A DNA stretch of 64,000 nt from Candidatus Poribacteria bacterium (lineage in GTDB: Bacteria > Poribacteria > WGA-4E > PCPOR2b): assembly GCA_965116925.1 (NCBI GenBank), contig OZ220744.1, forward strand, positions 3,936,001 to 4,000,000, given 5' to 3'. The notes beneath the pieces were generated by a model. That model saw only the letters and a list, made by a program, of their open reading frames with translations, had not been told where the DNA came from and did not search any database. The translations under genes and the position numbers were made by a program. Positions 1 through 64,000 of the stretch are shown here, one piece after another (the stretch's first letter is position 1; every line of letters begins with the position of its first letter).

Positions 1-50
1 AGAAATCTGCCGGAAAACGACTAACTTTCTTGAAAAAAGGAGAGTAACAG

Positions 51-659
51 ATGAGATTGGAGTTGTACACCGCCGGCGTTTCTCAAGCGAGTTTCTTGGA
101 TTGGAAGACGCGACTCTTGGAAGACGCACAAGCGGCAGGGTTGGAGGTGGCACACTCCTCAATCCAAGAGACACCAGAAATTCTTCGAGAAAGGCTGCCA
201 GTCGTTTTGGATGAACTTTGTTCAATCCCTGAGCAGCGGGTCCAATTTCATTCGGCAGACGAAAAGCAGTTGTGCACTTTCGCTTATACAAATTACCAGT
301 CCCGTATGAATAGAGACTGGAACGCCTCCCTCTATTTCCCTTCAAAGGAGGCAATTTTCCTTCCCTTCGATGAAAAATTAGTTTCAAGACGGGTTGCGCA
401 CCTCTACTATCAGGAGGGAACATCGGACAAGGTCTATCATCTTTACCTTGCCCAATCGTTGACGGACAATGGGTACTCTGTCATTAGCCGCTACGGTCGT
501 CGTGATGGAGGTCTTCAGCAAACGGAGAAGGTGTTTGACTCCCACCTTGAGGCAGCTGAAAAGGAGTGGGGGCGACTTCACCACGACAAGCTTCAGAAAG
601 GGTATCAGGTCGGACACCCAACCCCGCCTCAACAACTCAAATTGGCTTTGTCTTTCTAA
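51..659 (+). CDS. WGR domain-containing protein
   Basis: C-terminal YYQEGTSDKVY...YGRRDG...KLQKGY matches the WGR pattern; RBS AAGGAGAG upstream. Confidence 0.7.
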   Translation: MRLELYTAGVSQASFLDWKTRLLEDAQAAGLEVAHSSIQETPEILRERLPVVLDELCSIPEQRVQFHSADEKQLCTFAYTNYQSRMNRDWNASLYFPSKEAIFLPFDEKLVSRRVAHLYYQEGTSDKVYHLYLAQSLTDNGYSVISRYGRRDGGLQQTEKVFDSHLEAAEKEWGRLHHDKLQKGYQVGHPTPPQQLKLALSF

Positions 660-661
660 TT

Positions 662-2362
662 ATGAAATACAGCGAATTTTTCCACACAATTCAGGGCGAA
701 GGCAAACTGGTTGGTGTACCCTCTGTTTTCTTTCGGACTAGCTACTGCAATCTGAGATGCGTGTGGTGTTCTGCGATAGGTACGCGTGTTTTAACTTCAG
801 ATCTCAGATGGATTCCCATTGAAAATCTCAGTCCCGGTGATTGGGTAGTTGGTGCATTGCGCCAAGATAAAGGAGGGCACCTGCAATTACAACCAACCCA
901 AGTTGTTGAAACCGCAGTCCGTCGAGCCCCCATGGTCCGTTTCTTAACGGAAGATGGGATACAATTCGCCTGTTCATCGGATCATCTATTATATCAGGTA
1001 ACAACTCGAACTCAAGATAGTTCTAAGATTCATGTTGGCTGGAGAAAGGCACGAAACCTTAGCATTGGCAGAGCGGTTCGCTGTGTACTCCCACCCGAAG
1101 ATCTACAAGTGGACATGGAAGCGTATGAAAGAGGTTGGCTATGTGGTATGGCGGAAGGTGATGGCTGTTTTTGGAGTTTACGAAAAGGGAATAAAAGTTA
1201 TCGCCGATTCCGACTCGCCTTATCGAACTTTTCACTATTGGAACAATTCCAGCAGTTTGCCAAACGTGCGGGTTATCGGTTACATTTTGCCCCACATCAG
1301 CCTAAGGCGGTGCAAGATGCCCCGCCTACAGTATTCAAAAGTTATAGTGTAATGGAGGCGTTGTGGCTTACAGAATCCCAGAGGGCGGAATCCTTTGAGC
1401 GGTGGTTGAAAGCGTACCCACAAGACCAAAGTTATTGTCGTGGTTGGTTGGCAGGTTTTTTTGATGCAGAAGGGAGTTATACTGGTACAATCCGCTTTGC
1501 TCAGAAGGAGGGAATATTCAAACAAAAGGCGATTGACTTTGCAGCCAAACTCGGATTTTGTCCAACGAACGAATCCCACGGAGTTAGATTGGGTGGAACA
1601 ACGTCTGAAATTTTAAGATTCTATTCGTTATGTCAACCGCAATCTCTCAATAAATGGAATTTCTGGGGCATTTCTAGCCAAGCACACCAGCATATTGTCA
1701 ATGTTGAACATGCTGACACTGAAGAGGTGATTTCACTCAAGACTGCTTCTGGCACTTATGTTAGCGAAGGGTTACTCTCTCACAATTGCGATACCCCTTT
1801 TACCTCTTGGAATCCAGAGAATAAAGACATCACCCTTACAGAAGCTGTGGATGCGATTGCTCAATATGATTGTAAGCATGTTGTCATCACAGGGGGCGAA
1901 CCGTTCATCCAAGTTAAGGAGTTGACCCAGCTCTGCCAAGAACTTGAGGGACGTGGTCATCACATTACAATCGAAACGAATGCGACCATTTTTGCACCTG
2001 TGGCGGCGCACCTTATCTCCATGAGTCCCAAACTGCGAAACTCCAATCCGCCTGATGATAATCGTTACTTTGGTAGACATGAGCGTGGACGCATCCGCCT
2101 TGATGTGATTCGGCAATTCCTTGATCGGTACGAGTGCCAAGTCAAATTTGTTGTTGATCAACCGGCGGATCTTGAAGAGATCCAGACACTACAAGCAGAA
2201 ATTCCGATCCCCGCAGAAACAATTGTGCTGATGCCTCAAGGCATAACCCCCGAAGAGTTGGCACCTAAACAGGAGTGGCTTGTGGACATCTGTAAGGAAC
2301 ACGGTTATCGCTATTCGCCGCGGGTTCACGTTGATATTTGGGGAGATAAACGGGGGGTGTGA
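662..2362 (+). CDS. queE: 7-carboxy-7-deazaguanine synthase (radical SAM), intein-containing
   Basis: EFFHTIQGEG, FRTSYCNLRCVW/CDT, VITGGEP, IETN, SPKL, SPRVH, WGDKRGV; ATG at 662 follows the upstream stop. Confidence 0.93.
   Translation: MKYSEFFHTIQGEGKLVGVPSVFFRTSYCNLRCVWCSAIGTRVLTSDLRWIPIENLSPGDWVVGALRQDKGGHLQLQPTQVVETAVRRAPMVRFLTEDGIQFACSSDHLLYQVTTRTQDSSKIHVGWRKARNLSIGRAVRCVLPPEDLQVDMEAYERGWLCGMAEGDGCFWSLRKGNKSYRRFRLALSNFSLLEQFQQFAKRAGYRLHFAPHQPKAVQDAPPTVFKSYSVMEALWLTESQRAESFERWLKAYPQDQSYCRGWLAGFFDAEGSYTGTIRFAQKEGIFKQKAIDFAAKLGFCPTNESHGVRLGGTTSEILRFYSLCQPQSLNKWNFWGISSQAHQHIVNVEHADTEEVISLKTASGTYVSEGLLSHNCDTPFTSWNPENKDITLTEAVDAIAQYDCKHVVITGGEPFIQVKELTQLCQELEGRGHHITIETNATIFAPVAAHLISMSPKLRNSNPPDDNRYFGRHERGRIRLDVIRQFLDRYECQVKFVVDQPADLEEIQTLQAEIPIPAETIVLMPQGITPEELAPKQEWLVDICKEHGYRYSPRVHVDIWGDKRGV
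767..1786 (+). mobile_element. Intein (340 aa) with LAGLIDADG homing endonuclease
   Basis: Starts CSAIGTRVL, block B CSSDH, LAGLIDADG motifs WLCGMAEGDG and WLAGFFDAEG, ends LLSHN before extein Cys; removal restores CNLRCVWCDT. Confidence 0.95.
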
Positions 2363-2402
2363 GACTATCTGATTTGCCCGGCGGACCTCCGTAGTATCAG
2401 TC

Positions 2403-2858
2403 GTGGAGAATGGGCAAACGATCATGAGTAAATTTGATCTGAACAATTTGAATATGCTGTATTTGCAACAATTGCCCGACCATCTCATCACGAAGGCGAT
2501 CAAAGCTAGCTTCATTGACGAACCAATTTGGCAGATGAGAGATGCAGTAGAGGTAATTGAGACGATTGAACAGAGTCAATTTGCCATTACGAACGTATAT
2601 GTTTACGCGCTCAAGGACGGTGTGCCAATAGTGCCCCCGGAGGCAGTATATGATTTTGAAATCGAAGAATTTCCGCTTAATTCTCCTTGGCGTCAGATAG
2701 TAAAAAAATCATCGGATATGACGCTGGATTTCGTGAAGAAATTTCTATTTTTGGCATCCGGTTCGCTCCACGGTCAAGAAGCTGCGTTCTCTTTTTGGGC
2801 TTTCAGTGAAAAAGTGTATCGCCGATTTCAGAAGTATAGCGATAAGGTAGAAGCATAA
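2403..2858 (+). CDS. Hypothetical protein, weakly Imm40 immunity-like
   Basis: Fills the gap between queE and the next gene; start could be ATG 2424. Confidence 0.55.
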   Translation: MENGQTIMSKFDLNNLNMLYLQQLPDHLITKAIKASFIDEPIWQMRDAVEVIETIEQSQFAITNVYVYALKDGVPIVPPEAVYDFEIEEFPLNSPWRQIVKKSSDMTLDFVKKFLFLASGSLHGQEAAFSFWAFSEKVYRRFQKYSDKVEA

Positions 2859-2881
2859 GAAAAATATGAGGAGTAGTCTAA

Positions 2882-3997
2882 ATGAAATATGACATATTGC
2901 TCAAAGGTGGAACCGTTATTGACCCCGCGCAGAAATTGCATGACCGGCGCGACGTTGCAGTTATTGATGGAAAGATTGCAGCAATCGAGGATGATATTTC
3001 TGCAAGGGAGGCGACGCAAACGGTTTTCGTTGACGGGAAGTATGTAACTCCCGGCTTAGTAGACATCCACGCCCACGTTTACGCAGGTGTCACGACATGG
3101 GGAGTTAAAGCGGATCCGGTCTGCACAACGACTGGCGTCACGACAATAGTTGATGCTGGTAGTCCAGGTTGGGCGACATTCCCCGGTTTTCGAGAGTATA
3201 TTGCACAGCCGGCGCAAACGCACATCTTAACCTATGTCCATATCTCTGGCATCGGTCTCGTTTATGGACCTGTAGGTGAAATGCACGAGCTTGAGTACGC
3301 CAACCCTGAGAAGGTCGCAGACACGCTCATGCAGAATCGGGACATTACTGTCGGCGTTAAAGTGCGTCAGGGTAAATCCCAAGTTGGTGATAATGGTGTT
3401 GAACCGTTGAAGCTGGCAATTGCAGCCGCTGAAATTGCCGATACATCCGTCATGGTGCACATCGGGACTGGTGTTCCGCTCCCCGATGTTCTTAAACTGA
3501 TGCGCCCCGGCGATGTCGTCACCCACTGCTTTCAAGGAAATGGCGACTGTATCGTTGATGATAAAGGACGGGTTATCCCGGATGCGTGGGCAGCCCGCGA
3601 AGACGGAATTATCTTCGATGTCGGACATGGCGGCGGGAGTTTTAATTTTGAAGTCGCTCAACGAGCGATGGAGCAGGGATTTATCTCGGATGTCATCAGT
3701 ACAGATCTGCACTCCGGCAATATCAACGGTCCTGTCTACGATCTTCCGACGACGTTATCAAAATTCTTGAGTCTTGGGCTTTCGCTTGAGGAGGTCATTG
3801 AGAAATCAACGATTGCTGCGGCAAGAGCAATTGGGCGCGAAGATGATCTGGGTCATCTCAAGATCGGGGCGGTCGCCGATGTCGCTGTTTTTGATGTCAT
3901 CGAAGGCGAATTCGAGCTTTTCGATACACACGGCACCATGGTTATTGCCAACCGGAAGTTGCAAGCAGATTTAACAATCCGCGAGGGGAAACTGTGA
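2882..3997 (+). CDS. Amidohydrolase/deacetylase family metallohydrolase (dihydroorotase-like)
   Basis: PGLVDIHAH, TGVTTIVDAGS, GVKVR, MVH, THCF, DVGHG, ISTDLH. Confidence 0.9.
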   Translation: MKYDILLKGGTVIDPAQKLHDRRDVAVIDGKIAAIEDDISAREATQTVFVDGKYVTPGLVDIHAHVYAGVTTWGVKADPVCTTTGVTTIVDAGSPGWATFPGFREYIAQPAQTHILTYVHISGIGLVYGPVGEMHELEYANPEKVADTLMQNRDITVGVKVRQGKSQVGDNGVEPLKLAIAAAEIADTSVMVHIGTGVPLPDVLKLMRPGDVVTHCFQGNGDCIVDDKGRVIPDAWAAREDGIIFDVGHGGGSFNFEVAQRAMEQGFISDVISTDLHSGNINGPVYDLPTTLSKFLSLGLSLEEVIEKSTIAAARAIGREDDLGHLKIGAVADVAVFDVIEGEFELFDTHGTMVIANRKLQADLTIREGKL

Positions 3998-4000
3998 TAT

Positions 4001-4414
4001 ATGGCGCAGAGGAAGGGCTGTTATCGGCGTGTGACGACGACCGGGCTTGTTGTGGTGATAATTCTTGCCGCGGTCGGGGCTTTGCTTTATCAAAGGTTAG
4101 GTGGACCTGAAGGGGCCCGATATTGGATGGCGGAGCGTGCCTTGAATGCCGTCGAAGCACACCTATTGACGAAAGCCCCAGATGGCAACTGGCTGCGGAA
4201 ACCGGATGGTGTATCTGCCGAAGAAATCCGTGCTCAGTTTGAGCGCATCAGAGAAGCGACCGCAGATCGTCAGACGGATCTGATAAGACTAAATAGGATT
4301 CTCAGAGAGTATCAATCCAAATTTCAGAACACACAACCAGCAACAAGTGAAGTCCTCCAATTTCTGAACGTTATTGAAGGAACGATAGTATCAAAAGCAA
4401 GCGTGGGAGGCTAA
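4001..4414 (+). CDS. Hypothetical membrane-anchored protein
   Basis: Single N-terminal hydrophobic helix; operonic spacing. Confidence 0.65.
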   Translation: MAQRKGCYRRVTTTGLVVVIILAAVGALLYQRLGGPEGARYWMAERALNAVEAHLLTKAPDGNWLRKPDGVSAEEIRAQFERIREATADRQTDLIRLNRILREYQSKFQNTQPATSEVLQFLNVIEGTIVSKASVGG

Positions 4415-4473
4415 CCAGATAACATAGGTAGAGCCTAGAATAATATTGAGTTGAATATTGAGGAGAACACCCT

Positions 4474-6699
4474 ATGAGTGCAGAGGAGAGACAATCAAAA
4501 GTGAATCGAGTTGGATCTACTGCCCAAAGGCTTGCAGAAAAACCCTACGAAAAGCGTGTATGTCGCATAGAGTGCTATCCAAGTTGTGTGCAACCGGGGG
4601 AGTCTTATGTCGGATTGTCTGTCGAAGAATGGGTGAACTTCATCGATGAAGTCGGTGTGGAGGTGCAGGTAGTCGATGGTGAGATTAACAGAGGTACTCC
4701 CCGATTTCGCTCAAAGATGATTCCGTCGTATCCCAATGTTGACAACGACCGCCTGCCGAGATTCTTGGAACTGGCGCACCAACGGGGCATCCTCATTCTC
4801 AGCTACTATCCCGTTATATATACCAAACCGCTCAAACCGCTGCATCCGGAATGGTTAATGCAGTTTCTGGATGATGGTAGATGTCGTTCCGAGCATTCCG
4901 AAAAATCGGAACCTGAAATCGAAAATCTGGGCTGGTTCTGTTTTAACTCACCCTATCGGGACTGGTTACCGGAATATCTCATCGAATGGCTGGATAACTT
5001 TGACCTCGACGGCTTCTATTTCGATGACACCAACTACGGATCTCACGAAGAGCGTCCTTTTTACCCCTCCTGCTGCTGCGAATACTGCGAAAAACTGTTT
5101 CGGGAAGAAACAGGGTTGGAAATTCCCCGAAAGGTTGACTTTGATTCTCTGGACTTCCGCCACTTTGTCAACTGGCGGTACGAGAAGATGAAGGACTTTA
5201 TGCACCATCTCTTCCGGCGGATTAGGGCAAAGTATCCGGATGTGATTCTCGACATGAATTCATACATTCGACCAACCGCCGATTGGTCAGACGGACACCC
5301 GCTCAACTCATTCCATCTGGAAGATGTTGGTGGCTATTTTTTCGTAGAGACATTTCGGTCCCTACGAGAACCCAACTTTACAGCAAAGGTGCTGCGGTCA
5401 ACCGGTACGCCCTTTGGTCTTTTCCGGAACGTCACTCAATCACTACAGGATTTTGGCGGTGCACCTTACCCTGACATATTTTCCCCTGCGATCGCTGGCC
5501 TTGCCGCCATCGCTAACGGCGGAGCCCCGTGCGGCAATCCTTTCGATGGACCGACAATTCTCCATAAGGATACAGTTAAGTCTGTCTTCAGCGAATTTAA
5601 GAAACGGGTCGATTACATCAAAGGCGACACAGTGAAATACGTCGCCCTCCACTACTCACAGCAGAACCGGGACTTTCGTCCGTCGGAGATTCCCAAAAAT
5701 ACGGGGCAGACCTATTTCCATGAGATTGGGCAGAAGGACGCTTACGGTGCCTACGAAATATTGAATCGGTCACATCTGTTGTTCGACTTCGTTTTGGACG
5801 AGCGATTGAACTATGAGACGTTGTCACAATACCGTTTGCTTTTTCTCTCAAACAGCGCGTGTTTGTCCGACGAACAGTGCGAGGCTATCAGAAGATTTGT
5901 CCATGAAGGTGGCACGCTCATCGCCACCTATGAGACATCGCTGCTCGACGAACTTGGCCGTGAGCGGGGCAAATTTGCCCTCTCCGATGTATTAGGCGTG
6001 GAGTACCAAGGACTGCGTGGAGGCACAAATGATCACGGTATCATATACGTCCCGCAAGATGCAGAATTGTCGCGCAAATTCGGCTATGTCATTTGCTTTT
6101 ATGGTCAAGAGTCTTCGGTGTCCGTTCTGCCGGATGCCGACGTTCATGTGCTTTGTACGCGCAGTTGTCTGGAAGGGGAGCGTCTACTGAAGGATTTTGA
6201 CCCACGGCTGGACTACGATTCGCCCGAACCTGCTATCACAATGAACCGTTATGGGAAAGGCAAAGCGATTTATATCTGTGGTGATGTGGGTGGAGCATAT
6301 ATGAACAATCCGTACCCGCCACTGAAACAGCTCATCATCGACTTGGTGAAGCGAACACCTCCACCTATTGAGTTTGAGATGCCGGAGGCTATTGAGGTGA
6401 CCGCTGCCTACCGAGGTGCGAATGAGTTGATGATTCATCTGCTCAACAATCCCACCCCACTGCTGCCGTGGCGCATTGCCAATCGTGAGAAACACGATGC
6501 GGAGATGACCACTTTTTTGTCGCTCCGTGAGGTGAACCCCATCCACAACATTCGGGTTCGGTTTAATGACTTCGCGGTGAAATCGGCACGATTGCCGCTA
6601 CAGGAGACAAATCTAGAGGTGTCAGGAAACGCCGCTGCAACGGTTGTTGTGCCGGCAGTAAGTCTCCACGAGGTGCTTCTTGTTAACTATCGGGATTAA
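4474..6699 (+). CDS. Putative glycoside hydrolase (GHL6/GH42-like) with beta-galactosidase trimerisation domain
   Basis: CFNSPYR, LDGFYFD, CCCEYC, LSNSACLSD...FVHEGGTLIATYETSL.DE.G. Confidence 0.8.
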   Translation: MSAEERQSKVNRVGSTAQRLAEKPYEKRVCRIECYPSCVQPGESYVGLSVEEWVNFIDEVGVEVQVVDGEINRGTPRFRSKMIPSYPNVDNDRLPRFLELAHQRGILILSYYPVIYTKPLKPLHPEWLMQFLDDGRCRSEHSEKSEPEIENLGWFCFNSPYRDWLPEYLIEWLDNFDLDGFYFDDTNYGSHEERPFYPSCCCEYCEKLFREETGLEIPRKVDFDSLDFRHFVNWRYEKMKDFMHHLFRRIRAKYPDVILDMNSYIRPTADWSDGHPLNSFHLEDVGGYFFVETFRSLREPNFTAKVLRSTGTPFGLFRNVTQSLQDFGGAPYPDIFSPAIAGLAAIANGGAPCGNPFDGPTILHKDTVKSVFSEFKKRVDYIKGDTVKYVALHYSQQNRDFRPSEIPKNTGQTYFHEIGQKDAYGAYEILNRSHLLFDFVLDERLNYETLSQYRLLFLSNSACLSDEQCEAIRRFVHEGGTLIATYETSLLDELGRERGKFALSDVLGVEYQGLRGGTNDHGIIYVPQDAELSRKFGYVICFYGQESSVSVLPDADVHVLCTRSCLEGERLLKDFDPRLDYDSPEPAITMNRYGKGKAIYICGDVGGAYMNNPYPPLKQLIIDLVKRTPPPIEFEMPEAIEVTAAYRGANELMIHLLNNPTPLLPWRIANREKHDAEMTTFLSLREVNPIHNIRVRFNDFAVKSARLPLQETNLEVSGNAAATVVVPAVSLHEVLLVNYRD

Positions 6700-6713
6700 A
6701 TAGGAGATCTTAA

Positions 6714-7802
6714 ATGCAATTTTCACAAAATATATACTATCCGGAACGAGGAGACGATTGGGAGCGCAGAAAGCCTGAAGATGTGGGTATTGATCCTGAC
6801 TCTCTCAATGAGGCAATCCATTATGCCCAGACGGTCGAAACCGCATGGCCTCGTAAAATGCGGTTGCACTATACCGAGATGGAAAGGGAAGAATCCCACC
6901 CTGAGGTCATCGGATCGATAAAAGACCGGGCTGCAACCAACGGGCTCATCTTACGGCACGGTTACATCATCGCCGAGTGGGGTGAGACGGAGCGCGTCGA
7001 TATGACGTTTAGTATTACCAAGAGCTACCTGTCCACGATGGCAGGATTGGCGCTAGACCGTGGATTAATTCAAAACGTACATCAACCTGTTCGATACTAT
7101 GTAAACGACACTGGATTCGATTCACCGCACAACGCCCAAATTACTTGGCATCACTTGCTGCAGCAAACGAGTGAGTGGAAGGGGACGCTTTGGGACAAAC
7201 CCGACTATGCTGACAGTCAGGGAGAGCGGGGTCCTGATAATGCGCTTCCAGCCCCTGGCAGCACCTTTGCTTACAATGATGTCCGTGTTAATCGACTGGC
7301 ACTCTCTCTGCTGCGTATCTGGCGCAAACCGTTGCCGCAGCTGCTAAAAGCTAACGTGATGGACCCTATCGGTGCTTCCAACAGTTGGCGATGGCACGGT
7401 TATCGAAATTCGTGGCTGACAATTGATGGACGGAAGATGCAGTCGGTCAGTGGGGGAGGTCATTGGGGCGGTGGGCTGTGGATTAGTACTCGGGACCATG
7501 CGCGGTTCGGCTATCTATTTCTGCGACGTGGTCGATGGGGCGAACGGCAGCTACTTTCGGAGCGGTGGATAGATTTAGCGACCACGCCGTGTCCGGTTGA
7601 ACCGGATTATGGCTATATGTGGTGGCTCAATACGGATAGGCAGCTATTCCCAAGCGCACCAGAAACGAGCTTCTGTGCTCTGGGTGCTGGGCGGAACATG
7701 ATTTGGGTTGAACCGGAAAACGATCTGGTGGTCGTAGTGCGGTGGATAGAGTCAGATTGTATCGACCAATTGATGAAACACGTGCTAGCAGCAATTCGCT
7801 AA
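6714..7802 (+). CDS. Serine hydrolase, beta-lactamase class C family
   Basis: FSITKS (SxxK), HLLQQTS, FAYND, YGYMWW. Confidence 0.88.
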   Translation: MQFSQNIYYPERGDDWERRKPEDVGIDPDSLNEAIHYAQTVETAWPRKMRLHYTEMEREESHPEVIGSIKDRAATNGLILRHGYIIAEWGETERVDMTFSITKSYLSTMAGLALDRGLIQNVHQPVRYYVNDTGFDSPHNAQITWHHLLQQTSEWKGTLWDKPDYADSQGERGPDNALPAPGSTFAYNDVRVNRLALSLLRIWRKPLPQLLKANVMDPIGASNSWRWHGYRNSWLTIDGRKMQSVSGGGHWGGGLWISTRDHARFGYLFLRRGRWGERQLLSERWIDLATTPCPVEPDYGYMWWLNTDRQLFPSAPETSFCALGAGRNMIWVEPENDLVVVVRWIESDCIDQLMKHVLAAIR

Positions 7803-7856
7803 ACAATCAAGTACGGCGAGGTAATCCAGTCCTGATGGATTGAGAGGAGAAATGCG

Positions 7857-8480
7857 ATGCCACACGAATGGGATTCGCCCGAATATGTTCGTCAGTGGAT
7901 AGAAGATGGCGACAAAACAGACCCGGAACGGGCGGAACAGATTACCGCGCTCGTGGGTTTGATTCGATGCAGCGTTGAAGAACCTATTGAGGTGTTAGAT
8001 CTCGGTGCGGGATACGGGATTGTAACACGCGAGCTTCTGACTGCTTATCCAAACGCACAGGTGGTGTGCGTCGATGGGTCAGCAGAAATGCTAAAGCATG
8101 GGCAAGCGCGGCTAGCAGAGTGGCAAGATCAACTGTCGTTCATTGTCACGAACTTTGATTCTCCGAATTGGTTGGCAACCTTGCCTACAGATCGAGAATT
8201 TGATGCCGTAGTTTCGTCGCGAGCCATCCACCATGTGGTTGATGACCGTAAACAGGTGCTATACGAAGAAATCTTTCAACTGCTGAAACCGGGCGGTTGC
8301 TTTGCCAACCACGATTTGGTCCGAAAGCCTGATGATCCTATACGCGACAACCACGATCCCTTTGGAACGGTTGAAGATCAGGTTGTTTGGCTTAAAAACG
8401 TTGGGTTTGTTGATGTGGAATGCTTTTGGCAGACGGAGGGCCGTGCCCTGTTTGGGGGATATAAATTGGGTCTTGCGTAA
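7857..8480 (+). CDS. Class I SAM-dependent methyltransferase
   Basis: VLDLGAGYG, VDGSAEML, FDAVVS, LKPGG. Confidence 0.9.
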   Translation: MPHEWDSPEYVRQWIEDGDKTDPERAEQITALVGLIRCSVEEPIEVLDLGAGYGIVTRELLTAYPNAQVVCVDGSAEMLKHGQARLAEWQDQLSFIVTNFDSPNWLATLPTDREFDAVVSSRAIHHVVDDRKQVLYEEIFQLLKPGGCFANHDLVRKPDDPIRDNHDPFGTVEDQVVWLKNVGFVDVECFWQTEGRALFGGYKLGLA

Positions 8481-8533
8481 TAGGCGGGGTACGCTTTAGA
8501 AAAATTGTATCAGTCTTTAATCGGAGGAATATT

Positions 8534-9010
8534 TTGGCGCAAAAAGTTGAGCTAAACCGTTTTAAGAATTATATGCTGATGGTTCACCGCAGCATTGGTT
8601 CGGATTTATTCCGAAATCTATACGCTTCTGTTGACGGGGAGGAAACAGATATCCTGCGAGATGGAATACTTTCTTGCGCCTATTTCGTTTCATCGGTGCT
8701 TTTCCACTGTAAGTTGATAGATGATCTACACACAACTGTCCGGGGCCTAGAGGCGAATCTCCAGAGGTCGGGTTGGGACAAGATAGAAGAGCCGAAAGTT
8801 GGCAGTGTCCTCGTCTGGGAACCGACAGAATTTCCTGACGGCGGTATTCGTAGACACGCAGGATTTTACATCGGTGACGCCGAAGCAATCAGCAATCGGA
8901 CGGATCAACGCGTCCCCAAGGTTCACAGCATGAATTTTGAAACAGAGGGAAAGTATCGTGCAATTGAATCCATTTATTGGCACAAGAATTTCGATGAAGT
9001 GGATAGCTAA
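8534..9010 (+). CDS. Hypothetical protein, NlpC/P60-like Cys-His fold
   Basis: LSCAYFVSSVL ... GSVLVW ... HAGFYIG; RBS GGAGG before TTG. Confidence 0.6.
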   Translation: MAQKVELNRFKNYMLMVHRSIGSDLFRNLYASVDGEETDILRDGILSCAYFVSSVLFHCKLIDDLHTTVRGLEANLQRSGWDKIEEPKVGSVLVWEPTEFPDGGIRRHAGFYIGDAEAISNRTDQRVPKVHSMNFETEGKYRAIESIYWHKNFDEVDS

Positions 9011-9031
9011 CCGTGCAACGGAGCGAAGCGA

Positions 9032-9823
9032 TTGGAAAACTATAAAAACAAAGTAGTCATCATTACCGGCGCATGCGGTGGCATCGGAGAGGTAATCACG
9101 GAAAAGTTTGCGGCTGCTGGGGCAACGCTTGCTCTTTGCGACATCCGTCAAGATGAACTCTCGGAAATCGCTGAAAAATGCCGCGAATCAGGTGCAACCG
9201 TTCACAGCGAAACTATTGATGTTGCAGATGAAGCCTCGGTACGCAGTTTTTGTGGGACGATCGCCCACAATTCCGGGACGATTGACTGCCTGATCAATAC
9301 CGTCGGCATTGTCGATTGTCCGGGAGATGTCGAAGAACTTTCGCTGTCAATGTGGGATAAGACGCTAGCCGTCAATCTCACCTCCGCTTTTCTAATGGCG
9401 AAGTATTCGGTGCCGCATATTAAAGGACAGGGCGGTGCCATCCTCAACATCGCTTCGGTATCAGGCTTGGCAAATCAGGAAGATGCGATGGTTTATTCAG
9501 TGACCAAAGCCGGACTGCTGTCGCTCACCCGGAGCGAAGCCATAGATTTGGCAAAATACGGCATCCGCGCCAATGCTATCTCGCCTGGATCGGTGGAGAC
9601 ACCGTTATTGGAGGCAGCGGTTGACCAAGCAGCGCAACTGTTTAACCGTACCAAAGACGAACAGTGGGAGGTCTGGCGTTCACAATATCCAACCCAACGC
9701 TTTACATCACCGCACGAAATTGCAGAACTGGCACTGTTTTTGTGCAGCGAGAGAGCAACCAATATCACCGGTGCCAATTTTGTGATTGATGGTGGATTGA
9801 CATCGCTGCTTCCGGAGCGATAG
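9032..9823 (+). CDS. SDR family oxidoreductase
   Basis: ITGACGGIG, YSVTK, IRANAISPG, VIDGG. Confidence 0.93.
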   Translation: MENYKNKVVIITGACGGIGEVITEKFAAAGATLALCDIRQDELSEIAEKCRESGATVHSETIDVADEASVRSFCGTIAHNSGTIDCLINTVGIVDCPGDVEELSLSMWDKTLAVNLTSAFLMAKYSVPHIKGQGGAILNIASVSGLANQEDAMVYSVTKAGLLSLTRSEAIDLAKYGIRANAISPGSVETPLLEAAVDQAAQLFNRTKDEQWEVWRSQYPTQRFTSPHEIAELALFLCSERATNITGANFVIDGGLTSLLPER

Positions 9824-9902
9824 AAATTGTCGCCGGACAAGGAGGCAACGCGTAAAATTTCCAGAAGAACAACGCTTACAGTTCAATCAAAAGGTTGAAG
9901 CA

Positions 9903-10868
9903 ATGCAGAATATTGGCATAGAGTTTCCGGCACAGGGTGAAATGGCATTTTTTGATCTGGGACCGCCGCCAGCTCCAGACCCAACAGAGATACGGATTCG
10001 CACGCTCTATTCAGGTGTGACCAATGGTACCGAGCGGCATGCGTTGATGAATGACTTTGGTGGAACAAATTATCCTACTCGTGCCGGCTATCAGCACGTC
10101 GGCGTTGTCGACGGTGTGGGGAATCAGGTCGAAGCGTTTTCGGTGGGTGATGTCGTTTTTCTCGGTGTCCACGGGGGCCACCGTGGCTGGCATCTGGTAA
10201 ACGTTGAAACCACCAATGAAAGATCTCGACTCTGCATTAAACTTACCGACGATGTCGAACGTGAATTCTGTGCTCTCTTTGGCGTAGCCGGCGTAGGAAT
10301 GCGGCACTCCAGACGCCTTCGTGTTGGACCGGCCCATAATGTGTGGGTGGCAGGCTTAGGGCTTATTGGCCAATCTGTGGCACAGGCCTCGCGCGCCCTC
10401 GGTGCTTATGTGACCGTGACAGATGTCAATCCTCGGCGGCTTGAGGTTGCCAGAACGCTCGGCGCACACCGGGTGATAAACGTCTCAGAGCCATCTGAAG
10501 ACGAGGCGCTGAAGCACGGAGCTCCCTATGACCGCATCGTTGATGCCTGTGGGGCACCGACGTTATTTGAGGATATTTATAGGAATGACCTGCTTGCCCT
10601 ATACGGAGCCATCGGGGCCCTAGCTGGTCGGGGCGAGACGAAGTTCCATCAGAGCATGCTTCATTCCAAAAGGGCTTCAATTGAATCCTCATCTCACTTC
10701 ACACTCGAAGACCTACAGATTCTTTTACATTTTGTCCGGTTGGGTGTCATCCGAATCGCACCGCTGGTAACGCATCGGGTTTCAATAACAGAAGCACCGC
10801 GCATCTATGGGACGATGAAGAACAGGCCAGAGGCTCTGTTGGGTGTGATATTTGACTGGAAGTCCTGA
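9903..10868 (+). CDS. MDR (zinc-binding dehydrogenase-like) oxidoreductase
   Basis: GTE, GYQHVGVV, GLGLIGQ Rossmann motif. Confidence 0.85.
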   Translation: MQNIGIEFPAQGEMAFFDLGPPPAPDPTEIRIRTLYSGVTNGTERHALMNDFGGTNYPTRAGYQHVGVVDGVGNQVEAFSVGDVVFLGVHGGHRGWHLVNVETTNERSRLCIKLTDDVEREFCALFGVAGVGMRHSRRLRVGPAHNVWVAGLGLIGQSVAQASRALGAYVTVTDVNPRRLEVARTLGAHRVINVSEPSEDEALKHGAPYDRIVDACGAPTLFEDIYRNDLLALYGAIGALAGRGETKFHQSMLHSKRASIESSSHFTLEDLQILLHFVRLGVIRIAPLVTHRVSITEAPRIYGTMKNRPEALLGVIFDWKS

Positions 10869-10928
10869 TAGAGTGTGGGCAGACTTTTCGGAGAGTTCCT
10901 AGCAACTTGAAAGGAGTAGGTAAACGAC

Positions 10929-11837
10929 ATGGCGGCTCAAGAACGTATGGTATACATCAATGGAGAGATAGTTCCAGAGAGCGAAGGGAAGGTATCCTTC
11001 CGGGATCAGGGATTTGTGACCGGGGATGCGGTCTTCGATGCGACCCGCACCTTCGGCGGGGTGATATTCAAACTACAAGAACATCTGAATCGGTTGTACG
11101 ATTCGCTAAAATATATGCGCCTAGATCCAAGGATTTCCCGACAACAGATGGCAGATCTGACCATGCAGGTGCTCGCGGCAAATCAGCCCCTGTTAGGAGC
11201 AGATGATGACTACTGGGTGATACAGCGGATCAGCAGGGGAGTTGCCACGGGAACGGGCGAATATAAGCCGACGGTAATCATCGAGTGTAATCCTTTACCA
11301 TTTGCTGCGCGGGCACGGTATTACCGAGACGGTTTGAGCGTCGTCATCCCTTCGATAAGGCGAACGCCGCCGGAGTGCATGAGTCCTAGGGTCAAGGTGC
11401 ACAATTACATCAACCTCTTACTTGCCGATCAGGAGGTAAAGGCACAGAACCCGGACGCTTTTTCTATCTTGTTGGACATTAACGGTAATATCGCTGAGGG
11501 CCTTGGAAGCAACTTCTTCATTGTCAAAGACGGGGTAGTTGTCACACCCAAGGAGCAGTACGTCTTAGCAGGTATAAGCCGTGAGACTGTCATCGAGCTC
11601 GCCCAGGGTCTGAACATTGAGGCGCAAGAGGCAGACATTGATCTTTACGATGTCTACACAGCCGACGAGGCTTTTGTGACCTCCACCAGTTTTTGTCTCT
11701 GCTCTGTGTCCTCTATCAACGGTTCTACCATCGGTGATGGCAGTGTGCCGGGACCGGTTACCGACCAAATCCAGACAGCGTATAGTGATCTTGTGGGAAT
11801 AGACATTGTAAAACAGTATTTGAAGCGACTCGGTTGA
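10929..11837 (+). CDS. Class IV PLP aminotransferase (IlvE/PabC-like)
   Basis: DQGF..GD.VF, HLNRL, KVHNY, EGLGSNFF, LAGISR, ADEAFVTST. Confidence 0.92.
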   Translation: MAAQERMVYINGEIVPESEGKVSFRDQGFVTGDAVFDATRTFGGVIFKLQEHLNRLYDSLKYMRLDPRISRQQMADLTMQVLAANQPLLGADDDYWVIQRISRGVATGTGEYKPTVIIECNPLPFAARARYYRDGLSVVIPSIRRTPPECMSPRVKVHNYINLLLADQEVKAQNPDAFSILLDINGNIAEGLGSNFFIVKDGVVVTPKEQYVLAGISRETVIELAQGLNIEAQEADIDLYDVYTADEAFVTSTSFCLCSVSSINGSTIGDGSVPGPVTDQIQTAYSDLVGIDIVKQYLKRLG

Positions 11838-11873
11838 CCAAGGCTTTGGCTCAAAACGATACGCCCTCGTATA

Positions 11874-13856
11874 TTAAGGGAAAAATAGGTATAAAGAGAT
11901 AGTGGTTGGAATATCCAAAATACTCCAGAGGCTACCCAAGATATAGTCTCCTAACGCGAGCCCCAGAAAGAATGGGATTGCGCGTCGATATGCGTTGAAT
12001 CCGCTATAGCGCAAGATGATAGCCTTGCACACCCAAGCGACAAAGAGACAGCACCAAAGGTTCGCCATCCCCCAACTCTGTGCTGTGGCATAGCCGAGTG
12101 GATGGAGCGGCCACCACAGAAAGCGTGCTCGCAAAAACATCAATAAGACGGTAAACACAAGCCCACCGCCCATAAAGGCAAGTGCTGGTCGATCTGGCTC
12201 TTTAGGAGAGTTCAGCCAATTCTCAAGCTGCACATAGACATCACGCCCAAACCCCAATACAGCGGGATCAAAGTATCCAGATTCCGCGCCATGTCGATAG
12301 TAGATATCCAACAAAAGCCAAAAAGTTACCGCCGATCCGATCACTGTCGCGAGCAGAATCGCAACAGCAGTATGACGCGGGTTAATCTGCCGCCTTTCCG
12401 AGATTTTCAAGGCTTCCAGCTGCTCCGGCATTGGATTTGCCCAGTTGGCGCGATTGAAGAACATGTACAGCGAAAAGACGGTCAACGTGCTGGTATTAAG
12501 TCGCCATGTGCCAACACCGACAACAATCATATTATGTGGACTGATGAACTTCAAACCGTGTACTAGGAACCCCAACTCTGCCCTTAGCCGCGTTACCATT
12601 ATTGATATCAAAAAATAGATCGCGAAGAAAATTGGGATCACCCACAGCGACATGCCTGCTTTGTAGGAAAATACCATTAGAAAAATCAGACCAAGTAGGA
12701 TACCCACGCAAGCAAGGCGATATGACATCGGTTCACCGGAATCATCAAGTTGCGATGGGGAGGCACGGGAACTGAACAGATGACGCACTAGCCCTTTGAT
12801 ATGTGATCTGCCAGTCCAGAGGACGAATCCTAGCAGCCCCATATATACACCGAAGGCCTGTTCGGCAGGATAAGGGAAGCGCGGCAGACCTCGCCAGCCC
12901 ATAATGCTACCAATCATTAGTTCGATTTTGTAGATCCAGAAAAATGCCCAGCATGAAAATAGGAGATCCAGCGGTATAAGAAAGCCAATTCCAATCGCAA
13001 AAGGATAGAACGCGACCTGCACACCGCCCATCCCGTTCCAAGGGCGGGTGGTAAAATAGTGACTGATGCTCTGGCGTTTGACAGGGATATAGGGAATAAT
13101 TGGGTTGATGGAATGGAGCAGGTTTACAATACTAATCAGGGCAGCGATGCCGAAACCGAGCCACATCAACCTATTTCTGAAGAATCCTAACTTTGGATTG
13201 GTCATCTCTAACGGGAGTTGAGTCAGAGGGTAGGTCAACCGCTCGCGCTCGATCCACTGGATTCGTAACAGCGCATTGATACACAGCATCACAACCATCC
13301 ACGCAAAGACAAACGCCATCCACGCCACCGCCGGACCAAGCCACGCCTTTATATATCTCTCAACGTAGAGACTTGTTCCCCCTTCATAAAGCGCAGTCAC
13401 CGCTTTTTCATCGTGAACGGTGAGCCACTCTGGAAGTTGTCGCCAAAACAGTTGACGCCATTCGTTTTCGGGACTGGCAAACCGGAACGCATGCGCCATG
13501 ATCGGCACGAAAATCTCCATACAGTCGTACGAACAGAGGGTGGAGACAATACACAGCATGAAGTAGATTGTGAGGAGTTCCTGTTGGGAAAGACCGAGTT
13601 TGGGGGAAATTTTACCGAATATCCACCCGATCAAAACAAGCCAAAAAATCGTAAAAATGACATGTGAGAGCGGATGAACGAGCGTTGGGAAGGTATGGCG
13701 AACCACTTCAAGCTGAATGATCCACGCAACGGTGATCGGAATTAGCAGGAAAGCGATAACGAATGATTTAAGCGTTAAACCACTCTGGAAGGGCACAGGG
13801 GTATTTTCGATTAGGGTAAAACGGGGATTTTGAGGTTCTGTCGATATATTTTTCAT
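11874..13856 (-). CDS. Polytopic membrane protein, DUF6785/DUF6784-like putative transporter (paralog 1)
   Basis: Many TM helices; ERLTYP, RLRAELG, PMPEQLE, WWPLHPLGY. Confidence 0.85.
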   Translation of the reverse strand: MKNISTEPQNPRFTLIENTPVPFQSGLTLKSFVIAFLLIPITVAWIIQLEVVRHTFPTLVHPLSHVIFTIFWLVLIGWIFGKISPKLGLSQQELLTIYFMLCIVSTLCSYDCMEIFVPIMAHAFRFASPENEWRQLFWRQLPEWLTVHDEKAVTALYEGGTSLYVERYIKAWLGPAVAWMAFVFAWMVVMLCINALLRIQWIERERLTYPLTQLPLEMTNPKLGFFRNRLMWLGFGIAALISIVNLLHSINPIIPYIPVKRQSISHYFTTRPWNGMGGVQVAFYPFAIGIGFLIPLDLLFSCWAFFWIYKIELMIGSIMGWRGLPRFPYPAEQAFGVYMGLLGFVLWTGRSHIKGLVRHLFSSRASPSQLDDSGEPMSYRLACVGILLGLIFLMVFSYKAGMSLWVIPIFFAIYFLISIMVTRLRAELGFLVHGLKFISPHNMIVVGVGTWRLNTSTLTVFSLYMFFNRANWANPMPEQLEALKISERRQINPRHTAVAILLATVIGSAVTFWLLLDIYYRHGAESGYFDPAVLGFGRDVYVQLENWLNSPKEPDRPALAFMGGGLVFTVLLMFLRARFLWWPLHPLGYATAQSWGMANLWCCLFVAWVCKAIILRYSGFNAYRRAIPFFLGLALGDYILGSLWSILDIPTTISLYLFFP

Positions 13857-13893
13857 CTCACCAACTATATGTGTTGATATCCACTACAAAGAG

Positions 13894-14294
13894 TAGGACT
13901 TACGCAGTTAAAAGATAAGGTGTTAAGGTAGCATGAGTTAGATTAAAAAGGTTACGTTTCGCCTGCGAAAATCAAATTTTCCCAATTTTCCCGCGCAAAT
14001 GGGAAAATTGTCCCTATTTCAGCATGAAACGTTTCGTCATGCTCGCCAAATCGTATTACAAACAGTTACAACCAATTACATATTGTCTTCATCTTATGGT
14101 TGGGATTCTTATTGTTGATTGCAAATTGTGTAGGAGTTACGCACTTCCGTAGGGAACGCAGATCTGCGTTCCCTACGAACTCCTTGAGGGTGCCTCCACT
14201 GTAGTTGCCCGATTCATCAGGTGTTGGACATTGTGTCCTGCGGCGATAAATCGCCGAACTACAAGGTTTTGAGCACTCAACTGCGTCAGTCCTA
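13894..14294. mobile_element. Composite MITE (family C) carrying REP-like hairpins
   Basis: TIR TAGGACTTACGCAGTT / AACTGCGTCAGTCCTA; flanks ACAAAGAG / ACAAACAG; internal GTAGGGAACGCAGATCTGCGTTCCCTAC. Confidence 0.7.
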
Positions 14295-14324
14295 ACAAAC
14301 AGCTTAGAACAACTGGTCTGTCCG

Positions 14325-16244
14325 CTAGGGAAAAAATTGATACAGAGTCGTGTTGGTTGCAATACTAATAATACTCCAAAGGCTGCCAAACATATAGTCT
14401 CCTAGGGCAAGTCCTAAAAAGAAGGGAATCGCCTGTCGGTATGCTCTAAGTCCGCCGTGGTGCAGGATAATTGCTTTCGCTATCCATGCAACAAAGAGAC
14501 AAGCCCACAGATTGAACATCCCCCAGCTATTTGCCATGGCATAGCCGAGTGGATGGAGGGGCCACCACAGAAAGCGCGTCCTTAGGAACATGAGTAGTGT
14601 TGCGAGACCGAGTCCGCCGCCCATGAAAGCGATAGCTGGAACATCTGTCTCTCGGGGGTAGCTCAGCCATGTTTCGAGTTGGCCATAGATGGCGCGTCCA
14701 TATCCTAGTGCCCATGGTCCATAGTACCCGGTTTCTGCGCCGTGTCGGTAGTAGTTGTCTAACAACACCCAAAAAACACTCACGGATCCAATTAAGGTGG
14801 CAAGTAGAATCGCTGCAGCTATATGACGCGGATTAATATTTCGTCTTTCAGCAATTTTCAAGCCTTCCAGTTGTGGGGGCATCGGATGAGCTCGATAGGC
14901 ACGATTGAAAAACTGATATAACGAAAAGACGGTCAATGTGCTCGATCCGAGGCGGCGTGTTCCAAATACGGTGACGAGCGTGTTGTGCGGGTCAATGTAA
15001 TGTAAATCGTGTACTAAAAAACCCAATTCCGCACGGAGTCTCGCAATCATTATCGCGACTAGAAAGTAAATCGCGAAAAAGATCGGCGTAACCCACAAGG
15101 ACATCCCCGCCCTGTAGGAAAATACCATCAAGAATATCAATCCAATAACTATGCCGGCGACTGCCAAGCGATATGGCATCGGTTCACGGGAATCATCAAG
15201 TGAAGATAAACCTAGCAGATGGCGCACCAACCCTTTGAAATGGATTCTGCCGATCCACAACACAAATACGAGCAGTGCAACGTAGACACCCAATGCTTGT
15301 TCGTTGAAATAGGGAAAACGCGGCAGATTGCGCCACCCCATTATGTTGCCGATCATTAGCTCGATTTTATAGACTCCGTAAAACATCCAGCATGAGAAGA
15401 GGAGATCTAGTGGTATGAGGAAACCAATACCGATGACAAAGGGATAGAACGAAACCCGGAAGGAGCCCATCGCATTCCAAGGGCGGCCGGTGAAATATTG
15501 ATGTAGATTCTGACGCTTGACGGGAATATAGGGAACGGCGGGGTAAATCGAATTGAGCAGATTCATTATACTAATCACTGCAGCGATGCTGAAGCCAAGC
15601 CACATCAGTTTATTCTTGAAGAACCTGTTGCTGGTATCTGTCATTTCTAGTGGAAGTTGAATAATTGGGTAGGTCAACCGTTCCCGCTCCGTCCACTGAA
15701 TCCGTAACAGCGTATTGATGCACAGCATCACAAACATCAGCACAAAGATAAATACGATGTATGCCAGCGCGGGGCGGAGCCACGCATACAGGTGCCGTCT
15801 TATATAGAAGCTAGATCCCCCTTCGTAATAGGAGGTTAGTGCCTTTTCATCTTGGACGGTGAGCCAAGCGGGCAGTTCCTTCCAGAACAGTTCGCGCCAT
15901 TGATTTTCAGGTGTTGCAAAGCGGAAGGGATGCCCCAAAATGGTGATTAAGATTTGCATCGTGTCAGCCGAGCAGAGAGCCGATACGACGCCCAACATGA
16001 CATAGATCGTTAGAAGCTCTGGCGGACTAATTCCAAGCTTGGGGGAGATTTTCTTGAGGATGGCTCCAATCAGAATTAGCCAAAACAGAATGAAAACGAC
16101 ATTTGATAGCGGATGGACGAGCGTGGGAAATGTATAACGAACGACTTCAAGTTGAACAACGAAGTAAATATTGATCGGAATGAGGCACAGTGTGATAAAA
16201 AAGGATTTGAGCGTCAGACCGTTGTGGAAGGTCGTTTCGGGCAC
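14325..16244 (-). CDS. DUF6785/DUF6784-like putative transporter (paralog 2)
   Basis: Close paralog of 11874..13856; GTG start at 16244 has RBS GGAGG, while the track ATG lies inside a MITE. Confidence 0.85.
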   Translation of the reverse strand: MPETTFHNGLTLKSFFITLCLIPINIYFVVQLEVVRYTFPTLVHPLSNVVFILFWLILIGAILKKISPKLGISPPELLTIYVMLGVVSALCSADTMQILITILGHPFRFATPENQWRELFWKELPAWLTVQDEKALTSYYEGGSSFYIRRHLYAWLRPALAYIVFIFVLMFVMLCINTLLRIQWTERERLTYPIIQLPLEMTDTSNRFFKNKLMWLGFSIAAVISIMNLLNSIYPAVPYIPVKRQNLHQYFTGRPWNAMGSFRVSFYPFVIGIGFLIPLDLLFSCWMFYGVYKIELMIGNIMGWRNLPRFPYFNEQALGVYVALLVFVLWIGRIHFKGLVRHLLGLSSLDDSREPMPYRLAVAGIVIGLIFLMVFSYRAGMSLWVTPIFFAIYFLVAIMIARLRAELGFLVHDLHYIDPHNTLVTVFGTRRLGSSTLTVFSLYQFFNRAYRAHPMPPQLEGLKIAERRNINPRHIAAAILLATLIGSVSVFWVLLDNYYRHGAETGYYGPWALGYGRAIYGQLETWLSYPRETDVPAIAFMGGGLGLATLLMFLRTRFLWWPLHPLGYAMANSWGMFNLWACLFVAWIAKAIILHHGGLRAYRQAIPFFLGLALGDYMFGSLWSIISIATNTTLYQFFP

Positions 16245-16282
16245 TGTGTTATGCCTCCAATGGAGGTGATGAAAACAACGTT

Positions 16283-16397
16283 GGTTCATGTAAAAACGGA
16301 GTGCAATTACGATGAACGCGTTGACGGCGGGGCAAGATGCCCCGCCTACGGTTTTTGAGGTAAGTCAATGCTTTTGCACGAATTCTTAACATGAGCC
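16283..16397. mobile_element. MITE family B
   Basis: GGTTCATGTAAAAA...TTAACATGAGCC, flanked by 8-bp direct repeat ACAACGTT. Confidence 0.8.
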
Positions 16398-16448
16398 ACA
16401 ACGTTAAACTCACTATGGGCTTTATGAAAGTGACACGCAGCTCTTCTC

Positions 16449-16476
16449 ATTATAGATTGTAATAAGGAAAAGTCAA
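16449..16476 (-). promoter_or_regulatory. Sigma70-type promoter
   Basis: TTGACT-16-TATAAT upstream of paralog 2. Confidence 0.55.
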
Positions 16477-16548
16477 GCGGTACTGTCAGGTGAGCCTCCT
16501 ATTGGAAATGATATTGGATGAGAATAGAGTTAATGAGGATTTTCGCAC

Positions 16549-18465
16549 TCACCAGATAAACCGATACATCGGTCTCTGTACAATCACACCAATTAGTGCC
16601 CATACACCTCCGAGCAGAAACTCGCCGAAGAGCATTCCGAGAAAGAACGGTGCTAGGCGACGAAACGTCCTTATGCCTCCAAAGCGGAGGATGCACAACT
16701 TAATCACCCAAGCGACGAGCACCGAAGACCAAAAAAAGTTGACCGCCCATGTGCCTGTGATGCCGTACCCAACGGGATAGAGGGGCCACCAAACGAAACG
16801 ATGACGTAAGGCGGTGAGAGCGAAGGTGAAGAGCGTACCGAAGAGCATTGCCAAGATTCCCAAGATGTCCACAGGCATCGGGTTGGTGAGCCAACTCTGA
16901 GTTCGTCGAAAGACACCACCGCCCCAAAACGCCACCGCACCGGATTCGTAACCGAGCTGCAATCCACCCCAGAACAACGGCAATGGGCTGATGACAACAG
17001 CGATTAGTATCGCGAATCCGACACGACGCGTTGAGATACCCGCCCGCTCGGCGAGTTTCAGTGCTTCCAGTTGCGGCGGCATGGCATTGCCCCGATAGGC
17101 GCGATTGAAAGGAAACACGAGCGCGAACAGGCTGAGGTTTCTAGGACCGACTCGCCGCATACCAAACATCTGTGGAATTAAGACATCAGGTCCCATCCTG
17201 CGGAGATCATGAAGGGGCGGTCCAAGTTCGGCGCGGATGCGGGCTGTAACGGTCACGGTTATAAAATGGATGATAAAAACTAGGACAGCAACCCAGAGCG
17301 ACATCCCGGCTACTACCCAAAAACCGATTAACAGCAGGAAACCGATAATTATTCCGAGGACTGCGGTACGATAAGAAATCGGTTCGTTAGACTCAGACGC
17401 TTTTTCGCCGTGCCACGCGCCTATCAGTACATTTCGTATATGATGCCGTGCACTCCAAAACACTAGAATCAGTACACCGACACAAACGCCAAACGATTGT
17501 TCAAAGATATAGGGAAAATTGGGGATCTGCTGAAACCCGAGAATACTCCCCATGATCAACTCAAATTTCCAAAAGATATAGAAAAACCAGAACGCGAAAG
17601 AGAGATCGAGCGGCATAAAATATGCCATCCCAACAGCAAAGGGGAAGAGCGTCACAGGTGTCCACCCGATAGCGTTCCACGGTTTCGTAGTAAAATAGGG
17701 TTGCAGATCAAAAAAATCGCCACCGAGTCCTGGGATGGCTGGATACAAGAAATGCAGCGCGTTGACGATGTCCATACCACCAGCGAGAATCGCCCCAGCC
17801 CACATCAATCGATTCCGAAAGAAACCTTTGGCAGTCATCTGCTGCGGAAGTTCGATAATTGGGTAGCTGAGTCGTTCTATCTCAATCCACTGTTTCCGCA
17901 TAACGACGTTGATGCAAAATGCTGTGCACACAAGGACGACAATAAACCCAGACCACGAAAGGACAGGCTTCCACCATAACCGAAGATGCTCGTCAAGGTA
18001 AAGGGTCGATTCACCGATAAAATAGGTTCTGAGGCTGTTTTTGTCGGTCAACGCCAGCCAATCGGGGAAGTAACGGTGAAACAACGTTGCCCATTCGTTC
18101 TCCTCAGTTGCCATCCAACCACCGACGGCGATATGTGTGATAATTACGGCGAAGAAATCCGCACCGGCGATTGCGGTAGCGACGGAGAGCATGGCGTAGA
18201 AGGTCAGCAATTCGCCTTGTGTCAATGCCAGTCGCGGTGAATATAGGGAAATTCCATAATTCAACACGAGCAGAATCGCAAAGATAAAAATCACATTGAA
18301 GAAGAGCGACATGGTCGTCGGGAGTCCCTGTGCCCACCGCAACATCGCGTAAACCCAATAGTTATTAAAGGGGATGATAGCCACCGCCAGCCAGATTACA
18401 CGCCAACGGATTTCTGGCTGAGGGCGGCGGGTCGAAGCGGGAAAACGATTGTCTGTCGGACTCAA
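16549..18465 (-). CDS. DUF6785/DUF6784-like putative transporter (paralog 3)
   Basis: ERLSYP, RIRAELG, AMPPQLE, WWPLYPVGY. Confidence 0.85.
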   Translation of the reverse strand: MSPTDNRFPASTRRPQPEIRWRVIWLAVAIIPFNNYWVYAMLRWAQGLPTTMSLFFNVIFIFAILLVLNYGISLYSPRLALTQGELLTFYAMLSVATAIAGADFFAVIITHIAVGGWMATEENEWATLFHRYFPDWLALTDKNSLRTYFIGESTLYLDEHLRLWWKPVLSWSGFIVVLVCTAFCINVVMRKQWIEIERLSYPIIELPQQMTAKGFFRNRLMWAGAILAGGMDIVNALHFLYPAIPGLGGDFFDLQPYFTTKPWNAIGWTPVTLFPFAVGMAYFMPLDLSFAFWFFYIFWKFELIMGSILGFQQIPNFPYIFEQSFGVCVGVLILVFWSARHHIRNVLIGAWHGEKASESNEPISYRTAVLGIIIGFLLLIGFWVVAGMSLWVAVLVFIIHFITVTVTARIRAELGPPLHDLRRMGPDVLIPQMFGMRRVGPRNLSLFALVFPFNRAYRGNAMPPQLEALKLAERAGISTRRVGFAILIAVVISPLPLFWGGLQLGYESGAVAFWGGGVFRRTQSWLTNPMPVDILGILAMLFGTLFTFALTALRHRFVWWPLYPVGYGITGTWAVNFFWSSVLVAWVIKLCILRFGGIRTFRRLAPFFLGMLFGEFLLGGVWALIGVIVQRPMYRFIW

Positions 18466-18540
18466 TGTGATTCTTTCTTGGACTGGTTACTCGGCGTAAT
18501 GTGTAAGAAAAACCCTTACGCATTATTCCTTCGGGGATAT

Positions 18541-19641
18541 TTATGCGGAGGCGATTGTTAACTCCCTCATCTTGTCATCGTCCAACTCGATGCCCAAACC
18601 AGGTCCCTCTGGTGGATACAGGTGGCTCTCCTCGGCTCGGATGCGCTCTTTGGCAGGTGAAACTGTATAGAGTAGGGGACCAGCAGGGTCAGCAGGAATA
18701 TCGAGGTTCGGCACCGAAACTCCGAGATGCACTGCCCCGGCTGTGCCCACGGTTGAATCCTGATCGGTCGAAAGCAAGGTCTTCAAGCCCGCGGCTTCTG
18801 CTAGCGCGAACATCCGGCGCACGTAAGTCGGTCCATACCAAACCCACGCCAAGTTAAGGACGGTGCACGCCCCACGCTCAATTGCCTCGTAACCCTGCTC
18901 TAGGGTGTTGATATGGAGACTCACCGGTACATCTATTCGCTTGACAAAGTCTGCACATACCCGCAAATTGTTTGATGGTTGTTCAAAATTATACGGGTTA
19001 TGGTGACGTAGCACGTCTGCATAGCGCAGGGCGGTCTCCCAATCTGAGAAACGTCCGGAGAAATCGAAGGCTTTGAGTTTGATCTTGTCCCCGAAACGGT
19101 CTTTCATCTCGGTGATGAACCGGTTGTCCCGATCGGCGTCCCCTGAAACGTAGTAGCGAAACAGATGATGCCCCAAATCCACTAGCCGCTGTAGATAGTG
19201 AGCATTCCGCTCAAAGCCGTCCTCTAGGTGCACCCCGATGATTGGATAGCAGAAGTACACGCTGTCTCGCACTTTCCCACCCATTAAATTGTGGGCTGGC
19301 ACACCCTGGGCCTTGCCGTTGAGATCGTACAGTGCGATGTCGATGGCGGCTGTTATGTGCGAGTTGAAGACTGTGCTCTCAAAGTCCTGCGCCCGCATCA
19401 ATTCATTAATCTCGGTAATCCGAGTAGCGTCGCGTCCAACCAACAAATCGTTGTAGCGCTTTGTTAGCGCGCCTAGATCGTCAGCCTTGCTGTCCGGCGC
19501 CTCTCCTAGCCCTACAAGTCCGTCAGCCACATGCAGCTTTACGACAACGTGGCCTGATGGTGCTTCGCCTGTGTCAACGGGGTATTTTTGGTAATAGCGC
19601 GGGGTTTCAATCTGGAACGTTTCGATTTTCGTAATTTTCAT
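18541..19641 (-). CDS. Mandelate racemase/muconate lactonizing enzyme family protein
   Basis: MKITKIE, GLGE, AAIDIALYDL.GK, FEQP, PEGPGLGIELD. Confidence 0.88.
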   Translation of the reverse strand: MKITKIETFQIETPRYYQKYPVDTGEAPSGHVVVKLHVADGLVGLGEAPDSKADDLGALTKRYNDLLVGRDATRITEINELMRAQDFESTVFNSHITAAIDIALYDLNGKAQGVPAHNLMGGKVRDSVYFCYPIIGVHLEDGFERNAHYLQRLVDLGHHLFRYYVSGDADRDNRFITEMKDRFGDKIKLKAFDFSGRFSDWETALRYADVLRHHNPYNFEQPSNNLRVCADFVKRIDVPVSLHINTLEQGYEAIERGACTVLNLAWVWYGPTYVRRMFALAEAAGLKTLLSTDQDSTVGTAGAVHLGVSVPNLDIPADPAGPLLYTVSPAKERIRAEESHLYPPEGPGLGIELDDDKMRELTIASA

Positions 19642-19691
19642 TTGTTTTCCCTTTCAGTGGCTAACAATAGTGCAAAGCGATGGTAGCATCA

Positions 19692-20531
19692 TCACGACCA
19701 GACAAAAATTTCTTCATCGTCCGGGGACATGCCAAAGAAGGCAGCGAGCACAATGCGCGGCTTCTCACCCACTACCGGCGGCACTTCATGGATATTTTCA
19801 GAGAAAAAGAAGTAAAGGTCGCCGGGTTCGAGTTGAATTTGAGCACGGGGAATACCTTGGTCAACGACATATTGGCTAAACGTGCCGGCGGTGATATATT
19901 CCTGCACAACGGGTGTCCAAGGACAGTTATAGAGGAAGGGTTCTCCATTTTCACCCTCATTTTCGGAGTTCTGGAAGCACATTACCCCAGCCAACTGATG
20001 CTGGAACCGCGCGACCTGATAATGGAACAGCTTCTGTCGTTTTGCTACGGAATCAAAGTGCGGTCCGTGTCCTCTGTCGGCATAATAGGCGCGAAAAACG
20101 GCGGGACCGTAGAGGCGTCCGTCCGGCTCGCGAGCGGTCATCACGCGCTTGTCCGGTGCCAGACACGACAACATCTTGTAGAAGGTGTTCACTGGATCGT
20201 CATACCCGTTAAACAGGGTTTTGAAAAGTTCGTGGGTGTCGGCAGCGTAGGCGAAGAGTTTGTCGGGATCGGCATTGTACCTAACGAAAGCGGGACCAAC
20301 GTACACAGGTCTGTTACTCTCTTCGTTGTTTTCAGTTGGACGAGGATCGTATATCAAGCCACGTTCATAGAGTCTCTCTATAAGACCCACACAGTGCTCC
20401 GGGTTGAAAGCTTGGCGGAGGACAATTGCCGGTACTTTGCCTGATACCAACGCATTGAGAGGATTTGGATATTTCTCTAATATTTCTTGTAGACTACCTT
20501 CAGCAGGTGCCCACGCATGGGGTGCTGTCAT
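19692..20531 (-). CDS. 2OG-Fe(II) oxygenase
   Basis: PHFDS (HxD), PGDLYFF, IHEV, R.V. Confidence 0.75.
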   Translation of the reverse strand: MTAPHAWAPAEGSLQEILEKYPNPLNALVSGKVPAIVLRQAFNPEHCVGLIERLYERGLIYDPRPTENNEESNRPVYVGPAFVRYNADPDKLFAYAADTHELFKTLFNGYDDPVNTFYKMLSCLAPDKRVMTAREPDGRLYGPAVFRAYYADRGHGPHFDSVAKRQKLFHYQVARFQHQLAGVMCFQNSENEGENGEPFLYNCPWTPVVQEYITAGTFSQYVVDQGIPRAQIQLEPGDLYFFFSENIHEVPPVVGEKPRIVLAAFFGMSPDDEEIFVWS

Positions 20532-20595
20532 TGCTCGATCCTTTCTTCAAATAATGGCATGAGAATATCACAATGCGGATTGTTCAAAAGTTAAA

Positions 20596-20686
20596 GGCTC
20601 ATATAAAAAGAAAGTGCAAAGTACGAAGAGAAACCGAGTTTTCAAGAAAAAACTCGGTTTCTTTGCACTAAATCTTAACATGAGCG
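20596..20686. mobile_element. MITE family B
   Basis: Family B TIRs; 8-bp direct repeat AAGTTAAA; core GAAACCGAGTTTT...AAAACTCGGTTTC. Confidence 0.8.
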
Positions 20687-20700
20687 AAGTTAAAATAAGA

Positions 20701-21648
20701 TTAAGGATCGACAGGCATTACGCAACGAAAGCCAAAGTAACTGAGTGTGACCGCTGGCTCGCTGCTGTAGCGGTACGCGACACGAAGGATCTCCGGAGTG
20801 CTGTGCCACGACCCCCCGCGAAGTATGCGACGTTCTCTAATACTATTGAAGTTATCAGGCATCAAGAGTGTAATTCCGCCTGATACCGGGTTCTCTTTTG
20901 GACTGTTTTCGTAAAACTCTACATCCAATTCGTCTACACACCATTCCCATACGTTTCCAGCGATATCGTATAGCTCATAGCCATTTGGAGGATATAGCCC
21001 TACAGGAGCAGTTGTTTGGTAGCCGTCATCAGCGTTCGGATCTGACCAAGAATAGCTTGTATTCTTATCCGCGTAGTTGCATTGACTTCCATCAGGCTCA
21101 TCATCTCCCCACGGATACCGTTCCCTGACCTGCCCACCGCGGGCGGCTTTCTCCCACTCCGCTTCGGTCGGTAGGCGCTTGCCTGCCCACTGGGCATACG
21201 CCGATGCACCGTACCAACTCACTTCAACCACGGCATACTCTTCAAACCCCGCCTTTGCTCGGTATTGCCCCCCAACCGATTCGATCATCTCATCACCGTC
21301 GCCGATATCCAACCAGATATGACCGGTATCCCCCACATGCTTTCCCATCGCATTGAGGAATTTCGCATACATTGCGTTGGTTACTTCGTAGACATCAATA
21401 TAGAAATCGTCGACGAAAACGGTGTGGACGGGGCGCTCGTAGGTAGTACCTTCGTTGAAGGGATCGCCCATCTCAAACTCCCCAGCAGGAATCAGCACCA
21501 TCTCCGCATTGTCGTTACCCACAATTTTATCGGGATGGTCTCCATTCTCTTGCTCATCATCACTTCCACAGCCTAACGATAGTAAAGCGAGCAAAATGAA
21601 AAGTAATTCCATACTATACGCAGATTTTCGACGAGAATCTTCGCGCAT
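20701..21648 (-). CDS. FGE-sulfatase (SUMF1) domain lipoprotein
   Basis: Lipobox LSLGC, LIPAGEFEMG, RLPTEAEWEKAARGG, GNVWEW, RGGSW, GFRC; ATG 21648 with G-rich RBS. Confidence 0.9.
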   Translation of the reverse strand: MREDSRRKSAYSMELLFILLALLSLGCGSDDEQENGDHPDKIVGNDNAEMVLIPAGEFEMGDPFNEGTTYERPVHTVFVDDFYIDVYEVTNAMYAKFLNAMGKHVGDTGHIWLDIGDGDEMIESVGGQYRAKAGFEEYAVVEVSWYGASAYAQWAGKRLPTEAEWEKAARGGQVRERYPWGDDEPDGSQCNYADKNTSYSWSDPNADDGYQTTAPVGLYPPNGYELYDIAGNVWEWCVDELDVEFYENSPKENPVSGGITLLMPDNFNSIRERRILRGGSWHSTPEILRVAYRYSSEPAVTLSYFGFRCVMPVDP

Positions 21649-21970
21649 TAAACTGCCCCCCTGTGAAATTAGTTTTGACTGGCATGTTGAGGTATGAAGC
21701 CCACCCTTCAATGAAACAAAGAGCAAGTGATTCTTAGGGGTAAGCGGATGTTGTGATGCTAGGAAGGAATTGCACTCCCTAGCGACTATTGATAGGCACA
21801 ACTTCAAGGAGCAGCAATACAGTCTAATCTCATCGGACGGGCACCACCATCGGTTTCGGTAAGTCCTGATTCTGCGAAATCGTGCCGATCTTCACGGAAT
21901 GGTAGTGTCACAATGACGTAAGTTTTCAGTTTCAGAAAACCTACGCCATCGGAATTGAAACTCTACTTGG

Positions 21971-22747
21971 TTAGTTAAATTGTGGGATCAAAGCGCCTTC
22001 ACCAAAAATAGTGGGGAGCGGCTGACCATCGTTTGTCCTAGCCGCGGCATCTATATAAGCGACGCTGAATGCCCGCCGCGGCAAACCGGTATCATTCACC
22101 GCGGAAGTGTGAATTAGGTTGACGTGCAGCAATACCCCTTCACCCGGCTCTAATTCAAGGGTGATGGGATCCGCCACTGCGAAGAGAACTTCCAACTGTT
22201 CTTCTGTTGGGAAGTTTCCTTCATAGATACGGTGATGAGATTTTGGAATTACCCTGAGACAGCCACTATCAAGGGTCGCAGGATCGAGCGCCGCCCAGAT
22301 GATAATGTCTGAAAATTTGTCAAGGTTCCGAAATACATCCTGATGCCAAGGAAGGTGAGTTCCTGTGTCCGCCGGTTTATTCATAAACATTGCACGCGGG
22401 GTAGCAATCGAGGTAGAGGGACCATAGGCTCTGGCGCAAATGTCCCGGAAAGCAGGTTTTTGCATATACGACAGGAAGAATGGGTCAAGCTCAAGTTCCG
22501 TAATCTTACGGTAGTTTAACGTCGGACCTTTGTGTCCCTTGGTCATTGGCTCCATCTTACTGTAGTCAGCAGTCTTACCATCAATTTGCATCATTATCTG
22601 GTCATAGGGGAGTTGGGCTTTGCCCATCATGATGTCATCAATGCGCTTCTGCAAAGTATCGAGTTCTTCATCGTCCATCACTCTACCGAGGCGGAGATAG
22701 CCTTCCTCCTCGAATTGCTGCCATTGGCTATCATTGATTGGTTGCAT
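21971..22747 (-). CDS. Phytanoyl-CoA dioxygenase (PhyH) family protein
   Basis: FEEEGYL, PWHQD, IPKSH, IHTSAVN, RRA. Confidence 0.9.
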   Translation of the reverse strand: MQPINDSQWQQFEEEGYLRLGRVMDDEELDTLQKRIDDIMMGKAQLPYDQIMMQIDGKTADYSKMEPMTKGHKGPTLNYRKITELELDPFFLSYMQKPAFRDICARAYGPSTSIATPRAMFMNKPADTGTHLPWHQDVFRNLDKFSDIIIWAALDPATLDSGCLRVIPKSHHRIYEGNFPTEEQLEVLFAVADPITLELEPGEGVLLHVNLIHTSAVNDTGLPRRAFSVAYIDAAARTNDGQPLPTIFGEGALIPQFN

Positions 22748-22818
22748 AATTTGGCAATCCTCCTAATTTTAACATCGTCAAAGTTTTAGTTCATTAATAA
22801 ACTAGTGAGCTAATGAAC

Positions 22819-22957
22819 TATGGTAGATTTTAGAATTACTTAGACAGTTCCAATGCAGATGTACAGATTGGGAAATCTGTACCCACAAACAACCCCCTAA
22901 ATCCCCCTTGTCAGGGGGACTTTGGCAAATGTTCACTTATTTGTCTAATTCACCATA
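22819..22957. mobile_element. MITE family A variant
   Basis: TATGGTAGATTTTAGAATT...AATTCACCATA enclosing GTACAGATTGGGAAATCTGTACCCAC and CCCCCTTGTCAGGGGG. Confidence 0.7.
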
Positions 22958-22969
22958 AATCGGTTGTTA

Positions 22970-24775
22970 TCACTTATCTGACTGCTCTGGAATTCGGTCA
23001 AAATATATTTTGAGTTTCGCCTTATTACGGAGTTGAGTGTGCAGTTTAGCCGTAAGTGCATTACGCATTTCCGTTTGGGCATCCGCTGTTACTATCCGCC
23101 GCACCTCTGAGTCGTCAAGCGTTTTTTGGACTGCTGGATTATGTTCTTCTTTTCGGAAAATTGTATAGTATTCTCTGCCTTGAAAGCTGACAGTCATGAT
23201 ATCATCAACAGTCTGTCCCACTTCCATTGCAAAAGCGGCGTCAGTAAAGGCTTGCTGCTCTTTCGGGAAGGTATCGTGGGTCAGGTAACCGGTATCGCCG
23301 GGGTTGAGGGGATCCGCTCCGGGACCGGTCAATTCTCCGGTATCTGACAACTCCTTCGCGACTTCGATCATGTCTTTGCCCGATTGAATTGACTCAAAAA
23401 CCTCCTTCGCACGGTCACTGTCCCTAAGCGTGATACAGGTTAGCCGTACCTGTTCCTCTTCGGCGAATTCGCTTTTGCGCGCTTCATAGCTGGCTTGTAT
23501 ATCTTCCTCTGTCACTTCGACTTTCTCTTCAACTTCGATTTTCCAGAGTTTATTGGCTAGCATCGTGTGGAGATACCTTCGGTTTTTTCTCTGGATTTCT
23601 GGTTCGTCTCCGAGTTTTCGAGCTTTGGCGAGACAGAGTATTAAGCGACCTTCTGCCATCAGGGTTACGTATTCTTCAAGGCGCGCTTTGTCTTTATAGC
23701 GCTCAGGTGTATACTCTGAGAGTTCGCGAATGTCCTGTATCATTTCAGCAAGCGTAATCTGCTGCTTTCCGTTGCAATCAAACTCTGCAATGACAATATT
23801 TTCCGCGTTTGTCACCGATTCCTCTTGATCCAGCACTGTTTCAGGAACCCGTTCGGGGTAGGTTTTCAGTTCACTTGTCGAGGTGACTTCTGCCACCCAT
23901 TCAATAATTCGCTGCCGTTTTTTCTCACGCTTAACGGAGGGTTCAATATAGTCTCTGACCTCCTCAAAATCCGCTATCCGTTCCGGTAGGTGTTCCTCCT
24001 TGCGGAAAATGAGGTAGTACGTTTCGTGATCCATCTCAAGTTCAAGGATCTCTTCCGTGATTTCGCCGATTTCCATGTCAAAAGCGGCATCAACAAAAAC
24101 CTGCCAGTCTTGGGATTCATCTTTGGTAAAGAGCCCTGTGTTCCCCGGATCTGTCTTGTTGCTACCAGGACCAAACAATTTTTCTTTTTCTGACAGTTCT
24201 TTTGCCAGTTCACTGATGTCTACTCCAGCTTTGATTTGTGCCAATGCCTCCTGTGCAAGCGTTTTTTCCAAGACACTGAGGCAGGTTACTCGTGCTGCTG
24301 CCTCTTCGACGTATTCTGATTTGTGTTCCTCGTAATACTGCCGCCGGTCCTCGTCCGTGGGAGAGACCTTTTCATCGACTTCAATCAGCGTCAGGCGCTC
24401 GATTAAGAGCGTGTGTTTGTATTCCCGCGCCTTCTTGACTATCTCTTCATCTTTATTCAACTCTTTATCTATTGCTGCGAGGACTTTCAACTTCTCGTCA
24501 ATGAACTCTGGTAGATATTCTGTTTTGCCGGCTTTGCTTGCGTAGTTTTCCTGCTGAAAAATTGACAATTCTCCAATCGCCGCCTTGAAATCCGCAAGCG
24601 AAATCTCGATTTTTTTGCCGTTCCATTGATATTCAGCCAAGATGATCTGACTTTCATCGACAGATGCCGACTCGTCGGGATCGGTAACAGGATCTGTTTG
24701 CTGCGATTGAGCAATCTGCCAACCCGCTATGTTGATTGCGACAAGGGCAGTCAACATAATCAATGCTTTTTTCAT
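22970..24775 (-). CDS. Exported PrsA/SurA-like foldase with two tandem parvulin-like modules
   Basis: Signal peptide; two similar halves (YEEHKSEYVEE / YEARKSEFAEE; PGNTG / PGDTG; F.DAAF.ME.G). Confidence 0.8.
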   Translation of the reverse strand: MKKALIMLTALVAINIAGWQIAQSQQTDPVTDPDESASVDESQIILAEYQWNGKKIEISLADFKAAIGELSIFQQENYASKAGKTEYLPEFIDEKLKVLAAIDKELNKDEEIVKKAREYKHTLLIERLTLIEVDEKVSPTDEDRRQYYEEHKSEYVEEAAARVTCLSVLEKTLAQEALAQIKAGVDISELAKELSEKEKLFGPGSNKTDPGNTGLFTKDESQDWQVFVDAAFDMEIGEITEEILELEMDHETYYLIFRKEEHLPERIADFEEVRDYIEPSVKREKKRQRIIEWVAEVTSTSELKTYPERVPETVLDQEESVTNAENIVIAEFDCNGKQQITLAEMIQDIRELSEYTPERYKDKARLEEYVTLMAEGRLILCLAKARKLGDEPEIQRKNRRYLHTMLANKLWKIEVEEKVEVTEEDIQASYEARKSEFAEEEQVRLTCITLRDSDRAKEVFESIQSGKDMIEVAKELSDTGELTGPGADPLNPGDTGYLTHDTFPKEQQAFTDAAFAMEVGQTVDDIMTVSFQGREYYTIFRKEEHNPAVQKTLDDSEVRRIVTADAQTEMRNALTAKLHTQLRNKAKLKIYFDRIPEQSDK

Positions 24776-24802
24776 CCGCAGATTTCTCCCCTAGCAGATA
24801 AA

Positions 24803-24857
24803 AAATTGCGGTGAGAAGTCTGCACGAATGAATTCGGCAAATTCCTCACCGCAATTT
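24803..24857 (-). terminator. 13-bp inverted repeat between LamG gene and foldase gene
   Basis: AAATTGCGGTGAG ... CTCACCGCAATTT with T-run on the minus strand. Confidence 0.4.
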
Positions 24858-24957
24858 GTTGTGAAAACGAACCCAAAATTCAGTCCGCTTTCCTACTGTT
24901 TGCATATCTTTTTAAATGTAAGATTTAGACGATGGAAAAATCTCTAACGCTGCCTCA

Positions 24958-25758
24958 TTAATTCCTAGAAGCTTTGAGACTCCCCCAAGTGAGAGGAAGT
25001 TTCCCCTTCGATTCAACCGCTAAAAACTGTCCGTCCATCAACAGTTGAAGTTCGTCGTTTGTCAAATTTCGCTTCATCAGGAAAAGTTCATCGAACTCTC
25101 CATCCCAGAAACGTTCCTCTTTAAACCGACCAATTTCCAAATTGGCGGGGGTATTAGCGGAACCGGGTGCTGAACCCGCGTCATCCTTATGGTCTAGTTT
25201 GCCATCAATAAACAGCGAGACTGTTTCTTTGTTTGTACGCATGGAGGCGACGTGATGCCATACGTCATCGGCGATCTCAGTTTTGCTAGGAATCTCAGCA
25301 CCGAAGCCGACGGGTGCAGGTATATGATAGCGGGTGAAGAGCAACTTATCCCTTAGCTTGATATACCAGCCCCCGCCATCCCATTTGATATAAACAAAGC
25401 CCTGACCTACCTCTTTGCCAGTCTTAACCCAAGCAGCGAGGGTGGTATCAGATTCGCCGAGATCCAAAGCTGGAACATCTGCTACAAATGCCGACTGCTC
25501 TTTCCCGTCTATAAATGAAAGGCAGGTTCCAAATTTTTTATCTACGGAATCCACCCATGCTGGCCCTCCTTCAATCTCCCCCTCCAGTTTGTTGGGACCG
25601 AGGTCTTTTATTATATCCCCCTTGCCTTCATCCAGAGGGAAGTAGAATACGAGGAGCGGGTCATCCAATTGGATCTGGCTATATCCTAAGGTTGGCAACA
25701 AGCCTATCAAAAAGATAAAGACCAGAGTGCTGATTGGAAATCTCTTCAACCTTTGCAT
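24958..25758 (-). CDS. Secreted LamG-like jellyroll protein
   Basis: Signal peptide, YFPLDEGKG, WHHVA, LFIDGKL, GEFDEL, tail LAVESKGKLPLTWGSLK. Confidence 0.88.
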   Translation of the reverse strand: MQRLKRFPISTLVFIFLIGLLPTLGYSQIQLDDPLLVFYFPLDEGKGDIIKDLGPNKLEGEIEGGPAWVDSVDKKFGTCLSFIDGKEQSAFVADVPALDLGESDTTLAAWVKTGKEVGQGFVYIKWDGGGWYIKLRDKLLFTRYHIPAPVGFGAEIPSKTEIADDVWHHVASMRTNKETVSLFIDGKLDHKDDAGSAPGSANTPANLEIGRFKEERFWDGEFDELFLMKRNLTNDELQLLMDGQFLAVESKGKLPLTWGSLKASRN

Positions 25759-25938
25759 TTAAATATCCTCCTGTTTGCGGTTATTACAGAAATTTGCATC
25801 GTGCCGACACATTGTCTGCACGAATGGCGACTCGCTTGCGAATCTCATTGACCAACTGAAGTTATGCTGACGAATCAGAACTGCTGCGAATCTGCTCACT
25901 TCATTGCAAATCTCTGCAGATTATTGCATCATGAATCT

Positions 25939-26016
25939 ATTATAATACTAAAAAAAAAATATGTCGATCTAAAATTTAATTTTTTCTTGACATGTATTTA
26001 ATGGATATGATACGAT
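25939..26016. promoter_or_regulatory. Divergent sigma70 promoters
   Basis: Minus: TCGACA-17-TATAAT (25967-25939); plus: TTGACA-18-TACGAT with TG extension (25987-26016). Confidence 0.6.
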
Positions 26017-26083
26017 GATTTTAATTTTTTTAGGGCGGTTAAACTGGAATGGATTGTCGGATTTTGAAAAGGAGCGATTGAGA

Positions 26084-26950
26084 ATGAAAACGTTTATTTG
26101 GGCGAGTTTGATCGCCACGTTTCTGTTTATAACGGTTCTCTCTGCACCGGCTGCGATAGATCCGAACATGCTTCTGTGGTTCTCGTTTGATGAGCAGCTT
26201 GATGGGAAGCAGATAGAAGACTTGACCGGTGGGGGCAACAATGGAAAACTCAAATTGGGTGCCAAGATCACCGATGTGCCTGAAGAGATATACAAGGGTA
26301 CAGGGGCGGTTAAATTCACTAACATCAGTGCTCAGGTCCGTGTCGAACCCTTTAAGAGAATGAATGAGTATAAGGATAACACCTATACCTTCTGGATCTA
26401 TATCTTAGGTAACACCGCTAAGCCTTGGAATTGGGAACATTGCGGTGGAAAATGTGGAGAAGGTAGGGCAAGCATTCTGGAAAAGGGCAGAGTGCTAGAG
26501 GGCAATGTCAAAGGTTGGGCACCAGGCATCTTGCTTCAGGAAGATCCGTTATCCCTTATCTATCAATTTGAAGACAAAGGAGGTGGCGGGGTCCAAGGGG
26601 CTATAGGTGCCAAGGAAATAGTCGGTCCTGGTGGCAAAGGCACTGCGTTTGAGTTTAAGAAGTGGTATTATATCGCGGGTGTTAAAAAGGCAAACGAGTT
26701 GATAATCTATATCAACGGCAAGGAACAAGGCAGATACGATGTCCCAAGAGATTTCGTTCAGGGCGAGGCGTTACTGCGCCTTGGTGGTACGCGGGAACGC
26801 TCTGCCAATTTCGTTATGGATGAGTTTTCTCTTTACGATCGCGCCTTAACCGAAGACGAGGTAGCGTTGGACGCCAAAGGCATACTTCTATCGGTTGAAC
26901 CCGAAAGGAGAGTGACAACCACTTGGGGCGATATTAAAACCAATCGTTAA
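26084..26950 (+). CDS. Secreted LamG protein, array copy 1
   Basis: RBS AAGGAG; DPNML.WFSFDE, KWYYIAGV, MDEF.LYDRAL, TTTWG tail. Confidence 0.88.
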   Translation: MKTFIWASLIATFLFITVLSAPAAIDPNMLLWFSFDEQLDGKQIEDLTGGGNNGKLKLGAKITDVPEEIYKGTGAVKFTNISAQVRVEPFKRMNEYKDNTYTFWIYILGNTAKPWNWEHCGGKCGEGRASILEKGRVLEGNVKGWAPGILLQEDPLSLIYQFEDKGGGGVQGAIGAKEIVGPGGKGTAFEFKKWYYIAGVKKANELIIYINGKEQGRYDVPRDFVQGEALLRLGGTRERSANFVMDEFSLYDRALTEDEVALDAKGILLSVEPERRVTTTWGDIKTNR

Positions 26951-27049
26951 CCGATGGGGCTGCTGATAATACTACAATAACTAGCTTAAGTTGAATGCTA
27001 TTCAACCTAAACCGGAAAACCTAAACCGGAATAAAAGGAGGAATTAAAA

Positions 27050-27868
27050 ATGAGAACGTTTATTGGGTTCAGTTTCCTTATTACCTTTGTAGCCGTGACG
27101 GTTTACTCTGCTCCGGCGGCGATAGATCCGAATATGATTTTGTATTTCGCATTTGATGAGCAGCTCGATGGTAGAAAGGTTGAAGACCTGACCGGCGGCG
27201 GGAACGATGGGAAACTCAAGCTAGGTGCCAAAATTACTAACGAACCCGCAGAGGTGTACAAAGGAGCAGGGGCGTTAAAAATTTTCAACAATATCAGTGC
27301 TCAAGTTCTCGTTGAGTCTTTTAAGGAAATGGATAGCTATAAAGACAATACCTACACTTTTTGGCTCTATCTATATAGCGTCAGAAATGATCCGTGTTGT
27401 GCAGTGGAAAGCATCTTCAAAAAAGCCAATGTTATGGACGCTGCTGACAAGGGGAGCGCGCCGGGTGTTTTTATAACCGATCCAGGGCTATCTCTGGTAT
27501 ATAAATTTACCGACCAAGGGGCTATTGAGGGTGAGGCGGTCGGTCCCGGCGGCAAGGGTTTACAGTTTGAACTGAAAAAATGGTATCACATCGCGGGTGT
27601 CAAACAGGCAACAAGCCTGACAATCTATATCGATGGCAAAGAGGAAGCTAGATATAAGGTTCAACGCGATTTTGTCCAAGGCAAGGGGCACCTTCGCATC
27701 GGTGGAACGCGGCAGCGGGCAGCCTCTTTTGCCATGGATGAGTTTGGACTTTATAACCGCGCCTTGACCGAACAAGAGGTAAAGATGGATTCCAAAGGTA
27801 TATTTCTGTCGGTCGAGCCTGAAACAAAATTGACTACCACTTGGGGACAGCTCAAAACGGGGCGGTAA
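27050..27868 (+). CDS. Secreted LamG protein, array copy 2
   Basis: Paralog; RBS AAGGAGG. Confidence 0.9.
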   Translation: MRTFIGFSFLITFVAVTVYSAPAAIDPNMILYFAFDEQLDGRKVEDLTGGGNDGKLKLGAKITNEPAEVYKGAGALKIFNNISAQVLVESFKEMDSYKDNTYTFWLYLYSVRNDPCCAVESIFKKANVMDAADKGSAPGVFITDPGLSLVYKFTDQGAIEGEAVGPGGKGLQFELKKWYHIAGVKQATSLTIYIDGKEEARYKVQRDFVQGKGHLRIGGTRQRAASFAMDEFGLYNRALTEQEVKMDSKGIFLSVEPETKLTTTWGQLKTGR

Positions 27869-28058
27869 CCGATGGAATTTGAGGAGCTATTGGGTATGTG
27901 CTAGTCCTTGCTTACGCTTATCCATATTACGTGGACAGGGAACTTCAGATTATTTCAACTACCGGGAAGATTTTGGGGGGCACTCCCGATTTATTGGGGG
28001 TGAAAAATGTTGCAATAGTTGGTTGATTATTCAGCCTAAATCAGTATAAAAGGAGGAA

Positions 28059-28883
28059 TTGAAAATGAGAACGCTTATTACGGTAAGTTTCGTTACCACG
28101 TTTTTTTTCATGACGGTTCTCTCTGCACCAGCGGCTATAGATCCGAACATGATTTTGTATTTCGCATTTGATGAACAGCTCGATGGAAAGATGGTCGCGG
28201 ACCTGACCGGCGGCGGTAACGATGGGAAACTCAAGTTGGGTGCCAAAATTGCCAACGATCCCGCGGAGATTTACAAAGGAACAGGGGCATTAAAAATTTT
28301 CAACAACATTAGTGCTCAGTTCCTCGTCGAGTCCTTTAAGGAGATGGACAGCTATAAAGAGAATACATACACCTTTTGGCTCTATCTTTTCGGTGTCAGA
28401 AATGAGGCGTGTTGTCCAGAGGAGATTATTTTGCAAAAAGCCAACATTTTAGTTGGTGATGCGAAAGGGAACTCGCCAGCCATCTTTGTGACCGATCCGG
28501 GACTCACACTGACATATAAATTTGGCGACCAAGGGGCTGTACCGGGCGACGGGGTTGGTCCCGGCGGCAAGGGTGAGAAGTTTGAACTGAAAAAGTGGTA
28601 TCACATCGCGGGGGTCAAAAAGGCATCAGATCTAATAATCTACATTGACGGCGAAGAAGCAGCTAGATATGCTGTCAAACGAGATTTCATCCAAGGTAAG
28701 GGGCATCTTCGTATCGGTGGATCTCGAATTCGAGCCGCTTCTTTTCTGATGGATGAGTTCGGGCTTTATAACCGTCCCTTAACTGAAAAAGAGGTTGAGA
28801 TGGATTCCAAGGGCCAATTCCTGTCGGTCGAGCCTGAGACAAAATTGACTACCACCTGGGGGCATCTTAAAACAGGGCGGTAA
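28059..28883 (+). CDS. Secreted LamG protein, array copy 3
   Basis: Paralog; RBS AAGGAGG; TTG 28059 or ATG 28065 start. Confidence 0.9.
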   Translation: MKMRTLITVSFVTTFFFMTVLSAPAAIDPNMILYFAFDEQLDGKMVADLTGGGNDGKLKLGAKIANDPAEIYKGTGALKIFNNISAQFLVESFKEMDSYKENTYTFWLYLFGVRNEACCPEEIILQKANILVGDAKGNSPAIFVTDPGLTLTYKFGDQGAVPGDGVGPGGKGEKFELKKWYHIAGVKKASDLIIYIDGEEAARYAVKRDFIQGKGHLRIGGSRIRAASFLMDEFGLYNRPLTEKEVEMDSKGQFLSVEPETKLTTTWGHLKTGR

Positions 28884-29009
28884 CCGATAGAACCCTGACA
28901 GACTCCGATAGTATATTAAGCAGGAGGTACTTTATTTTAGCCCCGACGGATCTTATCCTTCGGGGCTATATTATTTGAGACTGAGAATAGTCTTGGCTTG
29001 GGGAGATCG
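28881..29009 (+). repeat. ~130-bp intergenic direct repeat, copy 1
   Basis: Near-identical to 30271..30398; hairpin TAGCCCCGA...TCGGGGCTA. Confidence 0.85.
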
Positions 29010-29285
29010 GCGTGTTGACATTTTGAAACTGTTCATTCAACAAACGCTGTAATTATCAGGCAATCTGCCATAAGTAGCGCGAACTGTTAGTTTGCAAGCT
29101 GGGATCCCAATCTAACAAATCGTGGTACAAAAGGAGATTGTCGGTCGAGATTCATATCTCGCCAGAATATCCAGCGTGGCGTGCAACAAACCGGGTTGAT
29201 TAAGCCAAAACTATCGTGCGATGTGCTAGGGGGTGTCGATTTTGGAAAATCGACCTACAGAAATCTGAAGCTATCTCTAATGTGT

Positions 29286-29366
29286 AAAGGGTTGGGAGAC
29301 CCAACCCCTACGAAGGGCTCTAATGTGTGAACAAAGGGTTGGGAGACCCAACCCCTACGAAGGGCT
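29286..29366. repeat. Tandem pair of GTAG-type REP-like palindromes
   Basis: AAAGGGTTGGGAGACCCAACCCCTACGAAGGGCT twice, 13 nt apart. Confidence 0.8.
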
Positions 29367-29448
29367 ATGTGTCTGTGCACCCTCGTGATTGTCTGGTTAC
29401 AATAAAATGTCAACAGAACCTAGCTAAAGTTCAATATCAAGGGAGGAA

Positions 29449-30273
29449 TTGAAAATGAGAAGCCTTTTTGCGGTAAGTTGCATCACCATATTTCTGTTTA
29501 TGATGGTTCTTTCTGTCCCGGCGGCTATAGATCCAAACATGATTTTGTATTTCTCGTTTGATGAGCAGCTTGATGGAAAGATGGTAGAAGATCTGACCGG
29601 CGGCGGGAACAATGGAAAACTCAAGTTAGGTGCCAAAATCACCAACGAACCCGCGGAGGTATACAAAGGAGCCGGGGCACTAAAAATTTTCAACAACATC
29701 AGTGCCCAGTTCCGCGTAGACGAGTTTGACCGAATGAATAAGTATGGAGAGAACACCTTCACCTTTTGGCTCTATATATACGGTGTCAGAAAAGATCCAT
29801 GTTGTGTACAGGGAAGTGTTGTGGAAAAGGGCAACGTTATAGGGCAGGCTCACAAAGGTCACGCGCCAGCCATCTGGATTACCGATCCCGGTCTATCACT
29901 GGTATATAAATTTGGCGACCAAGGGGCGATAGGTGTTGAAGCGGTCGGTCCCGGCGGCAAGGGTGAGAAGTTTGAACTGAAGAAGTGGTATCATATCGCA
30001 GGTGTCAAACAGGGTGGCAGCCTGATAATCTACATTGACGGGAAAGAAGAAGCCAGATATAAGGTTGCCCGCGATTTCGTTCAGGGTAAGGGGCACCTTC
30101 GTATTGGCGCGACAAACATACGATCCGCTTCTTTTGCCATGGATGAGTTTGGGCTTTATGATCGTCCATTAACCGAACAAGAGGTCGAGTTGGATGCCAA
30201 GGGCATACTCCTATCGGTTGAGCCTGAAACAAAATTGACTACCACCTGGGGACATCTCAAAACAGGGCACTAA
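29449..30273 (+). CDS. Secreted LamG protein, array copy 4
   Basis: Paralog. Confidence 0.9.
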   Translation: MKMRSLFAVSCITIFLFMMVLSVPAAIDPNMILYFSFDEQLDGKMVEDLTGGGNNGKLKLGAKITNEPAEVYKGAGALKIFNNISAQFRVDEFDRMNKYGENTFTFWLYIYGVRKDPCCVQGSVVEKGNVIGQAHKGHAPAIWITDPGLSLVYKFGDQGAIGVEAVGPGGKGEKFELKKWYHIAGVKQGGSLIIYIDGKEEARYKVARDFVQGKGHLRIGATNIRSASFAMDEFGLYDRPLTEQEVELDAKGILLSVEPETKLTTTWGHLKTGH

Positions 30274-30398
30274 CCGCTAGAACCCTGATAGACTCTGATC
30301 GTATATTAAGCAGGAGGCGTTCTATTTAGCCCCGACGGATCTTATCCTTCGGGGCTATATTATTTGAGACTGAGAATAGTCTTGGCTTGGGTAGATCG
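30271..30398 (+). repeat. ~130-bp intergenic direct repeat, copy 2
   Basis: See 28881..29009. Confidence 0.85.
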
Positions 30399-30457
30399 CT
30401 GATGGGGCTATTGATGTGTGTAATTTAACTAGCTAAAGTTCAATATCAAGGGAGGAA

Positions 30458-31258
30458 TTGAAAATGAGAAGCCTTTTTGCGGTAAGTTTCATCACAATGT
30501 TTCTGTTCATGATGGTTATCTCTGCCCAAGCGGCTCTAGATCCCAATTTGATTCTGTATTTCACGTTTGAAGAGCAGCTGGATGGAAAGATGGTCGAAGA
30601 CATGACCGGCGGCGGCAACGACGGTAGGTTGCGGTTTGGTGCCAAAATCACCAACGAACCTGCGGAGGTCCACAAAGGGGTAGGTGCTCTAAAACTTTTC
30701 AACAACATCAGTGCACAACTTCGTGTGGAAGAGTTTGACCGAATGGATAAGTATGGAGATAACACCTACGCCTTTTGGATCTATATATTCAACCCCATGG
30801 GTGCACGATCAAGTATTTTGAAAAAGGCGAACATTTTAGTTGGTGAGGAAAAAGGGAGCGCACCGGGTATCTTTCTGACCCATCCCGATCTAGCACTTGA
30901 ATATAAATTTGACGACCAAGGAGCTCTTGGGGTCGGACCCGTCAAGGGTAAAGGTTTTGACATGGAGAAGTGGTATCACATCGTGGGTGTCAAAAAGGCA
31001 AGCGACCTTATCGTCTACATTAACGGCGAAAAAAAAGGCAATTTTAAGGTCAGACGAGACTTTATCCAAGGTAAGGGGCAACTTCGTATCGGCGGAACGA
31101 CGAGCCGAGCTGCCTCTTTCGCGATGGACGAGTTTCAGCTTTACGATCGTCCCTTGACCGAAAAAGAGGTGGCGGCAGTTTTTAAGGGGATATTCTTGTC
31201 GGTCAAGCCACAGGCCAAATTGACAACCACTTGGAGCCATATCAAAACTATCCGTTAA
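30458..31258 (+). CDS. Secreted LamG protein, array copy 5
   Basis: Paralog. Confidence 0.9.
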   Translation: MKMRSLFAVSFITMFLFMMVISAQAALDPNLILYFTFEEQLDGKMVEDMTGGGNDGRLRFGAKITNEPAEVHKGVGALKLFNNISAQLRVEEFDRMDKYGDNTYAFWIYIFNPMGARSSILKKANILVGEEKGSAPGIFLTHPDLALEYKFDDQGALGVGPVKGKGFDMEKWYHIVGVKKASDLIVYINGEKKGNFKVRRDFIQGKGQLRIGGTTSRAASFAMDEFQLYDRPLTEKEVAAVFKGIFLSVKPQAKLTTTWSHIKTIR

Positions 31259-31272
31259 AGGGGGAATTGAAA

Positions 31273-32088
31273 ATGAGAACGCTCATTACGGTAAGTTGCA
31301 TCACTACATTTATTGTCATGGCGGTTTTTTCTGCCTCGGCGGCTCTAGATCCCAATTTGATTTTGTATTTCACGTTTGAAGAGCAGCTGGATGGACGGGT
31401 AATTGAAGATATGACCGGTGGCGGTAACAATGGTAAACTGAGGCTAGGCGCAAAACTCACCAACGACCCCGCGGAGGTTTACAAAGGGGCCGGTGCTCTA
31501 AAAATTGCAGGGAATATCAGTGCACAATTCCGCGTCGAACCCTTTGATCGCATGAATCAGTATCAAGATCACACCGTCGCCTTTTGGATCTATTTCTTCG
31601 AGGGATTTCATCAAGGTGAAGCGCGATCGATCTTCAAGAAAAATGCTGATGAAGCGCAGGTACTCAATGCAGGCTTTTCAAAATCGCCCTCCGTCCAGAT
31701 TAGCGGCAACAGTTTTGCCCTCTTCTACGAGGTTGGTGAACAGGGCGGAATCAACGGACTCGGTCCAGACGGAAAAGGATCGGAGTTTGAGCTGAAGAAA
31801 TGGTATCACATCGCGGGTATCAAAAAGGGGGCAGACCTGATCATTTACATCAATGGCGAGGAGGAAGGGATATTTGATGTGCCCAAAAAATTCCCTCAAG
31901 GTGAAGGACGGCTCCGTATCGGTGGTACGCGGACCCGAGCCGCCTATTTTGCCATGGATGAGTTCGCGCTTTTCGATCGGGTTCTAACCGAAAAAGAGGT
32001 GGAGTTGATGGAACAAGGCGTATTCCTGTCGGTTGAGCCACAAAACAAATTGACTACCACTTGGGGGCGTCTTAAAACGGGGCGTTAA
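31273..32088 (+). CDS. Secreted LamG protein, array copy 6
   Basis: Paralog; start set by alignment to the others. Confidence 0.9.
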   Translation: MRTLITVSCITTFIVMAVFSASAALDPNLILYFTFEEQLDGRVIEDMTGGGNNGKLRLGAKLTNDPAEVYKGAGALKIAGNISAQFRVEPFDRMNQYQDHTVAFWIYFFEGFHQGEARSIFKKNADEAQVLNAGFSKSPSVQISGNSFALFYEVGEQGGINGLGPDGKGSEFELKKWYHIAGIKKGADLIIYINGEEEGIFDVPKKFPQGEGRLRIGGTRTRAAYFAMDEFALFDRVLTEKEVELMEQGVFLSVEPQNKLTTTWGRLKTGR

Positions 32089-32230
32089 TCGATGGACTTC
32101 TGAGGATATGCTAGGCTAGGTGTGTCCGACTATAGCCCCGATGGAATTTTCTCCATCGGGGCTATATCATTTGAGGATGGTGAATCACCTTGATTTGGGG
32201 GGCACCGGTGGATTTAAGGAAGAATTGAAA

Positions 32231-33043
32231 ATGCGAACGCTTATTGTAGCAAATTTTGTTACCACGTTTCTGTTCATGACGATTTTCTCCGTCTCGGCGG
32301 CTATAGATCCGAACATGATTTTGTATTTCACGTTTGATGAGCAGCTAGATGGAAGAAAGGTCGAAGACATGACCGGTGGCGGTAACAGTGGTAAACTTCG
32401 GTTTGGTGCCACAATCACCAATGAACCCGCGGAGGTATACAAAGGGACGGGCGCGTTAAAAATTTTCAACAACATCAGTGCCCAGTTCCGCGTTGACTCC
32501 TTTGACAGAATGGATAAGTATAACGATCACACCTACACCTTTTGGTTCTATGTCCTCGAGCCCCTGATTGCTCCGCCTCCTCGTCCACCCAACAGTGTTT
32601 TGAAAAAGGCTAACATCTTAGTTGGTGATGAGAAAGGGGATTCCCCAGGCATCTCTCTGACCGATCCCGGTTTATCCCTTGTGTATAAATTTGGCAGAAT
32701 TGGACCTGATGCAATAGGTCCCGATGGCGCAGGTGGCGGTTTTGATCAGAGAAAATGGTATCATATTGCGGGTGTCAAGAAGTCCTCCAACCTGACAATC
32801 TATATCAATGGCGAAACAAAAGGCAAGTTTAATGTTCAACGCGGTTTCATTCAGGGTAGGGGGCACCTTCGGATCGGGGGGACGACGAGTCGAGCCGCTT
32901 TTTTTGTTATGGACGAGTTTCAGCTTTATGACCGTGCTCTAACCAAAAAGGAGGTAGAGTTGGATGCCAAGGGGCTACTCCTGTCGGTCGAGCCGAAACG
33001 AAAATTAACAACCACCTGGGGGAATATCAAAACAGGTCGTTAA
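32231..33043 (+). CDS. Secreted LamG protein, array copy 7
   Basis: Paralog; start set by alignment to the others. Confidence 0.9.
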   Translation: MRTLIVANFVTTFLFMTIFSVSAAIDPNMILYFTFDEQLDGRKVEDMTGGGNSGKLRFGATITNEPAEVYKGTGALKIFNNISAQFRVDSFDRMDKYNDHTYTFWFYVLEPLIAPPPRPPNSVLKKANILVGDEKGDSPGISLTDPGLSLVYKFGRIGPDAIGPDGAGGGFDQRKWYHIAGVKKSSNLTIYINGETKGKFNVQRGFIQGRGHLRIGGTTSRAAFFVMDEFQLYDRALTKKEVELDAKGLLLSVEPKRKLTTTWGNIKTGR

Positions 33044-33047
33044 ACGG

Positions 33048-33463
33048 TGGGACTTCCGAGGTAAACTTTGACCGCTCCCCGCTCTAAAGAACGGGGATTC
33101 TTTTGATAGCCAATTCCCGTTCTACCTCTTAGAGTTTAGCGTTTAGTGCTATGGGGCCATCTGCCTTCTTCTAGAAAAGGCTTCCCCCCTCAATTTATGG
33201 GGCAACACAACTTACGCAGTTGCGGCGCGGGCCATGGGACGCGCTACGGAAACACTTTGAGGTGAAATGTTACCGATACGTGGTAGGTATATCCTACTCA
33301 CATTGAATCCATGCGGCTATATCACGTCAGGCGTGATAGAGGTGCCGGTTAGAATTCTATTTTTGTAGTGTCTGATGTTTTCTACGTCTACGCTATCCCG
33401 TTGCAAGGGGCGGGCAAGGACAACGGCAAGGTTGCCGAAGTCGTAATTCCTTGCCCCGTAGAT
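33048..33463 (-). ncRNA. Putative omegaRNA/reRNA-like transcript including ~20-nt flank-derived guide
   Basis: Lies between an internal promoter and the RE; several stems; no ORF. Boundaries approximate. Confidence 0.5.
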
Positions 33464-33581
33464 AGTAGAATTATACCATATTACCCCTTTAGAATCAAGG
33501 TTAAAGCCTTGAAAAACGGTGCTAAAGCGTCCCTGTATCCCCGCCTTAAAAGACGGGGTTTTAGGGCTAAAGTAGGCTTCG
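33068..33581 (-). mobile_element. Non-autonomous IS200/IS605-family element without tnpA or tnpB
   Basis: TTAT target then LE hairpin AAAA-CCCCGTCTTTTAAGGCGGGG; RE GAAT-CCCCGTTCTTTAGAGCGGGG-AGCGG-TCAA. Confidence 0.85.
33470..33498 (-). promoter_or_regulatory. Near-consensus sigma70 promoter inside the IS element
   Basis: TTGATT-17-TATAAT with TGn extension. Confidence 0.7.
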
Positions 33582-33610
33582 ATAAGGAGGAAGCAAACAG
33601 GAGATGATTA

Positions 33611-34825
33611 GTGGCGCGACGTGAAAACTACATCGTAGGATATAGTATCTGCATCATTCTGATTAGCATGGGAACCCGGCAGACATTTGGCATTTATCTG
33701 CAACCGGTTACCGATGAACTTGGTATTGGGCGAGAACTGTTCAGCCTAGCTATAGCGATTCAAAGCATTATTGGTGGTCTGCCGTTTGCGGGCATCCTAT
33801 CAGATCGTTACGGTTCACGCTGGGTGGCGATAGGTGGTGGGTTACTATTCGTTGTATCAATGTATCTGATGTCGATTACGACGCATTGGACTAGTTTGAT
33901 GCTCGGTTTTGGTCTGTTATCTGGGGTGTCTCTGAGCTGCGTGTCGTATGTCGTTGTATTGGGTGCGGTGGCGCAGGTGGTTCCACCTGAACGGCGTAGC
34001 AGAACATTTGGCTTTATCACAGCCGCTGGTTCGATCGGGATGTTTATTGTCGTGCCGGTCGCCCAACACATCTTGAATGCCTATGGTTGGCGAACCACTT
34101 TTGCAATTTTTGCAGGGTTTGTGGGCTTAATTGCCTTACTAGCAGTCGGATATCCAACTCGAAAACAACAGCTTGCAGGGATCGAGCTCACAGAGGAGTC
34201 TTCCGATTCGCTCAGTCAGGTGCTAGCGAAAGCAAGCCAGCATTCGGGATATTGGCTGCTGACTATCGGCTTTTTTGTTTGCGGCTTCCACGTTTCGTAT
34301 GTTGCGTCCCACTTACCCGCCTATCTCACCGATAACGGATTATCAGGTACGGCCGGCGCAACTGCACTCTCGCTGGTGGGGTTGTTTAATCTATTTGGCT
34401 CTACACTATTTGGCTACCTAGGCGATCATTATCGCAAAAAATATCTGCTGAGTGGTCTTTACTTTGGTCGCTCAATCATTATCAGCCTGTTTTTGATCTT
34501 TCCGGTAACGGAAACTACGGCGATGATTTTTGGTGCTGCAATCGGTTTTTTATGGCTGGCTACCGTGCCGTTGACGAGTGGCACAGTGGCGCAAATTTTC
34601 GGTCCGCGCTACCTAGCGACGTTGTACGGCATTGTATTTTTCAGCCACCAAGTGGGCAGTTTTCTTGGGGTTTGGCTTGGTGGCAGAATTTATGACGCGA
34701 CGGGGGTATACACGCCTGTATGGATAATTGCAATTATCCTCGGTGTGCTGGCTTCTATTGTTCACCTGCCGATTACAGATCGCCCTGTATATCCACTTAG
34801 GACAACAGGCGCGGCGGTTCGTTGA
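33611..34825 (+). CDS. MFS transporter
   Basis: GILSDRYGSR, GFFVCGFH, FFSHQVGSFLG. Confidence 0.92.
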   Translation: MARRENYIVGYSICIILISMGTRQTFGIYLQPVTDELGIGRELFSLAIAIQSIIGGLPFAGILSDRYGSRWVAIGGGLLFVVSMYLMSITTHWTSLMLGFGLLSGVSLSCVSYVVVLGAVAQVVPPERRSRTFGFITAAGSIGMFIVVPVAQHILNAYGWRTTFAIFAGFVGLIALLAVGYPTRKQQLAGIELTEESSDSLSQVLAKASQHSGYWLLTIGFFVCGFHVSYVASHLPAYLTDNGLSGTAGATALSLVGLFNLFGSTLFGYLGDHYRKKYLLSGLYFGRSIIISLFLIFPVTETTAMIFGAAIGFLWLATVPLTSGTVAQIFGPRYLATLYGIVFFSHQVGSFLGVWLGGRIYDATGVYTPVWIIAIILGVLASIVHLPITDRPVYPLRTTGAAVR

Positions 34826-34875
34826 TATAACGTCAACTCAGTTACAAACTTTAGAGCAAATATAAGGGTAAACTT

Positions 34876-35340
34876 ATGGAATACAAAATCCCAATGCGCA
34901 TCGTTGTTGTGAGCCCCCCAATCGGAGTCAATTTCGCTTTGGAAAACAACGGGAATTTGATTTCGGTTACCGAATCTACGGGGGAAGACATTACGTTTGA
35001 TTTTGACGCGACAGTAAAACCGCAGCGCAACACAGGCGTTCCCAACTTTACAGGGGCATTCGCGCGAGGAACTCCCGCGAAACGGTTCTTCTACGTCAAT
35101 ATCGGGGAGTTGGCGGGTCAGCCGGATTGTGAATGGTGCAGAAGGGCGAAGATTTGGATTTCAACGGGTTATCCCAAATCTCTCCGCCAAGAAGAGGTAA
35201 CTTGGGATATGGTAAAAGAGGTATCCGAAAACCCGAATAAGGTGCTTATGGCGAGATATATGGGAACAGATAAAGATGGGGGACCTAGTTGTGCAACGAC
35301 TGAACTTATAGATGGTGGGTGGATTATTGTTGACCGGTGA
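34876..35340 (+). CDS. DUF5990-like protein
   Basis: PNFTG.FARGTP..RFFY.N.G, W.RRAKI, DGGPSCAT. Confidence 0.7.
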   Translation: MEYKIPMRIVVVSPPIGVNFALENNGNLISVTESTGEDITFDFDATVKPQRNTGVPNFTGAFARGTPAKRFFYVNIGELAGQPDCEWCRRAKIWISTGYPKSLRQEEVTWDMVKEVSENPNKVLMARYMGTDKDGGPSCATTELIDGGWIIVDR

Positions 35341-35374
35341 TTGTCGATGAATCAAGCTGCAAAAATTCAGGCGT

Positions 35375-37342
35375 TCAGATGAATCGATAGGTTGCCTGAC
35401 CCAAAATTGTTCCAATCACACCCCAGAAACTTGCGGTCACAAACTCTCCCAAAACGAGACCGATAAAAAACGCGCTTGCCTGTCGATATAACTTGAGCCC
35501 ACCGAATCGAAGGATGATTAATTTTGCCAACCAGCTCAGGAAAATTGAGAACCATAAGAGATTGAGCGACCATGTCCCACCAATCACGTATCCCGCCGGA
35601 TGAAAGGGCCACCAGATAAAAAGCCTTCGCATCATCAGAAACCCTAGTCCGATACCGAATCCACCACCCATAAAAATTAGTGATTTGACATCCGTTCCCC
35701 GCGGATAGCTTAACCAGTTTTGTAAACGGTTAAAGATGGGCCAACCGGGCCACGTACTCCCTTGATATTGATAGGCGGTGTGTAGGTACGCCCAACAAGC
35801 AGCGATAGATCCAACCACCGTGGCAATCAGAATACCTGCGATTAGCATCCCGTTGATGGAGAGATTCATCCGATCTGCAAGCCGAAATGCTTCCAATTGA
35901 TGCGGCTGGGGGTTGCTACGATGGGCATAAGTGAAAAAATGGAGATAGGAGAATAGTGTAAGACTTGTGGGACCAACCGCTTGTGTACCGAACCCTGTCA
36001 CGACAATGTCCTCGGGTCGGAACGCAAAATCGTGCATCGGGTAGCCTGCCTCGACCCGGATGCGTGTCACAACCGTTGAAAGCCCAAAGAAGATTAGGAA
36101 AAAGACCGCCGACACCCACACGGACATCCCCGCAACGTAGCAGAATCCGATGAGATAGCTTACGCTCGCGAAAATGCTAAAAACTGCCCAGCGATAACGT
36201 CGCATCTCCGCCCGATTCTCCAGAATCTCGCGTCGTTGATCTCCAGTGCTTTGGGCGGTGGTAGGCATTCTAAAAAAGCTCCGTAGAATTTCCCGCCCGG
36301 TAAATCGCAGCCCCCACAATGTCATAACTAAAATTGCCGCACAAGTGCCGATGGATTGTTCCCATGTAAAGGGGAACCCGGCTAACATGCTGCCGCCGGA
36401 GAAGACTGTTCCCACTACCCGCTCCAGCCGCCAAAGCCAGTAGAAAAACCAACAAGAGAAAGAGAGATCCAACGGCATAAAGAATGCCAATCCGATTGCA
36501 AATGGGTGAAACTCAATCGGAATCCAACCGAGTGCGTTCCATGGCTTCGCGGTAAAATACTGACTCAGCAGGTAGCGTCCATAAAAGAGACTTGGGGCGA
36601 CGGGGAATAGGGTGTGAATGCCGTTAATCACGTTGAATGCCACGGACAGGGCAAACCCAGTCCAGATCAGGCGTGTTTTGAAGAGGCGAGGACCGTTGTT
36701 GATAATATCTAGCGGTATTTGCGCGAGGGGATAGGTGAGACGCTCATGGACTGTCCAGTGTTTACGCACTAGGAGGTTAATGCCCAGCATACAAATCAAC
36801 AGCGCGATAATAACGGTACACCATGCGAGGCACGGCACTAGCCACGCATTGAAGTATTCGGCAACGTAAAAGGTGTTGTCATAAAATGTGCCGCGGTCTT
36901 TGTAATAGCCAGCCAATATCGATTTTTCTGTGACAACAAGCCAACGTGGCACATAACGATGGAAGAGCTCCTGCCATTCATTCTCAGGTGCGGCGAAATA
37001 GAATGCGTGCCCAATGAGTGGGAACAGTCGCTGGATCATGTCGTGCCCTGCGATGGCTGACGAGACGCACAGCATCACATAGATTAACACCATATCGCTT
37101 GAGTCCAGCGCGAACCTCGGAACATAACGCTTGAGCCACGGATTGATCAGACTCAAGACGAAGATGAGGAAGATCGCGTTCATGAACAGCGATACCCGCG
37201 TGAAGTTCACGCCGTGTCCTGTGATGCCGGTGTCAACGACCCAAAGGCTGTTGAGCGGCAGAACTACGAGACCGATGAAAAGCAGCTTGCAAATCTGGGC
37301 GGTTAGATTCGGTTTGGCTGGATGGCTTGGTGTGGGGTGCAC
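35375..37342 (-). CDS. DUF6785/DUF6784-like putative transporter (paralog 4)
   Basis: ERLTYP, RIRVEAG, PQPHQLE, WWPFHPAGY. Confidence 0.85.
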   Translation of the reverse strand: MHPTPSHPAKPNLTAQICKLLFIGLVVLPLNSLWVVDTGITGHGVNFTRVSLFMNAIFLIFVLSLINPWLKRYVPRFALDSSDMVLIYVMLCVSSAIAGHDMIQRLFPLIGHAFYFAAPENEWQELFHRYVPRWLVVTEKSILAGYYKDRGTFYDNTFYVAEYFNAWLVPCLAWCTVIIALLICMLGINLLVRKHWTVHERLTYPLAQIPLDIINNGPRLFKTRLIWTGFALSVAFNVINGIHTLFPVAPSLFYGRYLLSQYFTAKPWNALGWIPIEFHPFAIGLAFFMPLDLSFSCWFFYWLWRLERVVGTVFSGGSMLAGFPFTWEQSIGTCAAILVMTLWGLRFTGREILRSFFRMPTTAQSTGDQRREILENRAEMRRYRWAVFSIFASVSYLIGFCYVAGMSVWVSAVFFLIFFGLSTVVTRIRVEAGYPMHDFAFRPEDIVVTGFGTQAVGPTSLTLFSYLHFFTYAHRSNPQPHQLEAFRLADRMNLSINGMLIAGILIATVVGSIAACWAYLHTAYQYQGSTWPGWPIFNRLQNWLSYPRGTDVKSLIFMGGGFGIGLGFLMMRRLFIWWPFHPAGYVIGGTWSLNLLWFSIFLSWLAKLIILRFGGLKLYRQASAFFIGLVLGEFVTASFWGVIGTILGQATYRFI

Positions 37343-37491
37343 GGATGATGGGTGCCTCCTATCATGGTTGTGCTATCACTAAATATTTGGGAGATACCGT
37401 GACAGCAGCTACATCAAACGTGCCTTGTGAGAGATGAGAAGTGACGAGCGATTTATTTATCACCCGTCACTCCTTCACACTGGCCGGAGAT

Positions 37492-38349
37492 TCACTTGGT
37501 TTTCTCAGCGTAGAGTGGTTTTTTTAGAATGGTCTGGGTTTCGTAGATCGACCCGCCGCGCTCTGCACGGGGGAGTGCCATGCGAACCGGAGCCTCAACC
37601 ATACGTACCTGATTCGTGAGTTCGCCACGCAGGATATTGGCACTTAAAGCCTCCCAGTCTCCGCTCAGGGGCCATGCGTCAGCCGCAGTGTAGGCGGCAA
37701 GCAGTAAGCGGCGTGGTGTGCTAGAGGAGTTGGGCGCAGACCCATGGAGGGTGCGGACATGATGAATCGAAATGCCCCCGGCTTTGACTGTGATGGGCAC
37801 AGCACCGTCCGGGCTAAAATTGGGGTCAGTGACTGCCCCTGCGAAACGACCGTCTTGGTGATGGTCGTAGATTGGTCCCTTATGGGAGCCGGGGATGACC
37901 ATTAGCGCGCCATTTTCCATCGACATATCGTCAATGGCAACGCCGACTGCCAACACATCATCGTTGGTATGGGGGTAGAACGCCCAATCTTGATGCCACT
38001 CAACAGGGCTACCGAAATCGGGGTATTTCATATTCAGTTTGCTGCCCATGGAGCGAACACCAGGTCCCACTAATTGCTCAACGATGTCGATAATGGAGGG
38101 GTAAGTTCGGACCTGATCATAGACAATGTGTTGAGCTGCTGGATTCTTGATTCGGCGTACGCGGGGAGATTCTGCGGAATGACCGGGTTCAAGATCAAAA
38201 ACGTCAGTATGATCGGTGACTTCACGGGATTTTTCGACAAATTCATCTGTCACACGACGAAGGTCGATGATATCTTGCTCCGAAAGCACATTTTCAACAC
38301 CAATGTAACCATTTTCATGGTAGAAGTCGATCTGTTGCTGAGTTAGCAT
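37492..38349 (-). CDS. PhyH family dioxygenase
   Basis: YHENGY, EWHQD, IPGSH, LHGSAPN, RR. Confidence 0.92.
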   Translation of the reverse strand: MLTQQQIDFYHENGYIGVENVLSEQDIIDLRRVTDEFVEKSREVTDHTDVFDLEPGHSAESPRVRRIKNPAAQHIVYDQVRTYPSIIDIVEQLVGPGVRSMGSKLNMKYPDFGSPVEWHQDWAFYPHTNDDVLAVGVAIDDMSMENGALMVIPGSHKGPIYDHHQDGRFAGAVTDPNFSPDGAVPITVKAGGISIHHVRTLHGSAPNSSSTPRRLLLAAYTAADAWPLSGDWEALSANILRGELTNQVRMVEAPVRMALPRAERGGSIYETQTILKKPLYAEKTK

Positions 38350-38663
38350 AATGTAACTCCTTTCGCGTAAAGCGATTGAAAAAAGTCTGCGAATCCACTC
38401 GCAAATTAAGAATCTGTCTAATCAACGCTCAATCAGGTGACCGAAAATATACACGCTTAGGGGGTAGAAGTTAATAGGTTGAGTCGTTTCAGGACGGCCC
38501 AAATCCGCTTCCATCCTAATATTGTACATCCAATTGGATTGTAAGTTCAAGTTTTTTCTGATTTGATATGTTTCGACGCTAGCCAGCGGTGTTGCTGTGA
38601 TATATCGTTTGACGGCGAACAAGGTGCTAAGACCTAGGATTTTTGCCGGTACACACAGAGAGG

Positions 38664-40628
38664 TCACTGTACTGTCCAGAACCACACGACATACATCGGT
38701 GTCTCTAAAATTACACCTAGGATAGCCCAATAGCTGCCACTCACCACATCGCCCAAAACCAACCCTAGGAAGAAGGGTAACACACGTCGATAGAGACGCG
38801 CTCCACCATATTTGAGTATGACGAACTTGGCGATTGAGGAGAGGATTAACACAAGCCAGAATTGATCTAGCGTTCCACCGTTGATGCCTATCACATAGCC
38901 GACTGGGTGGAAGGGCCACCAGATAAACTTGAGTCGCATAATACCGAGAAATATCGTAAATAGGAATGATAGACCGATGACCATAGATCCGAAAACATCT
39001 GTTGGTCGAGGATACTGCAGCCAGCCAGCCAATCGGTTGTAAACCCCCCAGCCGGGTCCCAAAATCATTCCCGCCTTGCTGCCTCCATGCGTATACAAGA
39101 CATAAAGGTACATCAGAAATGCCGAGAAAACACCTATCACAATCGAAAAGAGCATCACCCACAACAGTTTGCGATGATTCATGCCGGTGCGTTGCGCCAG
39201 TTTAAAGCCTTCAAGTTGATGCGGCATAGGTTGGCTGCGATTTTGGCTGTTAAACCACGAAAAAAGCGAGAACATAACAAGGTTACCACGCCCGAATGGA
39301 CGGATCCCAAATACGGTTGTCAAAGCGGTCTGTGGATTGACGCCAGCCATGTCGTGGGCGGGTGGTCCAAGTTCAGCGCGGACACGAGTCACAGATGCTG
39401 TAATCATCATGTATAGTCCGAAAAATAGCACAAATACCCACATGGACATCCCCGCTTGATTGCAGATTAGATAGAGGAGGACGAGACAGATTACAATCCC
39501 TAATGCTGCCGATCGATAGCGCGTCGGTTCCGTCGAATCGTCAATAGATGTGGTCATGCCAAGGATCCGTTTACCAACCTCTCGAAAATGTTGTCGTCCT
39601 GCCCACATTGCTATCACCACAACCGCTAGTGCCGCGCCCATTGCTTGGTTCGGTTGAAAAGGATAGTAAGGAATTGTATACCATCCAGCCGCCTTTCCTC
39701 CAATGTATTGCGCTTTGCGGACCCAATAGAAAAACGCTGTTGAAAAACTCACATCCAGTGGCAAAAGGAAGCATAAGCCGATAAAAAACAGGCGCAGGTG
39801 AAAGAAAGTTGGTCCAATCGCATCCCACGGCTCCTCGTTAAGCCACCGCGAGATATCCGCACTCTCCTCGCGAATCGGTATCATTGGGAAAGACGGATAA
39901 AGGAAGTTGATTCCGTTGATAATTTCAATGCCTGCTGCAATCGTGAACCCTAACCACATGCCTCGGTTTCGGAAGAGCTCCATTCCAGGCGCAGTCATAT
40001 CGAGTGGCAGTTGGGTAATTGGATATGGCAGTTTTTCATGCTCAATCCATTGGCGTCGGAGCAGGACATTTACGAAGGCGACGAGCGCGAAAATCAGGGA
40101 GGAGATGATTGTCCAACTCATGATAGGAACAATCCAGTAGCGCAGATAACCTTCGGTGAAGAAATTAGCGCCTCCTTCATAAAAAGGGCGGGCGATGGTT
40201 GTGTTACCCATGACGAGCCAACTCGGAAGGTAAGGCTGGAGAATCTGTTTCCATTCGTTTTCGGGGGTGGCAAACCAGAAAGCGTGGCAGAGGGGTCCCA
40301 TGAGCCCGACCATGTTATCGTGGGCAACCACAGCGGTGACACATGCCAACATGACATAGATGACGAGGAGTTCAATTTGGCTCAACGCATACGCAGGAAA
40401 GAATCGTTGGGCGATGTAGTTCAGGAGTGCCAGCACGAAAATGATGAAAATGACATTCATCGGGATAGAGGTTGCGGAGAAATGAAATCCGTGCCAGAGC
40501 ATCTCTTCCATTCCGATCCAGTAGGCATTAATCGGCATAAGGATGCAACCCAAGATCACAGAGCGTAAGGTAATACGTGACCGGGAAGGTTGAAATGTAG
40601 AGGGAGAGGCTGGCATCGCTTCGTTCAT
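38664..40628 (-). CDS. DUF6785/DUF6784-like putative transporter (paralog 5)
   Basis: EKLPYP, RVRAELG, PMPHQLE, WWPFHPVGY. Confidence 0.85.
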   Translation of the reverse strand: MNEAMPASPSTFQPSRSRITLRSVILGCILMPINAYWIGMEEMLWHGFHFSATSIPMNVIFIIFVLALLNYIAQRFFPAYALSQIELLVIYVMLACVTAVVAHDNMVGLMGPLCHAFWFATPENEWKQILQPYLPSWLVMGNTTIARPFYEGGANFFTEGYLRYWIVPIMSWTIISSLIFALVAFVNVLLRRQWIEHEKLPYPITQLPLDMTAPGMELFRNRGMWLGFTIAAGIEIINGINFLYPSFPMIPIREESADISRWLNEEPWDAIGPTFFHLRLFFIGLCFLLPLDVSFSTAFFYWVRKAQYIGGKAAGWYTIPYYPFQPNQAMGAALAVVVIAMWAGRQHFREVGKRILGMTTSIDDSTEPTRYRSAALGIVICLVLLYLICNQAGMSMWVFVLFFGLYMMITASVTRVRAELGPPAHDMAGVNPQTALTTVFGIRPFGRGNLVMFSLFSWFNSQNRSQPMPHQLEGFKLAQRTGMNHRKLLWVMLFSIVIGVFSAFLMYLYVLYTHGGSKAGMILGPGWGVYNRLAGWLQYPRPTDVFGSMVIGLSFLFTIFLGIMRLKFIWWPFHPVGYVIGINGGTLDQFWLVLILSSIAKFVILKYGGARLYRRVLPFFLGLVLGDVVSGSYWAILGVILETPMYVVWFWTVQ

Positions 40629-40677
40629 AGCATCATTTCTCCGATCCGTTGACGAATTTGAGATGGTCAGTTTTCTT

Positions 40678-41553
40678 TTATTTCGCGTTCATTTCAGCTT
40701 TGCCGCGTGGTCTGTGGGGTTCCGGCTCTTGGCCAGGTTGTACTAGGGTCACTCCGTCGTCCTCAATAAGGGGCCGGTTGTACATGTAAGGCGGCTCAAG
40801 TGCTGCCTGCTGCGCTTCTGTCAACTCAGCAACCCATGTCGGCATGCTGGTTTGATAGATACCGCCGCTTGTGTGCATAGACTTTGGGCAATATCGGTAG
40901 AGTAGGGAACGTCTCTCATGATTACCTTGCCAAGGCAGCGCACCGTGGATGGTGGCTTCCATGAAGATTACAAGATCTCCCGCTTTGCTTTCCACATTAT
41001 ACACCACTTCTTGGTTGGTGTCGTAAAGCATGATATCTTCGGGACAAAGGAAGTTCGCTTTATGGCTGCCCGGAATTACCGCGATTCCACCATCACCGGG
41101 ATTGATATCAGCCAACTGGAATTGGCAAACGATTAAGCCGACGCGCATCTCGCCATTTGCATAGGTATAATACTGCGTCCCGTCGAAATGTCTGCTTGTC
41201 GCACCGTGTAATCCGTGTCCACCGGTGCCTTTCCTAGAGATTAGCAAAAAAGGCTCATGGTCCATTCTCCATCCACGACCGAAAAGGGCATTGAGGTAAG
41301 GAATGAGTTTTCGGTGGGCTATTAGATCGCGGAACGGTTGGCACCAAGGCTGTTCCCAAGTCAGCATCCCCATCATAGATCGGCGATGGTGTTCACCATC
41401 CATGCCAAGCCCGTACATTTTGCTGTCCTCTGTGTATTTGTCATGGTTGGCATCAACGGCTTCGTTGAGTGCTTGGACCTCTTGGGGAGTCAGGAAGTTT
41501 TCGACCCGGAGGTAACCCCGCAGATCGAATAGGAATTTTTCGCGTTCGTTCAT
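40678..41553 (-). CDS. PhyH family dioxygenase with HxA in place of HxD
   Basis: FDLRGYL, LHGA, IPGSHK, IHGALPW, RRS; ATG 41553 with RBS GGAG. Confidence 0.85.
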   Translation of the reverse strand: MNEREKFLFDLRGYLRVENFLTPQEVQALNEAVDANHDKYTEDSKMYGLGMDGEHHRRSMMGMLTWEQPWCQPFRDLIAHRKLIPYLNALFGRGWRMDHEPFLLISRKGTGGHGLHGATSRHFDGTQYYTYANGEMRVGLIVCQFQLADINPGDGGIAVIPGSHKANFLCPEDIMLYDTNQEVVYNVESKAGDLVIFMEATIHGALPWQGNHERRSLLYRYCPKSMHTSGGIYQTSMPTWVAELTEAQQAALEPPYMYNRPLIEDDGVTLVQPGQEPEPHRPRGKAEMNAK

Positions 41554-41814
41554 AATTATGCTCCGTATTTTGTGGTACACTAGCTAAAGTACATATCTTT
41601 CGGCATCAGAAAGGAATCGCTATCTAGGATAACACAGGTTACCAGTAATAGGTATATTGCTCTAAATCCCGATCCTATCAAGGCTCCGTATGCCATACCC
41701 CCCAATACCACAGGTAAAATGGGAAATTTTAAGGTAGTGGGCATATTCCGTATGCCGTAACCTCCCTCCCATTAATCGATAGATCTCAAGAATTGATTCG
41801 TACAACAATTCAAT

Positions 41815-41921
41815 TATAGTAGATTTTAGAATTAATGAGACACTCCAAATCGGCGCAGTTGAAAACAGCACCTACCAAACATGGGGGCGCAAGTGTTTCT
41901 TTATTTTTTGAATTCACTATA
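41815..41921. mobile_element. MITE family A
   Basis: TATAGTAGATTTTAGAATTAATGAGACAC...TTTTTGAATTCACTATA with REP-like core. Confidence 0.8.
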
Positions 41922-41938
41922 ATTACACCGACACCTGA

Positions 41939-42931
41939 TTATTCTCTTTTCGACGGGGGGACAATCTCTCCATCAACAATCTGCTTTTTGAGTGCTTCAA
42001 TGCGTTTCAGGATTTCGGGCGATAATATCTCCTGATTGTTAGCATCGACGATATATTCAATGCCTCCTTCTTTGAGACCGTATAGTTTTATTCCACCGGT
42101 GAAATTGTCCTCAACGACAGCTTGGATTGTTTGGTAGACCGCGAGTTCGACGCCTTTGATCATGCTCGTCAGGACAAGTCCCGGTGCGAGATGGTTTCCG
42201 TTCGCATCCACCCAGATGATCTGCTTCTGCTTTTCTTTGGCGGCTTCAAGTATTCCTAAGCTCGTTGCACCCGCCGCCGCGAGGATTACGTCAGCACCTT
42301 TGTTATACTGCGCCAGTGCGAGTTCCTTTCCCTTGGCGGGGTCACTGAAGGCTTTCGGTGTGACGCCGGCATAGTCGATGAGGACATCGATTTCGGGATT
42401 GATAGCCTTTGCCCCGGCGTAATAACCTGCTTCAAAAGCGTGCAAAAGTGGGACGTTCATCCCCCCGATGAACCCAATCCGATTTGTCTCGGTTTTCAGT
42501 GCAGCGATTGCTCCTACTAGGTAGGTTCCCTCATGTGCTTTGAAGATGAGCGAGGCGACGTTTTCCCGTTTGGTTTCGGCATCAATAATCGCAAATTTGA
42601 CCTTTGGAAATTCAGATGCCACACGATCCATCGGCTCTTGAAAGAGGAACCCGACCCCAATGATGAGGTCATATTTCAACCGAGCCAGCTGCCTCAAGGC
42701 AAACTCGATGTCGGTACTCTGTCCGGGTGTGATTTCTTTGAGATCAAGTTTCCACTGATCGGTCGCTTTCTTGGCACCGGCGTAGGAGGCATCACAGAAC
42801 GAAAGATCTCCACGACCGCCTATGTCGTAGATTAATCCAATCCTTTTTGTTTTTGCAACGCTTGGTGTGATGGACAGAAAGATAAATATGAAACTGTAGA
42901 TGAAAGTTTTAGTCAATCTTTTTTGCATCAT
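41939..42931 (-). CDS. BMP family ABC transporter substrate-binding protein
   Basis: GGRGDLSF, IGVGF, IGFIGG, DPAKGKE, YGLKEGG. Confidence 0.9.
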   Translation of the reverse strand: MMQKRLTKTFIYSFIFIFLSITPSVAKTKRIGLIYDIGGRGDLSFCDASYAGAKKATDQWKLDLKEITPGQSTDIEFALRQLARLKYDLIIGVGFLFQEPMDRVASEFPKVKFAIIDAETKRENVASLIFKAHEGTYLVGAIAALKTETNRIGFIGGMNVPLLHAFEAGYYAGAKAINPEIDVLIDYAGVTPKAFSDPAKGKELALAQYNKGADVILAAAGATSLGILEAAKEKQKQIIWVDANGNHLAPGLVLTSMIKGVELAVYQTIQAVVEDNFTGGIKLYGLKEGGIEYIVDANNQEILSPEILKRIEALKKQIVDGEIVPPSKRE

Positions 42932-42972
42932 GTAGACTCCTAGCGAGTTAGTCGTACTTACCTTGTTACGTT

Positions 42973-43055
42973 AGCTCATGTAAAAACAGAGTGCAAGGCA
43001 CTTAGAGAAACTGAGTTTTGAAGAAAAAACTCGGTTTCTGTTGCACAATTTGGCT
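42973..43055. mobile_element. Degenerate MITE family B
   Basis: AGCTCATGTAAAAACAGAGTGCAA... with the GAAAC(T)GAGTTTT core; right end eroded. Confidence 0.65.
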
Positions 43056-43058
43056 ACG

Positions 43059-43889
43059 TTACGCTCCTAGTCTGATTGATACCGCTGCAGCTATCCCCAA
43101 CGCAAAGCAGTAGTAAGAAAAAATAGAAAACCTCCCACGATTGAGTATCGCCAGCAGAAAGCGTAACGCGACGTAACCCACAATGAATGCGGTCAATGTT
43201 CCAGCAACAATAACGGCTGGGGCAACTGTAATTTCCTCTATATCTCTGAGTTTGAGGATAACCGCCCCCAAGATTGCAGGGATGGAAAGTAGAAAAGAGT
43301 ATTGCGCTGCAATCTGAGGCGACAGACCCAACAACAGTGAGATAGAAATCGTTGACCCAGATCTGGAAATTCCGGGGATGATGGCAAGTCCTTGGACAAT
43401 CCCAACGAGTGGTGTATGCCATGTGCGTAAGGGAGTTTCTGTTTGTCGCCGCCTATGTCCGAGACGTGACAATTGCAAGATTAGACCTGTGATAATTAAC
43501 ATACCGGCAACAATCATCGGTTTGCCAAAGATCGCCTCAAGTGAATCTTTGAACAACAGCGCGATTAGCCCGGTAGGAATCGAGCCGAGCAGAAGAAACC
43601 AGATTAGCCTGAGATCAGGTGTGTTACTGATTGTAAGTCGGGGGTGTCGGTAGAAATTTGCCTGAAAGAGCGTGGAACAACCGGTCCGCACCAAAGACCC
43701 GATTAATTGATAATAAACAATAATAACAGCCCCCAAGGTTCCGAGATGGAGCATGACATCGAAAAAGACTTGTGATTCCTTTATCCCTAAGAAATGCTGC
43801 ATCAGAACTAAATGTCCAGAACTACTCACAGGCAAGAACTCTGTTATGCCTTGTAAAACACCAAGCACAATCGCTTCAAGAATGGTCAT
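43059..43889 (-). CDS. uppP: Undecaprenyl-diphosphatase
   Basis: QGITEFLPVSSSGHL, HLGT, PGISRSG, YSFLLSIP. Confidence 0.96.
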   Translation of the reverse strand: MTILEAIVLGVLQGITEFLPVSSSGHLVLMQHFLGIKESQVFFDVMLHLGTLGAVIIVYYQLIGSLVRTGCSTLFQANFYRHPRLTISNTPDLRLIWFLLLGSIPTGLIALLFKDSLEAIFGKPMIVAGMLIITGLILQLSRLGHRRRQTETPLRTWHTPLVGIVQGLAIIPGISRSGSTISISLLLGLSPQIAAQYSFLLSIPAILGAVILKLRDIEEITVAPAVIVAGTLTAFIVGYVALRFLLAILNRGRFSIFSYYCFALGIAAAVSIRLGA

Positions 43890-43899
43890 CCGTACTTCC

Positions 43900-44119
43900 T
43901 ATAGTGGACCTTAGAATTAATGAGACACTCAAAACCGGTGCGGTTGGATGAAGATAAAAAAAATAATTCGGTAATTTGCTAGCGACACCAGCGCGGTTGC
44001 AAACCGCGCCTACCGTATGTTTCGAGGAAAATCGGGATTACCGATTTAAATGCTTAAACTTCATGAAACCGCCCCTACCGGGGGGCGAAAATGCCTATTT
44101 ATTTTTAGAAGTCACCGTA
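43900..44119. mobile_element. MITE family A with a nested second element (43948..44064)
   Basis: Family A ends; core hairpin split by an ATGAAG...CTTCAT-bounded insert. Confidence 0.75.
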
Positions 44120-44378
44120 ATATGAATCAGAAAGCAGTCTATTAACGGGGCTGGGGCAGGAAAACGGAGAATGGTCCCTTGAATATTAGGACGCTTTTGA
44201 AGAGATTGGGCAAATTTAGAAATGGGATCCATTGCGGACAGGGTAGGGACTTAATTTGAGGAGCTTGACCCACTGCAAGTTTATTTGGGGAATAATTGGT
44301 ATACAACCTTGCGAAGATTTTGAACCTTCGCAAGGCTGATGAACCTAGATCACTAATGCCATAGGACATTGATATTTT

Positions 44379-44621
44379 CTACTCAAGGGCTTCTTCTACG
44401 TCCTCTGGTAGAGTAACGGTGCTTGGATCTACATCAATTGGATATTCGGTGCCGTAGGCTTCGACAAGTTCGTCAAATGTTGCGTTATCCACGTTCTCTA
44501 GTTCTCCACCGGGGCGATTGAGAAAAACGCCTTGACAGCCATCACAACTCATCAGATCCACATCCGACCGTTCGATCGGAAATTGCGTAAGTGGATTATT
44601 ACAACCTGGACAAGGGAGCAT
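44379..44621 (-). CDS. Small zinc-ribbon (zf-TFIIB-like) protein
   Basis: CPGC ... CDGCQGVFL...GELE; RBS AAGGA. Confidence 0.75.
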   Translation of the reverse strand: MLPCPGCNNPLTQFPIERSDVDLMSCDGCQGVFLNRPGGELENVDNATFDELVEAYGTEYPIDVDPSTVTLPEDVEEALE

Positions 44622-44681
44622 AAATTAGATCCTTTCAAATAAAAGGTTTGCGTAGCGCGAAGTTACTTACGTTTTATTTTT

Positions 44682-44772
44682 CGCTCATGTTAAGATTTAG
44701 TGCAAAGAAACCGAGTTTTCAAGAAAAAACTCGGTTTCTCTTCGTGCTTTGCACTTTCTTTTAATAGAAGCC
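44682..44772. mobile_element. MITE family B (inverted)
   Basis: Near reverse complement of 20596..20686; 8-bp direct repeat TTATTTTT. Confidence 0.8.
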
Positions 44773-44779
44773 TTATTTT

Positions 44780-45976
44780 TTAGTCGGCAGCGGTTGCGAG
44801 TGGTTCGGAATGATCCAATTCGCAAAATTCGACGTAATCACTAATGAGTTCGGTAATCGTGGGTGCTTCACCACAGATCGGGCAGTTTTTATCCCGACTC
44901 ACCTTCAACTCACGAAACTTCATGCTGAGCGCATCATACATCATCAAGCGGCCGATCAGCGGTTCGCCAACGTCGAGCAGCAGTTTGACCGCTTCAGTTG
45001 CCATCACAAGCCCAACAGTGCCTGGGAGCACGCCCAGGACGCCAGCCTCGTTTCAGCCAGGGACCATGCCGGGCGGCGGTGGGGTTGGATACATGCACCG
45101 ATAGCACGGTCCATCGTGTGGCTTGAGGACGGTTGCCTGCCCTTCAAATTGGAAAATACTGCCGTGTACAATGGGTGTGTTTGTCAGCACTGCGGCATCG
45201 TTGACTAGATAGCGTGTTGCGAAATTATCGCAGCCATCAACGACCAAGTCGTACTCATTAAAGAGATCGATGATGTTGTCTTCTGACAGTCGCATATTGT
45301 AGGGAACAATATTGACATCAGGGTTCAGGAAAGTCATTGTTTCAGCTGCGGATTCTGCCTTCGGTTTGCCAACAGTTTCCGTGCGATGTAGGATTTGTCG
45401 CTGTAGATTGCTTAACTCAACGACATCTGAATCAACCACGCCGAGCGTGCCAACGCCTGTCGCTGCAAGGTATAATCCTGCCGGTGAACCTAAACCGCCT
45501 GCTCCAACGAGTAGCACTTTAGCGTCTAGCAGCTTCGACTGTCCCCTTTCGCCGACTTCAGTCAACATAAAGTGGCGGCTGTACCGCTCCAACTGATCCG
45601 GCGTCATCTGCTTATCTTTGGCTGTTGGGAGTCCTGACGCTGACCAGTCTCGATATCCACCCGCCATGGATACGGAATCCGCGTATCCCAATTCTCTTAG
45701 GGATTTGGCGGCGAGCAAGGATCTCATTCCCGCAGCACAATAGACGATTACTCTCTTGTCCCGATTTGGCACTTCGTCTTCGATCGAGAATTCGAGCATT
45801 CCTCGCGTGACATGAACCGCATCAGGGATATATCCTGCGCGATATTCGTCCTCATCACGGACATCAAGCAGCACAACATCATCTCCACCTTCCGCTTTCT
45901 CTTTCTGAGCTTCTTCAACAGAAACCTCTGGGATCTCTTTTTTTACTTCTTCGATAATTTGGCTTGTGGATTTCAA
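44780..45976 (-). CDS. moeB: Rhodanese-MoeB/ThiF fusion, probable selenoprotein (TGA codon 308 at 45055-45053)
   Basis: LDVRD..EY..G.IP, YCAAGMRS, RYSRH, VGAGGLGSP, SNLQRQ, PCYRC, VPG-TGA-NEAGVLGVLPG in frame, CPICG; 398 aa with readthrough. Confidence 0.88.
45018..45040 (-). promoter_or_regulatory. Candidate bacterial SECIS element
   Basis: GUCCUGGG-CGUGCU-CCCAGGCAC; apical loop starts 20 nt after UGA with G in second position. Confidence 0.65.
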
Positions 45977-45996
45977 TGCAATTCACCTCATTTGTT

Positions 45997-46098
45997 TATA
46001 GTAGATTTTAGAATTAATAGGACACGCCAAACCAGCGCGGTTACAAACCGCACCTACCGGGGGGCGCAAGTGTTTCTTTATTTTTTGAATTCACTATA
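45997..46098. mobile_element. MITE family A
   Basis: Family A ends; core GCGCGGTTACAAACCGCACCTACC. Confidence 0.8.
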
Positions 46099-46099
46099 A

Positions 46100-46286
46100 T
46101 AACCTAAGTTGCTAGTTGCGTTACGATACCACATACATGTCGCCCCGCTGGGGCTTTAAGGCTGGTTTTATCCTGTTTTCTATACACATGTCGCCCCGCT
46201 GGGGCTATGAGTCGGGCAAGATGCCCGACCTACGGATATTGGGAGTCGCCTTTTACTGCGTCGCATATAACTAGCAACTTGCGTTA
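46100..46286. mobile_element. MITE-like element (family D)
   Basis: TAACCTAAGTTGCTAG...CTAGCAACTTGCGTTA enclosing ACATGTCGCCCCGCTGGGGCT twice and TCGGGCAAGATGCCCGACCTAC; eroded relative near 54594..54657. Confidence 0.7.
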
Positions 46287-46440
46287 TAATAGAATACGGC
46301 ACTCTGAAATTGTGTTGGTGATGGGAACCCAATTTTTTACAACTTCCATTATATCACAAGCGGATGGTGCTGTCAAAACTAAATTGAGATGTGATATACT
46401 TGTTCATATTTCGTTGTTCGACAAGCATATCTGAGAATCT

Positions 46441-47376
46441 ATGGAGGAGAAAGTAGAACATGCAGCACGTTCTACAGAAACTGTGCAGACCCCAATTTCT
46501 ATCGCCCTAGTTCTATTGTCCGCTTTGTTCCATGCACTATGGAACTACTATGGCAAAGCAAGCCGTTCGCCACAACTGTTCTTCCTCTGGATTGGAGTGA
46601 TTACGGTGGGTGTAGCGGTACTTGCCTTTTCGCTGCAATTGCCAATCGCTCCAAAATCGGTTTGGGGCTATATCGTTGGGTCGAGTGTCATTCATTTTTT
46701 ATACTGGGTATGCTTGAGCCGCGCCTATATGTCCGGTGAAATCTCTTATGTCTATCCGATTGCGCGATCTGCCCCCGGATTCATCCCCTTTTTTGCTTTT
46801 CTATTTTTAGATGAGCGGCTTTCGGTACAGGGATTGATTGGTATTTTTTTGATTGTATTTTCGATCTATCTGCTTCAACAACGGGAGGGTGGACTGACGT
46901 TCAAGGGGCTGCTCCAGTATATCAGGGAACCTGCCTCTATTTGGGCGTTTGCAACGCTCGGCACGGTGATATCATACTCGCTGGTTGATAAGGCTGGGAT
47001 GTCCAAATTTTATGCACATTCAAACCAACAACACCCTTGGCAACCCGCAAGTTATTTTTTGTCGGAAAGTATGATTACGATGGTATTGTACGGCGGCTAT
47101 ATCCTGCGTTCCTCCCCACTACAGGAAGTTGTAGATATTGGGCGTCGAGAATGGAAAAAGGCTATCGTAACCGGATTGCTATGTATGCTTTCCTATATGC
47201 TTATTCTTTATGTTTATATGACCGAAAGCGTTAGTTACGTGGTCGCGCTCCGCCAGAGCTCTGTGATTTTCGCTGTGCTGCTTGGCGGCTATCTGCTGAA
47301 GGAATCACAAACAAAACTGCGGTTTGCGGCAGCAGTAGTGATGGTTATTGGGGTACTTCTAATTTCGACAGCATGA
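46441..47376 (+). CDS. EamA/DMT family transporter
   Basis: SALFHALWN, GEISYVYPIARSAP, YSLVDK, VVALRQSSV. Confidence 0.9.
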   Translation: MEEKVEHAARSTETVQTPISIALVLLSALFHALWNYYGKASRSPQLFFLWIGVITVGVAVLAFSLQLPIAPKSVWGYIVGSSVIHFLYWVCLSRAYMSGEISYVYPIARSAPGFIPFFAFLFLDERLSVQGLIGIFLIVFSIYLLQQREGGLTFKGLLQYIREPASIWAFATLGTVISYSLVDKAGMSKFYAHSNQQHPWQPASYFLSESMITMVLYGGYILRSSPLQEVVDIGRREWKKAIVTGLLCMLSYMLILYVYMTESVSYVVALRQSSVIFAVLLGGYLLKESQTKLRFAAAVVMVIGVLLISTA

Positions 47377-47387
47377 AGCAGGACAAT

Positions 47388-48326
47388 TTATGCGCTCTGT
47401 TTCATACCTCTCTTCCGAATCTGTCGTTTCATCTGCCATTTTGGGTCTGGTTGCGTTTTCCACCGATTGTGCGTCCAAAGCCACTGATCTGGATATTGTC
47501 GGATATATGTCTCAAGGATTTTCAGGATGTGCGCGGTATTGATTTGTACGTCCTGTTCAAGATCGCCGGATATTTCTAGGTCAATCGCCGGGGTGATGAT
47601 TACATGATGCCGGTCATCGGGTTGACGGATATCCATCGACAGGAGCAGCGGTGCACCCGTCTTGAGTGCGAGCGTTGCAGGTCCACGGACAGCGGAAGCT
47701 GGTTTCCCGAAGAAATCGACAAACACCCCCTCTCGTCCGGCATTCTGATCTGCAAAAAATCCGATAGCGAAATTCTCCCTAAGCGCACGAAGGGTTTCCC
47801 TAACCGCTCTCCTCCGGGTGATTAACTTTAGACTCAACCGCTCTCGATATTGAGAGACAAGCAGGTTAAGGTATCTGTTTTTGAGTGGAAACGCGATTGC
47901 CTTCGCTTGGTCTGGGATGAGTGCACCATAAACCAACGCCAGAAGTTCCCAGTTCCCAAGATGAGGCAGAAAAACGATAGCCCCCTTGCCCTGATTCAAT
48001 GCACCTATCAGATGCTCTTTTCCCTCAACGGTCACTTCGTCCCAGATGTTGTCGAAAGTTAATTTGGGAAAACGGAAAAATTCGATTGCGGTTTTGCCTA
48101 TCTGTTGGAAACTTCTGCGGCAAATTTGTGCACGCTCATCAGCAGATATTTCATCACCGAACGCAATTTGCAGATTTTCTAGGGCGATTCGACGGCGCTT
48201 CTCTAGGACAAGATAGAGAAAGCCTCCCAGACCGCTCCCCAGCATCAGGGCATACCCCTTGGGAAGCCATCGGATGGTTGCCCCCAATATACGAATGATG
48301 AAGGTAGTAAGCCAGTCGATAATCAA
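47388..48326 (-). CDS. Lipid A late acyltransferase (LpxL/HtrB family)
   Basis: HLGNWE, ADQ, VDFFG, YPDQWLWTHNRWK. Confidence 0.9.
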   Translation of the reverse strand: MIIDWLTTFIIRILGATIRWLPKGYALMLGSGLGGFLYLVLEKRRRIALENLQIAFGDEISADERAQICRRSFQQIGKTAIEFFRFPKLTFDNIWDEVTVEGKEHLIGALNQGKGAIVFLPHLGNWELLALVYGALIPDQAKAIAFPLKNRYLNLLVSQYRERLSLKLITRRRAVRETLRALRENFAIGFFADQNAGREGVFVDFFGKPASAVRGPATLALKTGAPLLLSMDIRQPDDRHHVIITPAIDLEISGDLEQDVQINTAHILKILETYIRQYPDQWLWTHNRWKTQPDPKWQMKRQIRKRGMKQSA

Positions 48327-48345
48327 AGCCCCTACGCATTAGATT

Positions 48346-48630
48346 TTACGAAAGCGCATCAATTTTCTGCGCCAATTCAAAATCCAACGCGCTAATTCCT
48401 CCGGCATCGTGTGTTGCGAGATCAACGGTCACGCGATTATAGACGTTAAACCATTCGGGGTGATGATTCATTGATTCTGCGATCAGGGCAACGCTCGCCA
48501 TGAAACCGAAGGCTTCTACAAACGATTCGAACTGAAATTCTTTGTGCAGCTTTTCATTTTCGACCGTCCACCCCGATATTTCCTCAAGTTGAGCGTTGAT
48601 TTCTGCGTCGATTAGTTTTGTGGTTGCCAT
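48346..48630 (-). CDS. phhB: Pterin-4a-carbinolamine dehydratase
   Basis: AESMNHHPEW.NVYN.V...L.THDAGG. Confidence 0.95.
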   Translation of the reverse strand: MATTKLIDAEINAQLEEISGWTVENEKLHKEFQFESFVEAFGFMASVALIAESMNHHPEWFNVYNRVTVDLATHDAGGISALDFELAQKIDALS

Positions 48631-48702
48631 TTTCTAATCTCCCTAAAAACTGAATTGTTTTAATGCCTGTCCCAATGGCATTGTATGGACATTGCACACT
48701 CC

Positions 48703-48990
48703 CACGATTCGGCAATTTGGCAGGGCACTGGCAGGTCTAAAAAAAAATTTCAACCTCACATCGGGGGTTCATCTTTGGTGGATGTCTCTCTGAACCCTGA
48801 TGGGGCCTAGCTTCAGAGCATTTGTAGATTTTTGCCACGTAAGAGAAGGTGCGCCCAAACGGCTTTTTGACCTGCCAAATACGCACTGTTTATGAACCGT
48901 TTTTCACCGAAATGACATTATAATCTCGCCAAATGGCAGGGATTTGGCAGGGCACTGACAGGTCTAAACTCTGAAATGCGTAAGTTTTGA
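48703..48990. repeat. Repeat cluster related to 50997..51136
   Basis: ATTTGGCAGGGCACTG(G/A)CAGGTCTAAA twice; reverse-complement match to 51018..51057; ends TGCGTAAGTTTTG. Confidence 0.65.
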
Positions 48991-49068
48991 TAGTCATATT
49001 CAGTGCATTGGAGTGGGTTCATCACCCCTATTATACCCTATTTTCTGACCATGTGCACAAGTCCTAAT

Positions 49069-49177
49069 TATAGTAGATTTTGGAATTAACGAGACACTCC
49101 AAATCGGCGCAGTTGGAAACAGCGCATACCAAACATGGGGGGGGGCAAGTGTCTCTTTATTTTTTGAATTCACTACA
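49069..49177. mobile_element. MITE family A
   Basis: Close match to 41815..41921. Confidence 0.8.
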
Positions 49178-49379
49178 ATTGAGACCAATTCATAAGTATG
49201 GCTCTATTAATGCCAACGCAAAAAAGGATCAGGATTGGGAAATCTGTCGTCGTTGGGAGAGCTTGCACCCGACAGTGGGTATAAATGCTGGGGTGCCATG
49301 TATGGTATAATGACAAATGGATAGCCTGGGTGTCAACGGTTTATATTATACTCTGATGTTTGGTCAGATGCAATATCGT

Positions 49380-49539
49380 TATGGTGAGGACAATCGCATC
49401 TGTTATAGGAATTCGGCAATCAGAACAGTGGGCAAATCCTTTTTGTACCGCAGATGTGTTGCCTTTTGGGCACGTACAGATTGGAAATCTGTACCCACGA
49501 TATGAAATAGGATTTATCATATTTTTAGAATTCACCATA
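49380..49539. mobile_element. MITE family A variant
   Basis: TATGGTGA...TCACCATA with core GTACAGATTGGAAATCTGTACCCAC. Confidence 0.6.
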
Positions 49540-49646
49540 AATGCCCCTATCCTAACCCGCGGAGATCACAGATTAGGAAATCTGTGGCTACGATTGTTTA
49601 ATTCCTATGACAGATGCGATTGCCCAAATTTCAGAGATTTCTATTA

Positions 49647-49675
49647 TTGACAGAAGATCGTAGTTGATGTATTAT
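49647..49675 (+). promoter_or_regulatory. Sigma70-type promoter
   Basis: TTGACA-17-TATTAT; a second extended -10 TGCTATAAT at 49741. Confidence 0.55.
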
Positions 49676-49784
49676 ATGTTGATGCACCATATATCAAGGT
49701 TTTGGACGCTAAACGTTTGATGTACAGTTGGCTGATACCGTGCTATAATTTGTCGGGAAATTGTCCGATAACTGGATAAAAACA

Positions 49785-50954
49785 ATGGCTGAATTGCATT
49801 TCGATTTCCGAGATATTTTCCGAGCCGGACGTTACGGTTTCGATGTAAAGAAGATTTTAGTTCATCTTTTCGGGCTGGTCCTCGGTTATCTCATTTATGA
49901 GATATTGGTATATGCAAGTTTGTTCATCGCAGGTGGTGGTGCGGTCAAACAATTTTGGGAGACCTACGCACTCCTGCCCGTTTGTCCTCTTGTCGATTAT
50001 GCTTTTGAGGACATTACAATAGGTGCGATGTGGCTCGGCACATTTATCCTGTTCGTGTTCTTTTTCTTAACGAGCACGATGGTGTCGAAAATTACAATTG
50101 AGCAACTGCGCGGCGATCATTTCTTTTCCATGAAGGCGTCTTGGGTTTTTGTGCGGAATCGTTGGAAATCGGTTTTCGGGACGCTTGTGGGTTTAGTTGT
50201 GATTCTCGTGATTTTGGCTTTAATACCGATCTTTGTCGGTTTGCTGGGAAAGATTCCAACAGTGGGTCGCTTCATTCTAATGTTCGCATCGGTCTTGACC
50301 CCTTTTGCCTTCTTTCTCGGATTGCTGATGGCTTATCTCCTTGTTGGGTTGGGGGTGAGTCTGTTTTTCGCGCCCTCTGTGGTTGCGGCTGCGGATTCGG
50401 ATGCTTTTGAAACGGCGTATCAACACCTTGCGATGGTTTGGAATCAACCGTGGCGGGTTCTTGTTTACGAAACCCTTCTGTTTGGCGTGAAGGTGATTTG
50501 CCTCCCGATTTGGATAATTTTTTGCTTGATTGGGTTTGCGTTAGCGATGCTGCCAACCCACTTTCTGATCCCTACGGATATACAGCAGATTATGTGGCAA
50601 GCGGATCGGTGGCTTGGTGGTTCAATTGGTAAACTTGCTGCGTTACCATACATGGAGCATTTCAAAGTATTTGATATTGGCTCCGAACTCACCAATTTGC
50701 CAATTACACTGAATATCGCCGCGATTTTTATGACGTTGTCTCTGTTATTTATCGCGGGTTTGGTTATTGGTTATCTCTTTTCGATTGCTTCGGCAGGTAA
50801 TACTCTCATCTATACAATACTGAGAAGACGGGTTGACGGGGGGAACTTATTAGAGGATGAAGAAGACGTTTCGAGCCCGGTTGCTCCGGAGGCACCACCT
50901 TCTGGGACTGTTTTGAATCCCGATACAGCCGAGACTGAAGAAAAAGCACAATGA
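49785..50954 (+). CDS. Hypothetical polytopic membrane protein
   Basis: Several TM segments; TTG 49761 is an alternative start. Confidence 0.75.
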   Translation: MAELHFDFRDIFRAGRYGFDVKKILVHLFGLVLGYLIYEILVYASLFIAGGGAVKQFWETYALLPVCPLVDYAFEDITIGAMWLGTFILFVFFFLTSTMVSKITIEQLRGDHFFSMKASWVFVRNRWKSVFGTLVGLVVILVILALIPIFVGLLGKIPTVGRFILMFASVLTPFAFFLGLLMAYLLVGLGVSLFFAPSVVAAADSDAFETAYQHLAMVWNQPWRVLVYETLLFGVKVICLPIWIIFCLIGFALAMLPTHFLIPTDIQQIMWQADRWLGGSIGKLAALPYMEHFKVFDIGSELTNLPITLNIAAIFMTLSLLFIAGLVIGYLFSIASAGNTLIYTILRRRVDGGNLLEDEEDVSSPVAPEAPPSGTVLNPDTAETEEKAQ

Positions 50955-50996
50955 AGTGTAACTAAATCGTGTGTCAAACGTCAAAGGATAAGTAAG

Positions 50997-51136
50997 CAGG
51001 ACTTACGCACTTCAGCGTTTTGACCTGACAGGGCCCTGACAAATTGCCGAATCGTGTCGGTGGGGCATTAAAACGGAAGTGTAGGTTCCACGTAGCGGAA
51101 GGGGTTGGATTTTACCGTTCAGCTGCGTAAGTCCTA
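50997..51136. mobile_element. MITE family C
   Basis: CAGGACTTACGCA...TGCGTAAGTCCTA. Confidence 0.75.
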
Positions 51137-51148
51137 AGTAAAATTAGA

Positions 51149-51280
51149 GGCTCATGTAAAAAGAAAGTGCAAAACACGAAGTGAAATCGTAGGGGCGGGG
51201 TCTCCCCGCCCACCGTAAGGGTTGGGTGACCCAACCCCTACGAATATTCGGCTTCTTTGCACTAAATCTTAACATGAGCG
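51149..51280. mobile_element. MITE family B with a REP doublet
   Basis: Family B TIRs; 7-bp direct repeat AATTAGA; GTAGGGGCGGGGTCTCCCCGCCC plus GGGTTGGGTGACCCAACCCCTAC. Confidence 0.8.
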
Positions 51281-51329
51281 AATTAGATAATGTTGGAAAT
51301 TTGTAAATTGTAAAGGGTGATGATGTTTC

Positions 51330-54263
51330 ATGCTTCAAAAAGTTTTGACTAAGGTTTTTGGCAGTAAACAGGACAGGGATATGAAGGCACTCCAACCGAT
51401 TGTGGACAAAATCAATCAGTTGGAGCCGGAGATGCAAGGTTTATCCGATGCTGCCCTCCAATCAAAGACACCGCACTTTCGAGAGAGATTGGATGCCGGT
51501 GAATCCCTCGACGCGCTCTTGCCCGAAGCGTTCGCTGCTGTGCGTGAAGCGGGGGTGCGTACGTTGAACCAACGCCACTACGACGTTCAACTCATGGGCG
51601 GAGTTGTGTTTCATCAAGGCAAAATCGCCGAAATGAAAACAGGCGAGGGAAAGACGCTAACCTCGACGCTCGCCGTCTATCTGAACGCTTTGGCGGGTAA
51701 AGGGGTCCACGTTGTGACCGTCAATGATTATCTCGCCAAGCGTGATGCGGAATGGATGGGAAAGATTTACACCTTCCTCGGATTGAGTGTGGGTTTAACA
51801 TACAGTGGATTGCCCCATAATTTGAAGGCGTTGGGATATAAATCGGACATTACCTATGGCGTGCACAGTGAATTCGGGTTCGATTATCTATGGGACAATA
51901 AGGGGCAGACGCTTGAGGAAAAGGTCCAGCGCGGGCATCATTACGCCATCGTTGATGAAGTCGACAGCATCCTGATTGACGAAGCGCGGACCCCGCTGAT
52001 TATCGCTGAACCTCAAGGGGAGCCGGTTGAACTGTATAAAAAGATAGACGCTGCGGTGCGACGATTGCAAAGTGAAAGACATTATGAACGTGACGAAAAA
52101 AGTAGCAAACGCGGCACTGTCGCCCTTACTGAGGAGGGTGTGGAAGAGATCGAACGCCTTCTAGGAGTAGAAGATCTCTACGGTCACGAAAGCATGAACT
52201 TGGTGCATCACGTCAATCAGGCGTTGATTGCACATACCCTTTATAAACGTGACGTAGACTATGTCGTGCAGGGTGGCGAGGTCATCATTGTCGATGAGTT
52301 TACCGGACGGCTGCAGGAGGGTAGGCGATTTAACGAAGGGCTCCATCAAGCCCTTGAAGCCAAAGAACGGGTACAGATTAAGCAGGAAAACCAAACCGGT
52401 GCGTCGATCACTTATCAGAACTATTTCCGGATGTACGAGAAGTTGGCGGGCATGACCGGTACAGCGGAGACGGAAGCAGCTGAATTTGCACATGTTTACG
52501 GCTTGGATGTCGTTGTTGTCCCCACAAACGAGCCGATGATTCGTATGGATCACCCGGATGTGATTTATAAGACAGAAGATGCAAAATACCGGGCGGTTCT
52601 TGAAGATATTATAGAGCAGCATGAGCAGGGACGCCCTGTGCTTGTTGGCACTATTTCAATCGAAAATTCTGAAAAATTGAGTCGGCTGCTCCGCAAAAAA
52701 CGGCGTGATATCAAACACCAAGTGCTGAACGCCAAAGAACATGCCCGTGAGGCGACAATCATCGCCCAGGCGGGTGTTCCCGGCAATGTAACGATTGCAA
52801 CGAATATGGCGGGTCGCGGTGTAGACATCCTGCTCGGTGGAAATCCGGAGGGCCTGGCGAAAGAGATCCTTCTGAAGAAGAAAGTAGACCCATCTACTGT
52901 TGACGAAGGTTCCGTAGAATGGCAGGAGGCTCTCGCTGAAGCTGAAACGATTTGCGCCCCAAATCGGGAACAGGTGTTAAAGGCGGGGGGCTTGCATATC
53001 ATTGCTACAGAACGGCATGAAGCACGACGGATCGATAACCAATTGCGTGGACGCGCCGGGCGTCAAGGCGACCCGGGATCCTCTCGCTTTTACCTCTCAC
53101 TCGAAGATGACTTAATGCGGAAGTTCGGATCTGAGCGCTTATCTGGTATCATGGATCGGTTGGGCATGGAAGAAGATGTACCGATTGAACACAAAGCGGT
53201 GACAAACGCGATTGAAAAAGCACAAAAGCGGGTTGAGCAGGTCTTCTTCGAGATGCGGAAGAATCGGCTCAAGTTTGACGACGTGATGAATTCGCAACGT
53301 CAAAGTATCTACAGTTTGCGCGATAGCATTTTGGAAGGGGACGATCTCAAAGAAACAATTTGGGAAATGATCGAGAATGTGCTGGATGACTACCTTGAGG
53401 AACATTTGCCCGAACATATCAATGATGAGAAATTATCGAGCATTCGCCCAGAATTCCAAAATCAGTTAGACAGTAGCGAACCGATCTCGGCGGGTTCGTT
53501 GCAGGAACTTAGAGGCAATGGTCTTGCTCTGTCCGAAAATGTATCCGTTTCCACGTCTAAAAAAGGCAGCGAATGGTTGGTCTCCGATGACTCCGATGAT
53601 GCGGATCAGAATACATACGTCATCAGGAAAGAAGGTAACCAACTAAATGTTTACGACGGTACGATTGAAGGCTTTAAGACTTGGGGGGCGAATACTTTCA
53701 CGATTGATGCGACAGATTTGCAGCAACCGTTGAACATGAGTCGATCCGAACTGCGGGAATATCTCCTCAAATTGCTGCGCCAGTTTTATGAACAACGTGA
53801 AGTCGAAATGGGTTCAGATTTGATGCGTACGCTTGAACGCCTGATTCTGATCGACCGCATTGATCACCACTGGAAAGATCATCTGTACAATATTGATTAC
53901 ATCGAAGAGGGAATTTATCTGCGTGGCTATGCTGGCAAAGATCCGATTGTTGTCTTCAAAAATGAAGCCTTCAGCGTCTTTGAAGCGATGCACCGACGAA
54001 TTGAAGAGGAGGTCAGTGAATATATCTTCAAAGCGCGTATTGAAACCACACCCCTTCCAAGCGATCGACCAAGGCAGGCTTCCCGTCGTAGGGAAGCTAT
54101 GAACACCCAGGGTGCCATTGCAGGAACGCTCGATGGGCAATCGGCGAGTGACACTGCTGAATTTGCTTCCCGTCAGGCGGCTGGTGGACTCCCGAAGGTA
54201 GGGCGCAACGCGCCATGTCCTTGCGGAAGTGGTAAAAAGTATAAAAAGTGTCACGGTAAGTAG
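51330..54263 (+). CDS. secA: Preprotein translocase ATPase SecA
   Basis: [70 protein letters not shown]. Confidence 0.98.
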
Positions 54264-54317
54264 AAGGTCAAGAATCGGTAAACACTCCGAAGGGGCACAC
54301 AATTATGGGGGATTCCC

Positions 54318-54515
54318 TTGAGTTCACAGGCACAAGAGATTAGTAGCGAATTACTTGAGATCCTCGCATGTCCGGCTTGTAAGGGCGATATTGAGTATAA
54401 TCAGGAAAATCAGCAGTTGATTTGTATCGGTCAATGCAAGCGGCGTTACCCAATTCGCGATGGGATTCCAGTCATGCTCATTGGCGAAGCGGAGATGCCG
54501 GCAGATGAAGCGTAA
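54318..54515 (+). CDS. Trm112 family protein
   Basis: LLEILACPACKG ... YPIRDGIPVML. Confidence 0.9.
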   Translation: MSSQAQEISSELLEILACPACKGDIEYNQENQQLICIGQCKRRYPIRDGIPVMLIGEAEMPADEA

Positions 54516-54696
54516 TAGGTAATGCGGGCATCGTAGATTAGGCAATCTGCGCCGCGATTGGCATCATTTGCACGACCACTGGGATTCTATAACATAAACC
54601 AAGTCGTTAGAATCAGACAGAAACCGAGTTTTGAAGAAGCTAGCAACTTGCGTTACATAATAAAAAACACATAGTGGGAAATTCACCAGATAACTT

Positions 54697-55563
54697 ATGA
54701 CTCGTCGAAAAAGAGTGATTATCATTTTAATTGTTGTTATTGGAGTGGTGTTCTTCTTATTGATTGGACGGACCTTGGTGCAAAGTGGGTCGATTGGCGA
54801 CAAGGTTGCAGTCATCGATATCACTGGGACCATTTCGCGCACACAAACCACTATTGGTCAGATCCATAAGTATCGTGATGATGAAGCCATTAAGGCAATC
54901 GTCCTGCGTATTAACTCACCGGGTGGGAGTGTTGCCCCCGTTCAAGAGATCCATAGCGAATTGAAAAAATTGGAAAAACCGATTGTGGCTTCGATGGGCA
55001 GTACCGCTGCGTCCGGCGGTTATTATATCGCCGCTATTGCCGATGAAATTCTTGCGAATCCCGGCACCTTGACAGGCAGCATCGGGGTCATCATGCAATT
55101 TACAAAACTGAAAGGTCTCTACGAAAAGGTTGGATTAGAACAGCAGGTTGTTAAGAGTGGTAAGTTTAAGGATACAGGTTCACCGGTGCGCGATATGACG
55201 GACGAAGAACGTGAACTCCTGCAAGCAACGCTTGATGATGTTCACAATCAGTTCATTGATGCTGTCTTTGAAGGGCGGCAGGAATATTTGACGCGCGAGG
55301 AAATTGTTGCACTCGCTGACGGGCGAATCTTTTCGGGACAGCAAGCGTTGGAACATAGGTTAGTCGATCAACTTGGCAACTTACCCGACGCGATTGAACG
55401 TGCGGGAGAACTTGGCGGTATTGAAGGGAAACCGAAAGTGGTTCGCACAGAGCGCAAAACCTCTATGCTTGAAAGGCTGTTAGGTCCTACAGGGAAAGAG
55501 AATTTAGATAGATTGCTTGACAGTGCCGGTGTTACTTTCCGGTATGAACTGCATATTCAATGA
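54697..55563 (+). CDS. sppA: Signal peptide peptidase SppA (short form)
   Basis: LRINSPGG, AASGGYY, TGSIGV, KSGKFKD, ADGRIFSG. Confidence 0.95.
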   Translation: MTRRKRVIIILIVVIGVVFFLLIGRTLVQSGSIGDKVAVIDITGTISRTQTTIGQIHKYRDDEAIKAIVLRINSPGGSVAPVQEIHSELKKLEKPIVASMGSTAASGGYYIAAIADEILANPGTLTGSIGVIMQFTKLKGLYEKVGLEQQVVKSGKFKDTGSPVRDMTDEERELLQATLDDVHNQFIDAVFEGRQEYLTREEIVALADGRIFSGQQALEHRLVDQLGNLPDAIERAGELGGIEGKPKVVRTERKTSMLERLLGPTGKENLDRLLDSAGVTFRYELHIQ

Positions 55564-55586
55564 AGTTGTTGTGGGATTAATACTGA

Positions 55587-55700
55587 GACTCATGCTAAGA
55601 AAGCGTGCAACAGAAACTAAGTTTTGGGCACGGATAGGCGGGGCAAGATGCCCCGCCTACGGTTTCTTTCGGTATTTTGCACTTTCTTTTTACATGAGCC
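55587..55700. mobile_element. MITE family B (inverted)
   Basis: 9-bp direct repeat TAATACTGA; core GGCGGGGCAAGATGCCCCGCCTAC. Confidence 0.8.
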
Positions 55701-55726
55701 TAATACTGAATAGTCGTATAAAGTAA

Positions 55727-56773
55727 ATGGCAGATCTCTACCAACCGAATCGTGATTGGGAAATCCTTGCCCGTAAGGTGGTACAACCTCAACAGATTGT
55801 ACTGGTTATTGGCGCAACGGATGTCGGCAAGTCAACGTTCTGCCGGTTTCTCATTGAGCGGGGTGTAACGAGTGGACTGAAGGTTGGCTTCGTTGATGCA
55901 GATGTGGGGCAATCACAGATTGGACCACCGACCACGATTGGGTTGAAAGTCGTTGCGCCAAACGATTCGATGGAACGCCTTAAAGAGATTGATGGCGAAC
56001 CTGATGCGCTTTATTTTGTAGGATGGAATTCACCAGAACGACACTTGCTGCAATGCGTGGCAGGGACACGTTTGATGGTTGATGCTGCCTTGAAAACGGG
56101 GGTAGATTTGATTGTGGTCGATACCACAGGCTATATAGAAGGGGACCCCGCGGTTATTCTAAAGCAGCATAAAATCGAGTTGGTTAAGCCGACGCACTTG
56201 ATTTGTCTCCATCGGTCACGCGAGCTGGAGGCGATTGTCGCTCCTTTTGAGGGCAACGATGTAATAGAGACACATCGTCTCTTGCCGCATAGGAGCGTTA
56301 CTTCTAAAAGCGACGAATTTCGCAGGAAGTACCGTGAGTCGAGGTTCGCGCGCTATTTTTCAGATTGTGTTCAGGAGATGTTACCCTTCGATCAGATTCG
56401 TGGGCAACGAACCCCATTCTTCAATGGACGGCAGGGGAACCCCAAAGAACAGGAAATGCTCTCCGATTTTGTCGATGACCGCGTTTTTTACGCGGAATGG
56501 GGACATCGATCGTTGGTATTGGTCACGCTAGATGCACCGCCGAGTCTAATCCAAGCACGATTGAAAAATCATTTAAGTTTGAAGAATTTGGTCGTCGAAA
56601 CTCCCCAATACTTTGAAGGTTGCTTGGTCGGGTTACTCGACGCATCAGGCACAACGATGTCAATTGGAGTGATTGATGCTGTCGATTTCAATGTCAAGCA
56701 GTTGAAAATACGCTGCAAGGTAGGAACGGCAGCCAAGACAAAAACCATCCAGTTTGGACGGTATAGAATGTGA
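55727..56773 (+). CDS. Clp1/Nol9-family polynucleotide 5'-hydroxyl kinase
   Basis: GATDVGKST, DADVGQSQIGPP, VDTTG, RRKYRE. Confidence 0.88.
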   Translation: MADLYQPNRDWEILARKVVQPQQIVLVIGATDVGKSTFCRFLIERGVTSGLKVGFVDADVGQSQIGPPTTIGLKVVAPNDSMERLKEIDGEPDALYFVGWNSPERHLLQCVAGTRLMVDAALKTGVDLIVVDTTGYIEGDPAVILKQHKIELVKPTHLICLHRSRELEAIVAPFEGNDVIETHRLLPHRSVTSKSDEFRRKYRESRFARYFSDCVQEMLPFDQIRGQRTPFFNGRQGNPKEQEMLSDFVDDRVFYAEWGHRSLVLVTLDAPPSLIQARLKNHLSLKNLVVETPQYFEGCLVGLLDASGTTMSIGVIDAVDFNVKQLKIRCKVGTAAKTKTIQFGRYRM

Positions 56774-56779
56774 CGCACG

Positions 56780-57499
56780 ATGTGGGATCAGACCTATCTC
56801 CTTTCCGAACTCCCTCCGGCAGCAGAAACAGCAGAGGAGGTCGAATTCATTTGTGAAGCACTTGAACTTATGCAAGGAGCGACTGTCCTAGATCTCTGCT
56901 GCGGTCAGGGACGGCATGGGCAACTCTTGGCAGACAGAGACATGAAGGTTGTCGGCTTAGATAGTTCCCGCTTCCTTTTAGCGGAAGCGCAGAAAAATGG
57001 ATCTTCAAGTCAGAGTCGTCTACATCTCGTTGAAGGGGATACACGCCATATCCCTTTGAAGCCGGTCTGTGATGCTGTTATTAATCTCTTTACCAGCTTC
57101 GGTTTTTTTGAAGATAATGAAAATAAAAGGATTATTACAGCGGTTGCAGCATCGCTCAAACCGGGCGGGAGATTTCTGCTGGAGCACTGGAATCCTTACG
57201 TGGTGCTTCAGTTGAATCAAACGCGCAACTGGTGGTGGATGTCCGAATCGTTATTAGCACTTGCGGAGGTCGAGTACGATCCGGCATCTGGCTGGCTCTC
57301 CGACCATCGAACAGTAATAGATCTCTCCACCGGCGCAGTTCGGGAGTCAGTCAATCGCATTCGTTTCTACTTCCCGACCGAATTGGAAGGGATGCTAGCA
57401 TCGGCGGGCTTGAAGGTGCGTGCGATGTACGGCGACTTTGATTATAGCCCATTTCTGACGGAGTCGAGGCGGCTCATAACGATTGCGGAAAAGTGCTAA
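56780..57499 (+). CDS. Class I SAM-dependent methyltransferase
   Basis: VLDLCCGQGRH, LFTSFGFF, LKPGG. Confidence 0.9.
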   Translation: MWDQTYLLSELPPAAETAEEVEFICEALELMQGATVLDLCCGQGRHGQLLADRDMKVVGLDSSRFLLAEAQKNGSSSQSRLHLVEGDTRHIPLKPVCDAVINLFTSFGFFEDNENKRIITAVAASLKPGGRFLLEHWNPYVVLQLNQTRNWWWMSESLLALAEVEYDPASGWLSDHRTVIDLSTGAVRESVNRIRFYFPTELEGMLASAGLKVRAMYGDFDYSPFLTESRRLITIAEKC

Positions 57500-57501
57500 C
57501 A

Positions 57502-59313
57502 ATGTCCACATCCTCGCGTTTCGCAAAGTATCTATCGCCGCACCTCGGTTCAATCGTATTAGCGGTAGTTTGTGCGTTGGTCATTTCTCTTTGTGATGCA
57601 GGCTACGGTTACATTTTTGGATATACAGTTGAGGCGATCACGTTAATCGCCACCCAGCGTTTTGAAGATGGTCCTATTCAGATCCGATATTTCCATCTTG
57701 AAAAGTTCATTAATGGTCTCGAAATTACTATTACAGATGCGACCGACGCCTTCAAACTTATTGGCTGGGTATTAGGGATCATCCTTACACTCGTCGTAGT
57801 TAAAGGGGGATTTACTTACTGTAACGATTACCTAATGGCGCGCGTTGGATATCAATTGATTACCCGAGTGCGAAACGAGTTATACGAAAGCATTCTTTTT
57901 GCTCCTTTGGGATTACTAAAAGCGCATCGGACAGGGGATTTGATGGCACGCGTCACAGATGATGTCCGGACATGGCAGTACGCCATTGGATCTACAGCAA
58001 ACACCATTCGCGCAGCTGTCTCCATCCCTGTCTTTGTCTCAGTTATGCTGTTCCAAAGTGTTCAGATGACGTTGCTTGCGTTGCTCGTTTTTCCACTGCT
58101 AGCCCACTTGATTCACCGATTTGGGCAACGTATCCACGGCACTAGCTCGGAAATTCAACAACAGATTGGGGATATCTCTTCGCAACTGAAAGAAACGCTG
58201 TTCGGGCTTAAAATTATCAAGAGCTTTACTGCGGAGGAGGTAGAACGTAGCCGCTTTGTCGCAACAAACAGGGGACAGTATCGTGCCGCTATGCGCCGTG
58301 TGCGACTCACAGCGATGTTGCCCCCACTTGTGGAATTTATTAGTGCGATCGGTGTTGCAACCGTATTTGGATTTGGCTGCTGGCAGGTTGTTCAAGGTCA
58401 ACTCCAAATCGGTGGGTTTATCTGGTACATTGCGGTAGCTAGCTTGATGTTTAAGCCGATCAAAACCATTGGACTCTTCAACAATGTGCTACAGCAGAGT
58501 CTGGCTTCTGCGAAAAGAATTTTCTATGTTCTTGACTTTGAGAGGGAAGCGTCCAAGCGCAACAAACAGTTGAAGCTACCATCGGTTCGTGGTGAGGTTG
58601 AGTTTCGAGATGTCTCCTTCGGCTATGAATACGAGCCGGTCGTCAAGCATATCAGTTTTCATGCGAAGCCGGGCGAAGTTATTGCGTTGGTGGGTCGGAG
58701 TGGAAGCGGAAAAACAACGCTACTCAATCTGCTGTCTCGTTTCTATGAAGTAGATTCTGGCGAGATTCTAATTGACGGGATTCCTACCTCCGAAGTGGCA
58801 CTGGACGATCTTAGACGCCATATCGCGATTGTGCCGCAGGATACTATCCTATTTGATGGGATGGTAATAGAGAACATCATCTATGGTGCCCCGGCAGCGA
58901 CACGAGAGGCGGCAATTGAAGCAGCAAAACAAGCAAACGCACACGATTTCATCATTCAAATGCCCAAAGGATATGAAACACAGATTGGCGAATCCGGTGC
59001 CAAGTTATCCACCGGTCAGCAGCAACGTCTCTCGATTGCACGAGCGATCCTGAAGGGTCCGCCTATCCTTGTGCTTGATGAAGCCACTTCAGCACTTGAT
59101 AGTCAGTCGGAGGTGCTGGTTCAAGCCTCTCTTGAAAACCTAATGAAAGGCAGGACAACCTTCGTTATCGCCCATCGGCTTTCGACCGTTGTTCATGCAG
59201 ACAAAATTCTTGTCCTGAATGGTGGGGAGATTGTTGAAAGCGGCACACACCAAGAGTTATTAAAAAATGGAGGGCTATACCAGAAACTGTGTCAGATGCA
59301 GTTTCGAGGCTGA
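57502..59313 (+). CDS. MsbA-like ABC transporter (TMD plus NBD)
   Basis: GRSGSGKT, VPQD, LSTGQQQR, LDEATSALD, IAHRLST. Confidence 0.93.
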   Translation: MSTSSRFAKYLSPHLGSIVLAVVCALVISLCDAGYGYIFGYTVEAITLIATQRFEDGPIQIRYFHLEKFINGLEITITDATDAFKLIGWVLGIILTLVVVKGGFTYCNDYLMARVGYQLITRVRNELYESILFAPLGLLKAHRTGDLMARVTDDVRTWQYAIGSTANTIRAAVSIPVFVSVMLFQSVQMTLLALLVFPLLAHLIHRFGQRIHGTSSEIQQQIGDISSQLKETLFGLKIIKSFTAEEVERSRFVATNRGQYRAAMRRVRLTAMLPPLVEFISAIGVATVFGFGCWQVVQGQLQIGGFIWYIAVASLMFKPIKTIGLFNNVLQQSLASAKRIFYVLDFEREASKRNKQLKLPSVRGEVEFRDVSFGYEYEPVVKHISFHAKPGEVIALVGRSGSGKTTLLNLLSRFYEVDSGEILIDGIPTSEVALDDLRRHIAIVPQDTILFDGMVIENIIYGAPAATREAAIEAAKQANAHDFIIQMPKGYETQIGESGAKLSTGQQQRLSIARAILKGPPILVLDEATSALDSQSEVLVQASLENLMKGRTTFVIAHRLSTVVHADKILVLNGGEIVESGTHQELLKNGGLYQKLCQMQFRG

Positions 59314-59332
59314 ACCGTGTCTCTGGCTGAAT

Positions 59333-59434
59333 TATAGTAGATTTTAGAATTAATGGGACACGCCAAACCGGTGCGGTGACAAACCGCACCTACCGGGGGG
59401 CGCAAGTGTTTCTTTATTTTTTAAATTCACTATA
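59333..59434. mobile_element. MITE family A
   Basis: Close match to 45997..46098. Confidence 0.8.
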
Positions 59435-59598
59435 AGATGATCTTGATGGAGCAGCTAAATTCTTGTAAATTATTTGTAAACTGAATCGGGTAAAAAAGCG
59501 TCTCAATGTTGATCAAATAAATGTTGTTTTAATTTAGGGGTTGACATTAGTGTTGGCAGTTATGATAGTATATACCCCTTTGAGAAAATTTTCGGCGT

Positions 59599-60135
59599 TC
59601 AATCCCAAATTGATTCTTGAAATGCTTTTTTGGTAACAGCGCCTTCAAGGTCTGAAGATTTATACACGGCTTCTGAAAGATCGACCTCATATAAATAGGC
59701 GCCCTTGAGGTTAGCTCCAAACAGAATAACGCCTTTTACGACAGTTTCACCGAAAGTTGCATCTTCGAGGTCGGCGTTTTCAAAGCTCGTTAGGCTGCCA
59801 AACGCATCCGAAACGACCCAATCTGGTGCCCCAATTGTAGCTTGGCGTAAATTCGCGCCTCGAAAATTTGTGCCAGAAAGTACCGCACCGCTGAGAAACG
59901 CGCCTTCAAGGTCTGCGCCTTCAAAGTTAGCGTTGGTTAAATTTGCTCCAACCAGGAAAACGCCTTTCATTATTGCACCTTTAAGGTTAGCATTGGAAAG
60001 ATTTGCGGCGTTGAAGTTTGCTTCCGTTAAATCGGTGGAAGCCCCCGACAGATCGATATCTGTCAAGTCTTCTCCAATAAATGATTCGCCTTGTTGAAGA
60101 CGTCTAAGAATATCGGTTTTGGTAAGTTGATTCAT
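59599..60135 (-). CDS. Pentapeptide repeat protein
   Basis: A(N/D)(L/F)xx repeats; RBS GGAGG. Confidence 0.9.
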   Translation of the reverse strand: MNQLTKTDILRRLQQGESFIGEDLTDIDLSGASTDLTEANFNAANLSNANLKGAIMKGVFLVGANLTNANFEGADLEGAFLSGAVLSGTNFRGANLRQATIGAPDWVVSDAFGSLTSFENADLEDATFGETVVKGVILFGANLKGAYLYEVDLSEAVYKSSDLEGAVTKKAFQESIWD

Positions 60136-60319
60136 AGTGACCTCCGAGTTGATGAATGATTATGTAAGTCGTTGATACTTATTATAACATATCACGTTTC
60201 AGACATCATGTGCATTGTATAAATGTGACTGATAAATAGTAGGAGATTTATGGATTTTTTATATATTTTTGACCTTTTTAAGGTTCGACAGAGTTTAGCA
60301 GAATGGAGATGAACAAGAA

Positions 60320-61633
60320 ATGAGTAAAGAACGTAAATTCACACATAGTGGAACTGACGATGAGCGAGCGAATGAGTTGGAGTTTGAAGATAACGATGAA
60401 TTCCTGTCAGTACCCACCGATAGAACGAATGAAGTTAATGATGAAGAGGACTCTATTGCGGAAGATACAACAGAGGATAGTCTGATTTCTTCTTTTCGCC
60501 GACGTAGCGATGTTGCTGACGGTAACCGAGATGAGGCGTTTTCTTATCTGCAGGAGATTGCTCGTACGCCCCTGCTTACCCCCGAAGAAGAGGTTGAACT
60601 GTTTCAAAAGTTTGAAGATGGGAAACAGAAGGTAACGGCGTTACTGCATCAGCTGCCGCTTTGTATCTTAGAGCGGGTACGTCCAAAAACCGGTCGCCGA
60701 CGCGGTGCCAAACAGAAAGAAACGAACGGAATTTGGTGGAGTCCAATGCACGTTGCTACGCTTTTGGAACAAATTCAAAAGGAAGTCAAGGTTTACCAAA
60801 AGCACGTTAAGGCGGATGTCACAATGACACCAGACGATCAGGTTGAAGAGTGTGAACGCCTTGAGACGCTGGAGGCCGACTTGCACGACGCTGTTGAAAT
60901 CATCCAAAAAGCGAAGCGGAAAATTGTTGAGGCAAACCTACTGCTTGTTGCAAGTATTGCCAAACAGCATAATTTCAACAAATCATCACTTTCGTTCCTC
61001 GACCTGATGCAGGAGGGAAGTGTTGGCTTGATGAAGGCTGTGGAGAAATTCGATCTCGCAAGAGGGTATCGCTTCAGTACTTACGCAACATGGTGGATCA
61101 TGCAAGCGATTAAGCGCGCATTAGATCAGCAGAGCCAGACCATTCGTATTCCCTGTTACGTTGGGGAAACTCGGCGATCTATCAAGCAGGCACAGAGCAA
61201 GCTCGCTAGAGATCTCGAACGTGAGCCGGGCATCAAAGATGTCGCGGAAGCGGTAGGGATGCCTGAAAGCCGTGTCATCGAAATTCTCCAAAGCACGAAG
61301 GGGACAATTTCGCTGGATTCACCCCTAAGTGAATCTTCACCCGATGCAACGATTTCTGACTTACTAGCTGATGATTCGCAGGTGACTCCTGAGGAAGAAT
61401 TGCTCTCTAATTCAGAGAAAGAGTCGCTTGAAACGGTCCTCGGTACATTAGCGGGTCGTGAAACGCTTGTAATCAAGCTGCGCTACGGTTTGACCGATGG
61501 GACGGAGTACACCCTTGCTGAGATTGGACGGCGCCTTGGCATCAGCCGGGAAAGGGTCCGTCAAATTGAAGACGAGGCACTTCGGAAATTGCGTCATCAT
61601 ACGCGAGTGCAGTACCTTCAGGAACTTCTCTAA
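60320..61633 (+). CDS. RNA polymerase sigma70 factor, RpoD/SigA-like
   Basis: YLQEI..TPLLT.EEE, DLMQEG..GLMKAVEKFD, RFSTYATWWI, TLAEIG...SRERVRQIE. Confidence 0.92.
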   Translation: MSKERKFTHSGTDDERANELEFEDNDEFLSVPTDRTNEVNDEEDSIAEDTTEDSLISSFRRRSDVADGNRDEAFSYLQEIARTPLLTPEEEVELFQKFEDGKQKVTALLHQLPLCILERVRPKTGRRRGAKQKETNGIWWSPMHVATLLEQIQKEVKVYQKHVKADVTMTPDDQVEECERLETLEADLHDAVEIIQKAKRKIVEANLLLVASIAKQHNFNKSSLSFLDLMQEGSVGLMKAVEKFDLARGYRFSTYATWWIMQAIKRALDQQSQTIRIPCYVGETRRSIKQAQSKLARDLEREPGIKDVAEAVGMPESRVIEILQSTKGTISLDSPLSESSPDATISDLLADDSQVTPEEELLSNSEKESLETVLGTLAGRETLVIKLRYGLTDGTEYTLAEIGRRLGISRERVRQIEDEALRKLRHHTRVQYLQELL

Positions 61634-62466
61634 CCTTCCAAAGGTCTTTCACCTTCATAGACCGATTCGTTTGAGTAACGATGGAGTATCTGTTGTACAA
61701 GAGTTAGGTTGCCAGCGAACAGGCCCGTAGGCTGCCTAACTCCCTTTTTATTGTATCTTATGGTCTGACCTGCCTTATCCCACAAGACGCCGCCGGCTTC
61801 CCGCAAGATGAGATCACCTGCACAGAAATCCCATTCGTTTTTAGGCCGCACAGTAACATAGAGATCCCCTATTCCTGCCGCAAGTTTTGCCAGTTTATAG
61901 GTGACGCTGCCGATATATTGGATTTCTGCGACTAGTGGGACTAGCCCTGCTAACACTCCTTTTTGATGTTCGGTCTGGCTCACAAGCATGGTTGCTCGTT
62001 TTAGAGTTAGGCATGTCGAGCAGCGAATCGGCGTTGTGTTACAAAATGCACCGCCGCCGGCATAAGCATAAAAGAGTTCTGCTGTGGCGGGATTGTGCAA
62101 TACACCGATAACTGGCATTCCATCAATCACGAGGGCAATCGAAATCGCAAATTCGGGGATGCCTGCGATGAATTCCTCTGTGCCGTCAATGGGATCGACA
62201 ACCCACACGCGGGATTTTGCCAATCGGTCGGAAGAATCCTCTGTTTCCTCAGAGAGCCATCCATCGTCAGGAAAAGTATGGTAGATGATCTCTCGAATCC
62301 GCTGATTTGTCATCAGGTCAGCGGTGGTAACGGGGTTATTGGCACTTTTTTCACGAATGCCGTAGCTGCCCTGATAATATTTCATCGCGATTTTACCCGC
62401 TTCTTTGGCTGCCTGTATGGCAGTTTCGAGCTCTTTCTGCAACGTGCTCTCCTCTATACGCACCAA
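61630..62466 (-). CDS. Inositol monophosphatase family (CysQ-like) phosphatase
   Basis: VTTAD, LSEE, WVVDPIDGT, EWD..AG. Confidence 0.9.
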   Translation of the reverse strand: MVRIEESTLQKELETAIQAAKEAGKIAMKYYQGSYGIREKSANNPVTTADLMTNQRIREIIYHTFPDDGWLSEETEDSSDRLAKSRVWVVDPIDGTEEFIAGIPEFAISIALVIDGMPVIGVLHNPATAELFYAYAGGGAFCNTTPIRCSTCLTLKRATMLVSQTEHQKGVLAGLVPLVAEIQYIGSVTYKLAKLAAGIGDLYVTVRPKNEWDFCAGDLILREAGGVLWDKAGQTIRYNKKGVRQPTGLFAGNLTLVQQILHRYSNESVYEGERPLEG

Positions 62467-62475
62467 TTTGCGTGA

Positions 62476-63702
62476 TTACCTTGCCTGCATCCAGCTAGCG
62501 GTGAAATCTTCGACGCTGAAATCGGTGGGCATCTCATTGAAGTGATACCGCGACGGACGGTTCTCATATCCGGGGGCGGCGGCTTCAACATCCGATTGGA
62601 TGCGGGCATCAACCGGTTTGAACCGGTCCCACAAGGTTCGCGCTTCTTCAAAAGAGAATCGATCTGCAAGAGGTAGCCCCCATTGGAGCGTTATCGGATG
62701 TGATCGAATTGTCGAGTCACGGGTTTCCTGCGGTAGATTTTCAAAATTGGGATGTTTACATTCATATACGCGTTTGGCGATCTTGCTTAGGTATACTGTT
62801 GAGAGCATTTTGCCCTTCTCGCCCCTGCCCGGATGGAGTTTTTCGAGACTCGCGTGGTAGGCGGCAGCATCTTTTTCAATGGCGGCTCGAAGTATTGATT
62901 CGGTGTGCGTTATCATCTGATTACTGTTCTGTATCCAGCGGTCAAATGTCGCTTGGGCAGCGGTTGACAGATATTTCATATAATTCTGATTTTCGTACTG
63001 GGTGAAAGTTGAAAAACCACCGTGAATTGTGCGCCGCATTTTGGTACTATAGTTGCTGCCCCAATGTAAAATCGGCAGAATGTAAGCCACGCCATCACCC
63101 GCATTGAGGTGCGTCTGAACGCCACAGGGAAACGGGATATGACGATTTGTCCGCAGTAGTTCATTTTCTCGCGCCGTGTTGAGACGCGCGTGGCTGCCGG
63201 GTACCACCCATAGTACCTCATCGTCGTAGAGACAGAGATTCCACTGCACATATCTTGGCCCCGACTCGATGATATCGTCCACATAACCTTGCAACGGCGC
63301 ACCGTAAGGGGGATATAAATCACGGTGCCAATGGGCGGGGCCTCGATCTCGTACCGGGTTACACATCAACATCATCTCCGTGACCGCTGCATCTGACACC
63401 CCCAACAACTCGCTGCTGGCACCTTGTGTGTTTTCATGAAGCCAGATCTCCACAGCACTGGCAGTATCTTTATCTATCAAGTCTGCGAGCGGATTTCGGT
63501 GCAGGAGCAGTCGCGGTTGAGCAGAGGTCTCCCACACACCGCCGGGTGGGTCGTCCGGCTCGCGTTCCTGTGCCCAGATTACTTTTTGCCGTTCAACTAG
63601 AATCTCGTAGCTTGTACGCAGCGCATCTAGTTCATCTGCCGGAATGACGTTGCGTAGGACAACATATCCCTCCTCAAGGAATCGATTACGATCCATTTTC
63701 AT
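62476..63702 (-). CDS. PhyH family dioxygenase with C-terminal extension
   Basis: FLEEGYV, WHRD, VPGSH, LHWGS. Confidence 0.82.
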   Translation of the reverse strand: MKMDRNRFLEEGYVVLRNVIPADELDALRTSYEILVERQKVIWAQEREPDDPPGGVWETSAQPRLLLHRNPLADLIDKDTASAVEIWLHENTQGASSELLGVSDAAVTEMMLMCNPVRDRGPAHWHRDLYPPYGAPLQGYVDDIIESGPRYVQWNLCLYDDEVLWVVPGSHARLNTARENELLRTNRHIPFPCGVQTHLNAGDGVAYILPILHWGSNYSTKMRRTIHGGFSTFTQYENQNYMKYLSTAAQATFDRWIQNSNQMITHTESILRAAIEKDAAAYHASLEKLHPGRGEKGKMLSTVYLSKIAKRVYECKHPNFENLPQETRDSTIRSHPITLQWGLPLADRFSFEEARTLWDRFKPVDARIQSDVEAAAPGYENRPSRYHFNEMPTDFSVEDFTASWMQAR

Positions 63703-63751
63703 GACAAGGTTTCCTTTCGCTGCGGCTTGTGTGGTGTAATTTGTGAATAAT

Positions 63752-63859
63752 CGTAGTAGATTTTAGAATTAATGAGACGCTCCAAATCGGCGCAGTTGGA
63801 AACAGCGCCTACCAAATATGGGGAGCGAAAGTATCTATTTATTTTTTGAATTCACTATA
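63752..63859. mobile_element. MITE family A
   Basis: Close match to 41815..41921. Confidence 0.8.
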
Positions 63860-63908
63860 ATATACTCGCGCAGATCGTCAATTGGATTATCTATACGGTC
63901 AATGGGGT

Positions 63909-64000
63909 TTATCCGTGCACCCACGGTTCTATCCATTCCTCTTTGATCTCCATGCCGAATCCCGGCGCGTCCGAAGGAATTAAGCAGCCATCCTTCGGCA
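63909..64000 (-). CDS. 3' end of an enolase-superfamily dehydratase (partial, runs off the window)
   Basis: PKDGCLIPSDAPGFGMEIKEEWIEPWVHG-stop. Confidence 0.65.
   Translation of the reverse strand, partial: PKDGCLIPSDAPGFGMEIKEEWIEPWVHG

Follow-up and report, generated by a model that had tools for sequence, protein, structure and literature searches.

A rhodanese-MoeB gene with an in-frame UGA

The window analysed here is a 64,000-nt stretch of a Candidatus Poribacteria genome (G000; 6.47 Mb in one contig, 99% complete). It contains a gene for a fused rhodanese-MoeB protein whose reading frame holds a single UGA. The first-pass annotation had joined two open reading frames around this TGA without naming a strand. 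Both of them (45976-45053, 307 aa, ending in PPPGMVPG-TGA, and 45031-44780, 83 aa) indeed share one frame, on the minus strand, and the plus frame across the same coordinates is full of stops. Translation with TGA as selenocysteine (Sec, U) yields the 398-aa chain that had been proposed, with one U at position 308 (PPPGMVPG-U-NEAGVLGVLPG) and the rhodanese motif YCAAGMRS at Cys80. The locus has the following features:

46348..46376, minus strand: predicted promoter, a full match to the sigma-70-like consensus TTGACA-17-TG-TATAAT, ~370 nt before the start codon
45984..45989, minus strand: Shine-Dalgarno-like sequence GAGGTG, 7 nt before the TTG start, with a presumed function
44780..45976, minus strand: rhodanese-MoeB selenoprotein gene, 398 aa, with TTG start, TAA stop and a single in-frame UGA
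45638..45916, minus strand: N-terminal rhodanese domain, aa 21-113 (PF00581, E 3.4e-19)
45737..45739, minus strand: Cys80 in the rhodanese active loop CAAGMR, a predicted persulfide site by analogy with Uba4 C397 (available text of PMC6007339)
44879..45583, minus strand: ThiF/MoeB adenylation domain, aa 132-366, spanning the UGA (PF00899, E 1.8e-84)
45053..45055, minus strand: UGA, predicted Sec308 of the crossover loop, on the column of the ThiF/MoeB/Uba4 cysteines
44822..44824, minus strand: tail Cys385 (DYVEFC), aligning weakly (3.7 bits) with C. thermophilum Uba4 Cys305
44379..44621, minus strand: downstream 80-aa zinc-ribbon gene (PF13453, E 1.8e-8)

The adenylation domain carries the GAGGLG loop, SNLQRQ, DGCDN and two zinc pairs (C291/C294 and C365/C368). 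Among NCBIfam models, the protein scores 536.6 bits over residues 5-386 against NF006444 (PRK08762; cut-off 449), 401.7 against the MoeZ model NF005902, below its cut-off of 647, and below cut-off against TIGR02355 and TIGR02356 (E. coli-type MoeB and ThiF). An alignment-based structure model (pLDDT 87.5) matches MoeB 1jw9, ThiF 1zud and Uba4 6yub, with a TM of ~0.93-0.95 on the target against E. coli MoeB/ThiF. The least certain internal part of this model is the crossover loop (pLDDT ~58-68 at residues 301-320). The position of the start codon is common to 98 Poribacteria orthologs (ATG in 79/98, TTG in 19/98), and Cys80 is kept in all 98 and in 119 of the 120 best protein matches.

The zinc-ribbon gene, also reported by the first-pass annotation, is a frequent neighbour, found in 55 of 99 Poribacteria loci (some of which represent one genome twice), and any functional link is putative; an Atlas look-up of it returned unnamed clusters alone. 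The intergenic flanks (44630-44770 and 45980-46260) hold short high-copy repeats, with a contig depth that exceeds the gene's by a factor of tens to hundreds, and a direct repeat lies near 46130-46205 in the upstream flank. Elsewhere in the window, two similar membrane proteins of 654-655 aa (35375-37342 and 38664-40628) alternate with PhyH-type dioxygenase genes, and the second of them carries DUF6785/DUF6784.

Conservation of the UGA across Poribacteria

We searched 151 genomes of the phylum, 140 of them from the window's order (G numbers other than G000 denote these genomes). A full-length ortholog was found in 136 of the 140, and each of the 136 has exactly one TGA. One further genome (G134) has a partial ortholog at a contig end with the TGA present, and no ortholog match was obtained in G082, G131 and G146 (92, 88 and 73% complete). 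The 11 genomes from outside the order gave no rhodanese-MoeB fusion, although nine of them have selA. The TGA is not specific to this strain: it stands at codon 308 in 98/98 distinct coding sequences (from 127 loci) at identities down to ~61%, the genomes being kin and the counts thus not independent. The part of the protein behind it is also conserved, with a mean identity to the query of 72% after the TGA versus 80% before it, and with the second zinc CxxC pair, which follows the TGA, kept in 96 of the 98 orthologs.

We compared the site with three matching public sequencing runs, which are contigs and carry neither RNA strand nor RNA level. A contig piece of run X2, which may share its source with the genome, is identical to 44981-45172 (0 differences), and there is no TGC or TGT at 45053-45055. 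One contig of the RNA-library run X6 spans 44738-46018 with 54 differences. Among the 40 differences listed of 216 in the public-run contigs, none falls on the three letters of the codon.

Chance does not account for a TGA at codon 308 in every ortholog, nor for the freeze of codons 313-319 (see below), and the UGA almost certainly encodes selenocysteine. It is scarcely credible that the TGA is instead a true stop (in a pseudogene, a split gene or through a sequencing error) or a Trp or Gly codon of another code. Catalogues do list the product as 306-307 aa in 20 of the best 120 protein matches, but a true stop disagrees with an invariant codon followed by a conserved downstream half, an error with the exact match of the public contig, and another code both with the use of TGA as terminal stop in several orthologs and with the fact that the sole tRNA with a UCA anticodon is tRNA-Sec. 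The catalogued form is deprived of the nucleophile and of half of the zinc site; because catalogues stop at the UGA, an enzyme that is functional in most Poribacteria enters them as defective.

A SECIS element and a freeze of synonymous codons

The first-pass annotation had also pointed to a SECIS-like hairpin behind the UGA. We assessed it by folding and by comparison with the published bSECIS criteria.

45021..45038, minus strand: SECIS upper stem-loop CCUGGG-CGUGCU-CCCAGG, its loop beginning 20 nt after the UGA
45006..45051, minus strand: extended lower SECIS helix, variable among orthologs; whole fold -23.3 kcal/mol

The bSECIS model, in the available text of PMC13188914, asks for a loop of 3-9 nt, a stem of 4-16 bp, a G in position 1-2, a spacing of 16-37 nt and an MFE of -7.5 or lower. 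The hairpin agrees with it in its 6-nt loop with G at position 2 followed by U, its 6-bp upper stem, its spacing and its folding energy. The stem and its distance stood as annotated, but the hairpin is not persuasive by itself. Its z score is -2.1 (5 of 200 shuffled sequences fold equally well), and random synonymous recoding of the same peptide (20,000 draws) places a stem of at least 6 bp there in 17-21% of cases and of at least 5 bp in 43-51%, and we thus rejected the hairpin alone as proof of Sec.

What makes it convincing is the behaviour of silent sites across species. We compared 148 conserved degenerate codon sites, whose median entropy is 1.7 bits; of the eight that vary least, seven are codons 313-319. 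G315 is GGC and V316 is GTG in all 98 orthologs. In 16 non-Sec paralog loci these codons are free to vary. The stem has 6 bp in 93 orthologs and 5 bp in four, and is broken in one. This silent-site freeze is strong evidence, at the level of sequence, for a SECIS element under selection beyond that on the protein.

Selenocysteine machinery and other candidate selenoproteins

All four genes that the first-pass annotation had named for a search, selA, selB, selC and selD, are present in the genome. The genes selA (E 1e-159), selB and tRNA-Sec (76.6 bits, anticodon UCA) are clustered at G000:2373929-2377500, and selD, at 6018631, has an in-frame TGA of its own and a SECIS loop of the AGUU type. 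Among the 136 genomes with the Sec fusion selA was found in 132, and the four misses are fragmented drafts.

A scan of G000 that combined coding potential with hairpins gave 161 read-through candidates. Among the matches listed (90 of 161) we picked 14 by eye, and in 14/14 the family match spans the TGA. Loci L334-L343, L346 and L347 hold FdhA, SelD, SelW-like, AhpD-like, DUF3179, HMA, two thioredoxin-like, three Prx-like and Uma2 proteins, of which the Uma2 candidate (L339) may be a decayed copy. Directly upstream of selD, L344 (G000:C1:6017161-6018270) is a candidate selenoprotein gene of the cobalamin-independent methionine-synthase-like type (PF01717), with an in-frame TGA in H-L-U-R-G-N at a probable zinc-ligand column. 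At another locus, L345 (G000:C1:4898550-4898804), the in-frame TGA falls within the DUF5069 domain (Y-P-U-P) of a protein of 84 aa. The main text of a 2026 selenoprotein review (PMC13188914) does not contain 'methionine synthase', PF01717, DUF5069 or PF16798. A strict genome scan for the CGUGCU-type loop motif gave 12 candidates, and among the eight listed the MoeB gene alone was convincing. Judged from these genes, the host appears to use Sec widely, and Poribacteria look selenoprotein-rich.

Sec and Cys forms beyond Poribacteria

Sec-MoeB had been predicted from metagenomes before, as the first-pass annotation rightly stated. According to the available text of these sources, Zhang, Fomenko and Gladyshev predicted a Sec-containing 'molybdopterin biosynthesis MoeB protein' from the Sargasso Sea in 2005 (11 sequences; PMC1088965), the GOS survey of 2008 reported 19 sequences (PMC2398784), and two reviews (PMC9312934, PMC13188914) list the family without a motif, with MBT7809913.1 as representative. 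Poribacteria have 0 mentions in the available text of the two reviews, and, judged by their titles and the opening of their abstracts, none of the papers found in a literature search on Poribacteria and selenocysteine concerns this gene. The annotation's remark that no function had been characterised also agrees with our search, whose coverage excludes most subscription journals and which found no experiment or functional study on any Sec-MoeB. The present gene is a real selenoprotein gene and a further member of the family catalogued since 2005, not a new class. This analysis adds the interleaving of Sec and Cys forms on the tree, an operon of CysO-NIL, Mec and CysK genes with a second Sec sulfurtransferase in one metagenomic lineage, and the loss of a tail cysteine in most Poribacteria copies.

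A pattern search with the TGA fixed found at least 120 metagenome loci with a G+C content of 41-76%, a sample that is not unbiased, the pattern itself selecting for the peptide. Among the matches listed, the rhodanese Cys motif is present in 48/48 loci with enough upstream sequence, and 76/76 distinct downstream sequences keep a stem of 5 bp or more whose loop lies equally far from the TGA. Two loop registers occur among these 76: 53 have the 6-nt CGUGCU loop and 21 a 7-nt AGUU-type loop with a shifted 3' arm, with two others. The best 120 protein matches have Cys on the Sec column in 99 cases; 20 end just before the column, and one is an artefactual duplication. The nearest Cys homologs, known from protein sequences and not from their DNA, are 57-64% identical to the query.

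We built a tree from 32 rows hand-chosen from 187, masking the Sec column and the 11 residues that follow it. Sec forms fall into four groups, and one clade holds both Sec and Cys members. The hypothesis that all Sec forms belong to one clade is rejected (AU p 0.0012). This 32-row tree requires five or more Sec/Cys changes; because it has no firm root, gain and loss of Sec are indistinguishable on it. Two short members of Cys clusters, P0253 and P0274, were rejected as Sec truncations, their tails being frameshifted. P0179 looks chimeric. No Sec/Cys polymorphism within clusters is therefore claimed, and the final tree omits P0005, which shares its source with P0179. Since Cys forms are common and interleaved with Sec forms, selenium is not required for the chemistry.

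Sulfur carriers, partner genes and a second E1

The first-pass annotation had seen no carrier gene next to the fusion and knew of no characterised partner, and locally this stands. The open reading frames of the window include no ThiS/MoaD/CysO gene, and 99 Poribacteria loci of ~10 kb (some being one genome twice) have no carrier, MoaE, ThiG, Mec or CysK gene. It does not extend to the rest of the genome, which has four ThiS-family carrier genes (G000:187800, 1807991, 2322687 and 4443895), none adjoining the Sec fusion, nor to relatives with a CysO-type operon (below). Three of the four carriers have tails that would need trimming. One of the four, CysO-like, lies within cysK-cysH-cysO-mec-NIL; the others are found in moaD-moaE, in thiO-thiS upstream of a ThiG-like gene, and as a MoaD-like gene after a xanthine-dehydrogenase-type gene. 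The gene names given here are based on Pfam matches or on likeness.

Full MoeB-type E1s in G000 number two, the Sec fusion and a Cys paralog, a 268-aa enzyme without rhodanese that is encoded downstream of a sulfite reductase-TusA gene. Its locus (L319, G000:C1:1459468-1466363) is a cluster in which the paralog is joined by the sulfite reductase-TusA fusion and by a gene for a 193-aa protein that has no name, with small genes inserted; G063 has the same order without the inserts. The paralog groups (100/98) with an E1 whose gene stands immediately after the cysO ortholog in 5/5 genomes of the sister family f5. Because the Cys paralog is thus an ortholog of a cysO-linked E1, the Sec fusion is pointed towards MoaD and ThiS. 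This assignment by elimination is weakened by G052 and G063, where a modABC-moaD-linked E1 is retained in addition to the Sec fusion. A clean split of the carriers between two E1s also disagrees with G108, a single incomplete genome (94% complete), in which four carriers are found but no ThiF-family match other than the Sec fusion. A third ThiF match in G000 was rejected as MoeB, being an E2-E1 fusion beside a JAB-like gene: L034 (G000:C1:5154730-5157080) holds a 616-aa E2-like/ThiF fusion and then the JAB-like gene. We take this locus to resemble Cap2/Cap3-type defence genes.

In one low-G+C metagenomic lineage the Sec fusion lies in an operon of the order rrf2-thrC-cysO/NIL-(Sec rhodanese-moeB)-(Sec sulfurtransferase)-mec-cysK. 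Among the 80 metagenome loci listed, neighbours include CysO in 5, NIL in 7, Mec in 8 and CysK in 6. The host is uncertain, one neighbour cluster of this lineage including both Thermodesulfobacteriota and Aminicenantes records. In at least nine loci the sulfurtransferase gene has an in-frame TGA at the active-site position, followed by a hairpin, ~1120-1130 nt after the MoeB TGA. The product, a second selenoprotein candidate, is a tandem-rhodanese sulfurtransferase with the motif Y-U-[HQ]-S-G-V-R-S, an N-terminal hydrophobic segment and the loop AGUUUG.

Loci with the Sec sulfurtransferase candidate: L170, L172, L175, L176, L177, L194, L225, L234, L239

In Poribacteria, Sec-MoeB is divergently adjacent to selA in 4/99 loci (L083 and L135, both G027, and L112 and L120), two of which are one genome.

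These neighbourhoods bear on the idea that the enzyme loads selenium on a carrier, as a selenocarboxylate, for a route to a Se-cofactor or a Se-amino acid. The two adjoining selenoproteins in the CysO-type operon of one lineage, the divergent selA genes and the MoaD-like gene behind the xanthine-dehydrogenase-type gene of G000 would all suit such a role. We nevertheless find it very improbable: every copy has a Cys as the donor residue of its rhodanese, catalysis does not normally use up a Sec, the selA adjacency is limited to few genomes, and no paper was found that joins 'selenocarboxylate' and 'sulfur carrier protein'.

A possible role for Sec308 in carrier activation

The column of U308 is occupied by a cysteine in MoeB (TCVEAG), in ThiF (NCRTAG) and in C. 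thermophilum Uba4 (SCGEAG); the last is at chain position 200 and is taken as the Cys202 of the papers. The role of this crossover-loop cysteine in prokaryotic E1-like enzymes is disputed. According to the available text of the papers, the Uba4 cysteine forms a thioester with Urm1 and in this way connects adenylation with the persulfide of the rhodanese domain (PMC6007339, PMC11662940), its thioester role in hand-over is also given in PMC7527816, and C225A or C397A abolishes thiocarboxylation (PMC6007339, PMC11662940). E. coli MoeB/MoaD, by contrast, is stated to use no thioester (introduction of PMC6007339), and the matching site of archaeal UbaA is reported not to be a thioester site (PMC6007339). 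That Sec is fixed at this position with a frozen SECIS argues that the residue is reactive in this subfamily.

We propose that the UGA is read through by SelB and tRNA-Sec at the bacterial SECIS, giving one intact rhodanese-E1 fusion. As its intact motifs and fold suggest, the MoeB domain would adenylate the C-terminal Gly-Gly of a carrier. By homology with the thioester of Uba4 Cys202/Cys225, Sec308 would attack the acyl-adenylate, so that the carrier is held as an acyl-selenoester. Transfer of the acyl group to the persulfide on Cys80 in the rhodanese domain would follow, and reduction would release the thiocarboxylate. Clients would most likely be several of the four carriers of G000, MoaD and ThiS first by elimination and CysO possibly. 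Selenium may provide faster capture or easier reversal after oxidation, and would be catalytic and not transferred. By analogy with Uba4, we regard this scheme, from adenylation of ThiS/MoaD/CysO-type carriers through the acyl-selenoester and the hand-over to Cys80 to thiocarboxylate release with several clients, as fairly probable. The hand-over geometry of the relay stays conjectural, the domain order being reversed relative to Uba4/MoeZ. The rhodanese-less Cys paralog keeps the same Cys, so the Sec/Cys residue is not tied to fusions. The wider view of a Sec-nucleophile E1 as general carrier activator throughout the order, relaying an acyl-selenoester to a persulfide in the same chain and repeatedly swapped for a Cys form elsewhere, is more tentative, and we would give it slightly less than an even chance. 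Our literature search found no E1-like enzyme with an acyl-carrying Sec.

It is possible, although we consider it rather unlikely, that Sec308 is a resolving or protective residue that reduces the acyl-disulfide between carrier and rhodanese, or blocks oxidative self-conjugation, and in doing so replaces a second cysteine. In the available text, Cys202 of Uba4 is also described as guarding the enzyme from oxidant-driven self-conjugation and as being in communication with Cys305 (PMC7527816), and the cysteine that cleaves the Uba4 acyl-disulfide has yet to be identified (PMC11662940). A tail cysteine is present in 99/99 Cys homologs versus 23/98 Poribacteria Sec forms. However, other Sec lineages keep it (84/86 high-GC Sec loci among the matches listed), and so does the query with its Cys385, most Poribacteria orthologs having lost theirs; the alignment of the query with Cys305 is weak. 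The same Uba4 residue is moreover the shown thioester site, and both roles are compatible.

A different concern is that Sec308 has no chemical importance, the UGA giving a dependence on selenium or being a near-neutral Cys-to-Sec swap in a selenoprotein-rich genome. Cys187 of E. coli MoeB is dispensable. Nine rhodanese-less E1 genes of Poribacteria, all but one of them belonging to genomes beyond the order, lack a Cys on the Sec column, and adenylation alone therefore does not need the Cys. The repeated Sec/Cys alternations on the tree, the ease with which the peptide GVLGVLPG forms a hairpin and the many other Sec candidates in the genome point the same way. Against this, no Cys, Ser or other codon replaces the TGA in any of the 98 orthologs and the SECIS is frozen; a near-neutral swap is disfavoured because a reversion would be expected somewhere in 136 genomes. 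Overall we judge an unimportant Sec308 quite unlikely. In two genomes (L300 in G002 and L301 in G004) the sole MoeB found has Pro or Asp on the column, with the flanking motif kept.

If the acyl-selenoester relay is true, a selenoester E1 would tie the synthesis of molybdopterin, thiamine and cysteine to selenium supply across an order of sponge symbionts. The question is open to direct test, since close relatives provide natural pairs of Sec and Cys forms and one operon points to a particular carrier (CysO-NIL).

Comparison with known systems

The Sec-MoeB family shares with our protein the ThiF/MoeB domain (COG0476/PF00899), one Sec on a Cys column and a bacterial SECIS. Its published text and tables, in the parts available, give no Sec motif, rhodanese fusion, partner or Poribacteria. 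PRK08762/NF006444 has the same architecture, with an N-terminal rhodanese and its active Cys, and differs by the Sec in the crossover loop. E. coli MoeB and ThiF are ~42% identical, have the same fold and carry Cys on the Sec column, but have no rhodanese domain.

Mycobacterial MoeZR resembles the present protein in being an E1-rhodanese fusion with several carriers encoded at a distance, and serves MoaD and CysO in a system that also includes CysM and Mec (available text of PMC3227635). Its domain order is reversed, and G000 differs in having a second, Cys E1.

Uba4/MOCS3, acting on Urm1, likewise combines adenylation and rhodanese in one chain, with a nucleophile on the same column and two zinc CxxC pairs. 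The crossover nucleophile and rhodanese Cys that mark MoeZ, Uba4 and MOCS3 are both present here, as U308 and Cys80. The rhodanese, which is C-terminal in those proteins, is at aa 21-113 in ours, and its loop reads CAAGMR instead of the CRYGND of Uba4/MOCS3. The nucleophile is Cys there and Sec here, and the carriers here are bacterial.
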